From the NCBI GenBank assembly GCA_047495785.1, contig JBLDXI010000020.1:310001-374000 (forward strand): a stretch of DNA of 64,000 bases, written 5' to 3'. The notes beneath the pieces are model-generated. The model ran no database searches and had not been told where the DNA came from. It saw only the letters and a list, made by a program, of their open reading frames with translations. A program made the position numbers and the translations under genes. The first letter of the stretch is position 1, and the number at the start of each line of letters is the position of its first letter. This DNA comes from Lepidodermella squamata. Its lineage: Eukaryota; Animalia; Gastrotricha. Shown piece by piece: positions 1-64,000 of this stretch.

Positions 1-2
1 CT

Positions 3-128
3 ACTAAATTCAGGAATATATTTGCTCTGATGTCACAGCCACTACCTAGTGACGCCCAGCCGGCTTCGCTTACCGGAAAACTTGCTCAAGTGGTTGGCGG
101 TGGATCTAGTCAGCAAAATCAGTCCTAA
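3..128 (+). CDS. Possible 3' end of an unidentified gene entering from the left edge
   Basis: Open frame from the window edge to TAA 126-128 (TKFRNIFALMSQPLPSD...QQNQS*), followed by AT-rich sequence with AATAAA at 181. No family recognised. Confidence 0.3.
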   Translation, partial: TKFRNIFALMSQPLPSDAQPASLTGKLAQVVGGGSSQQNQS

Positions 129-687
129 GAAGAACCATCAAAATTCATAAATTATTTGATTTGCTCGCTAAATTTTTATCAATAAATTAGATATATTGGA
201 CAATCATCCGACTTTTTAATATTCGGCCCTGTCATGTGATAAGAATTCGGCTATGCCTGTCTTGTCTACCTGAAACACTAAGCTTGACTTGAAAATTTGC
301 GGAAGGGAATACCTGGCCTTGTAGCTACAATTTGTCGTTATTTCTGAACTGAAGTTGTTTAAGTTGAACCTAACGAACGAATTTAGTTGGGAGGCATAGC
401 TTGAAGGAAATATGATTACATAATCGTCAAATTAAATGCTTCGTCCAAGCCCTTTAGATTGGTGGCTCAGTTGTGGAATTTTCATGTCCATTCTCCAATA
501 CTCTGTAAATGAATTTCAACTCATTGAAGGCATGCAATAATGGGGCGAACCATTTTGGTAGCACGCAGCTATTCATGGAATGTTCTTTTAATTGACGTGA
601 TTGACTTTCCGATTTTCTTCCTTTTTTCCGTACCCTTACTTTTGTAATTAATAATTTCTCCTTCTTTAATAGGCCCAACACTATTAA

Positions 688-1821
688 ATGTCTTCGTGTT
701 TCTTTTGTTCAAATGGAAATGCTCCGTACAAATGCCCTCGTTGTGCAGCACCCTACTGCTCGTTGAAGTGTTACAAAGGCGAAAAACACAGCGATTGCAG
801 CGAGTCTTTCTACAAAGAATGGGTCGAGGAAGAAACTCGAGGTCAAAAGTGCGATCCGAGCAGGAAACAGAATATGGTCGACATTCTCCGCCGTCAGTTG
901 GAGGCTGACTCTGATGAACCGATCCCTGAAGATTTCGAAGAAATCGAAGGCGGCGATGATGGGGATGAAGACGACGATAGTGCTGAAGAGGATGACCTCG
1001 AAGTCCGCATGGCTGGGCTGGATTTAGATAGGAATCCCGACGAGATTTGGGCAAGGCTCACTGTTAAAGAGCGGAAAGAATTTGAACGTATTCTTGAAAA
1101 TAGCGAGATTTTGAATTTGGTTCCAACTTGGAAGCCGTGGTGGAAAAGTGCTTCTGTCGTAGTTGAGGATGATTATCTGTCCAAGTTGAGTCTATATGAA
1201 AAATTGGTTCCGGCTGGTAATTCGGCCCCTCTGGAAACTGACATTTGTGCGATTTTGTTCTCGTACTGCTTGTTGAGCAGATTTTACAATGGAGAATACG
1301 ATAAAAACAGCGACACTTTCACTGCCGATTTAGTTGCGTTTACTCCTTGCTTTGATGGAAGAGATCATAAGCCGAGTGGGGATGTTTCTATCGCTGTTAT
1401 GTTGGTCTACCAGCGCTGCTCTTCACTCAACGAAGAATTTCGGAAAATTATGGACGTGAATTACGCTTGCAAGCTCATCAACGATGTTATCGCAATTATT
1501 TCGGTCAAGCAACACCTCCACCGAGCGTTTTTCGACTTACTATCGATCGCAAGTCGTGGTACTCAGCTTATGAAGAGCTCAAAAGCGGAAGCCTCCCTCG
1601 TTAAGAAACTGTCACTTGCTAAAAAGAAGCTCGAATTTATGTCCGGATGGATTTCTAAATCAGGCGTGACCTTGTTTAAAACGTGCTCAAATCGTCTACT
1701 CTTATTGGCTTCTGCAATGAAAGCGGATTCTGCTGAGTTCCAAGAAATCATGCGCGATATCGAAACCTCCGGTTTACGTCAATCTGTTCAGCCGGTAAAC
1801 AAAATACAGGAAATCGGCTAA
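688..1821 (+). CDS. ZNHIT2: Zinc finger HIT domain-containing protein 2 (single exon)
   Basis: N-terminal zf-HIT (CFFC...YKCPRCAAPYCSLKCYKGEKHSDCSESFY), acidic stretch, then DLEVRMAGLDLD..EIWARLT..ERKEF and WKPWW motifs typical of ZNHIT2; AATAAA ~35 nt after the stop. Confidence 0.85.
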   Translation: MSSCFFCSNGNAPYKCPRCAAPYCSLKCYKGEKHSDCSESFYKEWVEEETRGQKCDPSRKQNMVDILRRQLEADSDEPIPEDFEEIEGGDDGDEDDDSAEEDDLEVRMAGLDLDRNPDEIWARLTVKERKEFERILENSEILNLVPTWKPWWKSASVVVEDDYLSKLSLYEKLVPAGNSAPLETDICAILFSYCLLSRFYNGEYDKNSDTFTADLVAFTPCFDGRDHKPSGDVSIAVMLVYQRCSSLNEEFRKIMDVNYACKLINDVIAIISVKQHLHRAFFDLLSIASRGTQLMKSSKAEASLVKKLSLAKKKLEFMSGWISKSGVTLFKTCSNRLLLLASAMKADSAEFQEIMRDIETSGLRQSVQPVNKIQEIG

Positions 1822-2031
1822 CTTGACTTATGAATGTGATATATTTTTTCGAAAATAAAAGCGATTTTTTTCATCAACGTGTTTTACCGTGAAATAAGAG
1901 CATCATAACAACCATTAATCATAGAGGCCTAACGGCTTCGTGTTTTTATTTTCTGCTTTGTCTTCATCTCTTCAATATAGCACAAATCGATCAACACCAC
2001 ATTAGCTCACTTCTATGTCAAATAGAATTTA

Positions 2032-3959
2032 TCACTTCTTAGGAGCAGGCTTAGCGGCGGCTGGCTTAGCGGCAGCAGGCTTAGCCGCGGCGGGGGCGGC
2101 GGTGGTGGGCTGTAATTAGAACTTTGTAAAACTCGACAGAGGCATAAATAAACAGCATACCTTCTTGGTTCCCTTCTTCGCTTGGAGCGCCTTACCCCGC
2201 GCACGGAGGATCGCACGGCGCTTGAGAACGGCAGCGTATGGGTTCAACGCGACCATCGCGCGGACGTTGCGGAGTGGGTTCTTCTTGATGGCGTGACGGA
2301 TAACATGAGACCTAAACAGGGCAACACTTGATTGGTGATGATAACTTTCCGAAATCAACTTACTTGCGCGGGCGGAGAGCAGCGCGGATTTCATTGCTCT
2401 TCAGCAGTCTTTGCAGGTCGGTGTTAGCCATCTTGGGTTGGGGAAGACTGAGAGAAAATAGTGTAAAATCGTTCATTTTTCCTAAATGTAATTCGCTTAC
2501 TTGAAGCCCTTCTTTAGAAGGCTACCCTGGCGCCAAGTGCCGTAGAGAGCATCCAGCCTTTGCATGGCAGACTCGGTCCAGATGCAGAAGCGGCCGATGT
2601 GACCACCAGGAGCAAGGCGCAGAACGTTAAGCTTGTTAACATTCATCAAGGTGATTCCTAAGACAAAGGCATTGTAAGGTCTTCAATAAATGTCCTAGTT
2701 CAAAAAACCTGGGATGTTGCGGAAAGCGCGGGTGAGGCCTTGGTCCTTGTTGTAGATGATGCACGGGCCGCGCTTCTGGAGCTTCCTGCGGTTACGCATT
2801 TTACCCCTACCAGCACGGTTGCGCTTGGAGTTGTACACCTAAGCCCCAAAATTAAACACGACGACAAATAATCCGAATCAGCAAAATACCTTGAGCACGT
2901 CTTGCCAAGCCTTAAGCTTCTTCAGCAGAGCAACGGCTTCCTTGGTCTTCTTGAACTCCTGAATTTTGTCGGAAACGACAAGTGGGCATTCAGGGATTTG
3001 GTCGATGGCATGGCCTATATCGACATGCAACAATTGATATATTATCGATAAATTGATTAAATCTAAGCATACCGCGAGCCATAACGAGAGCTGGAATTCC
3101 AGTGGCTGCAATAGCTGAAACCATGGCGTACCGGCGCTTCTTGATGTTGATGCGGCGGTGCCACCGGCGGAAGGTGACAGTGGGGGCGAACATGCGACCA
3201 CCACGGCACATGTTTCCGTAAGCACCCTGGCCCGAACGGTGAGTACCACCACCGCGAACACGCGGGATCCTAGCTACGGCACGGCCAGTACCCCAAGATT
3301 CAGCCGAAGTTTGATGACCTTTAAGAAGAATAATAAGAAAATGCATCTAAAACAAATGCTGGTTCTTACCGGCCTTCTCGGCGACAGCGTAGGCCTGGCG
3401 GGTGTTCTTCAGCATATCAAAGTGAACAGAGTTCACAATGTCGGGGCGGATCGCAGCCTTGAACACAGCAGGCAATTTAACGGTTTTGCCGCTGGCCTCA
3501 GCCTTTTCATTGAAAACAGTCAAAAGGGGTCGAGCAGATGCAACCGCCTGCAAGAATATTTCATATCAATAAATGTACATGTAAGTTACCACGTATATTG
3601 GACATCACGATTGAGCGCACAAATACCCTAATTACGCATCTCTTATACACAAATTTTGTAAAATTGGACTTTCGGCACTGCTGGCTTTGCCTTAACAAAA
3701 CAATATCCACATCCAGACAAGGCTGGGTATTGTCCGTAGGCTTCCAGGAGACTTATCGACCTCCAAGTAGAGATTAGGTGGGAATAAACATTTAATACGC
3801 CCCACATGATTGAACAATTTGTGGCTAAGATCCAGATATTTCCTTCAAGTCTCAGCATCAAACAGCTATCGGACCGGGCAGTCTAACAGTTCGTTTAACA
3901 TGAAGAACCCATTTCAATCGTGATGCCCAAATCGTGAAAGAAGCTCCAAAACGTACCAT
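2032..3959 (-). CDS. RPL4: 60S ribosomal protein L4 (uL4), 9 coding exons
   Basis: Exons (minus): ATG 3959-3957, 3547-3370, 3318-3073, 3014-2890, 2838-2709, 2657-2501, 2447-2364, 2311-2161, 2109-2032, all GT-AG and in frame. Signature [46 protein letters not shown]; C-terminal AAAKP repeats. Confidence 0.97.
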
Positions 3960-5241
3960 CGCTATTTAATTAACTCCCTAAACAAAATATAATATTACAC
4001 ACCACGATAATCAGGCGTGAAAAGTCACTTCAAGCAAAATTTTTGATGCCTCCTGAACACTCCGAACCCGATAGGGGCCGATTTTTGAATTAGCGCACGC
4101 TGGAAAAATAATTTTTCTGGAATTATGTAATGTGCACATTTTATAGTTTTTATCAATAATATATTTTATCATGTGTCTAAATCATGCTATAATTCAAACA
4201 CTTTGGCGCCGACCCGGCGGAATGTTAAACGAATGCCTGCCGCGCGTGGTTTGTTTGTGTTGTCGGCTGTCGGAGTTGATGCATAAGTATTTTGCGTTAG
4301 AGTGTTATGTGTTATCGGCCTCATAGCTTACTATCGTATCTTGTTTACCTTGAACTATTTATTGCTATAGCTCGTATTATTAATATTTTCAGATATTGAG
4401 CTTGTGATATGCGATTTTGCCTACAATTCCCTTTATGTTCAAAACTTCGGAGCCTGAGTTGATAAATTTTAGTCATCTCTAATCCCATTTTATCAAGAAT
4501 TTGTATTATTTGTCCACACACGCCCTCGTGGTGGAGCGTGAAGACATTGATGGTGTCATCTAATAGTTCCCAATCGCGCCCTCAACTAAACTGAAAATTG
4601 CAAATTCAGTTGAAGTTTTCATTCTTAGTTTTTAGGAGCAGGCGGCATGCCGCGAGCAAACTATTTTGAACTATTCAGCTGCGCAAACTCTAATAATGGT
4701 GGGAATCAATGCATGAAGGGATAGCTGATTTATGGAGACCATGCTATTTAATTGCTGAAGCTCAGTAAGCATTTTTTGTATTCGCGATCTTCAAGGATGA
4801 TACTATCGAAAACTTCCTATTGGCATTTGATGCACAATTTCCAGCCCCGCTTTCTGCCAATCGCTAAACATTGCTTTTCAGGTTCCATGTCTCTCTATCC
4901 TCGAATGTGGAATGTGCATCACCTGTGCTTTGATGTATTGGGATTGTATGAATATAAAATATCAGTAAGAGTCCTCCTTGGATTTTCTGGAGAAAGAATG
5001 AACTAGAGAGACATTGTCTGCGAAATGTTATATTCTGTGGCGTTATTCACTCTTATTATCAATGTCTAGTTAGGTGTAGTATGTTGTATGGTTTTAACAA
5101 CTAGTGGCTCAATGTATTAAACCAAGTTTTAAAAATTACTTAATACGCTGTTTTGCTCATGTCTTTTTGTATTTGATACAGTTTTTGTTCAACTTGTTTT
5201 AATTGCTGTTGTAGGATGTATTTACGTAGAAAAGAAGTTGA

Positions 5242-8200
5242 ATGATGTATCAATACCAAGTTGAAAATGGTATAGGTGATACAAAAAATCCCGATGAGCA
5301 ACCGTTTTTAACGAGAAACGGAGTCGGTCACAAATATGGCTCACCTGCGAGAAGCAATTACTTGAATGATTATGGTGGACAATGGGTAGAAGAGAGCTCA
5401 CAAGAGAATGATCTTGCCAAAGTCAGCCCTTGCACTCGGGCCTGTGCTAACTGTTTATTCCCTGGGCGCTATTTTTCCGAGGAATGGGAGCAACTTGCGG
5501 AGTCGTTTATTCATCCTCTCGATCGATCCAGAATGGCTCTGGCACTTTTTCTATTATTTTCTGTCGTAACATCGCTATCAGTCATCGAATTGGTGTACCA
5601 ATCGGCAATCACAGTTCATGTCATGTGCAACATGGTATTTGCCTGTTGTTTTATCATCATGTTCATCTTCGTCTGCACACCTTACTGCAAGCAAAGACAT
5701 TTTCTATTTGTACGCATTATGACGTACCTGTCTTGTTTGACCTATTCGGCGTTGATCATGCCATATAAGTTGCCGTTCACCAAGGATGTCGGACTGTTCT
5801 CTCCTGGCGATCGTCTTTGGGAGCTGTTTTTTGTTATACTGATAGTTTACGTTTTCATCCCGTTGCCGTATTTGTTATGCATTCTCGTTGGCATATTGTT
5901 GCCTGTTTCCTACGCAACGACTCTAATTTTTCAATTGGATTCTTTCCGGCCAGTACCTGACCTGTACTCGGTAAGTTTTTTGTTTTCTTACGTTTTGTAA
6001 CTATTAGTTGCGAGTTGCGCTTCAACTCAAGGATTTGTTTGGATACCATAAGCTTGATACCACATTATAGCGGTAATAAGCTGCTCAGTCAATGTTGTTG
6101 AGCGTATATATTGCCAAAATAAATACGTGGGCCTATTTGTATGACCGGAAGCTGTGTGGGCTCTTGGATTTGGCCCGGAATAATCACCACCTGGTATTTC
6201 GTAATCATCGGTGTAACTGCGTGAGTTACAGTTCGCGTGCGCTCATTAAAGCACCGTGTCCGCGTTTCACTTTGGCTAGAGCACGCTTCTGTTTAGTTAG
6301 CCGTGATTCCATCTATCGCACTGCATGTGCAAACATGGACGCTTACACTCGCTCAAGCACGCGAATGCTTTTAACCTATAACAACGTTATTCCTGTGCGC
6401 GCTGTAGTTCAGATTACCGGACAGGGGTAATCAGAGGGAATGTGCGGTACAGTGTTAACTCGCAAGAATAATATGCGGTGTAATTTGTGAGAAGCCAAAG
6501 CAGCTAGGGATATGCTCAGCAGCGCGCGTCTCTTAAAAACGATCCTAATAGTTGATATTATTATGCGTGGGCGTAACGATCACTTTGGAGCCGAATGATA
6601 ATTATACTATTAATAATCCCGCGTAATCGGTTTTCGTTTGTTATTCTTCTACTAGGTTTCGGCGAATCTTGTTCTTTTGGGTGGCGCCGGCAACATCATT
6701 GGATTGGTTGCCTGGTGCATTTGGAACCGTTTCAGCCGTCGCCTGCTGGTTCACGTGAGAGAATATGCCCTCGCCGGGGTTGAATTGGAGAAAGAAAATG
6801 AAAAATTTGATCGAGTTCTCACGGCGTGCTTTCCGCCAAGCATCGGCAGTTCGTTGAAAGCTGACATTCTCTCGGGGGCTGGCGAGGCTAACACTAAGGA
6901 AAGAATAGTCAATCACGAATCTGTGACAATGATGCTGGTCGAACTTGTTGGCTTTGATCGCGTGTTGATGGGAACGCCGCCGCGGGACAAAGGGGTTCTC
7001 GTCAACAAATTGTTCGCGAAATTGTGCGAACTCTCTGAGGGCTACGCATGCGTTTGTCTCAACGCCGACAGTAGCTGGACGCTGCTCGTCGTCAGCGGCA
7101 TAGTCCACACGCGGTCCGACCACGCTCGCGCCTGTCTTCACCTAGCTTTTGACATGCTCGATTTCGTGAACGCTTTGTCGGACACCGCCGGCGTGCAGTT
7201 ACGTCTTCGCATGTCCGTTCACTCGGGAAACATTGCGTGCGGTTTAATTGGAAAACAAAGGTATTATTTCATGAGTAATTAAACATGGAGCGAAACTAGA
7301 TATGATGTGTTAATAGATGGATGTACGATGCTTGGAGTCACGATTTGGTGGCCCTGCAGAAGATGCACGAATCAGCAGTTGTTGGGCAAGTCCAAATAAG
7401 TCGAGAAACCCTCGCTTATTTTGGAAACGCGTCCGATATCCAGCTGAGTCAAGAACCAAACGTGGTAGCTGCCGCTGCCATAGCCGACAGATTTGTCGTC
7501 CGACCTAATAGACCACCTCGGGTAATAATGAGAAAGAAAGATGAAATTGAAAATCGGAAAATTTTAATTTTAGCTATACGGTTTTACTGACGTTCTATCT
7601 TCGTATCCTGATCGACATTTATTGGCTCCGACTCAATTACTTATTGCCGCACTTGATTCAACTACGACGCTAAATTGCAGCCAGTTCCCAGTTTTCGGTC
7701 AAAACTCTCTGCGCCCTTCTCCGATTCAATTATTAACGACCCCCGTTCGTTTACCGGACGAAGATGCGTTCGCGTTGCACAGTTTACGTCAGTTGCAAGA
7801 TGACTGCGGTAGTCAGTGGTCCGTACCTACAGTCGTTCCTACTCAAATGCATTCTGAGCTGCACGATGGCAGTATTGTCGCTGTCGTAAAAACTGTCCCT
7901 TCCAAACGAGATGTCTTAAATCCGTTTACAATGCGATTTCGCAGTCGGGCTTTGGAGCACGATTTTGAAGAAAGCCCTGCATCACTCTTCACGGTTTCGC
8001 TGCTTTCATGTCTCGTCATTCATGTTGTCAGCACCGTATTTCATTGCCTGGTTCTTCCCAAGTAAGATTAATACTGATCGCTAACAAAATTAAGGAGGAT
8101 TTTTTAATTATTTTATTTTTCGTGTATATGTGTTTTTAATTAGTTGCATACCTGAAGTGTGATGTAGCTTATTAATCATCATCTTTGTTATTATTTTTAC

Positions 8201-11200
8201 AGGACAATTTTGTTTTTGACGCTGACGCTGTTTACCTTCATCAATTTCTTGACGCCATTGTTTACAATGGTATGCAACAAATTGGGATGTGTTCCGACGG
8301 CATTACAACGCGCACCACGCTTGCGGCTTTGTTTTTGTATCATCTGCCTCGTTCTTGCTTACTTAACTGCCCAGATCAATGTGGTAAGTCATTGTCATCA
8401 TCGATTTCGAGAGGAAAACTCTTGTAATTAACCTTTTACTCGACAGCTCACGTGTTCTGGCGGTTTGTTTGACGCGATCTTCCTCGAGAGATCGTCGGCC
8501 TCTGGGGCGACCGGTGGTAGCGCGCCCAATGACGTGTCAAATTTGGCAAAACACCGGCAGTGCACGGTGCCAGTTTACATCGGCGCGGCTGGCTTGTTGA
8601 TTATCTGCATGCCGATGCTATTCACGCGGATTTTGGCGCTCATCAAGGCCGCTTTCGCGCTAATGGTCGCGCTCGGATTCGCTCTCGTCATCGAGTACAC
8701 TCATCGCTCGTTGTTTGTTAAGCCGCTGCTGAGTAGCGTCACCCCATCTGACCTATCTCTTCTCGTGTCTCTGGCGATTTTCGTTATTTTCGTCTACGTC
8801 CACGGCCGGCTGCTTGACAGACTCGAGCGGCTCACTCTTCTGTGGCAGCGCGCGTGTGCCGAGCGCCACGTAGAAACATCTGCCATCGCGCAAAACGGCC
8901 GACGCCTTTTGAATAACATTCTACCGGAACCGGCTTTAACTTGCCTGGTCGACAGCGCTATTCCTATCGATAGCTACTCGGAAAACCAAGATAATGTGGC
9001 AGTTGCGGTGCTTTCACTCGAAAATCTGCCGCAGGCAAGCAGTCTTGAGCGGCGGCTTAACTCGACGAAAACACTCGACTCGTTCCGTTTGTTATCCCAG
9101 CTAATTTACCAAATTGACGAGCTGCTGAGTGAAGGGCGTTTTAAAGACCTTGTCAAAGTGCGGTCAGTTAACTCGCAATACGTCGTCGCTGTCGGGCTCT
9201 ACTCGCAGGACACCAGCGCCCCTGAAACGCTGGTCAGTCAGCGGCTCTCTGTGGCTATTGACTTCGTGCTAGCCGTGCGGCAAATGATTGTGATGACGAA
9301 CTCAAGCCTCGGTTCAGACATTTCTGTCCACTCGGGCATAAGCATTGGCTCGGTTACTTGTGGCGTCGTCGCGTGCCGCAACATTTATTTCGACATTTTC
9401 TCAAACACGGTCCGAACCGCCCTGCTAATGGCTCGGACCTGCAAACCCGAATACGTTCAGGTCTCAGAAACAGTCTACACATATACGCGGTATCTATACC
9501 GCTACTACTCAAGGAAAAGAATGAGTGTCGATCCAATTGGCGAATTTTTCGCATACCGTTTGATCGGAACGAGGGCAATGTACCGAAACGGACCGCTCGG
9601 TCTCGGTCCGCTCATCGGGTCAGGCCTAACGAGGCAAGGTTCGCGTGAATCAGGTGTTTCGTTACTATCACAAGCCACCTCGGTATGGTCTCAAGCCGGC
9701 GGCCCCGTCAATCGTCAGGTGCAGCAGCAACAGCAGCGATTTATGAACGAGTCGTTGAACAGCCGACCTCAATATAACGCTGTGGAAGAAAATGTTGAAT
9801 TATCTGCATCGCAGACGCTGAATCAAACCGCGCCGCCTCAGAACGAGGGCCAATATTCGTCAGTTGCGACTGGTGCTGGCTATTCTTACTACGCCGGGCC
9901 ATCCCAGGCGAATTTTCAGTACGCGAGTGCCTATGTGCCTCCTTACAGGGAAGGGACTAGAAATTTGAATGTCAGTCATTTATCCGCTGTGCCTGAGATG
10001 GACGCTTCTGGCCATGAACAAACGTCGTTGCACATGACTTCGAGCAATAACTCTGCCAGATTTGAAACAGCTGCTGTACAAAAGAAAGAAAATGTTGTTG
10101 AATCAAACGGTGCTACTTCCCCGAATTCTTGGGGTCCTGAAATTCCGCAACCGCAGCAATTTATCGGCATGTCGGTCAGCCAGGTGCAGCAGCAGCAGAC
10201 GTCTCAATATGACATGCGGAAGAGTCAGACTTCTAAAAGCATGTGCACTGCTGAATCTGGTCAGAACTCACCTCGCAGTCAGGTTTCTCATTACGACAAT
10301 GTAATTTTAAATTTAGTTTTGCCTTCACATTAAACGGACGCAGTAGGAATGAACGAAAGCTGGTCTATCAGCGCTCTTAAAATGCAATAATAGAAATATT
10401 TCTCGATCAATTTCACTCGGTAGTAAGCTCATAAAAACGTAATTAAATTATGGCTGCAAAGTTCTCAGAAGAGAAAAATTGAAGCTTATAGATAGCATAA
10501 AATTGATTGTAATCGAATAGCTCTTACATTTAACGATAATATGCTCGATAAGGGCGTCCAATTAGCCCCAATATTGAACGTGAAAGAAAATTTCTAATTG
10601 TCATTACTAATTTCAGCAAAATGGACACAGTTCGAATGGAGACAATGAGGATGACGTTTACCTGCAACGGCGTCTCGATATTGCTGCGACTCATAACTAC
10701 GGCGGTTCAGCCGACCACGATTTTGACGAACAGGGTCTATCTGAAATGCCTGAAATCAAGTCTTACACGCTCAACAGTTTGACATCTTCGTCGAAGAAAA
10801 TCTCAGCGAATCCAGTAGAACAGATCTTCCAAAAATCAACTACGTTTACTGTACCGGGTGCGAAAGCCAAGCAATCGAGTCGGCAGAGTTTGCAGTACCA
10901 GTACACCTTCGACAAAGCCGACGACCCTCTTCTCGGTGTCGATGACGCCGCTGAAATCGAGGAACGGCTAGCCGCCTTGGACGAACTTGATCGAAAAATC
11001 AGGGAAAGTGTCGCTCAACTCCGTTGTGTGGAACTGGACGAAGACCTCGCGCCCACCAAGGCATGCCATGAAAGCACGCCTATGCTCGATAAATCGGTTC
11101 ATCGCGTGACTGAGGAAGTCGTCCTGGAACCACCAGTACCGCCCCAAACGATCGGAGGCATCAGCTCGATTCCTTTCATCGATGACTCGACCAACCAAAC

Positions 11201-11450
11201 TCCGAGACAGTCGTGCATTGGGGTCGCAGCAATTAAACCCGCGTTTGCGTCTACCTTCACAACTACCCCGGGGCGCCACATTCTTCCCGATCTCGTTCGG
11301 CCGCCCACATCGACGAGCATAAACGCACCCAGTGATTCAGCTGTTGAAGTCAAACTGCGCTCCAGAAGTTACGACCACCTCTCCGATAATACGTCATCCT
11401 ACAACATGGCGCCAATGCCGATACCCGAATCCGCCAAACCCGAGTTGTAA
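5242..11450 (+). CDS. Membrane adenylyl cyclase homolog (M1-C1-M2-C2 plus long C-tail) with degenerate active site
   Basis: Multi-exon: hydrophobic TM block (5242-5970), C1-like domain (LRLRMSVHSGNIACGLIGKQR/WMYDAWSHD), second TM block, C2-like domain (HSGISIGSVTCGVVACRNIYFDIFSNTV), last exon 10617-11450 joined in frame after donor at 10301. Some internal exon boundaries approximate. Confidence 0.85.
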
Positions 11451-12330
11451 TTCTAATTTTTGTTTACTGCAAGAGAGTTGTTGCGATTTTGTTAGAGCCG
11501 AGTTGATATTTTCTATTTTCATCACTGCCATTGTTTATAAATAATTAGAAGTTTTGTTTGATAAGATTTACCTTACTTGCTATTCTGCTGTTTTCTTGTA
11601 CCTATTGCGCCAAGGAATAGAAATGATGTTTTCGTGCTCACCATCTCAAAGATGTGCCTATAAATCTGCCTCCTTGATCACTGCCTTGAATCTTACTGGG
11701 CGAATGCTTATTTGCGAACAGATCAAAATCAACTTGCCCTGTGCTTCTGCCTCTTTATACTTAAAGCCAATAGGATGCTCTTGAACTTTATCCTTCGAAC
11801 CTCAATCTGATGAGCTTTTATTCAATCTCTTTGTTTTTCGATGACCCAACTTTACATGGGGGTCGATGCCAAATATATCAAATTTGATGCGATGAAATTA
11901 ATGCAAGATGAAAAATCGCTCTTAGCTGCATCGATGATTACCTATTCGATTTTCAGAATGAATGCTTCAGCGCTAGAAGTGAATGATGAATAATATTTTT
12001 AATTTTATTGTATAAATGCCATGTAAACCAATGAATTGCACTACTTAGCTTTTAAAGCACGTTGTAATCAACAATCAATTTTGAATATTGCTGTTTCGTT
12101 TTCAAATAAAACTGAAATTAACGTACATGCCATTGTTATTTCTCCAGTAAAAACATAGGCTACCGAGTTTCATCCGATGATTATATCCCGAAATTTAGAT
12201 TTTCTAGCAATTAATACTGATCACAGATCTCCTCATGCCGTGAAAAACGTTTCCAGCTCAAGATAAAATACACTTGACCGAAGCCAAGCTTGTCAAAATA
12301 GTTTCCATTCACTAAAATAGCTGCTTTATT

Positions 12331-12687
12331 TCACCAGGTGACTAAAAAACGACGCGATTAGGCGCGTTATTTTTGAGAAAAAGGCTAACGAGGAGTCGCC
12401 GTCGAAAAAACGCCATATCGTGTTCAACCTGTCAGGTAGATGCACACAAGCGTGATTTTCAATACAGGCCAACCAGTACCAAACTAGGCAGTTTGATACC
12501 TTCGAATTCAGCCCTCTACCGTAAATCAAAATTGCTAAAATAAAATAAAATCCGAAGGCACTTCCCAATATTGTCATCAATCCCCCGAACCCATGCCTTG
12601 TAAATGAAACTGCCCTCTACTTACGATCTGCCTTCTTTCTTTTCTAAAAAAAGAAACAAACTGCGTCGTTTTTTAGTCGCCTGGTGA
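12331..12687. mobile_element. MITE-like non-autonomous element (~357 bp)
   Basis: 25-bp terminal inverted repeats TCACCAGG(T/C)GACTAAAAAACGACGC at 12331-12355 and 12663-12687 (1 mismatch); no convincing coding content; no clean TSD seen. Confidence 0.6.
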
Positions 12688-15611
12688 CATTTGGCAGCTG
12701 TTCTAGTTTATGCATACCGTCGAGCAGGGTGACTTTGGGCATAGGGGTTGCTTTAACATGCCAAGACATGCTTTAACATGCTTTAACACAATTTCTTTGA
12801 CTTTGACAAACCAAAAATCGAAGGCGGTAAGGTCCCAAGTAGTACTACTGGATGATGATTGTATGATGATTGTTGTAAACCCTGAAACGGAGACGAACTG
12901 AACAGACTTGAATTTTCGCCACTTTTTTACTTTTTGAAATCTTATTGTTATCGCGCTCTCAACTTTGGGATTCGTGCGCTTAAATAATAAATAAATTACA
13001 AAAGAAAGAAAGAAAAGCCTGAATGTGTAAAATACATATCAACAGAACCTATTTCGGTTCATGGAGTAGCAGGTTAAGTCATATAAAATAAGTTTTCGGT
13101 ACATTTTCCGTTGCTGCTCGACGGAAGCCGCCTGGTCAAAATGAAAATGCCGCCTGCCACTTCAGATCCATCCTCCAGGCTATCCAACGGTCTTCAACAT
13201 ACCACAACTTCGATTTTTGATAGACTAAAGTCACTCTATTTCGGCATGTCAAAGTGAACCACTATTTTCACTGTAATCGAATTTTGAAAACAGAAAACGG
13301 CAGTCGATACCTATACGGGTTAAATAATAAACACGAAAAAAGACACTGACTGCTGAACATCAGATTTAATTTTATTCTCTTTTTTTCCACGTCGAACTGA
13401 AAATAGCTTCCCATAATAATTAACGTCTTTTGTACATCACTATTTTTCTCATTCGTAACAGATAAATACAAATATGCTGTAAATAAATATGTCGTTAATA
13501 ATATAATAGTAATAATTTATCAGGAGGAGAGACAATTTAACTAAAAGGGCAATTTGTATCGTTTTGCTGACATCTTTCAACAAACTGATTTCTCAGGCAA
13601 CACCTTCGAGACACCGTTCGATCGTGCTCTGATAGCAGCAAATAACAAATAGCTAATATGATCAGAGCGATAGACTGCTGAATCAAGTCGAAGTCATTAA
13701 TGGCAACATAATTTATGCGTCGAAATGTTGCTTATTCTACGAAGAGGCAATGGCACATGCCGCTGTTATATGAAAATGATATAGCCGTTTTCACAAAAAA
13801 TTCAGCTTAAACAACAAACTTAGCACAAGTCACAGCTTATCATTAAATTGTCTTATATAACGACAGTGTCAAAAAGTTTACCCACACCAGAAATCAAAAG
13901 TTCGACAATATGTAGTCTACATCACGATGAGTTTGCCGGCGAGAACAGTCGCAAAAGAAGAAAGTCTCCAGGTAATAGTAGACATTAAAAATCGAAAATA
14001 AATTGTAGATATCATGATAATGATGATGATGACGCAAAAGTGCTGGAAGTTGGCGTAACCATAAAAATTTCAAGGAGCCTAATTTATGACAATATTCGTC
14101 GATCATAAACAGCGCAACGAGATGAAGATAGGCAAAAGGGTCAGATTTCACTGCATGACATGCGCTAACGTCATCTTCATCATTAACAACGATTGGAAGA
14201 AAAGATAGAGAAAAGAAACAAATCAGACTCAGGCGTCGATTAGTGTCAAGCAACGCAGACGCCGAGCCCGTTAGATTACGAGGTGCTAACGCGAAACAAT
14301 CAACTAGATTGTTGGGAAAACGAAGAATTTCACTAAACAGTACGTAGCATAAGTACCTAATTGTTTATTACCTATAGCGAAAAGCGAGCTGTAAAATGAG
14401 CCCGGTCGGCCCCGTCACATGGTTCTAGGGTAACAATGCACCTGGGCGACGCGGATATATTGCATAAAGTAGCTAAAAACTTGACTATGTATTGATCAAG
14501 ATATGAACGGCTTCTAGCTAAAATGCAATGTATGTATCATCGAATCATCAACATTTATCAAATATGAAGATAGTATATCTCATTTTCTCACAGAGTGGAA
14601 AACGCAGTTTTTGATTGTTATTTCCTCATTCGTACAAGCTATATCATAAGAAATTGAAAAAATAACTAGTCTCTCTCACCGCTTCAAAAAATGCTCGAAA
14701 GAGAGCCATTCATTTAAAAATAACACGAAGCAATCACATTTAATTCATCTTTTCGTTTATCTAAAATATAGCTACCATCATCAGGCAATAATCAAATTCG
14801 AGGTCTAACTCAATTACGTTATTATATAGGTATATAACAGCAACATCACCGCTCGTTGGCGCATCGGGCAACTCACAAGGCGGCGGGCTAGACTGGTCAC
14901 AAAAATAGCAATTTCTCAAGAGTATGATCGAAATATGACTGTAGGAAAATAAAAGGTTAGCATGAGTAGATGACTCATTTGTCCCAGTGTGGGTAGACGT
15001 TTGGTCCTTTGCGTCTCTCTCTAATACTGCTAGACTCAATTGTTCGTCTAGACGATTTGCTCGGGACAGCGGTGGTTATAATAGAGTGGTTATACATTAT
15101 ACATGTCTCAAATTATATTGAATATTTTGATAAGCGGCGATATATATAAATTCAGGGTTTAAATAATTTCATAAAGGTCAACACGTATTTTCATCCAACA
15201 TTTGCAACAATCCATCAAATTTACAGAATAGGGTTAAACAGAATAGTATGGTATTCAATCGAAGAGGTAAAATTAAGAGCAGAGAAAACGACGATGGTGG
15301 CGCAGTGTGGCACGTTCAACGAGGCACAGGCAATTTTTTTTTACAGTAAAAGCACCGGCAACGCTACAATAGATTTAAATACAGTAATGCGGTCAAATAC
15401 AAAGCCAGCCACCGCCTTAAATCTTGCTGGTTACAATGGCTGGCCTATTTAATAATAACACAGCGGACACGCAAATTTCATGGTATAGTCATAGCAGTAT
15501 TATATCAACAAAATTTAGTTGTAAAATGTCTGTTATTATTTTTAGATAGTAGAACACGAATCAACGAGAAAAAACCAATTATTGTCGTCGATATTGAAGA
15601 TACGTTATTAA

Positions 15612-18600
15612 CTATGAATGCCAGCAGAGACTATAAATTATTATTAGAACGAGAGTAGAGTGCTTCTCACCGCGCCGTGTGGCGGATGTGCGTAACGGCA
15701 CCACTGAGCATCTCTTGACATGAACGAGCCAAAGTCTCGGCCAGGGCGCTCTCCGTGCCGAGAATCGCCGCGTTGTGCAGCATGAGGTCGACGTTGGGTG
15801 ACTCTGAAGGCAGACCGTTCGCAAAGGCGATTTGCTGCGACGCATCGGTAGCGAGGCGCCGCGACAGCTCTAGGCAAGACCTGACAGCCACGTCCAGGTC
15901 TTCGATCAACAACCGGAACGCCGAGATCAACCGCCGCACCGCGTCCGATGGCCCGCCGCTGCTGCTCGCCGAACTCGAGCCGTCACCGCTGCCGCCGCGA
16001 GGTTGCGCCCCGGCAGTCGGGTTCGCGCCCGATGACATATTGGCTTCGAACTTCAAAGAAGTCCAGTCAGTACTATTCGGATTAGACAACGTTATAGCGA
16101 CATCGTGCGCCGAAAGCACCGTGAAACAGCGAATCAGCGAGGCATCGCGAGGTAAGCCGAGTAGAGACCGCGCTGTTGTGAACGAATTCGCCGCTCTTTC
16201 GTGGATTCCTCGCGAGTCGGCGAGTATAGCTGCCGATGATCGAATCATCTCATCCGCCTCCCGCATTCCGGTTATCCGCAATTTCCCAGCTAGGATTTGT
16301 TGGTTCGACGACGTTGAACCAGCAGCGACCCGACCAGCTGGTTGCGGCCGGCGGGGTTGTGGCGGCTGCGTGATGAATAGGTCAAGAGGCACCGGAGGTG
16401 TTGAAATTCCGACACGAACCAGCAGCCAGCCGGAAGGAATTCGCTTGCCCTCGGCCGAGAAAAGCGGCAGAGACCGATAGCCGCGTCGAAGCGCAGATAC
16501 CGGCAGCGCTGTGTGAGCGATGAAGTCATCGCCGATGAACTCGTCGTCGAGAATTGCGAATCTCAGCACAGCCAGTTGCGGCAGTCGGACTGAGAACTCG
16601 AACTTGTCGCCTGAGAAAACAGGTCCGAACGAATCTCCTCGCTGCGTCCGCGTTCGACCCCGCGCCGTGTCCAATGGCACGGAATGCACCTCGACGACCA
16701 CGTAAGGATCGACCGAATCCGCCTTGACAGCGTCGGAGCGGCTCGGTCGTGGCAAGTTATGAGCAGCTAGAACTTCGATGTTCAGAACGTGCGGCGCACA
16801 GCCAGGGTACAAGTCGAAAGCGAGGCGATCGACGCCGATCGGTAGCAGTGAATTGACGACAGGCGGGCGTTTCATGTAGCCGACGCTCGCCCACGTTTCT
16901 TTCCGAGCGCCTTCGGGCGATGCACCGGGGTCGGCAAAAAGCGCCGACGCCACCTGGCGAATGAGCGAGGTCGGGCGGGCTGGCCCGGCGACGATCTGGC
17001 ACCCGGTCAGCCAGTAGTGGAAGGGCACGACGGTGTGGTGGTGCGTTGAATTCGCTGATAAGGCCGAATCGATTGGCGAAGTCGGCGGCGAGGTCACTGA
17101 ACCGCCCTGGCACTGGCTGGTATCTAAGGCCAGACGGCTGCTAGCCGCCATCAGCGCAGGCGAGTCAAGCAGTGTGACGCGGATCAGGCTGTTCTGAGCA
17201 GCGGCTGCAATGGTGCCCGACGAACAGACACACTGGCGGAAGGAGGCGAAATCGGGGCCACACGAGTCGATGAGCGCGAGTGGGATGGGCGCGGCGCCGT
17301 TATTGGTGACGCCGCCGAGACTGCGGCCGTTGCCGCCACCAGCCGGCGTGCAGAAAATGAACTGGTAGGAGATCAGCTCGGCGAGATCGGCGACGAGCGA
17401 GCGCGGCGATGCACCGAGGTGCGGTGCGGCCGAAACCACGTCGCTCGAGTCGGCGTTGTCGGAAGTGAAGACAACGCGACCTTCGAGCTCGGCCAGGGTC
17501 GGCATACTGGTCACGACTTGCGGGCCGGTGCCATTCTCAGACGATTTGGCTGACGAGTTCGCAGTCCCCGGCCGTATTACCGTGATAAGCGAGCTGAAGG
17601 CGGCACGGATCTGGGACGCCGCGCGGCGCTGAGCCTCGGGCGAGCAGAAGGCAGAGACGTGTACGATAAGGGGGTACTTGGAGCGGCTGAAGGCATGACG
17701 CGCGATGGCGTTTAGCGCCGACTGCAGAGGCGCGCGTCCCGACGCAGCGTGGCACACGCACACGTCGTTGCCGCTGTAGTCGTGCAGGCACAGCTCGACG
17801 TACTTGCAGCCCGATCGCAGAACTGAAACGTAGTGCTCGATCGGGTCGAGGCCGCAATCGGAAGATCCAAAACTAGAGCCAAGAAAAATAAATCGTCCGA
17901 GAAAAAGATATTACTTGAAGCATTACGTACCATCGACTAAATGCGAACACAAAATAGTTTGTGAAAGGTTCGTTCCCAAAGTCTGGCGATAGGTTCGATG
18001 AAGACTGGGTCTTCGCAAAGGCAGATCCGTCGTCTGACAGAAGGTAATTCTGCAGACCCTCACAGCCGAGCATGTTCGATGCCTTTGCCTGCGAGTTAGG
18101 TTCAAACCGGTCAATGATGCTGTGAGCCAAAGCGTCAGCAGGACATGGTTCCTATTATTAACAGGCATAGTAAAAAATGTAATTGCCACAAGATCGCGAG
18201 TCACTTACGCCTTGCTCACACTCCAAGAATCGCTGGATGTCATCGATAGCCATGTACTCACCACCACCAATAGACGACAAGTTGACGAGTAGAAAGTGAA
18301 CTTCTTGCCAAATCGCAACTTCGTCCACGATTTGCACAAACTCCGTGAAAGATATTTCTGACCGACCGTGAAGCAACTCCTGCCATCAAATAATCAATAA
18401 GTATATATAAATCAAGTCAACTAGGGCGTCAAACCTTCAGCCGAAGCTCAGCGAATAACATAGACGATGCCGGATTAATTTGCTGAATGAGTGAAAGAAC
18501 TTGGTCACGCGCGATTGTGGTCATCCGCTGCAACGCCCCGGCCCCATTCGAGTCCCCATCACTCGCATCGGCGCGAATCGTGGCCTCGCTGCTGTAAGGT

Positions 18601-20873
18601 TCAGATCCTGTGTCGGTCTCGTTTGGCAATTCCTCGATTGCCGTGTGCTCAGGTATAATGGAGGCTGAGCCATTCGACGAAGCGACTGATAAACGCAAAG
18701 GCGCATTGCTACAGAGGCTTGATAGCCACCTTAAAACACACAGGGAAACATATTTACAGGGAAATCGAGAATAAGGCTATCGCATACCCCGCGCGTATAG
18801 CTGATGGCTCGCTAGTCAACGACACCGACGACATGGACCCTGCATCAGCGCCCTGCTGAGAATTCACAGAAACGTTGCTGATGCTACTAGGCCTGCGTTG
18901 TATAGACGCAATTATAGAGCGTAAGGCAGCGACACAAGTCGCCGCGTCTTCCGGACTTGAGGCAATCAGGTCGAGGCAGTTCAGTTCCGCACCGTGAACG
19001 ATCGAGAAAAACTGACAGTCGTTGTACGTCATCGCTGTCGCGTTCGATCGCAAGCTGTCCGTTGATCTGCCAATACATATTTCCCGGACGGAGCTCAGAG
19101 GAACTGTGGGCACACGAATTCATTGATTTTTATCTCTCATCACTTCAATCATGATTAAAACTAACGCTTTGCTTTTGATTTTTTAGTAGGCGACCACCGC
19201 AACTCCATCGCCACGTCGTCGACGAAAAATAACCGCCGATAAACACGGCCATTGGGCTTTATTTTGAGCAAAGCGATCCCGTTCCGAAGCTGGTCGACAC
19301 ATTCGCCAACTGTGAACAAGGCACATTATTATCAAATTATTGACTTGTAGGTAGGTTCGCTTTTTTAATCTGATTTCATTAACCAATATAACCGATTTTT
19401 GATTTTCAGCCCTCGTAAATATACATGTTTGCGCGCCGCAGTGATACGGCAAGATACTTACTACCAACAAATCGTATTATCTGCATCCTACATTACTCAT
19501 TACCGGGCCACGGCCTAATCAGGCTTGTTGCTCCGCGGCAAGAGACAGAACTTATCGTGACATGTAATATATTTACTAGAATAACACGATCCCTTCAGAA
19601 CCACGTAGCTAATGAAAATTTTAGTTGTGGGTTGACTTGGTATATTGCTCAACACAAAACAAGCTATTAACATCTAAGGCGCAGTTTTTTTCTTGTCTAA
19701 AGCGCGAGCATAGCCGAGAGCAAGCAACTGCTAGAATCGGATCAAATCGGATCTATCAATTTTATATAGAAAAATGAATGCGCGCACGGTTGTGGCTCGT
19801 CGTCTACGCCTCTCGGCCGCGATTCGTTTTTTGTCTCTCTACATGCGCACTACGCGCTTGCCTCTTCGTCGCGATGACTCGAGTGAGAGCAGCGTATTTC
19901 CAAAAAATCGATGATAACTAAATCAGCATCAAAGAAAGCATGAGCCCGACGCCGACTGGGAGTATAAAAAGGCAAATGGACCTAGCCCAGTGATGAAGCC
20001 GGCGAACACAGAATAAGACATGCCAAAACATTAAATTGTGTCACAAGACGAACGCGACCGCAGCGTACAAATAACTGCAAAAAGTCAGATCGATGACAGC
20101 CAATATTGCTCAGCCCTGAGCCCGCGCAGTCGCAATAATCGCACATGACGTTCTTTGCGCAAATACAATTGGCCTCACAATTTGGTAATGAGGCAACAAC
20201 CCAAGCAAACACGTCTGCTGTGAACATGCGTAGGGGCTGAAGAAATACAATTTTTTTCTCGATCTGTTTTCCCGGTTTGATTTTGGGGAGTTATTACCGT
20301 GTGAATGAGAAGCCGAGCTGGTTGCAGATAATTGAATTTTACGCTGCTTTTAATGCGGACGCTGAGCCATCAAAGAAATACATGCCGGTTAAGAAAATTT
20401 CACCCAGTAGTTGATAAACGCGGCATGCTTTTAAAACACGCCAGGTTTTAAGCAGCTCGGTCAGCGCATTAATGTAAGGCAAAAAACTGGCGGCCAGCGG
20501 CATGACCTTCAGGTACTACACTTTTGACACGAGTTCCTCGTTTAAGCGTCGCAATTATAAAAAACACGTAATGTATTCCGGTAGCTTAGATAATAACGCT
20601 TTCTGCTATGTGCTTATTTAAAATTAGTTGCGCTCTTTCGGCGTTTAACATAAAAAAAATAACAGACATACCAGTTCGAGCTTTTCGATCACTTCCAAAA
20701 GTTGCAAAGCTCACAGATTTTCGACCAGGCCTGTGAGCTGCTGATACGGCAGAATTACTGCCATGCCCGTTGCTTGACATGCCAGCTGATGACGGGCCAC
20801 AGCGCAGGCTACTTCGCCTGGGCATTCTGGGCTGTGGACTTCGAGGAGATGGAGTGGGCGATATATTGGCCAT
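15612..20873 (-). CDS. PLCL: Inactive phospholipase C-like protein (PLCL/PRIP family): PH, EF-hand, degenerate X/Y, C2, helical tail
   Basis: Exon 20873-20672 has PRRSSL and RKSVSF (PP1-binding RVxF as in PLCL1/2); exon 19309-19166 gives PH start (VGECVDQLRNGIALLKIKPNGRVYRRLFFVDD..LRWSPTKK); EF-like IQRFLECEQG; X box LRSGCKYVEL..HAFSRSKYPLIV; Y box YWLTGCQIVA; C2 DPYVVVEVHSVPLD..LRFAILDDEFIGDDFIAH..LRRGYR. Stop is 15667 if unspliced or 15612 via a short last exon. Confidence 0.85.
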
Positions 20874-23566
20874 TATCACCTAAAGCCAAAATAAAAAACG
20901 CTGCCGAGTGCATAATAATTGAATTTAACAAAATCAACATACCCGTAAATGAAGACGAAGAAAGACTCAGGAATAATTCATCGCGATCGTGAATCGTGTA
21001 TGTCCTATTAAATAGCTTTAGACACTAGAACAAAAATAAATAGGTTATAGGTATATTCTTGACATTGAACACTTTGCGACCAAAGGTGTTCATGCATCGT
21101 AACTAATACGACGGAGAAACAAACAAACTTCAAGCTATCTTCAACAACGTTCGCAAGTATTCGAGCACGAGGGTGAAAGAGCTGCTAGAAATGAGCTCAA
21201 CTTTCAGGAAAATATGTTCCTTGCCTAAGCATAACTAGGGTGATGATGCTCCCATGGCTGAAATCATTTTCCATGTTCACTGAAACCTTTAGTAACAGTG
21301 GTGAGTGCACGCATGATTTAGCAAGTTCTCAATGATTATGAAGCTGAGAGCCATATGACGAATTTTCTTAGCATTATATTGCAAGCTTTCGGTAGAGTAA
21401 AACCAAACTACAACCAATAAATCCTACATAACCCCCAAGACCTGAATCATTCGAGTTGCGATTCAACAGTCAGCAATATGTCTATCACGCCGGCAGAGCC
21501 TTTTGAAGGCAACGTAGAAAGGAACAAGAAAACTGCTGGATTCGAATCTTGGTGTTCGGCACCTTTGAATTACCAGGTTATTTGGCCATAGAAATTACTG
21601 CCGATTAACCATGAAAATGAAAATTCCTTTAATCGCGAGGCGACAGAAAATTCAGCAAGGATGCCAGTTCACTAGGCATCCGATATGAATTCAAGGATTC
21701 GGCTTGAATTCACAGCCAGCCGGTATAGTTAAGCTTTAGAATGCAGTCAGTTGTGGCTACGAGATACTTAGCATGATCGTTACTTATTCTTGTTGCAGAA
21801 TTATCGCGTCAAATCAACACAGATTCCATCGCAAGTATTGCAGGCTTCGCAATAGCATTCATACAAGGCGTGGTCAAATCGATTTCAAGCTTTTTTAACA
21901 AGACCTCACTGACTGTTTAAAATGTGAGGCGCCTTGATAAATATCCTATTTTAAATAATTTACCATTGTATTGACACCATTTCGCCACCGATTCTTGTCA
22001 AGAAGAACAAGAAATAAAAATAACGATATACTGTAAATCAGCGAGTTGGATGTTTCAGCGCAAATGTTGAGTCGTCCACAGCTCGTAATTAGAAAGAAAA
22101 TGAAATAGCGACAGAACTGACATCAGTTTTCAAGGCAAGTGTGAACTTGTCTAAACAACACGTCTTCAGGCTAAAAGCTGATAACTGATAACCGTCTTCA
22201 AAATAGTTCCTAATGATAGCCTTGATAACTGAACCTGAAGAAAGAACTGCAATGAAACAGTAAAAGGTGTAATTATAAACATAGTAGCAATATAAACTGT
22301 TTTTGGCGTAATACCGACCGTAGCTATTCTAACAGAAACAAATAATCATGCGAGTCGTATAAAAGAAATATTTGAAAAATTAATATCAGATGCCCTACAA
22401 CATGGTAAATTGTCGTATAGGGCGTTCGAAGTTTTCCACTTATCCACTTACGCATAGCAACACAATCATGATCGTTTATCAAATACTTGGCGGCTAACAG
22501 ACAAAGACTCATGCGAGACAAGGAGACCAATGCGTACACCAATGCAAAGAAAGATCTTCGTCGGCGGACCTCAAATTCTAGCGGTACTCTATCGCTTAAC
22601 CCAGGACTGGCTAAAAAAAAACAACGCAAACTAGCTGACCTTTTCATGTGATGCGACCCGATTAGCGCCGTCCCTGGGGTTGATCTTGAACTTAAAAACA
22701 GATTATTTCTAAATGTAGTACAATGTTGATGGTCTATAATAGTGTTTGGCAAAATCACAATAATTGAGAATTTCATGTTTATTATATGTGAAATACAAAA
22801 AACGATAAATATTTGTTTATGTGTAAAAGCCACCAAAAAGAAGCGGACTTTAGCGCGCGCATTTTGACCTCGAAGGCTACTTTACGCGGGGACACTTCGC
22901 TTAATAGAATTCATGTTTTTTTCGGAGGTGCCTCCTTTCGCTAATAACTTGAACCATAAGCACCCGTGTCACATTCGTTTCTGCAGAGACTTTACACTTT
23001 ACCCTCTTAGTAGTAGTGATAGTATGTGTTCATGTTTGTTGAAACATTTACTGTATGGCTGATGAGGCCACGAGTTCCACCACCGCTCTCTTATGTTCGT
23101 GATTCGCGGTCTGCGGCTACTTATTTCAGGGGTGACATCCTTGACGCTATTTAACTCGTGGGATCCAAGATTTGTCGTTTTTCTCAGCGATTATCAGCTC
23201 AAACTGTAGCGGCGTTTTGGCGTCAGTTGTCAGTTCTAGGTTGCATTCCTGGCTTATTAGTTGATGATATTGTTGTATCTCATACCTACATACGCACAAT
23301 TGAAAATCGAAGCCTCCTGCTGCCTCCTGGTATCGCCAAGTAATCAGTAACAAAATGAGGAAAATGCAATCTGCTGTATACTCATACCATGCGGATCTAC
23401 AGTTAGACTAAGTTAGAATCGAATGTAATCACTAATATCCGATTCACACACTAATACAAATATGTCTCCATGGGTTTACAGCACAATGTTGATATTAATT
23501 TTTGCACAACGAGACTTTCGGATAAGATGGCTTATTACTTATTATTCTGCTCCTGTAGAAAGTTGC

Positions 23567-24447
23567 ATGGATATTTCAATTCATTTTCAAAACGGTCTTT
23601 TCCTACTGTGGAGTGGAGATGGTTTGTAGGCGAAAGTTTTTTCAAAAGCTAGCGTAAAATGTAATTTTAGCCGTGCGATCCCTGCGATTTATCTATCGAA
23701 TCGTCGGGCAGCCAATTGGCTCTTTGTCTTCGCAACCGATGCAATCTCGTCAACTCACGTTACCCGTTGTCTACACAGCGGAGCAATGCAGGTACTTGTG
23801 TGAGAACAATATTGCAAATGTTTACGAGATAAAAGCATTCAACGTGGAATCTCCTAAATCGAGCGATTCTCAGACAATCACTATGGGTAACTAAATTATG
23901 CGCAGTGTGTTAGCTATCAATTGCTCATCGTCTGTTGCACACAGAATCGTCATGTACCTCGATTAACAAAATGCCATATGCATGGCCTTCTTTGGACGAG
24001 GATGATCGCATGAAATGCCGATATCTAACATTCAAGAGATTGATAGAAGCTGGTCTTTTCGTTTCAAGTGGTCACCGATTTGCTGGAGATTGGATGGTTT
24101 ATCATGAAGATCCCGCAACATGTCACGCCATAATTGTTATTCTTTGTCTCCCTCAAACTAAAAGCAAAGGAAATATGAGCTTCGTTCAAGCCGCAGCCGT
24201 TGATCGAGTGGCGGAGTCATGTCGCAAAAAGCTTATTATTGCTTCTCTATCGGATGAAAATATTTCTTTTCTGCCTTTTGGCTGGTCTTTATCTGATGGT
24301 AAGTCAGAGTTATCAATGACCGATCGATGGCATGAAAATGATGAAGAGTTTCGTTTACTGAGAGACGTTTATTCACGAATCAGCTCACCGAAAAATTCAT
24401 AGGTTTTTATCTGGCAATACTTCCTGTTTCTTGTAGATATATTTTAA
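23567..24447 (+). CDS. TSEN34: tRNA-splicing endonuclease subunit Sen34
   Basis: Exons 23567-23621, 23671-23886, 23945-24298 and probable mini last exon 24437-24447 (stop at 24402 if the last intron is retained). Motifs LRFIYRIVGQPIGSL..P.QSRQLTLP and GHRFAGDWMVYHEDPATCHA..DRVAESCRKKLII keep the Tyr/His/Lys triad. Confidence 0.8.
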
Positions 24448-24460
24448 TAAACCAATTGAG

Positions 24461-25593
24461 ATGCTTCGCTCCGCTGTTAAGCTGCTGCTGGTTGATACTG
24501 GATATGGAAGTGGCCGTTATTTATCGCTGTCGTCATCTCGAATGGCTGGTGGCTCTCTTGTTTTGGCTGAGCATGCCGGTGGAAAATTGTCACCGAGTGT
24601 TTTGAATACTGTTACGGCTGCTACTCAACTGAAAGGCAGTTCAGTCACTTGCGTTGTTGTTGGTCAAAAATCTAAAGACGTTGCTGGCCAACTGTCGAAG
24701 GTTGGAGGTGTTGGCAAGGTTTTGTTCGTAGAAAGCGATCACCTTAAGGGAACCCTGCCTGAGCCTGTTTGTGACATCCTCCTGAAACTTCAGCAGCAAA
24801 ACAATTATTCGCATATTTTAGCACCGAGCACAGCTTTCGGCCGAGTAAAATTTTGGCTTATTGATATTTCAATCGATACTAGCCTTTTATTTATAGGCTG
24901 TAATCCCTCGACTTGGTGCTAAGTTGGACATTGCTCCGATTTCTGATGTGATCAAAGTTAAAGACGGATCCACATTTGTTCGACTAATTTATGCCGGTTA
25001 GTTGCATTTTGTGATGTTATGCCCAATCTTAACTAATGTTTCAAGGCAACGCTGTTCAAACTGTGAAATCTAACGAGAAAGTGCAACTAATGACCGTTCG
25101 CGGCACTGCTTTCGAACCAGCTAAAACCGATGGTTCAGCGTCCGTTGAAGAGCTTAAGGTGGACGTAGCTGCTGGAAAAGCCGAATGGCTGTCTCAGGAA
25201 TTGAGCAAGTCCGATCGGCCTGAACTCGCTAGTGCCCGAATTGTTGTTTCGGGTGGTCGCGGTTTGAAGAGCGGTGATAACTTCAAGCTGTTGTACGCGC
25301 TCGCTGACAAACTGGGTGCCGCTGTCGGAGCTTCTCGCGCTGCTGTTGATGCCGGTTTTGTACCAAACGATTTGCAGGTTGGCCAGACGGGTAAAATCGT
25401 CGCACCCGAGTTATACATCGCCGTTGGTATTTCTGGAGCAATCCAACATCTCGCGGGAATGAAAGACTCGAAAGTTATCGTCGCGATAAACAAAGATCCT
25501 GAGGCCCCAATCTTTCAAGTGTCGGACTTTGGCCTAGTCGATGATTTGTTCAAGGCTGTTCCAGCAATGACCCAGTTGGTTGGGAAGAAATAA
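24461..25593 (+). CDS. ETFA: Electron transfer flavoprotein subunit alpha, mitochondrial
   Basis: Three exons (24461-24844, ~24897-24996, ~25046-25593); transit-peptide-like N-terminus; [66 protein letters not shown]. Confidence 0.97.
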
Positions 25594-27121
25594 ATGAAAA
25601 CTATAAAATGACCTTTTGTTCAAAAACTCGGTAAACGATAAGGTAATAAATCTGTAGGCCAAAATTTCGTTGGTTGGCTAGACGTTATTTACGTGTCACG
25701 GTTGCTATGGTTGTACCTAGCTTGATCATTTTTCTCATGAAGCGATGATATAATAAAAGTAAATCCCTGGCGTTTATGGCCTTATGGAACTTGGGTAATT
25801 TCGACTTGTTGACATCGAAAGCAGCTCAGAGAACATTTTGGGACAAGCTTGACTGTTGAGAAGCCAATTCTGAGGATGAGGATTTCAATGCCACATTCAA
25901 AGATCATTATAGAGTTACCGTGTAACGCGTGACTTCGACGTAAAGGAACATGAAGCAACTTGGAGCTGGCAAAAGGTAGAAAACTTGATGGGCATTATTG
26001 AACTTCCTATTTCAGGGGCTATTTATTTATTATTCATTACTGAGCATTATATCCAGCTATCCGTACAAAAAAAGAAGTGAAATTAAGGTAGTCAGAGTGC
26101 CGTGAAAGTTAAGATCCGTTCATGTGTCCGTGAACTTATTTTATCTTATAATATATGATATGAGCTTCGGTTTGTTCACACTTTTTAGTGGCAGAACTAT
26201 TAACGAAATTCGAAATTTTCGCTTAGACTTAGCTGTAGTAGATAGCGCATCTGCTTTTAAATGAGCAATGTGTCCATCCAAGTTTCCCTTTTCTTCCGCT
26301 ATGGGTTATCAAACGGTCGGAATCCAATTAATGGGATCACTACCTTATCACCCATTTTGGCATCACAGTTTCTCTTCTTGGTCTACCTAGTGTGTGCGAT
26401 TTGATTTATTTTGAGTCAATTTTTGACGATTCGATGTTGGATGATTTGATATTTGAACAAAGATTTGATTCAACTTTAACATAATATTATATTCTACCGA
26501 AGATTCTGCGGGATCTCAATCGAGTCTTCATCAAGTTTGAAAAGGTGGCTTCTCGACTAGTCTAGTCTTAGAAATGTTGATCACTTTTCGAGTGAAGACA
26601 CACCCTTCCATTGCACAATCGCAAAAGTATCATCATCTCATAATATGAGGCCCGCCGTATGATAAGGGCCCTTATCCAATGCTGAATAATATTTTGGAAA
26701 AGTCGATTGTTAAAGTATAGTGCGTAATCACTCCAAATGTGCGACGAAACAGTAGCTATTGGGACCTTTTTCATGCGGCGTGTCTCGCATGCTTGGAAAT
26801 GTGCGTTTTTATCGCAAGCAGTGCAACGAATGTCAAAAAGAACAGAGAAGTACACCTATGTAAAAGATTGTGAAATATGTCAACAAATTAATATTATTTT
26901 GGGTCCACGCGATTAGATTTTGATGAAAATATTTGATTCGCCTGCTCAACGATTTAGGTTAACAATTAAAATCAATGGAATCCCAAACACTGGTGTTTAG
27001 CCACTACATAAGACGGTAGCATTTAATACTACCGTGTCCGTCATAGTCTCATTGACCTCTGTGTCGATTATTTTGAACCAGAAATTAGAAATGATGAATC
27101 CGTTGAAGTTAAATCAAACCA

Positions 27122-27547
27122 GTCGAAACCGTCCTATCGGCCCAGACGTTATACAGGCGAGATGCGTGTTTTTGTGCTTCAAAACAGCCGCGTGTGAAAA
27201 AGCTGACTTGGCTAAATACTGATCAAAATGCTGATTTTTGAAAACTGGTTCTAACTTATTTCTTTCCTCAGAATATCTAATAACGTGAGATTCCCCCAGG
27301 GTTAAGGGAGAGGCAACATGAAAATTCAATGTAGAGAGCACCTGATGCTGAAACTAGGATGTTTGAAAAATGTGCTGAAATCAGCTGGGCTGATAGGGCG
27401 ATTTCGACCACTTTTTGCACAGCCTAAACGGTGATGGATAGAGACAAGCGGGTTTCAAAATCGTGATCAGGGACCTCTAAAACTCCTAGAAATGTTGTCA
27501 ACTATTTTTTCTACCGGAGATAAATTATTCGGCCATGAAAGGGTTAA
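27122..27547. repeat. Probable DNA-transposon relic (internal inverted repeat, piggyBac-like right end)
   Basis: 24-bp inverted repeat 27122-27145 / 27385-27408 (21/24 match) and ...GAAAGGG-TTAA at 27537-27547; no matching left terminus found. Confidence 0.35.
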
Positions 27548-29826
27548 CTCTTCAAAAGCCACGAGCTGCCGCCTAATAATTCAATTTAAGGGTGTACATT
27601 TTTCTAACATCAATTTTGGGGTTTTCACCATCAAAATGGGGCTTTCGCCAACGAAACTGCAACCGCCATCATTTTAGATACTTTCGACAACAAAATGGAT
27701 TTTCTCTCCAACAATTCCGAAAATACCCGCCGATTTAATGGAAACAGTTGGAGTGTTAGCGAACCACGTGCCGTTTTTAGCGCAGATGAAGCAGACTTGA
27801 TTGGTTACTTATGGGCGGGAACTGAGAGCCAACATCTATCCCATAGGTACATGTTTTCAGCAATTGGGGAGGTTATGATCACCTCCGAGGTTCCGCCGAA
27901 CCTCCGCGATTATAAGTTGGAATAATATATATGACTTAAAAAATATAAAGCGTTGCTCAAAACAATATTTTCGACGTTCGACAGTTCGTGATGGAAGTAA
28001 AAAAATCATATTTAAAACATTGATTCCTCAAGTTTTCTTGATTTTATTTCGTTACAAGTGAACATTCTCGCGACTATGGTCAATTCCATCCTGGTAGAGT
28101 CAGCATAATAAACGTAAGGAGCTTGGCTGAACAAGGTTGGCTGCTAAGGTGTGCGAAAAAACCAAGCAAGAGCGCTTCCCTATCCCTGCTGTTATGAGGA
28201 ATGTATCTGACTCGGTTTGCCAGTGCCTCAACGAAATGTCAACGAGTCAACGAAATGCCAGCTGCGTAACATCAAGTCGACTCTATAATATATTTGCTTA
28301 GCACATTTTTTTAGGCGCCACCGATCGTTGATAAGAATCTCTTCCTAATCGACATACTTACTATTTTTGCCCTCTTTGCTATCGACCCGATGTTGCGATT
28401 TCATAGCATACTCCCAACTTCCCAGACCCATACCCAGACCGGCACCAAAATCGTTCACCGTGAGATCGAATCACCCTTGTTCACTAAAACTATTCGTGGA
28501 CACTACAAGTTTATGGCGAACAACTGTGAAGAGTTTGATGTTCACCGCTGTTCACAAAGTTTTATTTGGTAAACAATCTCATATATTTGTTCACCGATCT
28601 TAGTGCCGGACGACAGCGGAGATTTAGCGGGGAGAAAAACCGGACGACAAATTATTACCTATGTTGAAACCAGGTATCTCATATCTCATCTATATTCAAT
28701 CTATTCGAAATTCAAATTTTTGCAGATTATGCCACTAACTAGTATATGTAGGGCATAGCGAATGGAATTTGCAGTTCCTTCGTACATCACAAAATGCGCG
28801 TCCAAATATCTCGAGTATGATCAATTTTTTGGAAACTTGAGACTGCAGGATATGGTGAAAGTGACTCTTTCAAGGCATAACTTGAGTCTGCATCGTGAGA
28901 TTTGTAGTATGGCCATACTGATAGGTTGATGAAAAAATGTGGCCAATGGCCAAAAGTGTCATTACACGATCAAATCGATGATGAAATTGAAATGAAGAAA
29001 TCGACAATGTTGCTTCATTCGTCTTGATCGTAAGCGCTATCGAAATCTTCGAAGCCGAATTATCACGCCCGATAATTTTATGAATATATTTCCAATTCTG
29101 GATGCTGACCGGCATTACCTAATTATAACGACCTCGATACCTAGGAATGCAGCGCGTAAAAGCCCCTGAAGTTTCGTCTCGATAGAATCACCTCAGAGTT
29201 AGTTTCTTGCGTTCTCCATACATGAAACAAAAGGATCGTGAATCACTAAAATCATGAATTGATAACAATTAGTCTTTGTGAATCGCATAAGGGCGTTATG
29301 AGTTAGCGACTTAGTCCAATTCGAAGTTCAAAACAGTGCCATGCTTTATCAAGTTGAAAAAAATTATCATTACTCGCCGCGCGCGCACCTGTTTGCACCG
29401 TAAAAATTACACACGCGTACACATGAGAAAGGCGAATGAACGACGCACGTGCGTTCTCGCTTGGCGCTGACCAATCAGCGTGCAGCTAGGCGGCGCTTAG
29501 CGCAGTCAGCAAATCACAGCGCAGTGCAGCCGCACGCGCAGGCGCGCACATGCTTTTGTATATGTAGAATGCTTAGCAAAACATGGGCATGTGCGGCTCG
29601 TGATCGTATCTCGACAACTCACATTCTGTCTGTCATATAAATGAAACGAGCTGACAAGAGTACACCCACCTTCCACCCGTAGCCGCAAATTAGCCACTTC
29701 TTTTTGTCGCTGTATTTACCCAATTCGCTGAGACACTAGTCCCACGTTTAATTCGATTACTTATATTCCCCATGAAAGACCACACTCGCGATTTTGTTCG
29801 ATATAGGTTGACATTTTCATAAGAAA

Positions 29827-32800
29827 ATGAACACGATGGTTGTTGCAGATCAGCAACAGCAACAAAACGGGCCAACTTTTACGCCCCTATCTGCTGTCAA
29901 CAGCTCGATCGTCGACAGCTTCGTGCTTGCTCAGCAACAGCAGCAAAAGCCATGGGGCCAGTCGCCTACCCAGGCCGCCACTCCTGGTGCATCAGCTACC
30001 GCCAGTGCTCGAACGATCATGTTTGGCGGTTCCAACAACGGCTCAGCGCCTGGAAACCCTACAAGTAAGTCATGATTTTCTTTCAATTTTGATATTTTTT
30101 CATCTTTTATTTTTCATTTAGAACTTTCTTTACCTATATGCTCGGGCTGTGGCCAACCGATATTAGATAAATACGTTTTACATGTTGCACCTGATTCGAC
30201 ATGGCACGCTGACTGGTAAGTCAGCTGACCCCTTTTTTGTCGCTGATTTCATGATACCTTGTTTTTTAATGCAACTAGCTTACGTTGCGCGGAATGTAGT
30301 CAACCACTTGACGAGACGTGTACTTGCTACGTTCGAAATGGCCTGGCTTACTGCAAAAACGATTACGCCAAGTAAGTTCACTTTATTTTAGTTTCCTCGG
30401 TTATTTGAATCCACGTTGGCGCAATCCTCATTCGGGTGAAATTTTGCTCACCGGCGGCTGTTCGCAGAGGCGGGCGCTGCGCCAGGAAGCAGTCCAAGGG
30501 GGCTGAACAGCGCGCGATCGTCTGCCGTTTCCTTCCTTTGTGCCTTGGCGCTGCTGTAACCCGAGTCGGCGCAGCTGCGCCTCGGAAAACAAGCGGGCGC
30601 ATGTTGTTGTTTTGTTGTTTGCGCTGGCAACGCGTGTCGACTTCGACGCGGCTGCGTGTTTTTTTCTGGCGACACGCGCCTCGCGTCTCGTGTCGCGTCG
30701 ATCGACGACATCGGCGACGAGCCACTGAGCAGCCACCGGGGATTCATCGCCAGCGCCGCCTGTCGCGCATCGCTCGGCACAACATCATCGGCGTCGCGTG
30801 TTTTGCCGCCGCTCGCACCCGGGCTCATCGATGGGCATTTGAAGCTTCGAAAAAGATAGCGCTACTTGCGCGTATGTGTATGTTCGCGCGCATCTGCTGC
30901 CGATGCTGCTGCTGCTGCTGCTGATAGTTGAATTATTAAATTTTCTTCGATCACACGCGTCGCAGAGAGACAGCTCCACCCGCGACAAATCGCACGTACG
31001 CCACGAGCTGCCGCCGTTTGACGATCGGGACGGCAATTGCAATGCCCGCGGGATTTGCTGATTTTCAAATCTGCGGCTATGCACACTGATTTCTGCAGCA
31101 GCAGCAGCAGTAGCGATCTTCGTCGTCATCGTCGTCGTCGCAGCAGCAGCATCGTCAACAATCGCGCCACATGCGCGGCTAATAACTCATAACGTTCCGT
31201 CGGCAAAGCGTGTTCTGCACTGAGAAAAATTGAACGTAAAATTTAAGGCGCAGACTAGACCACCTTTTGCATTCGAGGAAAACTCAATTTTTAGGGACGA
31301 GAAATTGAAATTTTAAATGACACCATTTTTATTCATCTCTTTCCAGGCTGTTCGGAACACGATGTGCGCGGTGCCAAAAATCATTTTCGCGCCTCGATTC
31401 AATCATGCGAGTTCGTTCAGCGTCAAGTGGAGGAAACGTTATGTTTCACACGGATTGCTTTATGTGTTACGCCTGCGGATGTCCTTTACTACCCGGCACC
31501 CGTTTCGCCCTTCTCGGTGGCCCGGCGCCGCCAGAAGCTGGCAACCCAGGCGACGTAGCTCTTCTGTTGTGCGAGCGCGACTTCGACGAGCGACCACAGT
31601 ACGCCGCGCGTATGGGCCGACCCGTCGGTGACTCGCCGATGATCGAAAATCACCACCCGTTCGGATTCATGCCGCCACCGCCTATGCACATGACACCAGC
31701 GCCGGGCGCCGATGGCATCGTCATGCTGGATGGCGCGCCCGGGCAGCCGGGCCTGCTCAACCTGGATGCGATGGAAGCGCTGGGCCAGCGGTCGGCAATG
31801 TCGGCGCATCACGGCGGCAACGCGCCAGTGCCGGCAAGCGGCAAGCACCACGGCAGCAGCACTGGCGAGCACAAAGGTGAGTGTAAAGGGTGCAAGCTGG
31901 CGAACAGCAGGCAACAGTTTTTATGGCACTTGCGCGACAAGTGCCCTCACGACTTGCATGCGACGACTTATTTACTCGAAGCGCGCTCAGGTGGGAAATT
32001 TTTGCACTGGCCCGCGTGGCGGCGTCATTCACGCGACTTTATTAGCCACTCGTTGCCGCGGCCGGCTTCCGCGATGCGCGCTTCGCTGTCTCTTTCGGTT
32101 TCCTGCGAACGTGACGGAGCGCTGCGAGTGTTGCCAAGCGGGATCGGCCGCGTTGAGAGACCCATCGCGGCCACCGTAAACATGCGCGGCGTGCGGCCAT
32201 GCAGGTATAGGCAGTATCATGTTGCGAATGTTTATCAACATACCACCACGGCCGCGCTGCGCAGGCATGCCCTGTGAAATGTCTTGCCGGCCCCGCGAGC
32301 CACAACACCTCGGTGTGTTATTGCTAGTGATCAGTGCTGTGGCTCGAACCGGCTTACCTGGCTGTAATAGCAACTCGTTAGCTGCGGCTCAGCATTCTTG
32401 CAGTAGGCGGATCTGTCGGCAGGGTGCGCTCGTTTTCGCATTTCTGCCCGACTCGCGCGCGCTCCCGCACCTTGTTCTGCGTCGTTTCTTCCACGCCTGC
32501 GCGCGCTTCATCTTCGCGTTCATGGTTGCTGGGCCGCTTCTTCGAACGCTCGACAAATCGCAGACGCCGCGGCGCCATTATTATATTATTGTTGTTGATG
32601 TTACACGCTGCGTTATTGGCCCTTATTTATCGATCGCGAACATGATGAGCAGGAAAGCAAAACAAACACGAGATATCATAATCATATCGTACCGATGATT
32701 TCTGTATGTGGGCCACCCAGCAGCCGCCCCGATTAAAACAATAACCCTAATCACCGCATGCCGACTGCTCGATGACTGACGCGTGTTTAGACTCGTCCGT

Positions 32801-35008
32801 AATTTATGGTTGCCAGCAAGTCTAGCCTCATCAAATCGCAACACTAGCCAGAAATGAAAAATAATATAACTGTGTGTAAAATGATTCACATCGATTACAA
32901 TTAATGTCGATAGATAATTAATAAGAAAAGATTGGGAAAATCACTACTATTATAATCTATTTCTTAATTCTTATTATAGTCTGCGAGAAATCGTCATCGG
33001 TCTCAAGCTGCGGCAGTGGTAGCACTGGCGGAAATGGTGGAAAGCCGCAAATGGGTTCAGGCGGGCGGAGTCGTGAATCTAAGACAACTCGAGTTCGAAC
33101 TGTCCTCAACGAAAAACAACTAAACACCCTGAGGGCTTGTTACGCGGCGAACCCTCGGCCCGATGCGTTGATGAAGGAGCAATTGGTCGAAATGACCGGT
33201 CTATCGCCTCGTGTAATTCGCGTCTGGTTTCAAAACAAGCGTTGCAAGGACAAGAAAAAGAGCATGCTTATGAAGCTGCAGGCGCAACACATGTCGAGTT
33301 CGGACAAGGTAACTTTTTCATCATTTTACGTCCATTTTTCGGTCAGTATTATCGCCGGCGCTGTTCACTTGTTATGCTGGCACCTGCGACTTTTTGGCGC
33401 TGTTATTTGTTATATTGTTGGTTGTAAATTCCGGAAGTAGCCATGGGAGAGAAGCCGGGGGTGGCCAGGCAGGCTTCTGCGGCCGCGCAGGTCGGCGATA
33501 AGCACGTGGAAAAGCGGGCCGAGTCGCAACAATAACACGCCTATCAAGCCACGAACCCAAGAAGGCGCGGCGCAGTGACGCCGCGGGCACAGCGGCGGCG
33601 GCGTTATCGGCCGCTTCTCACGCTGGCGACGCAAAATAACGGCAGCGAGCGCACGTGGCACGGTGCGGCTTTTTTAGCGAGCGTGTGTCTCTGTTACACT
33701 AGTGGTGTGACAAGGCGACAAGACAAATCGAATCACGCGGGTGAAGATGTAAAGTTGTAAGGGGTGTCATCAGGGATTAGGACACCGGCAGCTGAGGCTT
33801 AACAGCTGCGGCGGTTGGTGGCGATTTCACGAGTGAACGGCGCCGAGTTGCCAGCGAGCGCCCTCTAATTTTATTAATCTCAGCCATCACGTGTCATTTT
33901 TACAACGCCTCAATTATTACATGATGATTTTCTATGTTTTCCAGGTCGCGGCGCTGCAGTCGGCGATGCCGATCATTGCGCAGGACGCGATGCCGCACTC
34001 GGGCGAGTCGCCGATGCACGGCTCCGAGGTGGCGATCCACGCCTTCTCGCAATCGGCGTGGAAGTCGCTGGCCGACTTTGCGATGAACGCAGACATCGAA
34101 CCTTCTCAGTCGTTCCAACAATTCGTAAGTGTTGTTTCCGCTTCTAATGTGATGATACACGCGCCTGTTTGCCGACGCGGTGTTTTCTTGCCGCCGTGTT
34201 TTGCGCATCGCGCTCTCCATGCCAGTAATAGACGTCGCTGAGAAGTCGCGATGCAAAACAAGTAGCGCCAAGTTGGGTCATCAGCGCACTGTATCGTTTC
34301 TTGGCGGCATGTTTTCGCCGCTGCTTAGCGCCCGTATCATTGCTGCTTAGACGCGTCGCGGCGTGCGTCTATTATTTGCCTTGACACGCCTTCTTGTGCA
34401 CGGCCTCGAACGCGTCGCATCGCATTCGTGCGGCACCGTACGATGGCTCATCGAGACTCGACACAAGCCGCGCCTCGCTGCGGAAGCTGACGGGCACGAT
34501 TGCGCGGCAAATATTTACGCAATCCGCACCTGCGAGCGCGCTACTCAAATACGCCCGGCGCAGTAGGCAGCGCGTAACCGCTACATGATGAACCTATGAG
34601 TCTACCTATCTATCAACGAACAATCAGGTGAACGCAGTAAAAAAAGCACATGATGAATAGAATCCCCCGCTTTGGAACCGCAGAATAATAATTGATCGAG
34701 AACAAAAAAATGAAAGAATGCCGAACTAAAAAAAATTTTGATCTCAGGTAAACGGAGTTGATGGTAACGGATCGAAAGGCATGCATCATTTGAGGCATCA
34801 CCGGTCGCTTCACAGCAACAACAGCCACAACCATACCACATCGGATGGCATATCGGACGGTGACGATGACGACGACATTGACGAAGATGAAGTTTTGGCT
34901 GATGATGATGACGACATGATTATGATGGGCAGCGGCTCCGGTTCAGGGATGGGCGGCGGCTGCTCGTCCACCTCTCCCACCTCGGCTGCCGTGTGCAATC
35001 GGCTATGA
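29827..35008 (+). CDS. ISL: Islet-class LIM-homeodomain transcription factor
   Basis: About 7 exons: LIM1 ([55 protein letters not shown]), LIM2, homeodomain [59 protein letters not shown] (Islet-diagnostic), Lhx3-binding-like [19 protein letters not shown], last exon 34748-35008. Confidence 0.95.
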
Positions 35009-37713
35009 GAAAGCGATGCCTTTCCCACAGCCTACCTTTTATATCCCGGAAAAGCCCTCTGAGAAAAAACTCAAACGCAGTTTGATTGAAGATTTCTCAT
35101 CAATCTCACCAAACTATCTTGTAGGAATACAGAAATGATACATATTGCCATCTCTAAGTATAAAAATGGTTCGCATATTATTTATCACCATCAATTTTCA
35201 TGATGCATAAACAGAGCCTGGATTTGCGCGGTTCATATTAGCTACCTAATATTTTAACCATACACCTTAATTATTTATTATTTGGTCTGACATATACGGT
35301 ATATGTGTATTTATATTTCGTGGTGTTGTGAAATTTCGAATGTATCATTTCTCGCGCGATTTCCTCGGTACTGCTAGTCACCTGTAGAAGAAGCTATTTC
35401 TTTTTATAAGTAACGAACGTACTTATATTCACGTACCCAGCTAACATCTTCGTGTCGCTTTCTTCTCCTCACTCTTGTTTGACGTTTATTTCCCTTCCCG
35501 CAGCGACAATCATGTTCTCTTTGATGGAACGCTGAATAACAAAAAATCGTAGCATTTTCGTGATAGATACCCGAATCGACATTCTTCTGTTGTATGCAAA
35601 GTGTCAATGACGTCAACTTGAAAAAATGTATGAAATTTCCTGCGAAGACCACGCTGCCTGAAGCAGATGAAAGATTATTAATTTCAATCAAACGTCATAG
35701 ATCGGTATCTTTCAACCGAGAATGACCTTATGTACATATCTTCAGTATGTTATGATGATATTTCTGATTCGGTTGTAAATACCTGGCCACGACTTGAGAA
35801 TGACGTAAGATAATTATCTCGAAAAATATCGTTATAATTTTGTCAATATTATATTTCGGAAAGCTTGAATATCGAATTTTTCTCAAGTTTTTTCAGTTGC
35901 AGTAGTTTAATAATTATTATCATCAAAAACAACGATTCCACCCCGTGTGTCGCTCTGGATTGGTAGACGAGATGAATATTATTCTATTATATGATGGAAA
36001 ATTGAAAATATTGTCTGCTTATTTAGCATACATGATTTAAAAAGTATTATCATCAGTTGCGAAATTCATGTCTGTGCTCATATTGTTGTTTGTTCGGAGC
36101 CCAATAGAGGGGCTCCAATGGTTTGGCGTGAATTTCGGATAAAAAAGTATAAATCGGATGACTTATTATAACGCGTATTAAACTGAGCGAAAAGGCGCGC
36201 ACAATTTATTTTGCACCAATACTGACGTGTCAGCTCGATGAAAAAAGATGATGAACATGTGTATAATGCGAGAATAACAATAAATAAATCGGAGAAAGAT
36301 TGATTACGCGTTTGTTATTTCACCTTTACCTGTGGCAATTAATTGCTGGCATGTTTATTTTCTTAACAATTACAGCTCGCGGTCGAGGCCCATTTCAGCG
36401 GTTCTAAAAATAAACGATTATCTAGGCTTAATTGCGCCGGATCCTCACATTTGTATATCGCCGTCAAATTTTACGCTGCTTCCGCACGGCTTTCTTTCCT
36501 TCTTTCAATGTTTTGGGGATTTTCTGCAATTCCATCCTCTTTTCACACCGAGCGAGGGAAAATTGAAGAGGCGGCGAGGAGACGCATTTTCTTTCCATCG
36601 AAAACAGTTCAAATTTTCAATTTTACAAATGGATGTGCACACGCGTGGCTGCCGACAAAGAGCGCCGATGCGGCGTCTTAGATATTAATACACTAGACTC
36701 TCAACCGTGATTGCTGATATTCATAATGAAATGAACACTGTCGCCGAATCACGAGTGCGGATGCGATGTATTTAGTCGAAAGGCGAGCGATGTACGCGGT
36801 GTCTTCCTTCTCTCCCTTCTCTGTGGCCGCTCTTCATCGCCGCTAATGGATGGCGGATCGATGATGCGGTTGGCTTCGAAGACGCGCGGAAGTTTGCAGT
36901 TCGGCCGGATGTTGGCGCGAACCAGCAGCTTTGTTCCGCCCGCGATGCGCCGCGGTCATTAGGCTTGGTTAAAAGCGCAAACAAGCGCTTCATTTAACTG
37001 TATGAATTCAATCAGGCATCAGGCAGCAGCACCAGCAGCAGCAGCATGTTTGACGAGCTCGTCGTCGCTTTCCGCTTCGACGGATGCTGCGATCCGCCCT
37101 TTTGGCCCTCACGCCGACGGTTAGCTCAGGCATCGTCATCGCGGGCATCGTCGAGTGTGCGTGCGATGCGCGCTCTCCACGCCGTCGACGCTTAATTGAC
37201 GGCCACGCGCTCGGTTCAAGAGCGCGCGAGGAATTTGTTTACATTTCAGGCGATTTTTTACATCGCCGTGTTCCCACAATCAGCACGCGAGAAAAGAACT
37301 TGTCCTCGAGAGTTGTTCGCACGTGAAACCTCGGTGTAGAGTGTCTAACAAAAACAAAAACAACGATTTTGTCGCAGCGTTGCGCAACGTTTGCCGAGAG
37401 CCACCTGCGCCAAACCGCCAAAGCGCTTCACGGCAAACAGGCGCGCACCTGCCTGCCTTCGGGCTACAGCAGCGGTTTGACACGCGTAACCGATATACTA
37501 GTCGGCAGCTAATAAACAAATAATATAACATCAAAGCCTTTTTATTTTGCGGTTTAATAATAAACTGACGGTGCGGTGTATTACGGGAAATCACTTACAT
37601 CACATGAAAAGCAATTGAAATAAAAAATTCAAATTCTCAGAATTGAATCGCATTAGAGGTCATCTTAAGTTTATGAAAAATATTCCCGGAAAAATCGAAC
37701 GCCGTGTATTACT

Positions 37714-40700
37714 TTACTTAAGCGGTCCTGTGAAACGCAGAATGTCATGATAATGTATGGCTGACGTTGAAACTACTTGAACTTACTGCAATAACCGTAG
37801 TTGCTTGACAAGGTATCGCGGTCCTCGGGACATTGGTAGCACAGCATATCCCGCTGGCACAGCCCGCCCTGATCGACGACACTAATCGCAGGTGATGTCC
37901 GCTGCTGAGACAGGCGGAGCGAACACATTCGCAGCGCGCCCGATCGAGTAGTCGAGCTAACCATGTCTGAAATGAAAAAATTGTTGGTGATTTAAGGCTG
38001 ATGCGCTCATAAGTTAAAATCGATCGACACTAAAAAGTTTGCAATTGTGGTAAAGGATTAATTTAAACTGACTGTCCAGGCAAATGTTGGCGGACAGCTT
38101 ATTGCGGCTGGTCGAGTTCCAACGGGTGACTTCAGCTACGTAAGACTTGCTCTGCCGACAGCCGCAAGATCCAGCGCTTTGCCTGGCCGGGATGTTGCAA
38201 ACAGCCTGGCCAAACGCGGCGTAGCCACCCTGGTCACATTGGGTGTCGTTTGTGCAGCGATCGCCAAAAACTCGCCGGCGACACGCGGAAAAAGCGTAGT
38301 CATAGACGTCAGCGTCATCGGGACATCCGCAAGTCATATTGTCGCTATCTTCGTTGGTGCGGCAGACCAAAGGCATGCGACATACATCGCGTATAGGATC
38401 GACACAGGGCTGGCCGTACTCGCGCAAACGCGTCACAGCATTCAGCTGGCAAGAACCATTTTTCGACTGAAATCATCGGGTGAATGAATGATCAAAAGGA
38501 AAACTCAAAGGCAACTTACAATATACGGATAGTTACACTCGACTCGGCCGAAATAACAACCAGCATTGGCTGGATAGACTGTATTTGTGGTAGATAAGCT
38601 ACACCATTGGCCCAAAACTGCGGTTTTAAATGGTCGGCAAAGCTGGTTCACATCAAGGCCATAGCCGGGCTGGCAAACGCAATAGCCTTGCTGGCACTCA
38701 TACGTGCTATTTGCGAATTCAGGCGTCGCAGTTTTCGAAGATTTCGAACATTGCTGGTAAACGCTACAATCGGAATCTTGCGAACAGGGTCGCCCGACGG
38801 TGCTTGATTCGATGATATCAGACCCTCGAAGGACGTATGGATCTAAAGGGAACTCAGAATAGCGAGTAATAGGAATTTGGGCAAGTTCGAACCTTCGCTC
38901 GATCCGCCATACATATCCAACCCAGTCGCCGATAGCATGTTCAAAGTTCGGCAGCTTCCGCTTGACAAAACAGCTGCCGTTTGCTTAGCGCTGCTGTCAA
39001 CCGTTGATGGGCATCTAAAACAGAACAGGCCATCGCGGCAAAGCTGTGCGCCAGCCCGAGGATCAATCAGTGCCGAGCACGACCCGGTAAGTGATGACAC
39101 CAATGTCGTATCTGAAATCATTTGAAATTGTTATTCAATTCCGGTGATATTTCGATTTCATACTTTCGTTAACACAGACGGTTTGCCGATAGAGAGTAGC
39201 GGCGCCCAAAGCATTCGACATCGCACCCCCTGGACCAAGAGATTCGCGCTGCATCAGTATGAGTTGTAATGTGCGGAATGGCCGGTATCCAGTCTGGCAG
39301 AGGCATAGGCCCTTGTTGCAGATGACGCCGGCTAGGGGATAGCCGCGACAGTCCGTGTTGACGCGGCAAATTTCGCCGTAGTCAGAAACTTGGCAAGCCG
39401 AGCCGTCCCACATTCCGATCGAGCACCAGCATCGAGTGGTTGAGTCAGGACCGTCGCGCCACGGTTCCGCGCTAGCTGGCGGCAGGCAATCCAAGCCTGC
39501 TGCTGAATCGCATTCGGTTTTCGTATCAGTAACCGAACATATTTGGCCGTATGTTAGAATTGTTATCGCCAAAACACATTGTGTATCGTATTTCTACAAA
39601 AATATAGCTATAAAACTGGACTGGTAAATGAGCCTGCGCTTTACCGGATCCTGAACAAATTTCGGAGAATCGCAGACGACTTTTCCGTTTTCACAGGCCG
39701 TCCCAGGTGGTAGGATTTCGAAGATCGGATTCGTACACTTGTCACCGACAAGCAAATGACGAATGGGTTTGCAAGTCCCGTTCGTGTCAGGCTCATTTCC
39801 ATGTCGGCAAACACCTGTAGAAATTCAAAAGCTCAAATATTTCGCGATAAAATAACGCATGATTCCTACAAATAGCTGCCGAGCAAGGAGGATGGATCGT
39901 GTTCACCAGGTCAATTAAACAATAAGATGTCTCGTGGCAATCAGCGTCGGTCCAGCAATCTATAATTAGAAGGACGGAATATTTGCTTATTCATTTCTTT
40001 TGAGATTTTACTGTCTCCGAATTTTCCTTTCCAAGTTCCGTTTCCTTGTGGTGGCATCGGCGTAACCGGTTCGACCCTGGTGACAGTCGATGGTTCAGGT
40101 GGCCGGCTCGTAGTTGTTGGAGCAGTGCTGCTCGTAAAATACTGCCAAAACACATCGAGAAGCGGTGCCGGAACTGGTGGCGGGTTGGAAATTTTGTCTG
40201 AGAAAGAAAAAGTAATAGTACCCATTTCGGAAATTATGAGCATTCAAAGAAACTAACAACATCTTCCCGTTGTTGCGTTATTTATCGTGGATGGATCACC
40301 CGGGCATCGATGGCAAACCGAAGTGTACCAGCAGTATCGAATAGGCGAAGTCGACGTAGCTCCAACAGCTGCCGCTTCACTATCGGGAACTACTACACAT
40401 GGCTGCCCGGGTTCAGATGGAGCAGATACAGCTGAAATTCATAATGTTCGCACAAGTTTCACGCAAATTTCACGCAACCTACAGTCATCCAGACACATCA
40501 ACCGGTATTTGATCGTGCTTTGCGATGTTCCCTGATCAGGGGAAGCTGGAACCTTTGAAGCTAATACTCTCGCGACTAGATTCTTTTGACAAACACATCT
40601 GCCAGTGTCACATATCATTCCTGTTGAAGAGAAGCCGCCAGGGGAGGTGCAGTCAGCATCTCGAAGGCAAGGGTCGCCGTAAAAACCTGGTAAATATATA

Positions 40701-41396
40701 TCCTTGAAGTAGTTGGTAAAGTCTGAAGCCCTAACTAACGCTCTAGGGTGCAGCGACCGTCTCGCCAGACTGCCTTTATATCGGCACAAGCGCATTTGTT
40801 TATGAGTTTAGAGCACTGAAGGCCAAGGTTCGCATCGCACCAATTAAGGGTTGTGTTGCAGGTTTCGCCAAAAGTTCGCACTGGCAACTTGTACTTGCAA
40901 CCAGGAGGTTGGGAAGTAGCTGAGTACTGCATATTCTCCGGGCAAACCACCCTGGTACCGGTTGCATCGGTAAGCGGCCGACAAGCTGCTTTGTAAGGGT
41001 ACCGTTCCGAAGCTATGCCAGAGCATTTATCGCCGACATTTAAATCAACGTCTAAACAAAGTAGCGCCGAAGTTGGGAATGGGAGATAAACGTTAATCGA
41101 ACTCACAAGGGACGCATGCGTTGTCTTGATAGGCGAACTCTGGTTTGCAAGTGCAAGCTCCAATGCTGCACGTTGGTTTTTCATAAATGGCATCTGAAGC
41201 GAATTCGCAGTAGGAGTTGCCACTTGGAGCGTTGGCTTCACAATCCGCGTTTGCCGCACATGCTGAAAAATATGGTATCACAACATCTATTCCTGAGTTA
41301 ATTTGACGGCTTACAAAGGACAAAGTCAGTTCGTGACTTTTGCACGAAACTCAGAAGTAGACATAACAGCCATAAGCTCCTCAAGGGGCTGCTCAT
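37714..41396 (-). CDS. Large secreted cysteine-rich repeat protein (EB/EGF-like modules), multi-exon
   Basis: Signal-peptide exon 41396-41315 (MSSPLRSLWLLCLLLSFVQKSRT), then many Cys-rich exons with recurring YG/FG-x2-C-x2-[ND]-xDC...C-x2-G-xC-xC and C-x4-5-C-[FYH]-[RQ]-CP motifs; final exon 37727-37714. Internal exon boundaries only partly traced. Confidence 0.75.
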
Positions 41397-41808
41397 GACC
41401 AACCACTTTACCTGCCCGTTATGTCCTCAAATAGTCGAAATTGCTGGGCTATAAAATAAATATTGGCAAGAAATGCTTATTGATCCCGTTGGCTCCTCGT
41501 AATAACAGGAAAAAAAATTAAGAAAGCGATGTGAACAAGGGCTTAGTTGTCAGGAAATGGTTACCAAAATTGTACGTAAACCTCAATAGGATCACAGCTA
41601 GGAAATGGACATTGGCGCGCCTTTCACCTCTTCAAACGGAAATTGATGCTTAGAGGCGTATTCGAATCTGAGTTCTTTGCGGACTGCATACCTGGCGTCT
41701 CGCACCGATTAGATTTCATCAATAACAAATAAAACACAATATTTAGAACGTAACGAATCCTTTATTGCGGCACGTAGAAATAAAAATTATGAGGACTCAA
41801 CAATAATT

Positions 41809-42625
41809 TCAATTTATTCCGAGCACTGAATTATTGAGCGGGCATATTGGCCAGACGCAAGGTTTATTGGCGTCAATAAAATGATCGAATTCAAGCTGCA
41901 AGTCTGTCTCCATTTCAAGTATTTTGTCCACGCTTTCAGCACTATAAAGAGAAGAAGCAATGGCGCGACGTTGATCGGCTTTCGACTTTCTCAAGTCGTG
42001 CGAACCGGAAGCAAGCAGTGTACCGGATGCAGCCGCCAGGCTTACTGTGAAAATAAAAATACTGACAAGTCTTTCTCGAATATTTCGTATTAGAGCGTAC
42101 GTTTTTCTATTGGAATGTATTCCTCAAAGCCAAAGTCTTCAACTTGATCTTCCACGTCGTCTTCATCCGTTGCCTGAATGACAATATCCGGATCCTCGCA
42201 TTCACCATCTGATTCTCCAATGAGATTATCGTTTGTGGCAGTTTTCATAGCTCGGTGCTTAGCTGCATCTGCAATTAAAAATAGGTTTGTAGCTAACGCT
42301 ATATATTGCAAAAAAACCTCTATTGCGGCGATGTTCTTCAGTTTGACGAAGGAATTCCAAATATTCAGATGAAACTTCATCATCATCTTCTTCTTCAGGT
42401 TCCAGTAAATCAGCCTGGACTTCACAGGTATTTTGCTGACTCCGTTGCTCTGCCAAGTCAACATGGCATTCACAGTCGCATTTAGAGCTACGGGAAATAT
42501 GAAGATTGCAGCTAATAATAATGGAAGCTGGAATGTTACCTGCAATTATGTTGCTCCATCCATCTCATTGCCGTCGCGTAATTATCCCAAAAATCTTTAA
42601 AGCTTGGTGCAGTATACCACGCCAT
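41809..42625 (-). CDS. GEMIN8: Gem-associated protein 8 (SMN complex)
   Basis: Exon 1 MAWYTAPSFKDFWDNYATAMRWMEQHN; middle EYLEFLRQTEEHRRNR; C-terminus LYS...KILEMETDLQLEFDHFIDANKPCVWPICPL, matching the three conserved Gemin8 blocks. Confidence 0.85.
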
Positions 42626-43183
42626 TCTAATAAATTGAATCAAAGATTAAGTCAAGAGAGTTCCTCAGATGACGGTGGGTTTCCGGGTAATGGTAGCCCT
42701 AGAAGTGTGGCCATAATTGCCCAGTAGTGCGGCGATTCGGCCGATTTTTGTTTTGCATGCAAGAGACATTCATCCAACAATCTAAGAACTTCCTAATTTT
42801 ACTTAGAGACTATGTTGGAGGATTGTATCCAGGTTAGAATTTCTATCACAATCAACTCGGAAGATGACCCAAGATCTATGATGAACTTAATGGAAGAAAA
42901 TAATAAGCCGAGATAACTCCCTCCAGCTGGCACAAATGCAAAAGTATCCCGTTAGATACTCGCAACTAGGAGCTGCAAATTGTCGACGATTACCCACGAA
43001 ACTTGATTTTCAAGTTGAACGGCAATAATCATAATGATCGAGCATTCATCGATCATCGATAGTTAGGTTTAAACTTTATGCGTGATGCATTTTTCACAAC
43101 TCCACATATGTCAAGGGCTAGTAAGTTCACAAGATCAAATGGATGATGAATCGCAGCTCTTCAACCTTGTTGTATTACCTTGT

Positions 43184-43535
43184 CACATTATAAATTGTCA
43201 GTTCACTATTTCCCCCTTTTCATCAACAATATCAAAAATACAAAATTGAAAGGACTGTGAATAACCGCATTATAAAACTAAGCAGTCGAAACATTTCTGC
43301 AAAGAAAAACGAAGTTATGATGAATTTGTTTTCAGCAGTATTGATGGTTCACCTAGATTACAAGTCGACGGCGATTATGTGCGATCGAGGCAGATAGGAG
43401 AACAATATTGCAGCTGAATCAAAATTAGCATCAAGTTTACCGGAGGTACGCATGCTTGAGGGTGGCTACAAGGAATTTTTACTTTTCCGAACTGGCTTGA
43501 ATATAAAGTCTGCAAGTAAAAAAAACTGTAAATAA
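43184..43535 (+). pseudogene. Possible decayed Cdc25/rhodanese-like phosphatase remnant
   Basis: LPEVRMLEGGYKEF at 43437-43478 resembles Cdc25 YPExYxLxGGYKEF; upstream fragments FSSIDGSPRL and HIINCQF weakly echo CEFSSERGPRM and IIDCRY; stops and frameshifts between them. Confidence 0.25.
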
Positions 43536-44241
43536 AAGCACAGAAAATATTTTATAGGCCACTCACCGAAGGAATCGTCGAGCATCTTCTTGTTCATTAC
43601 CCAATCTTTGACGAAGTAGTCGGATTTCACTAAATGATAAATAAACAGTAGTTATATGAAATAGTGCATCAAGAGCATAATTAACCGTTCAAGATCATCG
43701 ATTTTTTTCTCTCGTCTTTAAACAACAGGAGAACAAATGTGGTTACGCTAATTAGTATTGAAGACATACCCAGCCAAATTGCGTTTTAGATGTCGATTAA
43801 AACTAATGAATAAGGATACTTTTAGTGATAAAATTGATTAAGGTTGAAAATAACCTACCCAACCAGCTCATCCAATTCTCTACGCAACCTAGGTGCAAAG
43901 AAGAATTAATCTTCTAGCCGCTGCTATTGTTAAAGCTCACTGTATATTGCTTGTCTTTAGGGCTGCAACCTCTTGTGTTTGACGCTTCAGTTTAGTCATT
44001 AGACTAGTAAATATATAGATTATGAAATTTGATTAACAGTTATCTTCTAGTTACACTTACAACTCAGCATCTTCAGACATCTTGCTGACGACGTTGGTGA
44101 TGTCCCTATGTGAATTGTAACACCATATATATTTTGCCAATAATGAATAATAGGGCATTACGTGAAATTGTTTTCAGCCATTGCGACTGGACGAGCAAAC
44201 AATAAGCAAACAGCTGTAAAGGATATTAAAAATAACATCAT
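43479..44241 (-). CDS. Small secreted coiled-coil protein (124 aa) encoded by 8 exons, six of them symmetric micro-exons
   Basis: Exons 44241-44162, 44105-44061 (45), 44003-43941 (63), 43888-43859 (30), 43802-43770 (33), 43715-43686 (30), 43629-43567 (63), 43509-43479; seven GT-AG introns of 52-57 nt, all phase 2; 375-nt open frame: MMLFLISFTAVCLLFARPVAMAENNFTDITNVVSKMSEDAEFLMTKLKRQTQEVAALKTSNIQLRRELDELVGFNRHLKRNLAGREKKIDDLEREIRLLRQRLGNEQEDARRFLRLYIQASSEK*. Confidence 0.8.
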
Positions 44242-44310
44242 TTACACAGTATAATAAGAACATGGGTTGCAAAGACTACAACTCAGATGTTGAAAATTAG
44301 GATGAAGAAT

Positions 44311-44354
44311 AGGTTTAGGATTAGATTTAGGGTTAAGGGTTAAGGGCTATGGTT
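44311..44354 (+). repeat. Short degenerate TTAGGG-like array
   Basis: aggtttaggattagatttagggttaagggttaagggctatggttgatttaaggg. Confidence 0.35.
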
Positions 44355-44679
44355 GATTTAAGGGAATCTGATAAATCTATTTTTAAGCAATCTTGTACGT
44401 GTAATTCTACTTTGGCAGTTATAGTAAAGTCCTGAAGAAACCAGAGGTCAGGCTCTATAATATAAGTAATGAGGAAAGATTATGATGCTTATAGTTAAGG
44501 ACTTCCGGCTAATTCAAATAAGGGAAGTCTTTCGGCTAATTTAGACCAATTATTATACGATATTTCAACTCAAACTCAAACGTTTTCGTTTAACCGATCT
44601 TTTGCACCAATTAAACTATAATATAAACAATCCATAATTAAAATAGGTACAAATGACGGAACGAGCGACAACAGACAAC

Positions 44680-44693
44680 GTTTCTATAGCAAC
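44680..44693. promoter_or_regulatory. Candidate RFX X-box
   Basis: GTTTCTATAGCAAC fits the GTHNYY-AT-RRNAAC consensus; ~440 bp upstream of the micro-exon gene ATG. Confidence 0.45.
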
Positions 44694-44706
44694 GAGACAG
44701 GCAACC

Positions 44707-45497
44707 TACAGATACAGATACAGAAGTTTTATTGTGATTCTCAGAATCTACAATTTGTCGAAATGATCACGGGGTATCGAAGAAAAAACAAATAAAGCTA
44801 GAGAATGAAGGGTAGTAAGGATATCCACACACAGTTAAGAAAATAGATTGATCTCAAGTGGTCATCTCTTGGACTGTTCATGAATTACGACGGTCTAGTA
44901 TGCATCCTCAGCTGAGAGTTAATCTTTGATGATAGCTAAAGGTCAAAACTCAAAACCAACTTCGTGGTTCGTCCTAAAATACACTTAGGTATCTCTTTGA
45001 TTGTTTTGCGATCATATCTTCAGACCAGCATCGGAGCATAGAGGGGTGGAGGCGCGACTATTTGGTCGTCTGATAGCAAATCAGTATCTTCAGTAACTGA
45101 GGATGGGGCAATTTTCTACTGTTCTACCGTTTTGGATTATGGATTATGGAATATAGAAATAAAGATTATAGAGATATATCGACGAATTTGGCAGCTTGGT
45201 GTGTGTGCTTGAACGAATTCATTTGACGAATGAAATCAATCACATTATTCACACCGCGTATCGACATTCGCCAAGTTAGAAAACCGTTTGTTGGCTGGTG
45301 GTGGGTATTTGGTATTTGTGGTCAAAGGGTAGACAATGTGGTACTCTTGCCCTATTGGTTCGGGTCCATTTTCAGGAAACTCTTCTTCTGACGTGCTTCC
45401 TTCGCGGCTTCTCTTCCTCCTTCGTAAAAACTTTCCACCACTTCGCACCTTCCGCTCACACACACCTTACACTTCACCAGAAAACCGAAACCCAACT
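44707..45497 (-). mobile_element. Probable 3' fragment of a non-LTR retrotransposon (element B)
   Basis: Minus strand ends AATAAAACT-(TCTGTA)3 at 44733-44707, a poly(A) signal plus short tandem tail typical of CR1/L2-type 3' ends; a short ORF tail (...KKSFLKMDPNQ*, stop 45352) precedes ~640 nt of UTR-like sequence. Confidence 0.45.
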
Positions 45498-46723
45498 CAG
45501 GATCAGGATCAGGATTTACGATTTCTCCTCGCCCTGACGGACTCAAGCTTTCACCATAAGGCGGAGCTTGTGAGAAAATCGCGAGCTTACGCTCTAGGAA
45601 AGTTTGAACTGGTTTAATAACTACATAATTGAAATCCCTACCCCTGGTACTCCAGTTATTGCTGACTGTTTCTCCAGGGCCCAGGCATTAGTGCCCAGGT
45701 GGCTTTTCCACTCACTCAGCGAAGCCTACAAACGCCGTCGTAGCAAGAAAGCTACCAAAAGACTAGTTTGGAGGAATATTTACAAGAGTAGAGATAATTT
45801 ACAAGAGGTAATTCACGGAGTCAAAATATAAGATAATGTAATGACGGAGCTATAAAGAAAATAAAGTATATTACATTTGGTTGAGTATAGGCTTTGAAAA
45901 ATATAAATAGAAATTTGGAAAAACTCATTTAGTTCGGCACGTAGTTGTAGACGAAGGCGGCTTTGGAGTACGGATTGAACGCGACCTGCGGCTGCAGAGA
46001 GGCGTTGAGTTCCTTCTTCTTTCGCTCGCTATTCGCCTTGATGATGGCGTCGTGTTTGGCCTGTTCGCGTAGGAATTCGAGCGTGGCTTGCCGGCACGCC
46101 TTTGTGGTAGCAGACAGCCTGATCTTCGCTGGCAGCTGGTTCCACCACTGGATGGCCTTGGTTGGGAACGAGCGCTGGCCTGTGGCGAGCTTGCACGATG
46201 GCTTGACGTACTTCCCGGTGGCGGCGCCTCGAGTGTTGTGGTCATGCTGTTGGTTCATCGGCTTGACTAGCGACGAGAGTGCCTCGGGGGTCTCAGGATC
46301 CCTGCTGCACTTCCACATGGTTGTAGCCAGGTGGACCAGTCGTTTGCCTTGCAGATTCACCCATCGCAATCGCACGAGAACTTCATCGGCGGGCACGTCA
46401 GGACTGACGTCGAGAACGGCACGAACGGCTTTGTTTTGCGCGTGTTGAAGTCGATCCAGCTGGGTCTTGCAGCCCTGATCGATGACGGCGTCGCAGTAGT
46501 TGAACTTCGACCCGATGATGCCGTCGTACATCATTGTTCGAGTCTTCAGGTCGGTGTGCCGAGCCGCTTTACGTAGTGCGTAGGTACCACTTCTTGCGGC
46601 TTTGATCAGATGATCGACGTGCTTTTCCATGGTGAGCTTTGAGTCCAGATAGACTCCCAGGATCTTCACGTGGTCAAGTGGCGGCAGATCGACTTCACCG
46701 AATCGAATTTCTGGAGCAGAAGC
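45498..46723 (-). mobile_element. 5'-truncated CR1/L2-like LINE (element A) with 3' UTR and (ATCCTG)3 tail
   Basis: C-terminal part of ORF2, ~430-nt 3' UTR and tandem hexamer tail at 45515-45498; the last 200 nt recur at 53923-54122. Confidence 0.85.
45929..46723 (-). pseudogene. C-terminal fragment of LINE ORF2 (RT thumb and downstream region), no catalytic YADD
   Basis: HVKILGVYLDSKLTMEKHV, SKFNYCDAV, LQHAQNKAVRAVL, LRWVNLQGKR, HDHNTRGA, QRSFPTKAIQWWNQLPAKIR are CR1/L2-clade ORF2 C-terminal motifs. Confidence 0.85.
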
Positions 46724-46889
46724 CTGTTGGTTAGACAAAAACATATAATAACAACTTTTTGAAAACTTAGCGCCACAAAATCATTGTACGTTGTAGCACC
46801 ATTTTGATTTATTTGATGAAGAGATAAATATAACAAAATATACTCAAATGTCACGGTTGCGCGCGCCAACAGATTCCGCCAACGCAAGC

Positions 46890-47063
46890 GCTGTTTGATT
46901 ATTCTGGAGGAGAAGTTAGCGTAGAAAGCAATGTGCCCAGAAAGCAGCTGCTTTCCATGCAGTAAGCCGTAATGAGCGTATGCGTGGAAAACACTGCTTT
47001 CCAGGCAATTTGCCTGCTACGCACTAGCACTGCGCTCTAGGCACTGCTTTCCAAGCAAATTTC
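46890..47063 (+). repeat. MULE left TIR
   Basis: Reverse complement of 54418-54591 with few mismatches; contains repeated CTGCTTTCCA motifs and palindrome GAAAGCAGCTGCTTTC. Confidence 0.93.
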
Positions 47064-47561
47064 TCCCGGAGTGCTTAGAATGCATTCTTGGCTCATTTCG
47101 CGTAGTTTTGCAGGTTGAGAATTACTGTTTCTGATGTTTGGGACACTTTTCTGTTATTTTGTCTAATTTTCGTACTCACACGCTTTACTCTGTACTATCT
47201 GGGCGATAGTATTTTTGAATTATGCTATTAAATTATTATTCGAGTACATAATAGTTTGATAAGGGTGTCACGTGTGTATCCGGTACAAGGGCGGGTCGCG
47301 TGGCGATTCCTTTTGCATCAGCTGTGCAGCACTTTTGTGGCGCGACAGTCTTGTGGTGCGTAAGCCATGCCATAAAACACAATTAGATAAGGATAACTCT
47401 CTTAAGTATACCTGGAACTACGCTGTCTTGTATTCCCTGTATGAGAACTGTTTGCCAAGTTTGAACCGCAACTCTGTACATTGTTAACGTTTATTCTCTT
47501 TTAATCCATAGGCTTTCAGTTATTCGCTTTTGTAAGCTTATTATTGAGTTGTTTTCTATCA

Positions 47562-50500
47562 ATGAGTCTCTTCGACGAGATTCGTCGTATGAACAAGAAA
47601 GTCATAAAAAAGGATGACATTATCCTCGCTATGCCGCCAGCTTTTCATGGCGATTTGCTTCTGTTTGCTGCGGACTATTTGAAAAAATTGGAGAAGGTAT
47701 GCATTGGTACATTTTACTTCCAGTCATATCTGTTTGCTATCTTATCTTATAGGAGGAAAAACAGATTTATTCCCACCCTAAGGACCACCTGTATTTCGAC
47801 GAAGGAGAGGGGGGTGCTTTGAGAGCCGTTTCTTTCCGGTTAGTTGTTGATTTTGCGGTTAATTTAATTGCAAACATTTTTCTTCATCCCTAGCTGTGCT
47901 GCGGGTTTCTCCGATGAGGCGACGATTAACCCCCGAACCCAGCTAGGTTGCAAAGCCTTCAAGCGCTTCGTCTTGGTGAAGACAGCGCAGGAGTATTTTG
48001 TGGCTATTCGTTCCGGTCCTCAGCCTCACAATCATGGCGACAACCTGAATAACCAGGAAAGTGTGATTCGTCACCTGCGCCACGATCAGGAAACCCTCAG
48101 GGCAGTAGAAGATCTGGTATCTACGAAGCTCTCAGCCACTGAGATTTCGAAGAGATCCTGTGAAGCTGCTGTCCTGGAGAAGAACTCCATTGCCGATCGT
48201 CGCAAATGCCTTGATCAACTCGACGTATACTCGTTCAAAAGACGAATTATGTCGTTGAAAGGTGCGCGGTAAGTGATTTTTATTTACCATGGTATCAATC
48301 AGGGACTACTTGTATGTTACAATTGATAATAGACTGGACAAAGTTGAATTCCACAGTGTGGAAAAGCTGGTGGAAGCCGACAGGGGGAAGCAGGTTCAAG
48401 AAGTTATTCATTACACTCCCGGCGATTCTCCGTCCGGTTTTGTCTTGGCAATGATGACGCCTCTCCAGCAAGCTCTCGTTGCCAACAATGAGATTTACGA
48501 AACTGGATTTCTGGACGCGACTTTCAAGGGCGTAACAAAGCATAATTACGCTCTCTATGCCATCGCCGCCGTTCAGAAAGGAGTCGAAAAATCTTTGCCG
48601 CTTGCGTTTGCCATCTTGGAACATGACGATGAGGCCAGTTTACGCCTATTTCTCACAGCGCTTCGCGACAAATGCATCAGTCTTAATCCTGCGTTCAAGT
48701 TTAGGCATGCCTTATCTCACTATCTTTTCAGTCAAGAATTACTGGGGTATTTTTCAGGACGATTGTCATCGATAAAGACCAGAAGGAGATCTCGCTAATC
48801 AAAGAAATTTTTGATTGTTGCGTTGTCCTGTGCTACTTCCATCTGCTTCAGGTAATTGTTCGAATACTTAAATAGGATTTTTACAATGTGGCTGTGTTAT
48901 AGGCTGTAATTAGATGGCTTCATGGCGAAAAATCTGGTTGTTCCGGTCGCTCTGAGAAGGCCAAGGCGGAGCGTTGCGCTGTAATAGACCTGATAGAGAC
49001 CATTCGAGCGTCTGGCAACTACGAAGAAGTGCAGAAAAAGTGGCGAGAAGGCAGCCCGAATCTGTCGCCAAAAGTCCGCACGTATCTTTGGGAATTTTGG
49101 GTTCAGGAGAAATATGCTGTGTTGTGGTGTCGCTATGCGCTCAAAAATTACCATCTTGACCAGGCTACCAATAACATTATTGAGGTGTAATTACTGATTT
49201 CGACTGAAACGACTTTATTATGTTTTCTTTTTTTTATTACGGTAGAACTTCTGGTTTTGCCTGAAATACACTTTCTTGAAGGTTTGTCCAGCTAGCTATA
49301 CATCATTTTATTCATTTCTGTTATCTTGTATCATTTCAGGGTTCTTATAACCGCCGGATAGACGATTTGGTATTTTTGCTTTCTAACGAGGTCATGTCAT
49401 ATTACGCGCATCTAATGAACCTCGATGCCCACGGTCGAAAAATCTTGAAGCTGAAGCATAAGCCGGAGCAGTTGGCTACGAAGCAAGCTGACAACGACCG
49501 TTTCTGCTCTACGGTCGTCTGGGGCGATGACCTCGTTACCGTACCGTCGTTCACGCCCAACGAATTCGACATCAAGTACGAGGTGAACCCGGCAGAGCAA
49601 CGGTGTTCATGTGTCTACAGTATTCACGGAAATATATGCAAGCATTTGCATTTCGTGCGCAAGTTGAATCCGGATAAGGTAAGACTTGGTTATTTTCTTC
49701 TATAAAATAATGTTAATTTTGCGTGCGGTTCATTCAGATATCCGTTTACCGTGATCGTCTTACGAAGTCAATTGTCGACGAAGGCCTCTGCGACAAGTTG
49801 GGCGATGAGCTACGAGTGATGAGCCCAATTAGCCATCACGTCAGCCTGGTCGACCTGAAGACGATGAGATGCGACTGCATGGCGTCGAGTTATGCGCCGG
49901 ATAAGGAACTTTGTTGTTGTGTTATGGCCGCTCGCCAGCTATTCCCAGGTATATTATTAAACAGTTATTCGATTTGCTGTTTTGTCATTTCATATGATTC
50001 AATTTTCAGTTGAAGCTGAGGCTGCTGACCAACTGCTAGTTCAAGCTCGTTCCACTGCGCCTAGTGTGAAAGATGCGGTTGCGGCATTTTCAAGCAACAA
50101 GGTTGCTCCGGCAACCAAAATGCCTGCAACGACACGCAACGCTCATTTCTCGAAAACCGGAATAAAGCGCTCTGCTCCTATCGACCCGGACGAGCCAAGC
50201 TCAAGCGGCGATCATCTTGCTGATCACTGCACGAGTGCTGACCCCCTTGCTGATCATAGAGTGAAGAAATTCAGAAGCTCTAAAAGAGGAAGACAAACGC
50301 ACAACGTGATGGCGAATTTCAGACGCCAAAACTGTCCCTCTGATGTGCCTGCTGATGTTGCCGCGCGACTTGCGTCAACGTCAAATGCACCGGAACCGGC
50401 ATGCACTCCCACCTCGCGCCTCGTTGGCCTGAGTCTACCCGGTCTGCGTATTCCTGGCCCGCTGCTCGCTGGAACCGGTTTGCGTATTCCACGCCCGCCG

Positions 50501-50662
50501 CTCCCTGGAACCGGTCTGCGTATTCCTGGCCCGCTGCTCGCTGGAACCGGTTTGCGTATTCCACGCCCGCCGCTCCCTGGTGCTGGAATAGCGGTTGTTA
50601 GCCCTTCCGGTGTGGTGATTTTGCGCCCTCCGGGCGCGGCTAATACAAATAATATCAACTAA
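47562..50662 (+). CDS. MULE transposase, ~860 aa, 10 exons
   Basis: Exons 47562-47696, 47753-47838, 47894-48268, 48333-48698/48704, 48758-48851, 48903-49184, 49246-49281, 49340-49678, 49738-49948, 50010-50662 splice to one open frame. N-terminal C...C...HNH Zn module, D (FLDATF), D (VIDKD), CYFH, E (TNNIIE), NRRIDDLV, SWIM finger CSC-x7-CKH. Confidence 0.88.
50439..50580 (+). repeat. Coding minisatellite: four 36-bp units (two 72-bp dimers)
   Basis: Encodes alternating GLRIPGPLLAGT / GLRIPRPPLPGT in the transposase C-terminus. Confidence 0.9.
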
Positions 50663-51448
50663 ACTTTCGCTATTAGCTCTCCGCTTAATCCTTTGTGTTT
50701 GCTCAACATCCGGCTTCTTGCATCCGCATGTGTGCGCATTGTGCGCGATGAGTGCCACTTCTTACACACTCATTAGCGATGACCGCGCGGAATTCATACT
50801 CATAGTTGACTCGAGTATAATTGAAACGATGAATGCCTCTTTCAACTTCGACACTGTTTTTCGGTTGTAAAATGTCTTTCTATTTTGCCGCATCGTGCGT
50901 GGAAATTGTTTACTATTGTGAACAAATTGCGGCTCGAGCCCGGTTATGGTGATTAATAGATCAATAATTAAATTGTGATAACAGATAATTGCAATTCAGG
51001 CGTAATAAATTGCGGTTTTCTTGCATCCTTGTGTGACATGTCTCATACCTTACACACGTGATATGCAATTTCGTTTTTTTTTAAAGTGAAAATGATACCA
51101 AGCTTGATGAATAAACATTCCGTTTTCAGTACACTTGTGGTTTTTTTACATAAATGACCCGATGTTCATGTTTATGGAAATATCACAGCTGACGTTTCAC
51201 GCTACCCAAGTGCGTCATCCACTTGAGAGCGCGCTTCTTTTAGCGGCGGGACCAGCTCCTTATGTCGACTGGTTAATAGCAAGGCGTACAGCCTCTCATG
51301 TCAGGTGTGGGTAGCTTACCGACAAAGCGGCCTAACAGGTGTCGAAACCATGCCGATTTCAGAGTCCAAAACACGAAAACAAATTCGTATCGCATTTATT
51401 TTGCAATTTTGTAATTCACATTAAAAGTCATCATCATTATTCATCCTT

Positions 51449-53206
51449 ATGGCTGACCGCAGGAAGGACGTTGAATGTCCCGACCTTGTCGACTCTCTTC
51501 TTCTTTTTCTGTCGCCGAACAATGGCCTGCTACGCACTTGGTCAGGACTTGCCAAACTGACATTCAAGTCGAACGCGACCACCAAGGCTGTGATTCGAGC
51601 GGCCTATTCAGGCGACTCACGTTACTACGTGCTGCTGAACGCAATCAGGTTGGCTGAGAAGAAAACTGCAAAGGAGCGCGACGACGGCTATTTCACCACC
51701 GTTACCCGAGAAGACGCTGTTAAGCCGATCAAGGTGATTGAAAGCGCTCTGAGGCTTCGCGTTCCGCTCATCAAACGCATCGATCTTCAACTGCCCAGCT
51801 TTTGCGATGATCCGCGCATGTTCAACCTGACCGCAGAACAAACAAGGTTAGTAATATAGAAGTATACGTTTTTACAATTTTTAGGCTATTTTTGGCTATT
51901 TTTGGCGTATGTACAGCGTCTCCCAAAAATTGCGAAAATTTTTTTAGTTTAGGTTGGTTTTAGATGGTAACTGGCTCGGTAATTTTCGGTATTTTACCCG
52001 GTTGGGCCAAATTCCTCCGGACCTTTTTAATCCCGTAAACCCGTTAGTGGCATACTTAATTATATTCTCGTGATTTTTGGATATTTTTATAAAATTTCTG
52101 GCCGTAAGATGGGACTTCGTCTCTCATTTATGAGTTTCTGAAGCCTTTTCCGTGCATTTTCTCCGCTTGCTGTACATATAAACTGTAGTTCCTCTTTAGC
52201 GCAAAACGAAACCTCAGAAATGTTAATAAGGTCCCTCCAATTAAGATAATTTGCCTCGTTATATTTTCAACAGAGAGTTCCTGAAATCTTTCAAGGTTCT
52301 GATCAGTCGCGGCCTACCGTCTGACGAAGTGACCAAGGGGGCTTCTAGCGTAGCGTTGCTCGTCGCCATCGATTTCATCGACAGGTCTATTGCCAGCATG
52401 TTGAACGAGCCAACGGCCATGTTGAACGAGTCCGTCGCGGTGTACGACAAGCTGGCGACCGAATTCATCGCGAAAAACAAACATCTTCTTCGCCCGAATT
52501 TGCCAATCATTCAGGGCAAGGTCAAAGTGAAGCCGCAGGCCATCGAAGAGGCTATGGCGAGCCCAGATGAAGAAATCGAATTCGATCGCCCAGGCTCAAG
52601 CGCGTCGAGCATCTCGCTTTCTTCGTTTTCCGAATCGAGCCATTCCGTTTTAGACCTGGAAGACGATGTCGATGTACTGAACCAACTGGCCGGCAATTCC
52701 GCTGACCAAACGATCGTCGCTGCTCCTCCTAATGAACGACCAGACAGCAGCGTCAGTAATGCCTCGCGAAAACGCCAACTGTCATCAGCCACGACCTCTT
52801 CAACCTTGCCGTCTTCGTCTTCTTCTACACCAATTGACAACGAGCCAGTCATACCTGAAACTGCAAGCGACGCTTCAGAATCTAAAAAGGTAATATCCAT
52901 CAACTGTGTTGCAGCTTTTCCTAAATGATTACCTTACTTACCTAGATTCGAGTGGACGAGACGAAGCTGTGGCGGCACATCTTCACGCCGAATCCACAAG
53001 ACCATCGCTTTCTCGACTTGACGCACCAATTCCCGCTCAATTGGCCGGCCGAAAATGTGCAGCTGCCACCCGAAGTCCAGGCTTTCAGCGACATGGTCTC
53101 GAATGGCGCGCAACCTGAACACGCAGCAATGCTCTGTTATAGAGGTTCTGAATTCTCTTGTGAAATCATTCACCATACAATTGATGCAATTGAAATAACT
53201 GTTTGA
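51449..53206 (+). CDS. Second MULE-borne gene, 424 aa, unknown function
   Basis: Exons 51449-51846, 52274-52889, 52946-53206 join in frame through GT-AG introns; helical N-terminal part, Ser/acidic low-complexity middle with RKR, compact C-terminal domain. No family recognised. Confidence 0.75.
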
Positions 53207-53922
53207 ACAACTAATCGATTTTCATTCGCTATTTCTTGTTTTCGACAGTTTCCGCTATCCTGCTTGGTTAATTAATTGATAGCTTGTGTTACGATGAATT
53301 TGTAGTTGAGACAGCATTGCAGTTTGCTAATTGACAGGCTTGAGCGCTCAATTTTATAATAAAACGTTTCCAATCAGCATATTTCTTTTCCGTCGCTCTA
53401 TAAAGGAGCCCTAAAAAGGCAGAATTCGTAAGTAACACGAAACATTTAGACAGACAGAAAGACTGTGAGAGGTAACAGAAAAGTTGAACTCAACTTTTTT
53501 GATGATTTTACGATGGGCGTCTAATCGAGACGAATCACACATAGGCGGTGAGGCGCCCCGACCGTTTTTAATTGCTAAACGTCGCGAGACAAATTGTAAA
53601 ATAAATCAGTATATCAGGGTGTCAGTTTACACCAGCTGTCAGATGACGTGGGACACCTCGATGTTTGCACGAGTGCGGTGACATTACTTCAATTAACCAG
53701 CCCGAGATGAGCTGGTCTCTTGTCTGTTAGTTGCATGTCGCAACTGTTTTTTTATTCCAGTGTAAAAAAATTCCTAATCCTGCCTTCTATGATAGGATAA
53801 AGGTCGGAGAAAGTAGAAAATTTCAATTATTTCAATCTTGGATGGGATAAAAATCAAGATTAAAAAAAATTGCTACCCTGTTGCATTCGAACTTCCATAG
53901 AACGCGCACCGATGTGCGCGAC

Positions 53923-54122
53923 CAGGATCAGGATCAGGAATTACGATTTCTCCTCGCCCTGACGGACTCAAGCTTTCGCCATACGGCGGAGCTGGTGAGA
54001 CAATTGCGACCTCACGCTCCAGGAAAGTTTGGTCTGGTTTACTGACTACTTAATGAATTTCCTACCCCTGGTACCCCAGTTACTGCTGACTGTTTCTCCA
54101 GGGCCAAGGCATTAGTGCCCAG
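53923..54122 (-). mobile_element. 200-bp 3'-terminal LINE fragment inside the MULE
   Basis: About 90% identical by manual alignment to 45498-45698, including the ATCCTG tail. Confidence 0.85.
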
Positions 54123-54417
54123 TAAATGTTCACTTGTTTCACGGTGGCAAATGGCAAAAATACGCGTTCCTCCTGAAGTAATGCGTTACTCAAAAAAAAG
54201 TAAAGTAATTCGCTATTTTGGCTTAAGTAACGCCTAAACACCTAATAATCACTTGATGGATGACCTAACGGCTAAGCATGGGGTCAAGGTCTAAAGAAAA
54301 TAACAGTCATAATGAAGCGTTTGAAAAACCTCACAAATGGTGTTTCAATAATATAACTATATTTTGGAATGTAAACCAACAGAATGGCGGTAAAAACGCT
54401 TAGAAAGCAGCGCTGGC

Positions 54418-54591
54418 GAAATTTGCTTGGAAAGCAGTGCCCGGAGAGCAAAGTGTGTGCGTAGCAGGCAAATTGCCTGGAAAGCAGTGTTTTCCACGCA
54501 TACGCTCATTACGGCTTACTGCATGGAAAGCAGCTGCTTTCTGGGCGCACTGCTTTCCATGCTAACTTCTCCTCCAGAATAATCAAACGGC
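54418..54591 (-). repeat. MULE right TIR
   Basis: Inverted copy of 46890-47063, followed directly by the TSD ACGCAAGC. Confidence 0.93.
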
Positions 54592-55140
54592 ACGCAAGCA
54601 GTAGGTTTCTTTGCCAGTTGGCTAAGTGAGTGGGCCGCGAATAAACGGGTGAACGACGACCGTCTTACGTCTTACCGTTATCATCCGTTATTCGTTATCG
54701 TGTCTTTTAATTACTGTTGTCCAAGGTGATTCCATTCTACATCCCTGGATAGTGGATAGCTGATTTGACTGACATCAAACATCTTGGGCACGAGATATAC
54801 CGAGCTTTTGCTCGCCATCGCTTTTTTGCTCTGAACTGCGAGTTTTTTAATCAATAGAAACTCGCATGACACTTTCTATACAAAATTGTCTAGCCTAAAG
54901 CCACAGAGAACAATTAAATTGAGTTACACCTCACAATTGATTTAGTGCCTGGCGCCTAGTACCTATGCTAGTCACTTCAAACGTCACCCCTCGACGAAAT
55001 GCAACAAATAATCACGACATGTCTCTATTTCCCTTCCGTTTTTGGTTCACTGCCACGACGAGTTTACACGATATGTACTCGATTTATTTCATTAAGCGTT
55101 TTTATTTTAATCATGGTTTTGCAATAGATTTGCCTGAGAC

Positions 55141-56244
55141 ATGGCATTTTGTTATCCCAATTATGATCCTCGAAGGCAAATTGGACTGTTGCTGAAGAAT
55201 TTTCAAGTCAACCGTGAAATCTCGTTTCAGTCGTTATACGAAGGAATTGTGTACTCTCTCGCTATCGATAAAGCAGAGAGTAAATACTTGCTCTGTGGAA
55301 CATCGAGCGGAGTCATTGCCATCTATGACCCCTCACTTGTTCATCAAAGAAATGAATATCGACCCATAGCTCACATTGGCAAGTCAAGCCAGTTTTGCCC
55401 CTCTAATGTCAGGACTGTCTCCTGGTACCCTATCCACACTGGTTTGTTCGCCAGTAGCGGAGAGGACGGCAATCTCACTATTTGGGATACAAATCTCATG
55501 CGGCCACTTGATAAATACAAAATCGGGTGTGGAATATATTCTCATGCTTTCGGGCTTGCGCGATCTACTTCAACTCTTATTGCCGTGGCTTCTGAACAAT
55601 TCGCAATCCGAATAGTTGATTACAGAATTGGGTCGTCTTCTCATACTCTTGATGCGCATGAATCGGCTCAAGTCAGCGTGGCTTGGTCTCCCTCTGATGA
55701 TCGATTATTGTGCTCAGGAGGAAAGAACGGGCGGGCGCTGTTTTGGGACATGCGGATGTGCAAATCCCCATTGCTATCTCTTGGAAAGCCAAGTCGCTCT
55801 CTTCCATCAAGCACAAAAACTCATTGGACTCAGCTCAAAGCTCACAATGGCGCGGTCCTGAGTTTGCACATGGTTGACGATAACGTGACCATGTTAACGA
55901 TCGGTAGAGACAGAGTTCTTCGGTCTTGGGATGTTAGAACTGGAAAGTGGTTGAACGATCTAGCGGTGTTGAATAATAACATGTTACCTTGTCTTCATAA
56001 AATCGAAGTAACATCCGTATCCGCTAATTCCTCGCCCCCGGTCGCAATTGTACCAGACGGAAAGTCGGTTCGCGTGGTCTCCTTGTTGAACGGCATGACT
56101 TATCGTCGGCTGAATGCGCATTTTGATCAAATTGCCTCTGTTACCGTTATTGCAGACGGCACTTATCGAGTTATATCGGCGGGACATGACCAGTCAATTT
56201 TGATGTGGTCATATCAACCCTGTCAAATGAATGCAGACGAATAG
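55141..56244 (+). CDS. ERCC8: DNA excision repair protein ERCC-8 / CSA (WD40), single exon
   Basis: SLAIDKAESKYLLCG, VSWYPIHTGLFASSGEDGNLTIWDTN, GSSSHTLDAH..VAWSP, KAHNGAV match CSA WD repeats. Confidence 0.85.
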   Translation: MAFCYPNYDPRRQIGLLLKNFQVNREISFQSLYEGIVYSLAIDKAESKYLLCGTSSGVIAIYDPSLVHQRNEYRPIAHIGKSSQFCPSNVRTVSWYPIHTGLFASSGEDGNLTIWDTNLMRPLDKYKIGCGIYSHAFGLARSTSTLIAVASEQFAIRIVDYRIGSSSHTLDAHESAQVSVAWSPSDDRLLCSGGKNGRALFWDMRMCKSPLLSLGKPSRSLPSSTKTHWTQLKAHNGAVLSLHMVDDNVTMLTIGRDRVLRSWDVRTGKWLNDLAVLNNNMLPCLHKIEVTSVSANSSPPVAIVPDGKSVRVVSLLNGMTYRRLNAHFDQIASVTVIADGTYRVISAGHDQSILMWSYQPCQMNADE

Positions 56245-56474
56245 TAAAATGCTGTGGTATATTTTTGAAAATAAGCACATGTGATCTCAAACTCTTGAAT
56301 TTCCGATCGCGATGTTCATTTTTCATCATCGCAGACATGCGGCAGTCGATTTCACGCAAAATTAGCGCGGCTTCTTGAGATTAAATTGCTGCATGTAGAG
56401 ATATTCTTGCGTTTCATTTCATATACTGTTTACTGCGTAGGATCGATTATTCTAATATTTTGCGCTACTCAGCT

Positions 56475-57682
56475 ATGTCGTCAACTGAGAATCCCGTGCG
56501 CGTGGCAGTTTGTGGATTTGGACGAGCGGGGCGTATTCACAGCTCAAACTTGCTGCGTAATGCGGCGGCAGAATTAGTCGCCATAGTGGAAGTTCAGTCA
56601 GCTCAATCTGCGGCGTCTGATTACCTGCGCCAGCTGGGCGTGAAAAATCCGGATGCGTTGCTTTACACGCCAGAGCAGCTTCAGGATTTGTTGAGCGGAG
56701 ACAAAGTGGATGCCCTAATAGTGACTACTCCGACTCCAGACCATGAGCCATTCGTAAAGGGTAAGATTTTTTACACTCACTCTCGTTCTCAGCGTTATAT
56801 ATTTGCTCAGAATAGCGACATTTTTGTTATTGTATGTTTTACGTTTGTTTAGCTGGTCTCTCGGCGGCGAAAGCGGTGTTTTGCGAAAAGCCGCTCGCGC
56901 CCACACTTGAGGCAACTGCTGAGATGTACAAACTTGCAGAAAAACAAGGCTGTCCACTTTTCTGCAGCATGAACCGTCGATTTGATCCGACGATTAATGC
57001 ATTACGATCCACACTGAACACCGGCGTTCTAGGCAAGCCGCTGGTTCTGAAAACCGTCGCTCGTGATCACCCTGTACCGCCACTACACTACATTAAGACA
57101 TCAGGTGGCATGGTTCACGATTGTGGCATTCATGATTTAGATATTGCGTGTTGGTTGGTTGGCAGCTGGCCCGAAGAAGTTTATACGATGGCTTTTTGCC
57201 ACGATGCTGGAATTGCATCGATCGGCGACGTCGATACTGTCGCGATTTCGATGAAGTTTTCGAAGCCTACGCCATGCATAGCTACCTTGGACTTATCGCG
57301 CCATGGTAGTTACGGATATGACCAGCGTGTTGAGGTTCACTGCGAGAAAGGCATGCTTGAAAGCCAGGCGCAGCGCCAAAACGGCTTGGCGATCACGACT
57401 TCGCCCGGGTCGAATGGCCACCACGCGGGTACGATGGTCGCGCCGATTCTTTCGTCCTTTCCGACGCGTTACGCTGAGAGCTACAAAGCTGCTGTTGCCC
57501 ACTTCCTTTCGCTGACTAAAAATTACTTGCTGCGCCGTGAAGGAGCGAAAGTCATGCCCGAGCCGGAAATTGTTCCCGGCTGTGAAGTATTGAAGTCCAC
57601 GCTACTTGCCGACGCTGCCGAGCGTTCATTGAAAACAGGCAAGCCCGTTCGAATCAACTACGAGAAGATGTCGTTTGAGTGA
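56475..57682 (+). CDS. myo-inositol 2-dehydrogenase-like Gfo/Idh/MocA oxidoreductase (IolG-like), 2 exons
   Basis: Exons 56475-56760 and 56853-57682; GFGRAG Rossmann motif, TPTPDH, VFCEKP, NRRFDP, ARDHP, SGGMVHDCGIHDLD, YGYDQRVEV. Confidence 0.88.
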
Positions 57683-57867
57683 GGATATTAACACCCAGAA
57701 CAAGTTCCGGTGCTCGCTTGCAGCGTGTAGTTATGCGAATCGGCTGATAATCTATAATCGATAAATTATTTCGGCTGTGCCGCCTCGAACTCATGACTGA
57801 TAGATTGTTGCGTGATTAAACTTCTGTGATTTCCACGTTATTTTGATAGGGGCTGTTGATTATTTTT

Positions 57868-60357
57868 ATGAGTTTTGCCTCGCCACAAACCGACGATGAA
57901 ATCGCGAAAGAGCAGGTGAGTCATCCATTAGCTGATTAGCCAATAATTGAATGTTATTTGTCTTTATTTTGCGCTAATTAGATTTTCGACTTCATCAAGG
58001 AGGCGAACAAGACAAGCCAGCTTGGACCGGTTTCGTGGAATACGGCGCTCAAGTTTCTGAGAGCCAAGAAATTCAATTTGAAAGGAGCGCTAGATTTATT
58101 TGACACTTATCAGGTAGGCGTGATTAGTTAGCTAGTTACTCGATGGAAAATTTAATGAATGACGCTGATTGATTGATAGAAAACTCGCCTCAGCGAGAAC
58201 CTCGTCGATGTCAGCCCTTTCGAGATCGACGTGTGCCGCGAGCTGCTCAGCTGTAAAGTGACGGTGCTGCCAGCGCGTGGCACCGACGGTGCTGCTGTCA
58301 TACTCGTGTCTGTCCGTTTGTTCTCAGCCCCCGTGTGTCACACCGCATTTCTGCGCAGCTTTATCTATACCCTCGACGTGCTCACCGAAAAGAAGGAAGT
58401 GCAACAGAATGGCCTCATCCTGCTCGTCGACATGACGGACGCGTCCTACTCGAACGTCGATCTCAGCCTCGCGATGAAGGTCTACAACATCGTGCAGGGC
58501 GCGTACCCGGCCCGCCTACGCAACATCTTCATAGTCGACGCCCCACTCTGGTTTCGAGCTGCCTTCAAAACAGTTTCGACCGTGTTCAGACGCAAAATGG
58601 CAGATCGAGTTGTGTTCGCGGCTTCGACCTCGGAATTGTCGACTCGAATCGGCGGTCGCCAGGCGCTGCCGACCCATTTAGGCGGAACTGCTAAGGTGGA
58701 TCACCACAGTTGGTTCGAGCAGTGTCTGTTATGGCACCCGGATTCGTCGACGGTCGACGTCCCGCGAACCCTCCGGCAAGCGTCCGGTAGTCTTGGAAGT
58801 AACTCGCCCAACGTTAATTCCGCGAGGGGTTCCCGGGCCTCTCATGGTACGCTCAATATTAAAGGTCTGACGATCTCGATAGTAAAAGCCAGTCAGCCGC
58901 CGGGAAATCACCGATTAGACAGCGAGTCGGATTCGGAATCGGATAAGGAGGACGTTTCGAAACTCGGTACAATGGGTTCGGTTGACGAGGACGACCAAGC
59001 CCAGCACCAGCCGATCGAGCCCGGCATGATGACGCCGAACGAACTTGTCGACTACGTGCTGCAACTCGGGGAAATGGGTCTCAGGAAAGAGTACGCCAAG
59101 TTGCGGGCAGCTCCTCTGGCCGGCTCTTGCTCGGTAGGCCGCAAGTCGGAAAACGTGTTGAAGAACCGCTACACCGACGTGCCGTGCTATGACTCGACCC
59201 GAGTTCGGCTGAATCTTCCCGTCAGTGACAGCGACTACATCCATGCGAACTTCGTATCACTCGCCTACCAACCCGCGGCTTTGATAGCCACGCAAGGCCC
59301 ACTCGACAACACCATTGCCGATTTCTGGTCGATGGTGTGGCAGTACCAAGTGCGGGTAGTTGTCATGGCGACAAAGCTGCACGAGCGGGGCCGTACAAAG
59401 TGCGCCCCGTACTGGCCGAGCGCGAGTGGGGCTCAGCTGATTTGCCAGCCGTTCATCGTATCGAACATGAGCGTGGACGTTTCGTCGTCACACTGGACCA
59501 TTTCCACACTATCGATAGTCGACACATTGTCAGGCACCGAGCGCACTGTCTTCCACCTGTTCTTCCACGGCTGGCCGGACTTCGGCATTCCCGAAGTTTC
59601 GGTTTTCTGCGACTTTCTCGACGTTGTCGATAAGCATGTAGCCTATTCCGGCCGCGCCGATGCCAGTTTGCCGTCATCTCCGGACCTCCTTGCAGGTCTC
59701 GTTAGCGAAGTCGCTGCAACATCTGCTGATTCTGCGACGGGCAGTGAGTCGGGCGGCGACGCGGCTGCCCACCACTCGCCCATTGTCGTGCACTGTTCGG
59801 CGGGCATTGGACGGGCCGGAACGTTCTGCGTCGTGTGGCACTGCCGGCACCAGCTCGCAATTTCAGAAACGAAACCGCCGCGTGTCGATCTAATGAGCGC
59901 CGTTCACTCAGTGCGAGCTATGAGGGTGAGTTACATTTTATTTCAGTCCAAAACCCTGAAGGCATCAATTCTAATATAAGTATTAAGGTGGTATGATCAC
60001 ATTCAAAATTTTCTATTCAATCTTTTGTAGATCAGTTGAGGTGGAAATAATTTTATTATGCGAATTTTACCTGTTATGTCTGTGTATTGATGGATGACTC
60101 GATCGATTTAACTGAGGCTACAGAGCCGTGAGAATAGCCTTGGCGAAACGCCTTGTTTGCGTGTCACTCTGCGGTCGCAGTGTCCACCTTAATGTCTAAT
60201 ATTTGTCTTTGTCATTCTTGCACAGGCTCTGGCCGTTCAAACTGCTGACCAATTTGGGTTTTGTTGGCTCGCTGTCATCGAGATCTGCCGCAGGCGTGGT
60301 CTAGTGACGAAAAACATTTCCGGCGTGCAACAGATCGTTTCTCAGCTGCAATCCTAA
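57868..60357 (+). CDS. PTPN9: Tyrosine-protein phosphatase non-receptor type 9 (PTP-MEG2; CRAL-TRIO + PTP)
   Basis: Sec14/CRAL-TRIO N-terminus (ALKFLRAKKF, QGAYPARLRNIFIVDAPLWF, LPTHLGG), PTP domain KNRYTDVPCYD, DYIHANFV, IATQGP, WPDFGIP, HCSAGIGRAG; last exon 60226-60357 with VQTADQFGFC. Confidence 0.92.
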
Positions 60358-62224
60358 CGCACTGTCCCTTCTGCCGATGTTATGCTGCTGCTGCTGCTGA
60401 TAATGTCCTGTATCCGTCCGCCTCGCTACGTTGAAATTAGAATATTACTGCATTGCTACTACGCTATTACTTCTACTACTGACCCCTCAATGTCTTCTTC
60501 TTCATCAACTACGCTACGTGTTTTGTTGTCGCGGCGCTGTTTACACTGGGTTCTTTTTATATGATGAAAAAGCAAAACAATAACACATCGGAATGCTAAT
60601 TCCGGTAAAAAATGTATCTCCTACTCTAAATAATGTTAGGCAGTGGTTTGTAGATTTTTTTAATTTGGGCTTTGCGCAAGCGTTTATATTCACTGGGTTT
60701 CTGACACTTGGCTTTCAGGCGGCGTAATAGAGCTGCCCTATAATCTATAAATAACTACTAAATTATTTAATCACCTTACGTGTTCGTCACCAGCACTTGC
60801 TAATGCGCGTGATGATGTGATCTGACGTTGAGTGAAATATAAATCACACGGCCGTTCCTGCTTCTTCCTCCGCTATTTTTTCTGTATTTTGCGACGAAGC
60901 TAAATTATGGCCGCATATCAGACACTTGTTGTTGATGAAAAAGCGTTGGCAAGCCCGCTTTACGTATTTTATACATTTTAAAGTGGGTATTTTGATGTTG
61001 TATTAAATTATTGAAAATGCTACACCCCGTAAAAATGCGGCGTCCAGCATTTCTGCGATGGTGATGTGACCGATGTTCGATGAAGATGCTACTATATTTT
61101 TCTGTCGGTTGTGACCATGTTACCGAACGCACGGCACGCATTTTATGTTCGTATGATGAGACGATAGCGAAAAATATTATGATATGACAATAATGTTGAA
61201 GAAAAACAGCAATCGTATCGGAAATAAACGAATTTGAAACGATTGGATTCAAACGGTCTTTTTACTGTCCTTGTTGGCTAGGGTACGACCACTGCGTAGT
61301 TGGTGATACTCGCGTTTTGCTAGTTCGACTCTAATCCATTCGGGAACATCGCTGATTGCATGGTTAGCAGATCCATGCATTAATACACGAATAACCGGTT
61401 GGTGTCATTTTGGAAAAGATCGCATATACCTGCTCAGGTGAGCACTCTTGATTTTTGCCGTTACACCTGTCTGCGAGAAAACGGATTGCACCACAAGAAT
61501 CAGCGTGCTGTGGAACATTTAATAAGAGGACATTGTTTGTTACGCGATTCGGTCGGCAATTACAGGGTATGGGATGTACCATACCCATAAAGTAAAAGCT
61601 GAAGTTGGCAGTTGGCAGAAATTCTGGCAGCCAAACGGAAGGTGTTAGGTGTTATCAAGGTGCGGCTTTTTCTATAAAATAGGCATGGTCAATAACAACA
61701 TGTAACAAAAATGAAGTCAAGCGGATGTTTGGAATGTTGTGAAATCATTCTGCTAACATGCATGCATGCAGCAATTGAGCAAGCGTGGCGATTCCGTGGG
61801 AAAAAAGCCCGCCAAATCTGCCGCAAATTTATGCATTCAAATGCAATTTTTAATATCAAAATAGGTTTATTACTTTTAAATAATATATATTTTTAAATAA
61901 AATTTGTATTCAATTATTCTTCACCATGTTGCACACGAGTTGTTCGAAGTATCTTCGCCACAGCGTTGCTTTGCGCTTGTTTGACTCGTGACCTACCGCT
62001 TTGGACTGATGGGAGATGACTCGTGTAGCTACATAGCTTCTTTTGGAGGAAATCTTGAATGGATGCCGGCTTTTTTTATGACCATGCTCGAAGATCTCTG
62101 TTTGGTCTACTTTGATGGCTTTAAGTTGTGTTTTGAACCGAATTCATGGATGACATACGCATCAGTGTCCACTTGTTCACATAATTGTTTGATTTTAGAT
62201 AATTTGAATTAACTGATAGCGAAA

Positions 62225-62441
62225 ATGTATCAGCAGGGAATGCAAATGCCGCATGATAAGACTATAACTGTTCCCAGAATGTTTCGGGACAACATAGTTC
62301 GACAGCTTCAAGAAGAAATGACGCGGTGCGGTGGTATTGGGAAATCGCCCGTCGAAGTCGAGCAGTACATTTACGATACCATTCACTCTAAGGAGGAGTA
62401 CCTTGAAAAGGTCGGCAAAATGATTCTTGCTTTACAGACAA

Positions 62442-62472
<31 letters not shown>

Positions 62473-64000
62473 ACAACAGCAGCAACAACAACAGCAGCAG
62501 CAACAGCAGCAGCATGCTCAGCAAATGTCCGGTCAGTACCGACAGTTCCCCGGCCAAGGCCAGTATGTTCAGTTCCAACAAAATCCACAGCAAGGCCAGC
62601 AAGCTACCGTTCTCATACATACCGGACAGGGCCAAGTCGCTCCTGCTCAAATTATTCGGCAGCCAGCCTTCAATGTTGTCAGAGGTCAGCTTCCTCCGGA
62701 ACACGTTGCCGCAATGCAGGGTCAGCAATTTCGACCCAACGCGCCCAGACCTGGTGTTATGACCACTCAGCAACCACCACAGCAAATGGTACAGCATGGC
62801 CAGATGATTGCTCAGCAGCCTCGTCAGCAATTTCCGCCCGGCCAGGCAGTTTTGCTAGCTCAGCAGGGCCCACCTCAGCCTAATATGGTTATGGGTCAAG
62901 CCAGCAACATAGTTATTGGATCGAAAGTACAGCAGGCTGCAGCGGCTGCTCAGCAACAGCGCCGCCAAGTTGCCCAGCAACCACAAGTTCGTCCTCAAAT
63001 GGAACTAGCTCCTCAACAAGCACAACAGCAGCTTGTTTATGCCACAGTGCCTGGTGGGAAAATGGAACCTCAGCAGCAACAGCAACAATTTTTTCAACAG
63101 CAGCAGCAACAGTTTCAGCCCCAGCAACAAGTTGCTCCTCAGCATTTACAGCCTGGATTTCAACAAGGTCCCCAACCGCCACAGGGGCAACAGATGATGC
63201 AAGGAATTCCCCAGCAACCTCCTCAGCCTCAATTCGTTACGATGCCGCCACAGCAAGGACCTCCCCAACAACAGCAATCAAGCGCTTTACCTCGTCAAAA
63301 CCGATCGTTCAACACTGGAATTGCTAGTCCGGCGATGGCGGTCCCTGCACCTTCTACTGGGCCATCGCCTCTTGGTCCAAAGGGCGGCCCTGGTTCCGTT
63401 GGACCAGTAGCGGCAATGTCCCCAATGGTGCCAATGGTAGCTCAGCAGGCTCCTATACCCCAACCGCAGCCTGCTCCGATTCCTCATCCGCCTATGGAGC
63501 CGCAACAACATCAGGTTCCACCTAACATCAATGCTCAAGTTGTTCAACAGCAGCAGCAAGCTAGTCAAGAAGAAATCGCTGAAAAATTGAAGCAATTAGC
63601 CAAGTACAAAGAGCCCTTACGCATGCTGATCGAAACGTATGAAGGCCACAAGGACAACTCATCAACTATGAACAAAATGAAGCGCATTCTGGATATTATA
63701 TCTGGTCAGGGGTGCGAAAGTATGGCGATTTTGCGAAAATGTGAAGAGGCATGCATTCAAGTTGTCGCACGTTACTGTCCCGAGCCATCAGTAAACCAAA
63801 TATTTTCTAATGCTTTGTCGAAACTTGTCGTCGCCGCCGAAAATATCGCCTCACAGAATCCTCAGATTGCCAGCAGTGCACCCGAAGCTTTTTCACGCAT
63901 TTCAGCGAAAGCTTTCAGTGGCGTTTCTATTGATTCCAACTCTTACGACGCTGCTGACTTGGGTGACGAATGGAATAAAAAATTACAATCTGTTAATCGG
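62225..64000 (+). CDS. MED15: Mediator subunit 15, 5' part (runs off the window)
   Basis: KIX-like start (FRDNIVRQLQEEM...VEQYIYDTIHSKEEYLEKVGKMIL), long Q/P-rich region, then EKLKQLAKYKEPLRMLI..MNKMKRILDII..LRKCEEA typical of MED15; no stop before 64000. Confidence 0.85.
62444..62512 (+). repeat. CAG/CAA repeat encoding 23 Gln
   Basis: Uninterrupted mixed CAG/CAA run in MED15. Confidence 0.9.

Follow-up and report, generated by a model that had tools for sequence, protein, structure and literature searches.

The minus strand of the window (the whole 64-kb stretch of Lepidodermella squamata DNA analysed here) carries, at 44241-43479, an eight-exon chain that is very probably a real spliced protein-coding gene, to judge from its composition, from a paralogue elsewhere in the genome and from the heptad register of its predicted product. 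We think it reasonably likely that the gene specifies a small, probably secreted coiled-coil rod, that the coil would have grown by duplication of a module, and that the transcript would be spliced constitutively.

Exon-intron structure

The gene opens with an ATG at 44241 in exon 1 (44241-44162, 80 nt, ending in phase 2) and closes with a TAA stop at 43481-43479 in exon 8 (43509-43479, 31 nt including the stop), which we have taken as the terminal exon. Between them lie six internal exons: exon 2 (44105-44061, 45 nt, 15 residues), exon 3 (44003-43941, 63 nt, three heptads), exon 4 (43888-43859, 30 nt), exon 5 (43802-43770, 33 nt, making 63 nt together with exon 4), exon 6 (43715-43686, 30 nt) and exon 7 (43629-43567, 63 nt, again three heptads). 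The seven introns, at 44161-44106, 44060-44004, 43940-43889, 43858-43803, 43769-43716, 43685-43630 and 43566-43510, measure 56, 57, 52, 56, 54, 56 and 57 nt in that order; all are GT-AG introns, and each interrupts the coding sequence in phase 2, between the second and third bases of a codon. The six internal exons are all multiples of three with phase 2 at both ends, in this gene and in its paralogue alike. Joined, the exons give a coding sequence of 375 nt for a protein of 124 amino acids ending at the TAA, and an in-frame TAA directly upstream of the ATG at 44241 closes the open frame. No open reading frame of at least 40 amino acids lies in the correct frame over the gene. The preliminary description had proposed just such a hidden eight-exon gene, and the proposal holds up: all of its figures, including the exon and intron lengths, the phases and the 124 residues, are reproduced from the sequence, and the paralogue keeps the structure.

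Exons and introns differ in composition, the exons having 40% GC and the introns 29% GC and 41% T. As a control we considered a 49-nt phase-1 intron in the conserved ETFA gene (24987-25035, plus strand), whose acceptor reads CAAG; it shows that minimal introns, and acceptors with A at position -3, are also found in this genome's ordinary genes. Donor-acceptor distances here peak at 50-59 nt. Rfam searches of the whole window and, more permissively, of 43250-44800 gave no match.

We also considered a ninth exon. A GTAAAA overlapping the stop codon could serve as a phase-2 donor, with an acceptor 69 nt further on, but both donor and acceptor are lost in the paralogue, and the candidate exon lies in a block belonging to a repeat that is also present on another contig (C17, discussed below). 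We therefore rejected it.

The predicted coiled coil

Residues 28-124 of the predicted protein, about 97 in all, follow one unbroken heptad register of 14 heptads. One core position is occupied in succession by I, M, L, Q, L, L, L, L, R, L, L, E, F and A, and the other by V, A, L, V, N, L, N, L, I, I, L, A, Y and K. Of the 28 L, I, V, M and F residues, 18 sit at a and d positions, a count that none of 20,000 permutations matched, and there is a peak of power at a period of 3.5. The region contains no proline and no cysteine, and 39% of its residues are charged. Judged by its hydrophobic a and d positions over many consecutive heptads, the predicted product is a coiled coil, and the preliminary description's assignment to this class is confirmed by a 14-heptad register that contains no helix breakers.

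Leucine at one core position together with asparagine at the other is typical of parallel, in-register zippers. The likeness to GCN4-like leucine zippers extends to the occupation of the core, with leucine at one position and a beta-branched residue or leucine at the other, to two buried asparagines of the "a" type, and to the charged flanking positions. The protein differs from those zippers in that it is without a basic DNA-binding region, is a longer rod of 14 heptads, and has a probable leader.

A Pfam scan of exons 1, 3 and 7, with E-values up to 10 considered, gave no match, and neither did a metagenome scan with a 22-nt piece of exon 5. In a library of 1.84 billion representatives, the 41-residue open frame around exon 7 had no match at E <=0.001, although this blank carries little weight, as only 21 residues of that query are coding. 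With exon-sized queries of this kind (20-26 coding residues), no homologue was found outside this genome. The gene may thus be regarded, provisionally and on the strength of these exon-sized searches, as a lineage-restricted orphan.

A dispersed paralogue

A DNA search of the animal's own genome located a second copy of the gene, 88% identical, at G000:C33:2734375-2735147; we refer to it as copy B. The duplicated segment as a whole spans 43345-44690 of the window (minus strand) and corresponds to G000:C33:2734375-2735623, so that the gene is duplicated together with about 450 nt upstream and about 130 nt downstream of it. Around copy B, only about 1.25 kb of 60 kb matches the window. Because nothing else in those 60 kb matches, copy B is a dispersed duplicate, and the possibility that it represents a second haplotype or a homeologue was discarded.

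Exons 1 to 7 have the same lengths in the two copies, the introns of copy B measure 58, 60, 52, 56, 58, 61 and 56 nt, and all 14 splice dinucleotides are kept. Only 1 of 63 splice-signal positions differs between the copies, whereas intron cores differ at 10.7% of positions and the 5' flank at 11.1% (P=0.006). Insertions and deletions follow the same division: the 344 nt of exons 1 to 7 are free of them, whereas introns and flank, 837 nt together, have ten (P=0.016). The sole coding gap between the copies falls in the last exon; copy B is without the exon-8 TAA and reads nine residues further, giving an open frame of 133 residues rather than 124.

The codon positions have diverged unequally, by 18.7% at third positions, 11.3% at first and 9.7% at second positions (third against first and second combined, 10.5%, P=0.03), and the Nei-Gojobori (NG86) dN/dS, calculated exon by exon on complete codons, is 0.33. 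A ratio below one here comes from the unusually high divergence of the third positions, which exceeds that of non-coding DNA (18.7%, as against the intron-core and 5'-flank values just given, P=0.023). First and second positions have diverged about as much as introns and flank (10.5% vs 11%), so that constraint on the protein is weak. Silent sites have apparently changed faster than non-coding DNA between the copies. Exon 4 encodes identical amino acids in copy B despite five silent changes. Within the coil there are 20 residue differences, three at the 27 core positions and 17 at the 69 surface positions, a bias that is not significant (P=0.17); the core changes are all conservative (V>I, M>I and V>A). 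Taken at the level of sequence, the comparison gives a picture of two copies in which reading frame, splice sites and hydrophobic seam appear to be kept while the surface drifts almost freely.

A genome-wide six-frame search with exons 1, 3 and 7 found two copies only, and the genome contains in addition one fragment. This partial copy lies at G000:C3:599020-599220; its counterparts of exon 2, intron 2 and exon 3 measure 45, 51 and 63 nt, and their phases are unchanged. In its exon 3, six core heptad positions are kept or conservatively replaced and nearly all surface residues differ, and the flanking intron ends are 80-100% identical. Our attempt to extend the fragment into a full diverged paralogue found none. 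The fragment lies 260 nt upstream of an open reading frame with a Pif1 2B helicase domain (E 4e-12), and for this reason it may have been captured by a Helitron-like element.

Genomic surroundings

The duplicated segment (about 43345-44690) starts near one repeat and ends in another. The first, about 100 nt long and sharply bounded, lies in minus orientation at 44567-44667, at a distance of 330-430 nt upstream from the ATG. At about 91% identity it recurs at least five times elsewhere, including at copy B and at C24:431585, C3:1355769, C20:420147 and C54:1524492. No Rfam family matches it, and its fold is weak (z -1.8). This repeat could be a small RNA gene, the end of a MITE or a shared regulatory block. 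The second is a block of about 49 nt in the 3' flank (43357-43405), which is 98-100% kept in copy B (G000:C33:2734302-2734344) against a background divergence of 11%, and which recurs at 92% identity at G000:C17:2581564-2581613; copy B and the C17 locus share more with each other than either does with the window. The block is probably a piece of a repeat marking the end of the duplicated segment.

Several other features lie close by. A degenerate telomere-like tract at 44296-44346, with TTAGGG- and TTAAGGG-like units on the plus strand, stands 55-105 nt upstream of the ATG and is nearly unchanged in copy B. On the plus strand, open-reading-frame pieces at 43194-43535 contain an in-frame TAG, which is also present in copy B and at the C17 locus, and they end at a TAA within an AATAAA at about 43533, antisense to exon 8 and intron 7. 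We rejected the interpretation of the pieces at 43194-43532 as a rhodanese-like gene, there being no Pfam support and an in-frame TAG; they may be a pseudogene or mere repeat sequence. Upstream of the gene, an open reading frame of 271 amino acids (45929-46744, minus strand) has no Pfam match at E <=0.01; by eye, we take it to be the C-terminal part of a non-LTR retrotransposon reverse transcriptase. A first reading of the sequence placed a putative Mutator-like element further upstream, at 46890-54591. With a reverse-transcriptase-like frame and a Mutator-like element beside it, the gene sits in a transposon-rich neighbourhood, and a repeat-mediated duplication of the segment is plausible.

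Gene or chance chain

Part of the difficulty with a gene made of short exons and minimal introns is that chains of this sort are readily produced by chance. We counted ATGs that open a chain of at least seven introns of 52-57 nt with open exons between them, and each of ten Markov shuffles of the 64-kb window gave 5-32 such ATGs when any combination of phases was allowed. Since every shuffle contains chains of this kind, a bare chain of introns proves nothing. Restriction to seven-intron chains with short exons and a single phase left one in 200 shuffles, which makes such a chain rare per window, although a few would still be expected by chance in a genome of 121 Mb. When donors were required to agree with at least two of four consensus positions, the shuffles reached four introns at most. 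The other same-phase chains in the real window lie inside the long open reading frames of ordinary genes, and we dismissed them as artefacts of the method.

We considered the possibility that there is no working gene here at all, and that the locus is a chance chain or the decaying relic of a duplicated one, the two copies being alike merely on account of a recent duplication and the protein being under no selection. Several observations fit such a relic: replacement sites have diverged at the neutral rate given above, the deficit of core changes falls short of significance, the C-termini of the two copies differ, repeats flank the copies, and the fragment adjoins a Pif1-like frame; the frequency of any-phase chains in the shuffles fits the chance version. 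Against both versions stand the rarity of the single-phase chain and the contrast in composition between exons and introns. A heptad register that is kept across all seven junctions makes a chance chain unlikely, and the near absence of change in the splice signals, together with the absence of indels from exons 1 to 7, also speaks against a non-working locus; both frames remain open after 49 substitutions. We give very little credence to a locus that does not work.

A probable N-terminal leader

Exon 1 (44162-44241) encodes 20-22 hydrophobic residues resembling a signal peptide, an internal methionine at residue 21, whose ATG lies at 44181, and an N-x-T sequon. Hydrophobic residues make up most of the first 16 (mean Kyte-Doolittle value 2.54), after which comes R-P-V-A-M-A. 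Copy B keeps the ATG, and the four changes that precede Met21 (M>L, S>Y, F>I and A>V) all leave a hydrophobic or aromatic residue in place. The sequon that follows the leader is also kept in copy B, although its middle residue has changed. The preliminary description had called this a signal-peptide-like start, and as a statement of likeness this is accurate, a hydrophobic stretch followed by A-x-A being present and kept in both copies. A signal peptide is plausible on these grounds, and the balance of the sequence evidence tips somewhat towards a secreted product.

The same stretch of DNA has, however, a second possible reading. The first nine codons of the leader also make a good polypyrimidine-AG acceptor (44235-44214): the pyrimidine-rich tract before 44214 ends in CAG and resembles the gene's own acceptors. 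Met21 lies in a strong start context (G at both -3 and +4), better than that of the first ATG, where position -3 is T. The mRNA might therefore start at this point, or receive an upstream non-coding exon there, and translation from Met21 would then yield an intracellular coiled coil of 104 amino acids; the apparent signal peptide would be a T-rich 5' region that is open in frame by accident. T-rich DNA naturally codes for F, L and I. All four leader differences between the copies are replacements, with no silent change among them. The four replacements nevertheless preserve the hydrophobic character of the stretch, and copy B retains the ATG equivalent to 44241 with 20 codons open and free of indels. 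The order of hydrophobic stretch, proline and A-x-A is that of a textbook leader, and the sequon is kept immediately after the predicted cleavage site. A convincing donor 45-70 nt upstream of the putative acceptor is absent, and we found no report in the literature of spliced-leader trans-splicing in gastrotrichs. An intracellular form, and with it the accidental opening of the 5' region, is possible, but we regard it as distinctly the less likely of the two readings.

If the protein is secreted, the leader would direct it into the secretory pathway and would then be cleaved. The mature rod, free of cysteine and roughly 14 nm long, would pair or bundle with itself, and such self-associated rods might serve extracellularly as structural or matrix material.

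Origin of the symmetric exons

The introns interrupt the coding sequence after positions 80, 125, 188, 218, 251, 281 and 344, which modulo 63 are 17, 62, 62, 29, 62, 29 and 29. After the first intron, the positions thus form two interleaved series, within each of which successive introns lie exactly 63 nt (21 residues, three heptads) apart. When seven introns are placed at random with at least 27 nt between them, at least six pairs are separated by multiples of 63 nt with a probability of about 8e-5, or of about 0.002 given equal phase. That the internal exons are symmetric, and that 63 nt or 30+33 nt correspond to three heptads, had been pointed out before, and both statements follow directly from the coordinates.

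The simplest history behind these numbers would be one in which the symmetric exons are the footprint of tandem module duplication. The coil would have grown by repeated duplication of a 63-nt module of three heptads, split by an intron into 30+33 nt, and this module may itself have stemmed from a single exon of 10-11 residues. Two introns, at coding positions 155 and 314, would later have been lost, leaving exons 3 and 7 as fused exons. All of the surviving junctions would share one phase as a result, and splicing would be expected to be constitutive. A duplicated exon-intron module has equal phases at its two ends, so the all-phase-2 pattern needs no selection for exon skipping.

The modules themselves have kept no visible trace of such a history. 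A BLOSUM62 autocorrelation shows no peak at 21 residues above those at the heptad multiples, and hence no similarity of the modules beyond the heptad pattern. Alignment of the introns with one another gave z <=2.3 over 21 pairs, with introns of one series not significantly alike, and we dropped intron similarity as a proof of duplication. The duplication history is accordingly suggested by the intron positions, and by these only, neither the modules nor the introns showing similarity.

Fibrillar collagen genes, with their 54-nt exons, are the classic case of exons that match a structural repeat. The gene described here resembles them in that exon length is commensurate with the structural period and that a single phase is shared by the junctions. 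It differs in that the structure is a heptad coiled coil and not a Gly-X-Y helix, in having only about 3.5 modules, in the splitting of the module into 30+33 nt, and in modules that have no residual sequence similarity.

Comparison with schistosome micro-exon genes

The preliminary description had gone further and suggested a system, similar to the micro-exon genes (MEGs) of schistosomes, for varying the length of the coil. Those genes encode most of their protein in symmetric exons of very small size, typically 6-36 nt and commonly about 15 nt, within an overall range of 6-81 nt, and their introns are long (0.1-5 kb); variants produced by exon skipping are documented, and the genes are reported to be specific to the Schistosomatidae and to act at the host interface (PMC4350168; bioRxiv 10.1101/2023.06.21.545858). 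The present gene shares with them a leader-bearing first exon (the leader being putative here) followed by symmetric internal exons that are multiples of three, and a small product, predicted here to be secreted, that is overlooked by annotation based on open reading frames. Its internal exons, however, measure 30-63 nt and its introns 52-57 nt (52-61 nt in copy B), so that long introns are lacking, and exons of 36 nt or less (exons 4, 5 and 6 only) account for 93 of the 375 coding nucleotides, or 25%, so that the coding sequence does not lie mostly in tiny exons. Skipping, at least on paper, would mostly break the heptad register, which is a further difference from the schistosome genes.

It is true that with six internal exons of one phase, all multiples of three, any exon could be skipped in frame, and that loss of exon 3, of exon 7 (21 residues each) or of exons 4 and 5 as a pair would remove exactly three heptads and leave the register undisturbed. 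Skipping of these exons in combinations could in principle yield secreted coils of differing length. Lone skips of exons 2, 4, 5 or 6 (15, 10, 11 and 10 residues), however, would shift the register by 1, 3 or 4 residues, so that four of the six possible single skips disrupt it. Short exons with strong splice signals and minimal introns usually favour constitutive, intron-defined splicing, and this is the layout seen here, with signals that are strong and conserved between the copies. Full copies in the genome number just two, and the symmetry is already explained by the recurrence of introns every 63 nt. L. squamata is, moreover, a free-living gastrotrich (PMC11660948), and the host-facing role that had also been suggested has no object in a free-living animal. 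On this evidence we find no support for variation of coil length by a MEG-like device, which we consider highly improbable, and we continue to prefer a constitutively spliced rod.

Implications

On present evidence the locus is a neat but otherwise ordinary orphan gene, drifting fast and with a probable leader. A broader proposition would be that the gastrotrich genome routinely builds secreted helical proteins from symmetric exons matched to the heptad repeat (63 nt, or 30+33 nt), with rod length changing in steps of whole heptads. We think this unlikely. If it were true, the steps could be taken in evolution by the gain and loss of modules, or within the animal by skipping of the 21-residue exons, and the arrangement would carry the micro-exon gene principle over to a free-living animal and to a structured protein.

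The locus shows how a gene composed of short exons alone escapes annotation that relies on open reading frames, and also how such a gene may be told apart from the chains that arise so readily by chance when exons are short and introns minimal. Its exact 63-nt intron periodicity provides a clean, small example of a coiled coil that would have grown by module duplication, and a history of this kind accounts for patterns of symmetric exons without any mechanism of variation. If RNA were to show skipping that preserves the register, the micro-exon gene principle would extend beyond the parasitic flatworms.

Follow-up and report, generated by a model that had tools for sequence, protein, structure and literature searches.

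A spliced second gene of a recently mobile Mutator-like transposon in a gastrotrich encodes a protein without recognisable family

The stretch of Lepidodermella squamata DNA that we analyzed (64,000 nt, hereafter the window) contains an autonomous-looking, recently mobile Mutator-like transposon, and the locus at 51449-53206 (+) is its second gene. We are highly confident that this locus is a real spliced protein-coding gene owned by the element rather than by the host, and there is every indication that selection at the level of the element was already maintaining it before two element lineages diverged, and has done so since. As far as sequence, profile and fold searches reach, its product is an orphan, with no family, solved structure or homologue found for any exon, and the protein most likely serves the transposon.

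Reading of the sequence gave three exons separated by GT..AG introns and a product of 424 aa (Table 1). The exons sum to 1275 nt, or 424 codons and a stop, and agree with the mechanically generated list of open reading frames. A paralogue in a sister element on contig C17 keeps both introns at identical positions and in identical phases, along with three open frames, and judged by this comparison the gene model is more than chance. An earlier note on this DNA had proposed a three-exon gene that splices in frame, lies on the strand of the transposase, is carried by a MULE and has short tandem repeats in intron 1. Each of these points held: the frames are open with canonical splice sites, the MULE and SWIM reading frames share the (+) strand, the carrier has TIRs, 8-bp TSDs, precise ends and a transposase upstream, and the repeats are present at 51877-51906 (period 10 nt, 2.9 copies). 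At 51963-52179, intron 1 also includes an internal fragment, in reverse orientation, of a MITE family of ~380 bp; the family has the ends ACAGCGTGTCCC...GGGACACGCTGT and 40 or more copies in the genome, at ~80% identity. Some 100 nt of this fragment can still be aligned in the intron of the C17 paralogue, and the MITE insertion is thus older than the split of the two element lineages.

Table 1. Features of the element and of its accessory gene, in window coordinates.
Feature	Position	Strand	Description
Left TSD	46882-46889	.	ACGCAAGC, 8 bp; same bases flank both element ends
Left TIR	46890-47108	+	219 nt; 3-4 copies of sub-repeat CACTGCTTTCCA; copy identity stops exactly at 46890
Transposase gene	47562-50662	+	Multi-exon; approximate coordinates; on exon pieces, weak MULE-domain match 48289-48798 and SWIM 49367-49705
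Spacer	50663-51448	+	Transposase poly(A) signals at 51004 and 51110; conserved blocks
Accessory exon 1	51449-51846	+	132 codons + 2 nt; ATG start; donor AAG|GTTAGT; ends 2 bases into codon
Accessory intron 1	51847-52273	+	GT..AG; acceptor TTTTCAACAG
Accessory exon 2	52274-52889	+	Donor AAG|GTAATA, phase 0
Accessory intron 2	52890-52945	+	GT..AG, phase 0; acceptor ACCTAG; position kept in C17 paralogue
Accessory exon 3	52946-53206	+	86 codons + TGA; small acidic C-terminal region
AATAAA	53358-53363	+	Candidate poly(A) signal of accessory gene
Right TIR	54373-54591	-	219 nt; copy identity stops exactly at 54591
Right TSD	54592-54599	.	ACGCAAGC

The carrier is a Mutator-like element of 7,702 bp (46890-54591), in which the accessory gene follows the transposase. 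Its TIR arms are 85% complementary, and each contains the sub-repeat three to four times; this sub-repeat is common to both lineages. Long TIRs with sub-repeats are thus present, and the 8-bp TSD falls within the 8-11 bp range of MULEs (PMC6446971). Single exon pieces of the transposase gave weak matches to PF10551, at E=0.0025 with 18.7 bits (cut-off 27.6), and to SWIM, at E=0.032. The transposase ends in a Pro-rich 36-nt minisatellite (50439-50580), and the gene is collinear with its C17 counterpart, with conservation of the encoded protein. To the left of the element lies a 271-aa open reading frame (45929-46744, -) for which a Pfam scan returned no match, and to its right, at 55141-57682 (+), lie a WD40 gene that looks intronless and a spliced gene for a GFO/IDH/MocA oxidoreductase.

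Searched at the DNA level, the 121-Mb genome yielded five full copies of the element at five sites, each with a different 8-bp TSD. Two pairs of copies are 100% identical over all 7,702 bp. One consists of the window element and C20:166060-173761, which lie 190 kb apart on the same contig; the other consists of C24:3697559-3705316 and C24:3948916-3956673, which are 251 kb apart on the same contig. The members of both pairs occupy sites with different flanks and different TSDs. Given the complete identity within each pair, the element family must have moved very recently, apparently to linked sites and with the donor retained. The fifth full copy differs from one of the identical pairs by 19 mismatches. 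Short derivatives are almost absent from a TIR search of the genome, which found one such pair: at C20:1067092-1067805, inverted TIR-like arms with 76% identity to the family TIR stand ~0.7 kb apart and form a candidate short non-autonomous derivative. More distant MULE families of the genome lie on contigs C15, C19, C32, C1 and C74.

The accessory gene follows the element throughout the genome. Six-frame searches of the 121-Mb assembly found six intact copies, and 6/6 are inside MULEs at the same position. When the whole 121-Mb genome was searched in six frames with each exon and with an exon-1 profile, and all candidates were scored, no copy of the gene was found outside elements. Apart from the intact copies, the matches were a few decayed pieces on contigs C42, C7, C55 and C10, some of which abut transposase or TIR fragments. 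At C10:299069-299625 (-) (L052 6070-6626), a 5′ piece of the transposase that is 85% identical to the family at the amino acid level is joined directly to part of accessory exon 2, there with an identity of only 45-53%; this locus is an internally deleted derivative and possibly a mosaic. A host gene that could be the parent in a Pack-MULE capture was not found in the whole genome, which argues against capture of that type, and we rejected capture of a gene still present in the genome on the grounds that there is no host copy and that all intact copies are in MULEs. These results agree with the earlier note, which had judged the gene not to be a Pack-MULE capture, had proposed to test whether homologues always sit beside MULE transposases (true in this genome of all six intact copies), and had regarded a single-copy host gene outside transposons as evidence against its reading.

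To estimate selection we compared the gene with its paralogue in the sister element at C17:3841545-3848790. This element has 213-bp arms that are 96% identical to each other, an altered left tip and no visible TSD. Over the full length it aligns collinearly with the window element, with ~67% nucleotide identity in the transposase, and its second gene is the same and occupies the corresponding position. The C17 gene encodes 422 aa; its ATG, both donors and both acceptors are at positions homologous to those of the window copy, and its frames are open. Counting exon by exon and then summing, we obtained a pN of 0.24 and a saturated pS of 0.70 for all accessory exons, and a pN of 0.21 and a pS of 0.72 for the transposase. 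Exon 1 is the best-conserved part of the gene, with 79% amino acid identity, pN 0.117, pS 0.58 and dN/dS ~0.11. For exon 2 (59% identity, pN 0.273) pS was saturated at 0.76 and dN/dS was not computable, and exon 3 (42% identity) had pN 0.366, pS 0.73 and dN/dS ~0.18. The overall dN/dS is thus about 0.1-0.2, a value that comes from two lineages only and from saturated synonymous sites; a dN/dS comparison across copies had been suggested as a check on the gene, and on these terms the ratios are far from 1. The introns are 52-62% identical to C17 and the 3′ noncoding DNA is 46% identical. Judging from these comparisons, the accessory gene is under purifying selection and is constrained about as strongly as the transposase, with exon 1 under stronger constraint than the transposase on average. 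Outside the sister element, 143 nt of its left flank recur with 100% identity ~13 kb downstream (L044 3401-3543; merged C17 coordinate 16372-16514), and this recurrence may be due to a local duplication or to a further repeat.

Within the young family, the exons contain one difference in 1275 nt, a synonymous change at 53020, compared with 4 differences in 483 nt of intron and a divergence of ~3% in 3′ noncoding DNA (Fisher p=0.02 and 3.5e-11, respectively). We give this within-family conservation of the exons less weight, because in these copies the interior of the element as a whole has diverged less than the ends. The low divergence is partly common to introns and spacer, so that recent exchange between copies may have contributed to it besides selection. 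Between the lineages, the segment 50190-51089, which covers the transposase end, the minisatellite and ~430 nt past the stop, is 78-93% identical to C17 as opposed to 55-70% for the rest of the transposase, and pS is just 0.25 in 50231-50440. This pattern suggests recent exchange between the lineages or a strongly constrained cis region.

The earlier note had described the gene as unrecognised and as unlike any host gene known to its author, and searches exon by exon at the level of sequence, profile and fold likewise gave no family. Family scans of the three exons of both paralogues against Pfam, NCBIfam and PHROGs gave nothing credible, and no recognised DNA-binding domain appeared in the accessory gene in these scans. 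Sequence and profile searches of the PDB returned noise only; the best match, Crov539, covered 24 residues at E=0.002 with no passing stretch and was rejected as noise. Word-index protein searches with exons 1-3 separately found no relatives, scans of metagenome and viral contigs found none either, ESM Atlas held no usable match for exons 1 and 2, and Foldseek with the exon-2 model returned no match below E=2. Nor does the gene resemble the transposase or any other sequence in the window.

The largest search, a HMMER run of an exon-1 profile against 1.84 billion representatives with no length limit, returned two NACHT/WD40-type proteins only. These matched query residues 27-61 only, through 6-10 near-identical repeats in the target, and a single unit scored ~30 bits. 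We estimate that such a single-unit score is expected by chance many times in a library of 1.84 billion. The Pfam WD40 model was silent on the accessory exons at E up to 10, and a low-confidence structure model is helical at residues 27-61. We therefore attribute the WD40 likeness to chance, given that it involves a single unit whose significance comes from a sum over repeats. The same searches bear on the second genes of plant MULEs. The exon-1 profile found no plant or TE protein among the 1.84 billion representatives and the word searches with exons 1-3 found nothing, so that homology to MURB was not detected in these database searches. Homology to VANC was not found in these searches either, of which the one with exon 1 alone had no length limit.

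Several features of the protein are shared by the paralogues. Most of exon 1 is invariant between them, as are KNKHLLRPNLP.IQGKVKVKPQ in the first ~95 residues of exon 2 (with its basic KVKVKPQ), the acidic and Ser-rich patch PDE..F.RPGSSASS.SLSS, and SRKR.LS, which resembles a nuclear localisation signal. Exon 3 conserves W..IFTP, DLT, WP.E, LP.E and F.DMVS.G..PE.AA. Residues 96-205 of exon 2 form a Ser/Thr-rich, acidic linker (32% S+T, net charge -12) that contains SRKRQ, just as the earlier note had read a Ser/acidic linker with a basic RKR. The helical N-domain proposed there fares less well: AlphaFold2 predicts helices from the exon-1 alignment at pLDDT 38, and from the exon-2 alignment (pLDDT 55 overall) it predicts helices in residues 1-95 (pLDDT 52-80) and disorder in the remainder. 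Helices are thus weakly supported in both parts, and at these predicted confidences the models of exons 1 and 2 are too poor to use.

The noncoding DNA around the gene fits a separate transcription unit. Upstream of the accessory ATG the spacer is 74% identical to C17, against 46-62% in other noncoding DNA, and blocks at 51303-51340 (with two CAGGTG motifs) and 51388-51402 (GTATCGCATTTATTT) are kept in both lineages. The conserved spacer is likely the promoter and 5′ UTR of the accessory gene. Taken together with poly(A) signals after both stops and an in-frame stop 8 codons before the conserved ATG, these blocks lead us to infer that the gene is transcribed separately. One could instead suppose that the exons are not a separate gene but belong to the transposase transcript, either as 3′ exons that are used alternatively or as a second cistron further down. 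They share the strand of the transposase and lie 786 nt beyond its stop, and a conserved acceptor-like site, TTCAG|AG, occurs ~85 nt before the ATG in both lineages. However, the transposase stop is followed by its own poly(A) signals, the upstream stop leaves no in-frame fusion, and the spacer has conserved blocks of its own; we consider a single transcript very improbable and the least likely of all the alternatives weighed here.

We speculate that the separately transcribed gene encodes a nuclear cofactor that assists the transposase at the ends of the element and is comparable in function to MURB. This is our leading candidate for the function, and we hold it tentatively, at somewhat below even chances. 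Transcription would start at a promoter of the gene's own, within the conserved spacer that follows the transposase, and the protein would enter the nucleus through the conserved SRKR patch and help the transposase with assembly, reinsertion or donor retention, in a role analogous to that of maize MURB without being related to it. The helical, conserved N-terminal ~230 residues would carry the interaction, while regulation or tethering of the protein would fall to the Ser/acidic linker, which can be phosphorylated, and to the small acidic region at the C-terminus. Selection at the level of the element, however, is just as compatible with a role in regulation or anti-silencing. A factor for anti-silencing or counter-defence, like VANC in its working and unrelated to it, would shield element copies from host small-RNA or chromatin silencing. 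It would draw on the same element-level conservation as the helper and would suit a family that is currently active in two sublineages, and VANC sets the precedent of a MULE-borne anti-silencer (PMC5735166, PMC10398659, PMC6446971). Against it, the protein has no recognised DNA-binding domain, and a k-mer census of both elements found no array of short motifs in internal noncoding DNA, returning the TIR sub-repeat and the coding minisatellite only. Because VANC-style arrays are absent, we regard anti-silencing as less likely than a helper function, and as rather unlikely in itself.

The conservation at the level of the element could also reflect a self-regulator, that is, an inhibitor or dosage controller that damps or times transposition, holding copy number low and the host viable. 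The copy number is indeed very low for an active family, with five full copies and almost no short derivatives, however, low copy number has many other causes and nothing in the sequence points to inhibition, and we find this role improbable. We think it slightly more doubtful still that the gene is old cargo, captured from the host or from another organism before the lineages split and with a function unrelated to transposition. The literature often assumes a host origin for the extra ORFs of MULEs (PMC6446971), and residues 27-61 of exon 1 look like one WD40 repeat unit. That likeness amounts to ~30 bits per unit and reaches significance only as a sum over the 10 near-identical repeats in a single target. 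The genome has no paralogue outside elements, no relative came from the databases searched, and cargo of no benefit to the element would not hold a dN/dS near 0.15. The helper reading, for its part, can be set beside the second genes known from other MULEs.

MURB has ~207 aa, and its gene, mudrB, starts from the TIR opposite that of mudrA, so that the two are transcribed towards each other; the two genes of the element described here, by contrast, lie in tandem on one strand, in an animal host. The searches with exons 1 and 2 could reach MURB-sized proteins, yet no similarity was found. In Pack-MULEs, too, non-transposase coding sequence lies between MULE TIRs, however, these are non-autonomous and carry fragments of host genes that are still in the genome, whereas here the transposase is retained and the gene is complete, spliced, selected and without a host counterpart. 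The binding sites of VANC are arrays of a short motif, which are lacking from the internal noncoding DNA here, and no similarity to VANC was found. The VANC and VANB genes of Arabidopsis VANDAL21/Hiun resemble the accessory gene as extra, fast-evolving MULE ORFs that stand beside the transposase and serve the element, (PMC5735166, PMC10398659, PMC6446971), and VANC proteins are described as binding noncoding regions of their own elements (PMC5735166, PMC10398659). Lineage-specific and mutually unrelated second genes are known from MULEs as mudrB, vanB/vanC and mutB (PMC6446971). Of these, MURB of maize MuDR has a narrow lineage and no recognisable domain and is apparently required for integration (PMC6446971), and like the gene described here it is a lineage-restricted, domain-less second gene inside an autonomous Mutator element. 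Outside plants, two-ORF MULEs include Yarrowia Mutyl, which carries MutB, and elements of the Phantom clade and MULE-Co, and in the latter two the second ORFs have no described function or family (PMC6446971). The Phantom clade is listed with 8-10 bp TSDs, long TIRs, SWIM, one or two ORFs and a minisatellite after the transposase ORF (PMC6446971). In its traits our element resembles this survey entry, with its 8-bp TSD, 219-bp TIRs, SWIM and the minisatellite at 50439-50580. None of the second ORFs listed for these elements surfaced as a relative. On the sequence comparisons made here, the accessory gene appears to stand outside the MURB, VANC and MutB families and would be another independent lineage-restricted solution, in an animal and in an apparently active element.

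To our knowledge, functional studies of the additional genes in Mutator elements are limited to maize, Arabidopsis and a yeast, and the proteins concerned are each lineage-specific and unrelated to the others. We also know of no anti-silencer and no non-catalytic transpososome subunit described for any animal MULE. Second ORFs of animal MULEs have been listed without a function (PMC6446971). It is a bold and rather unlikely possibility that the protein founds a family of its own, either of animal transposon factors that disarm host silencing or as an obligatory non-catalytic subunit of an animal Mutator transpososome. The compact genome of L. squamata combines an apparently active family, a diverged sister lineage and a second gene conserved as strongly as the transposase, and this combination makes a direct test of the need for a helper practical. 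The question it raises is whether an animal cut-and-paste transposon needs, or profits from, a helper protein, and whether such a protein targets the machinery of transposition or the defences of the host. Were the answer positive, the outcome would be a protein family that is new and whose role is defined.
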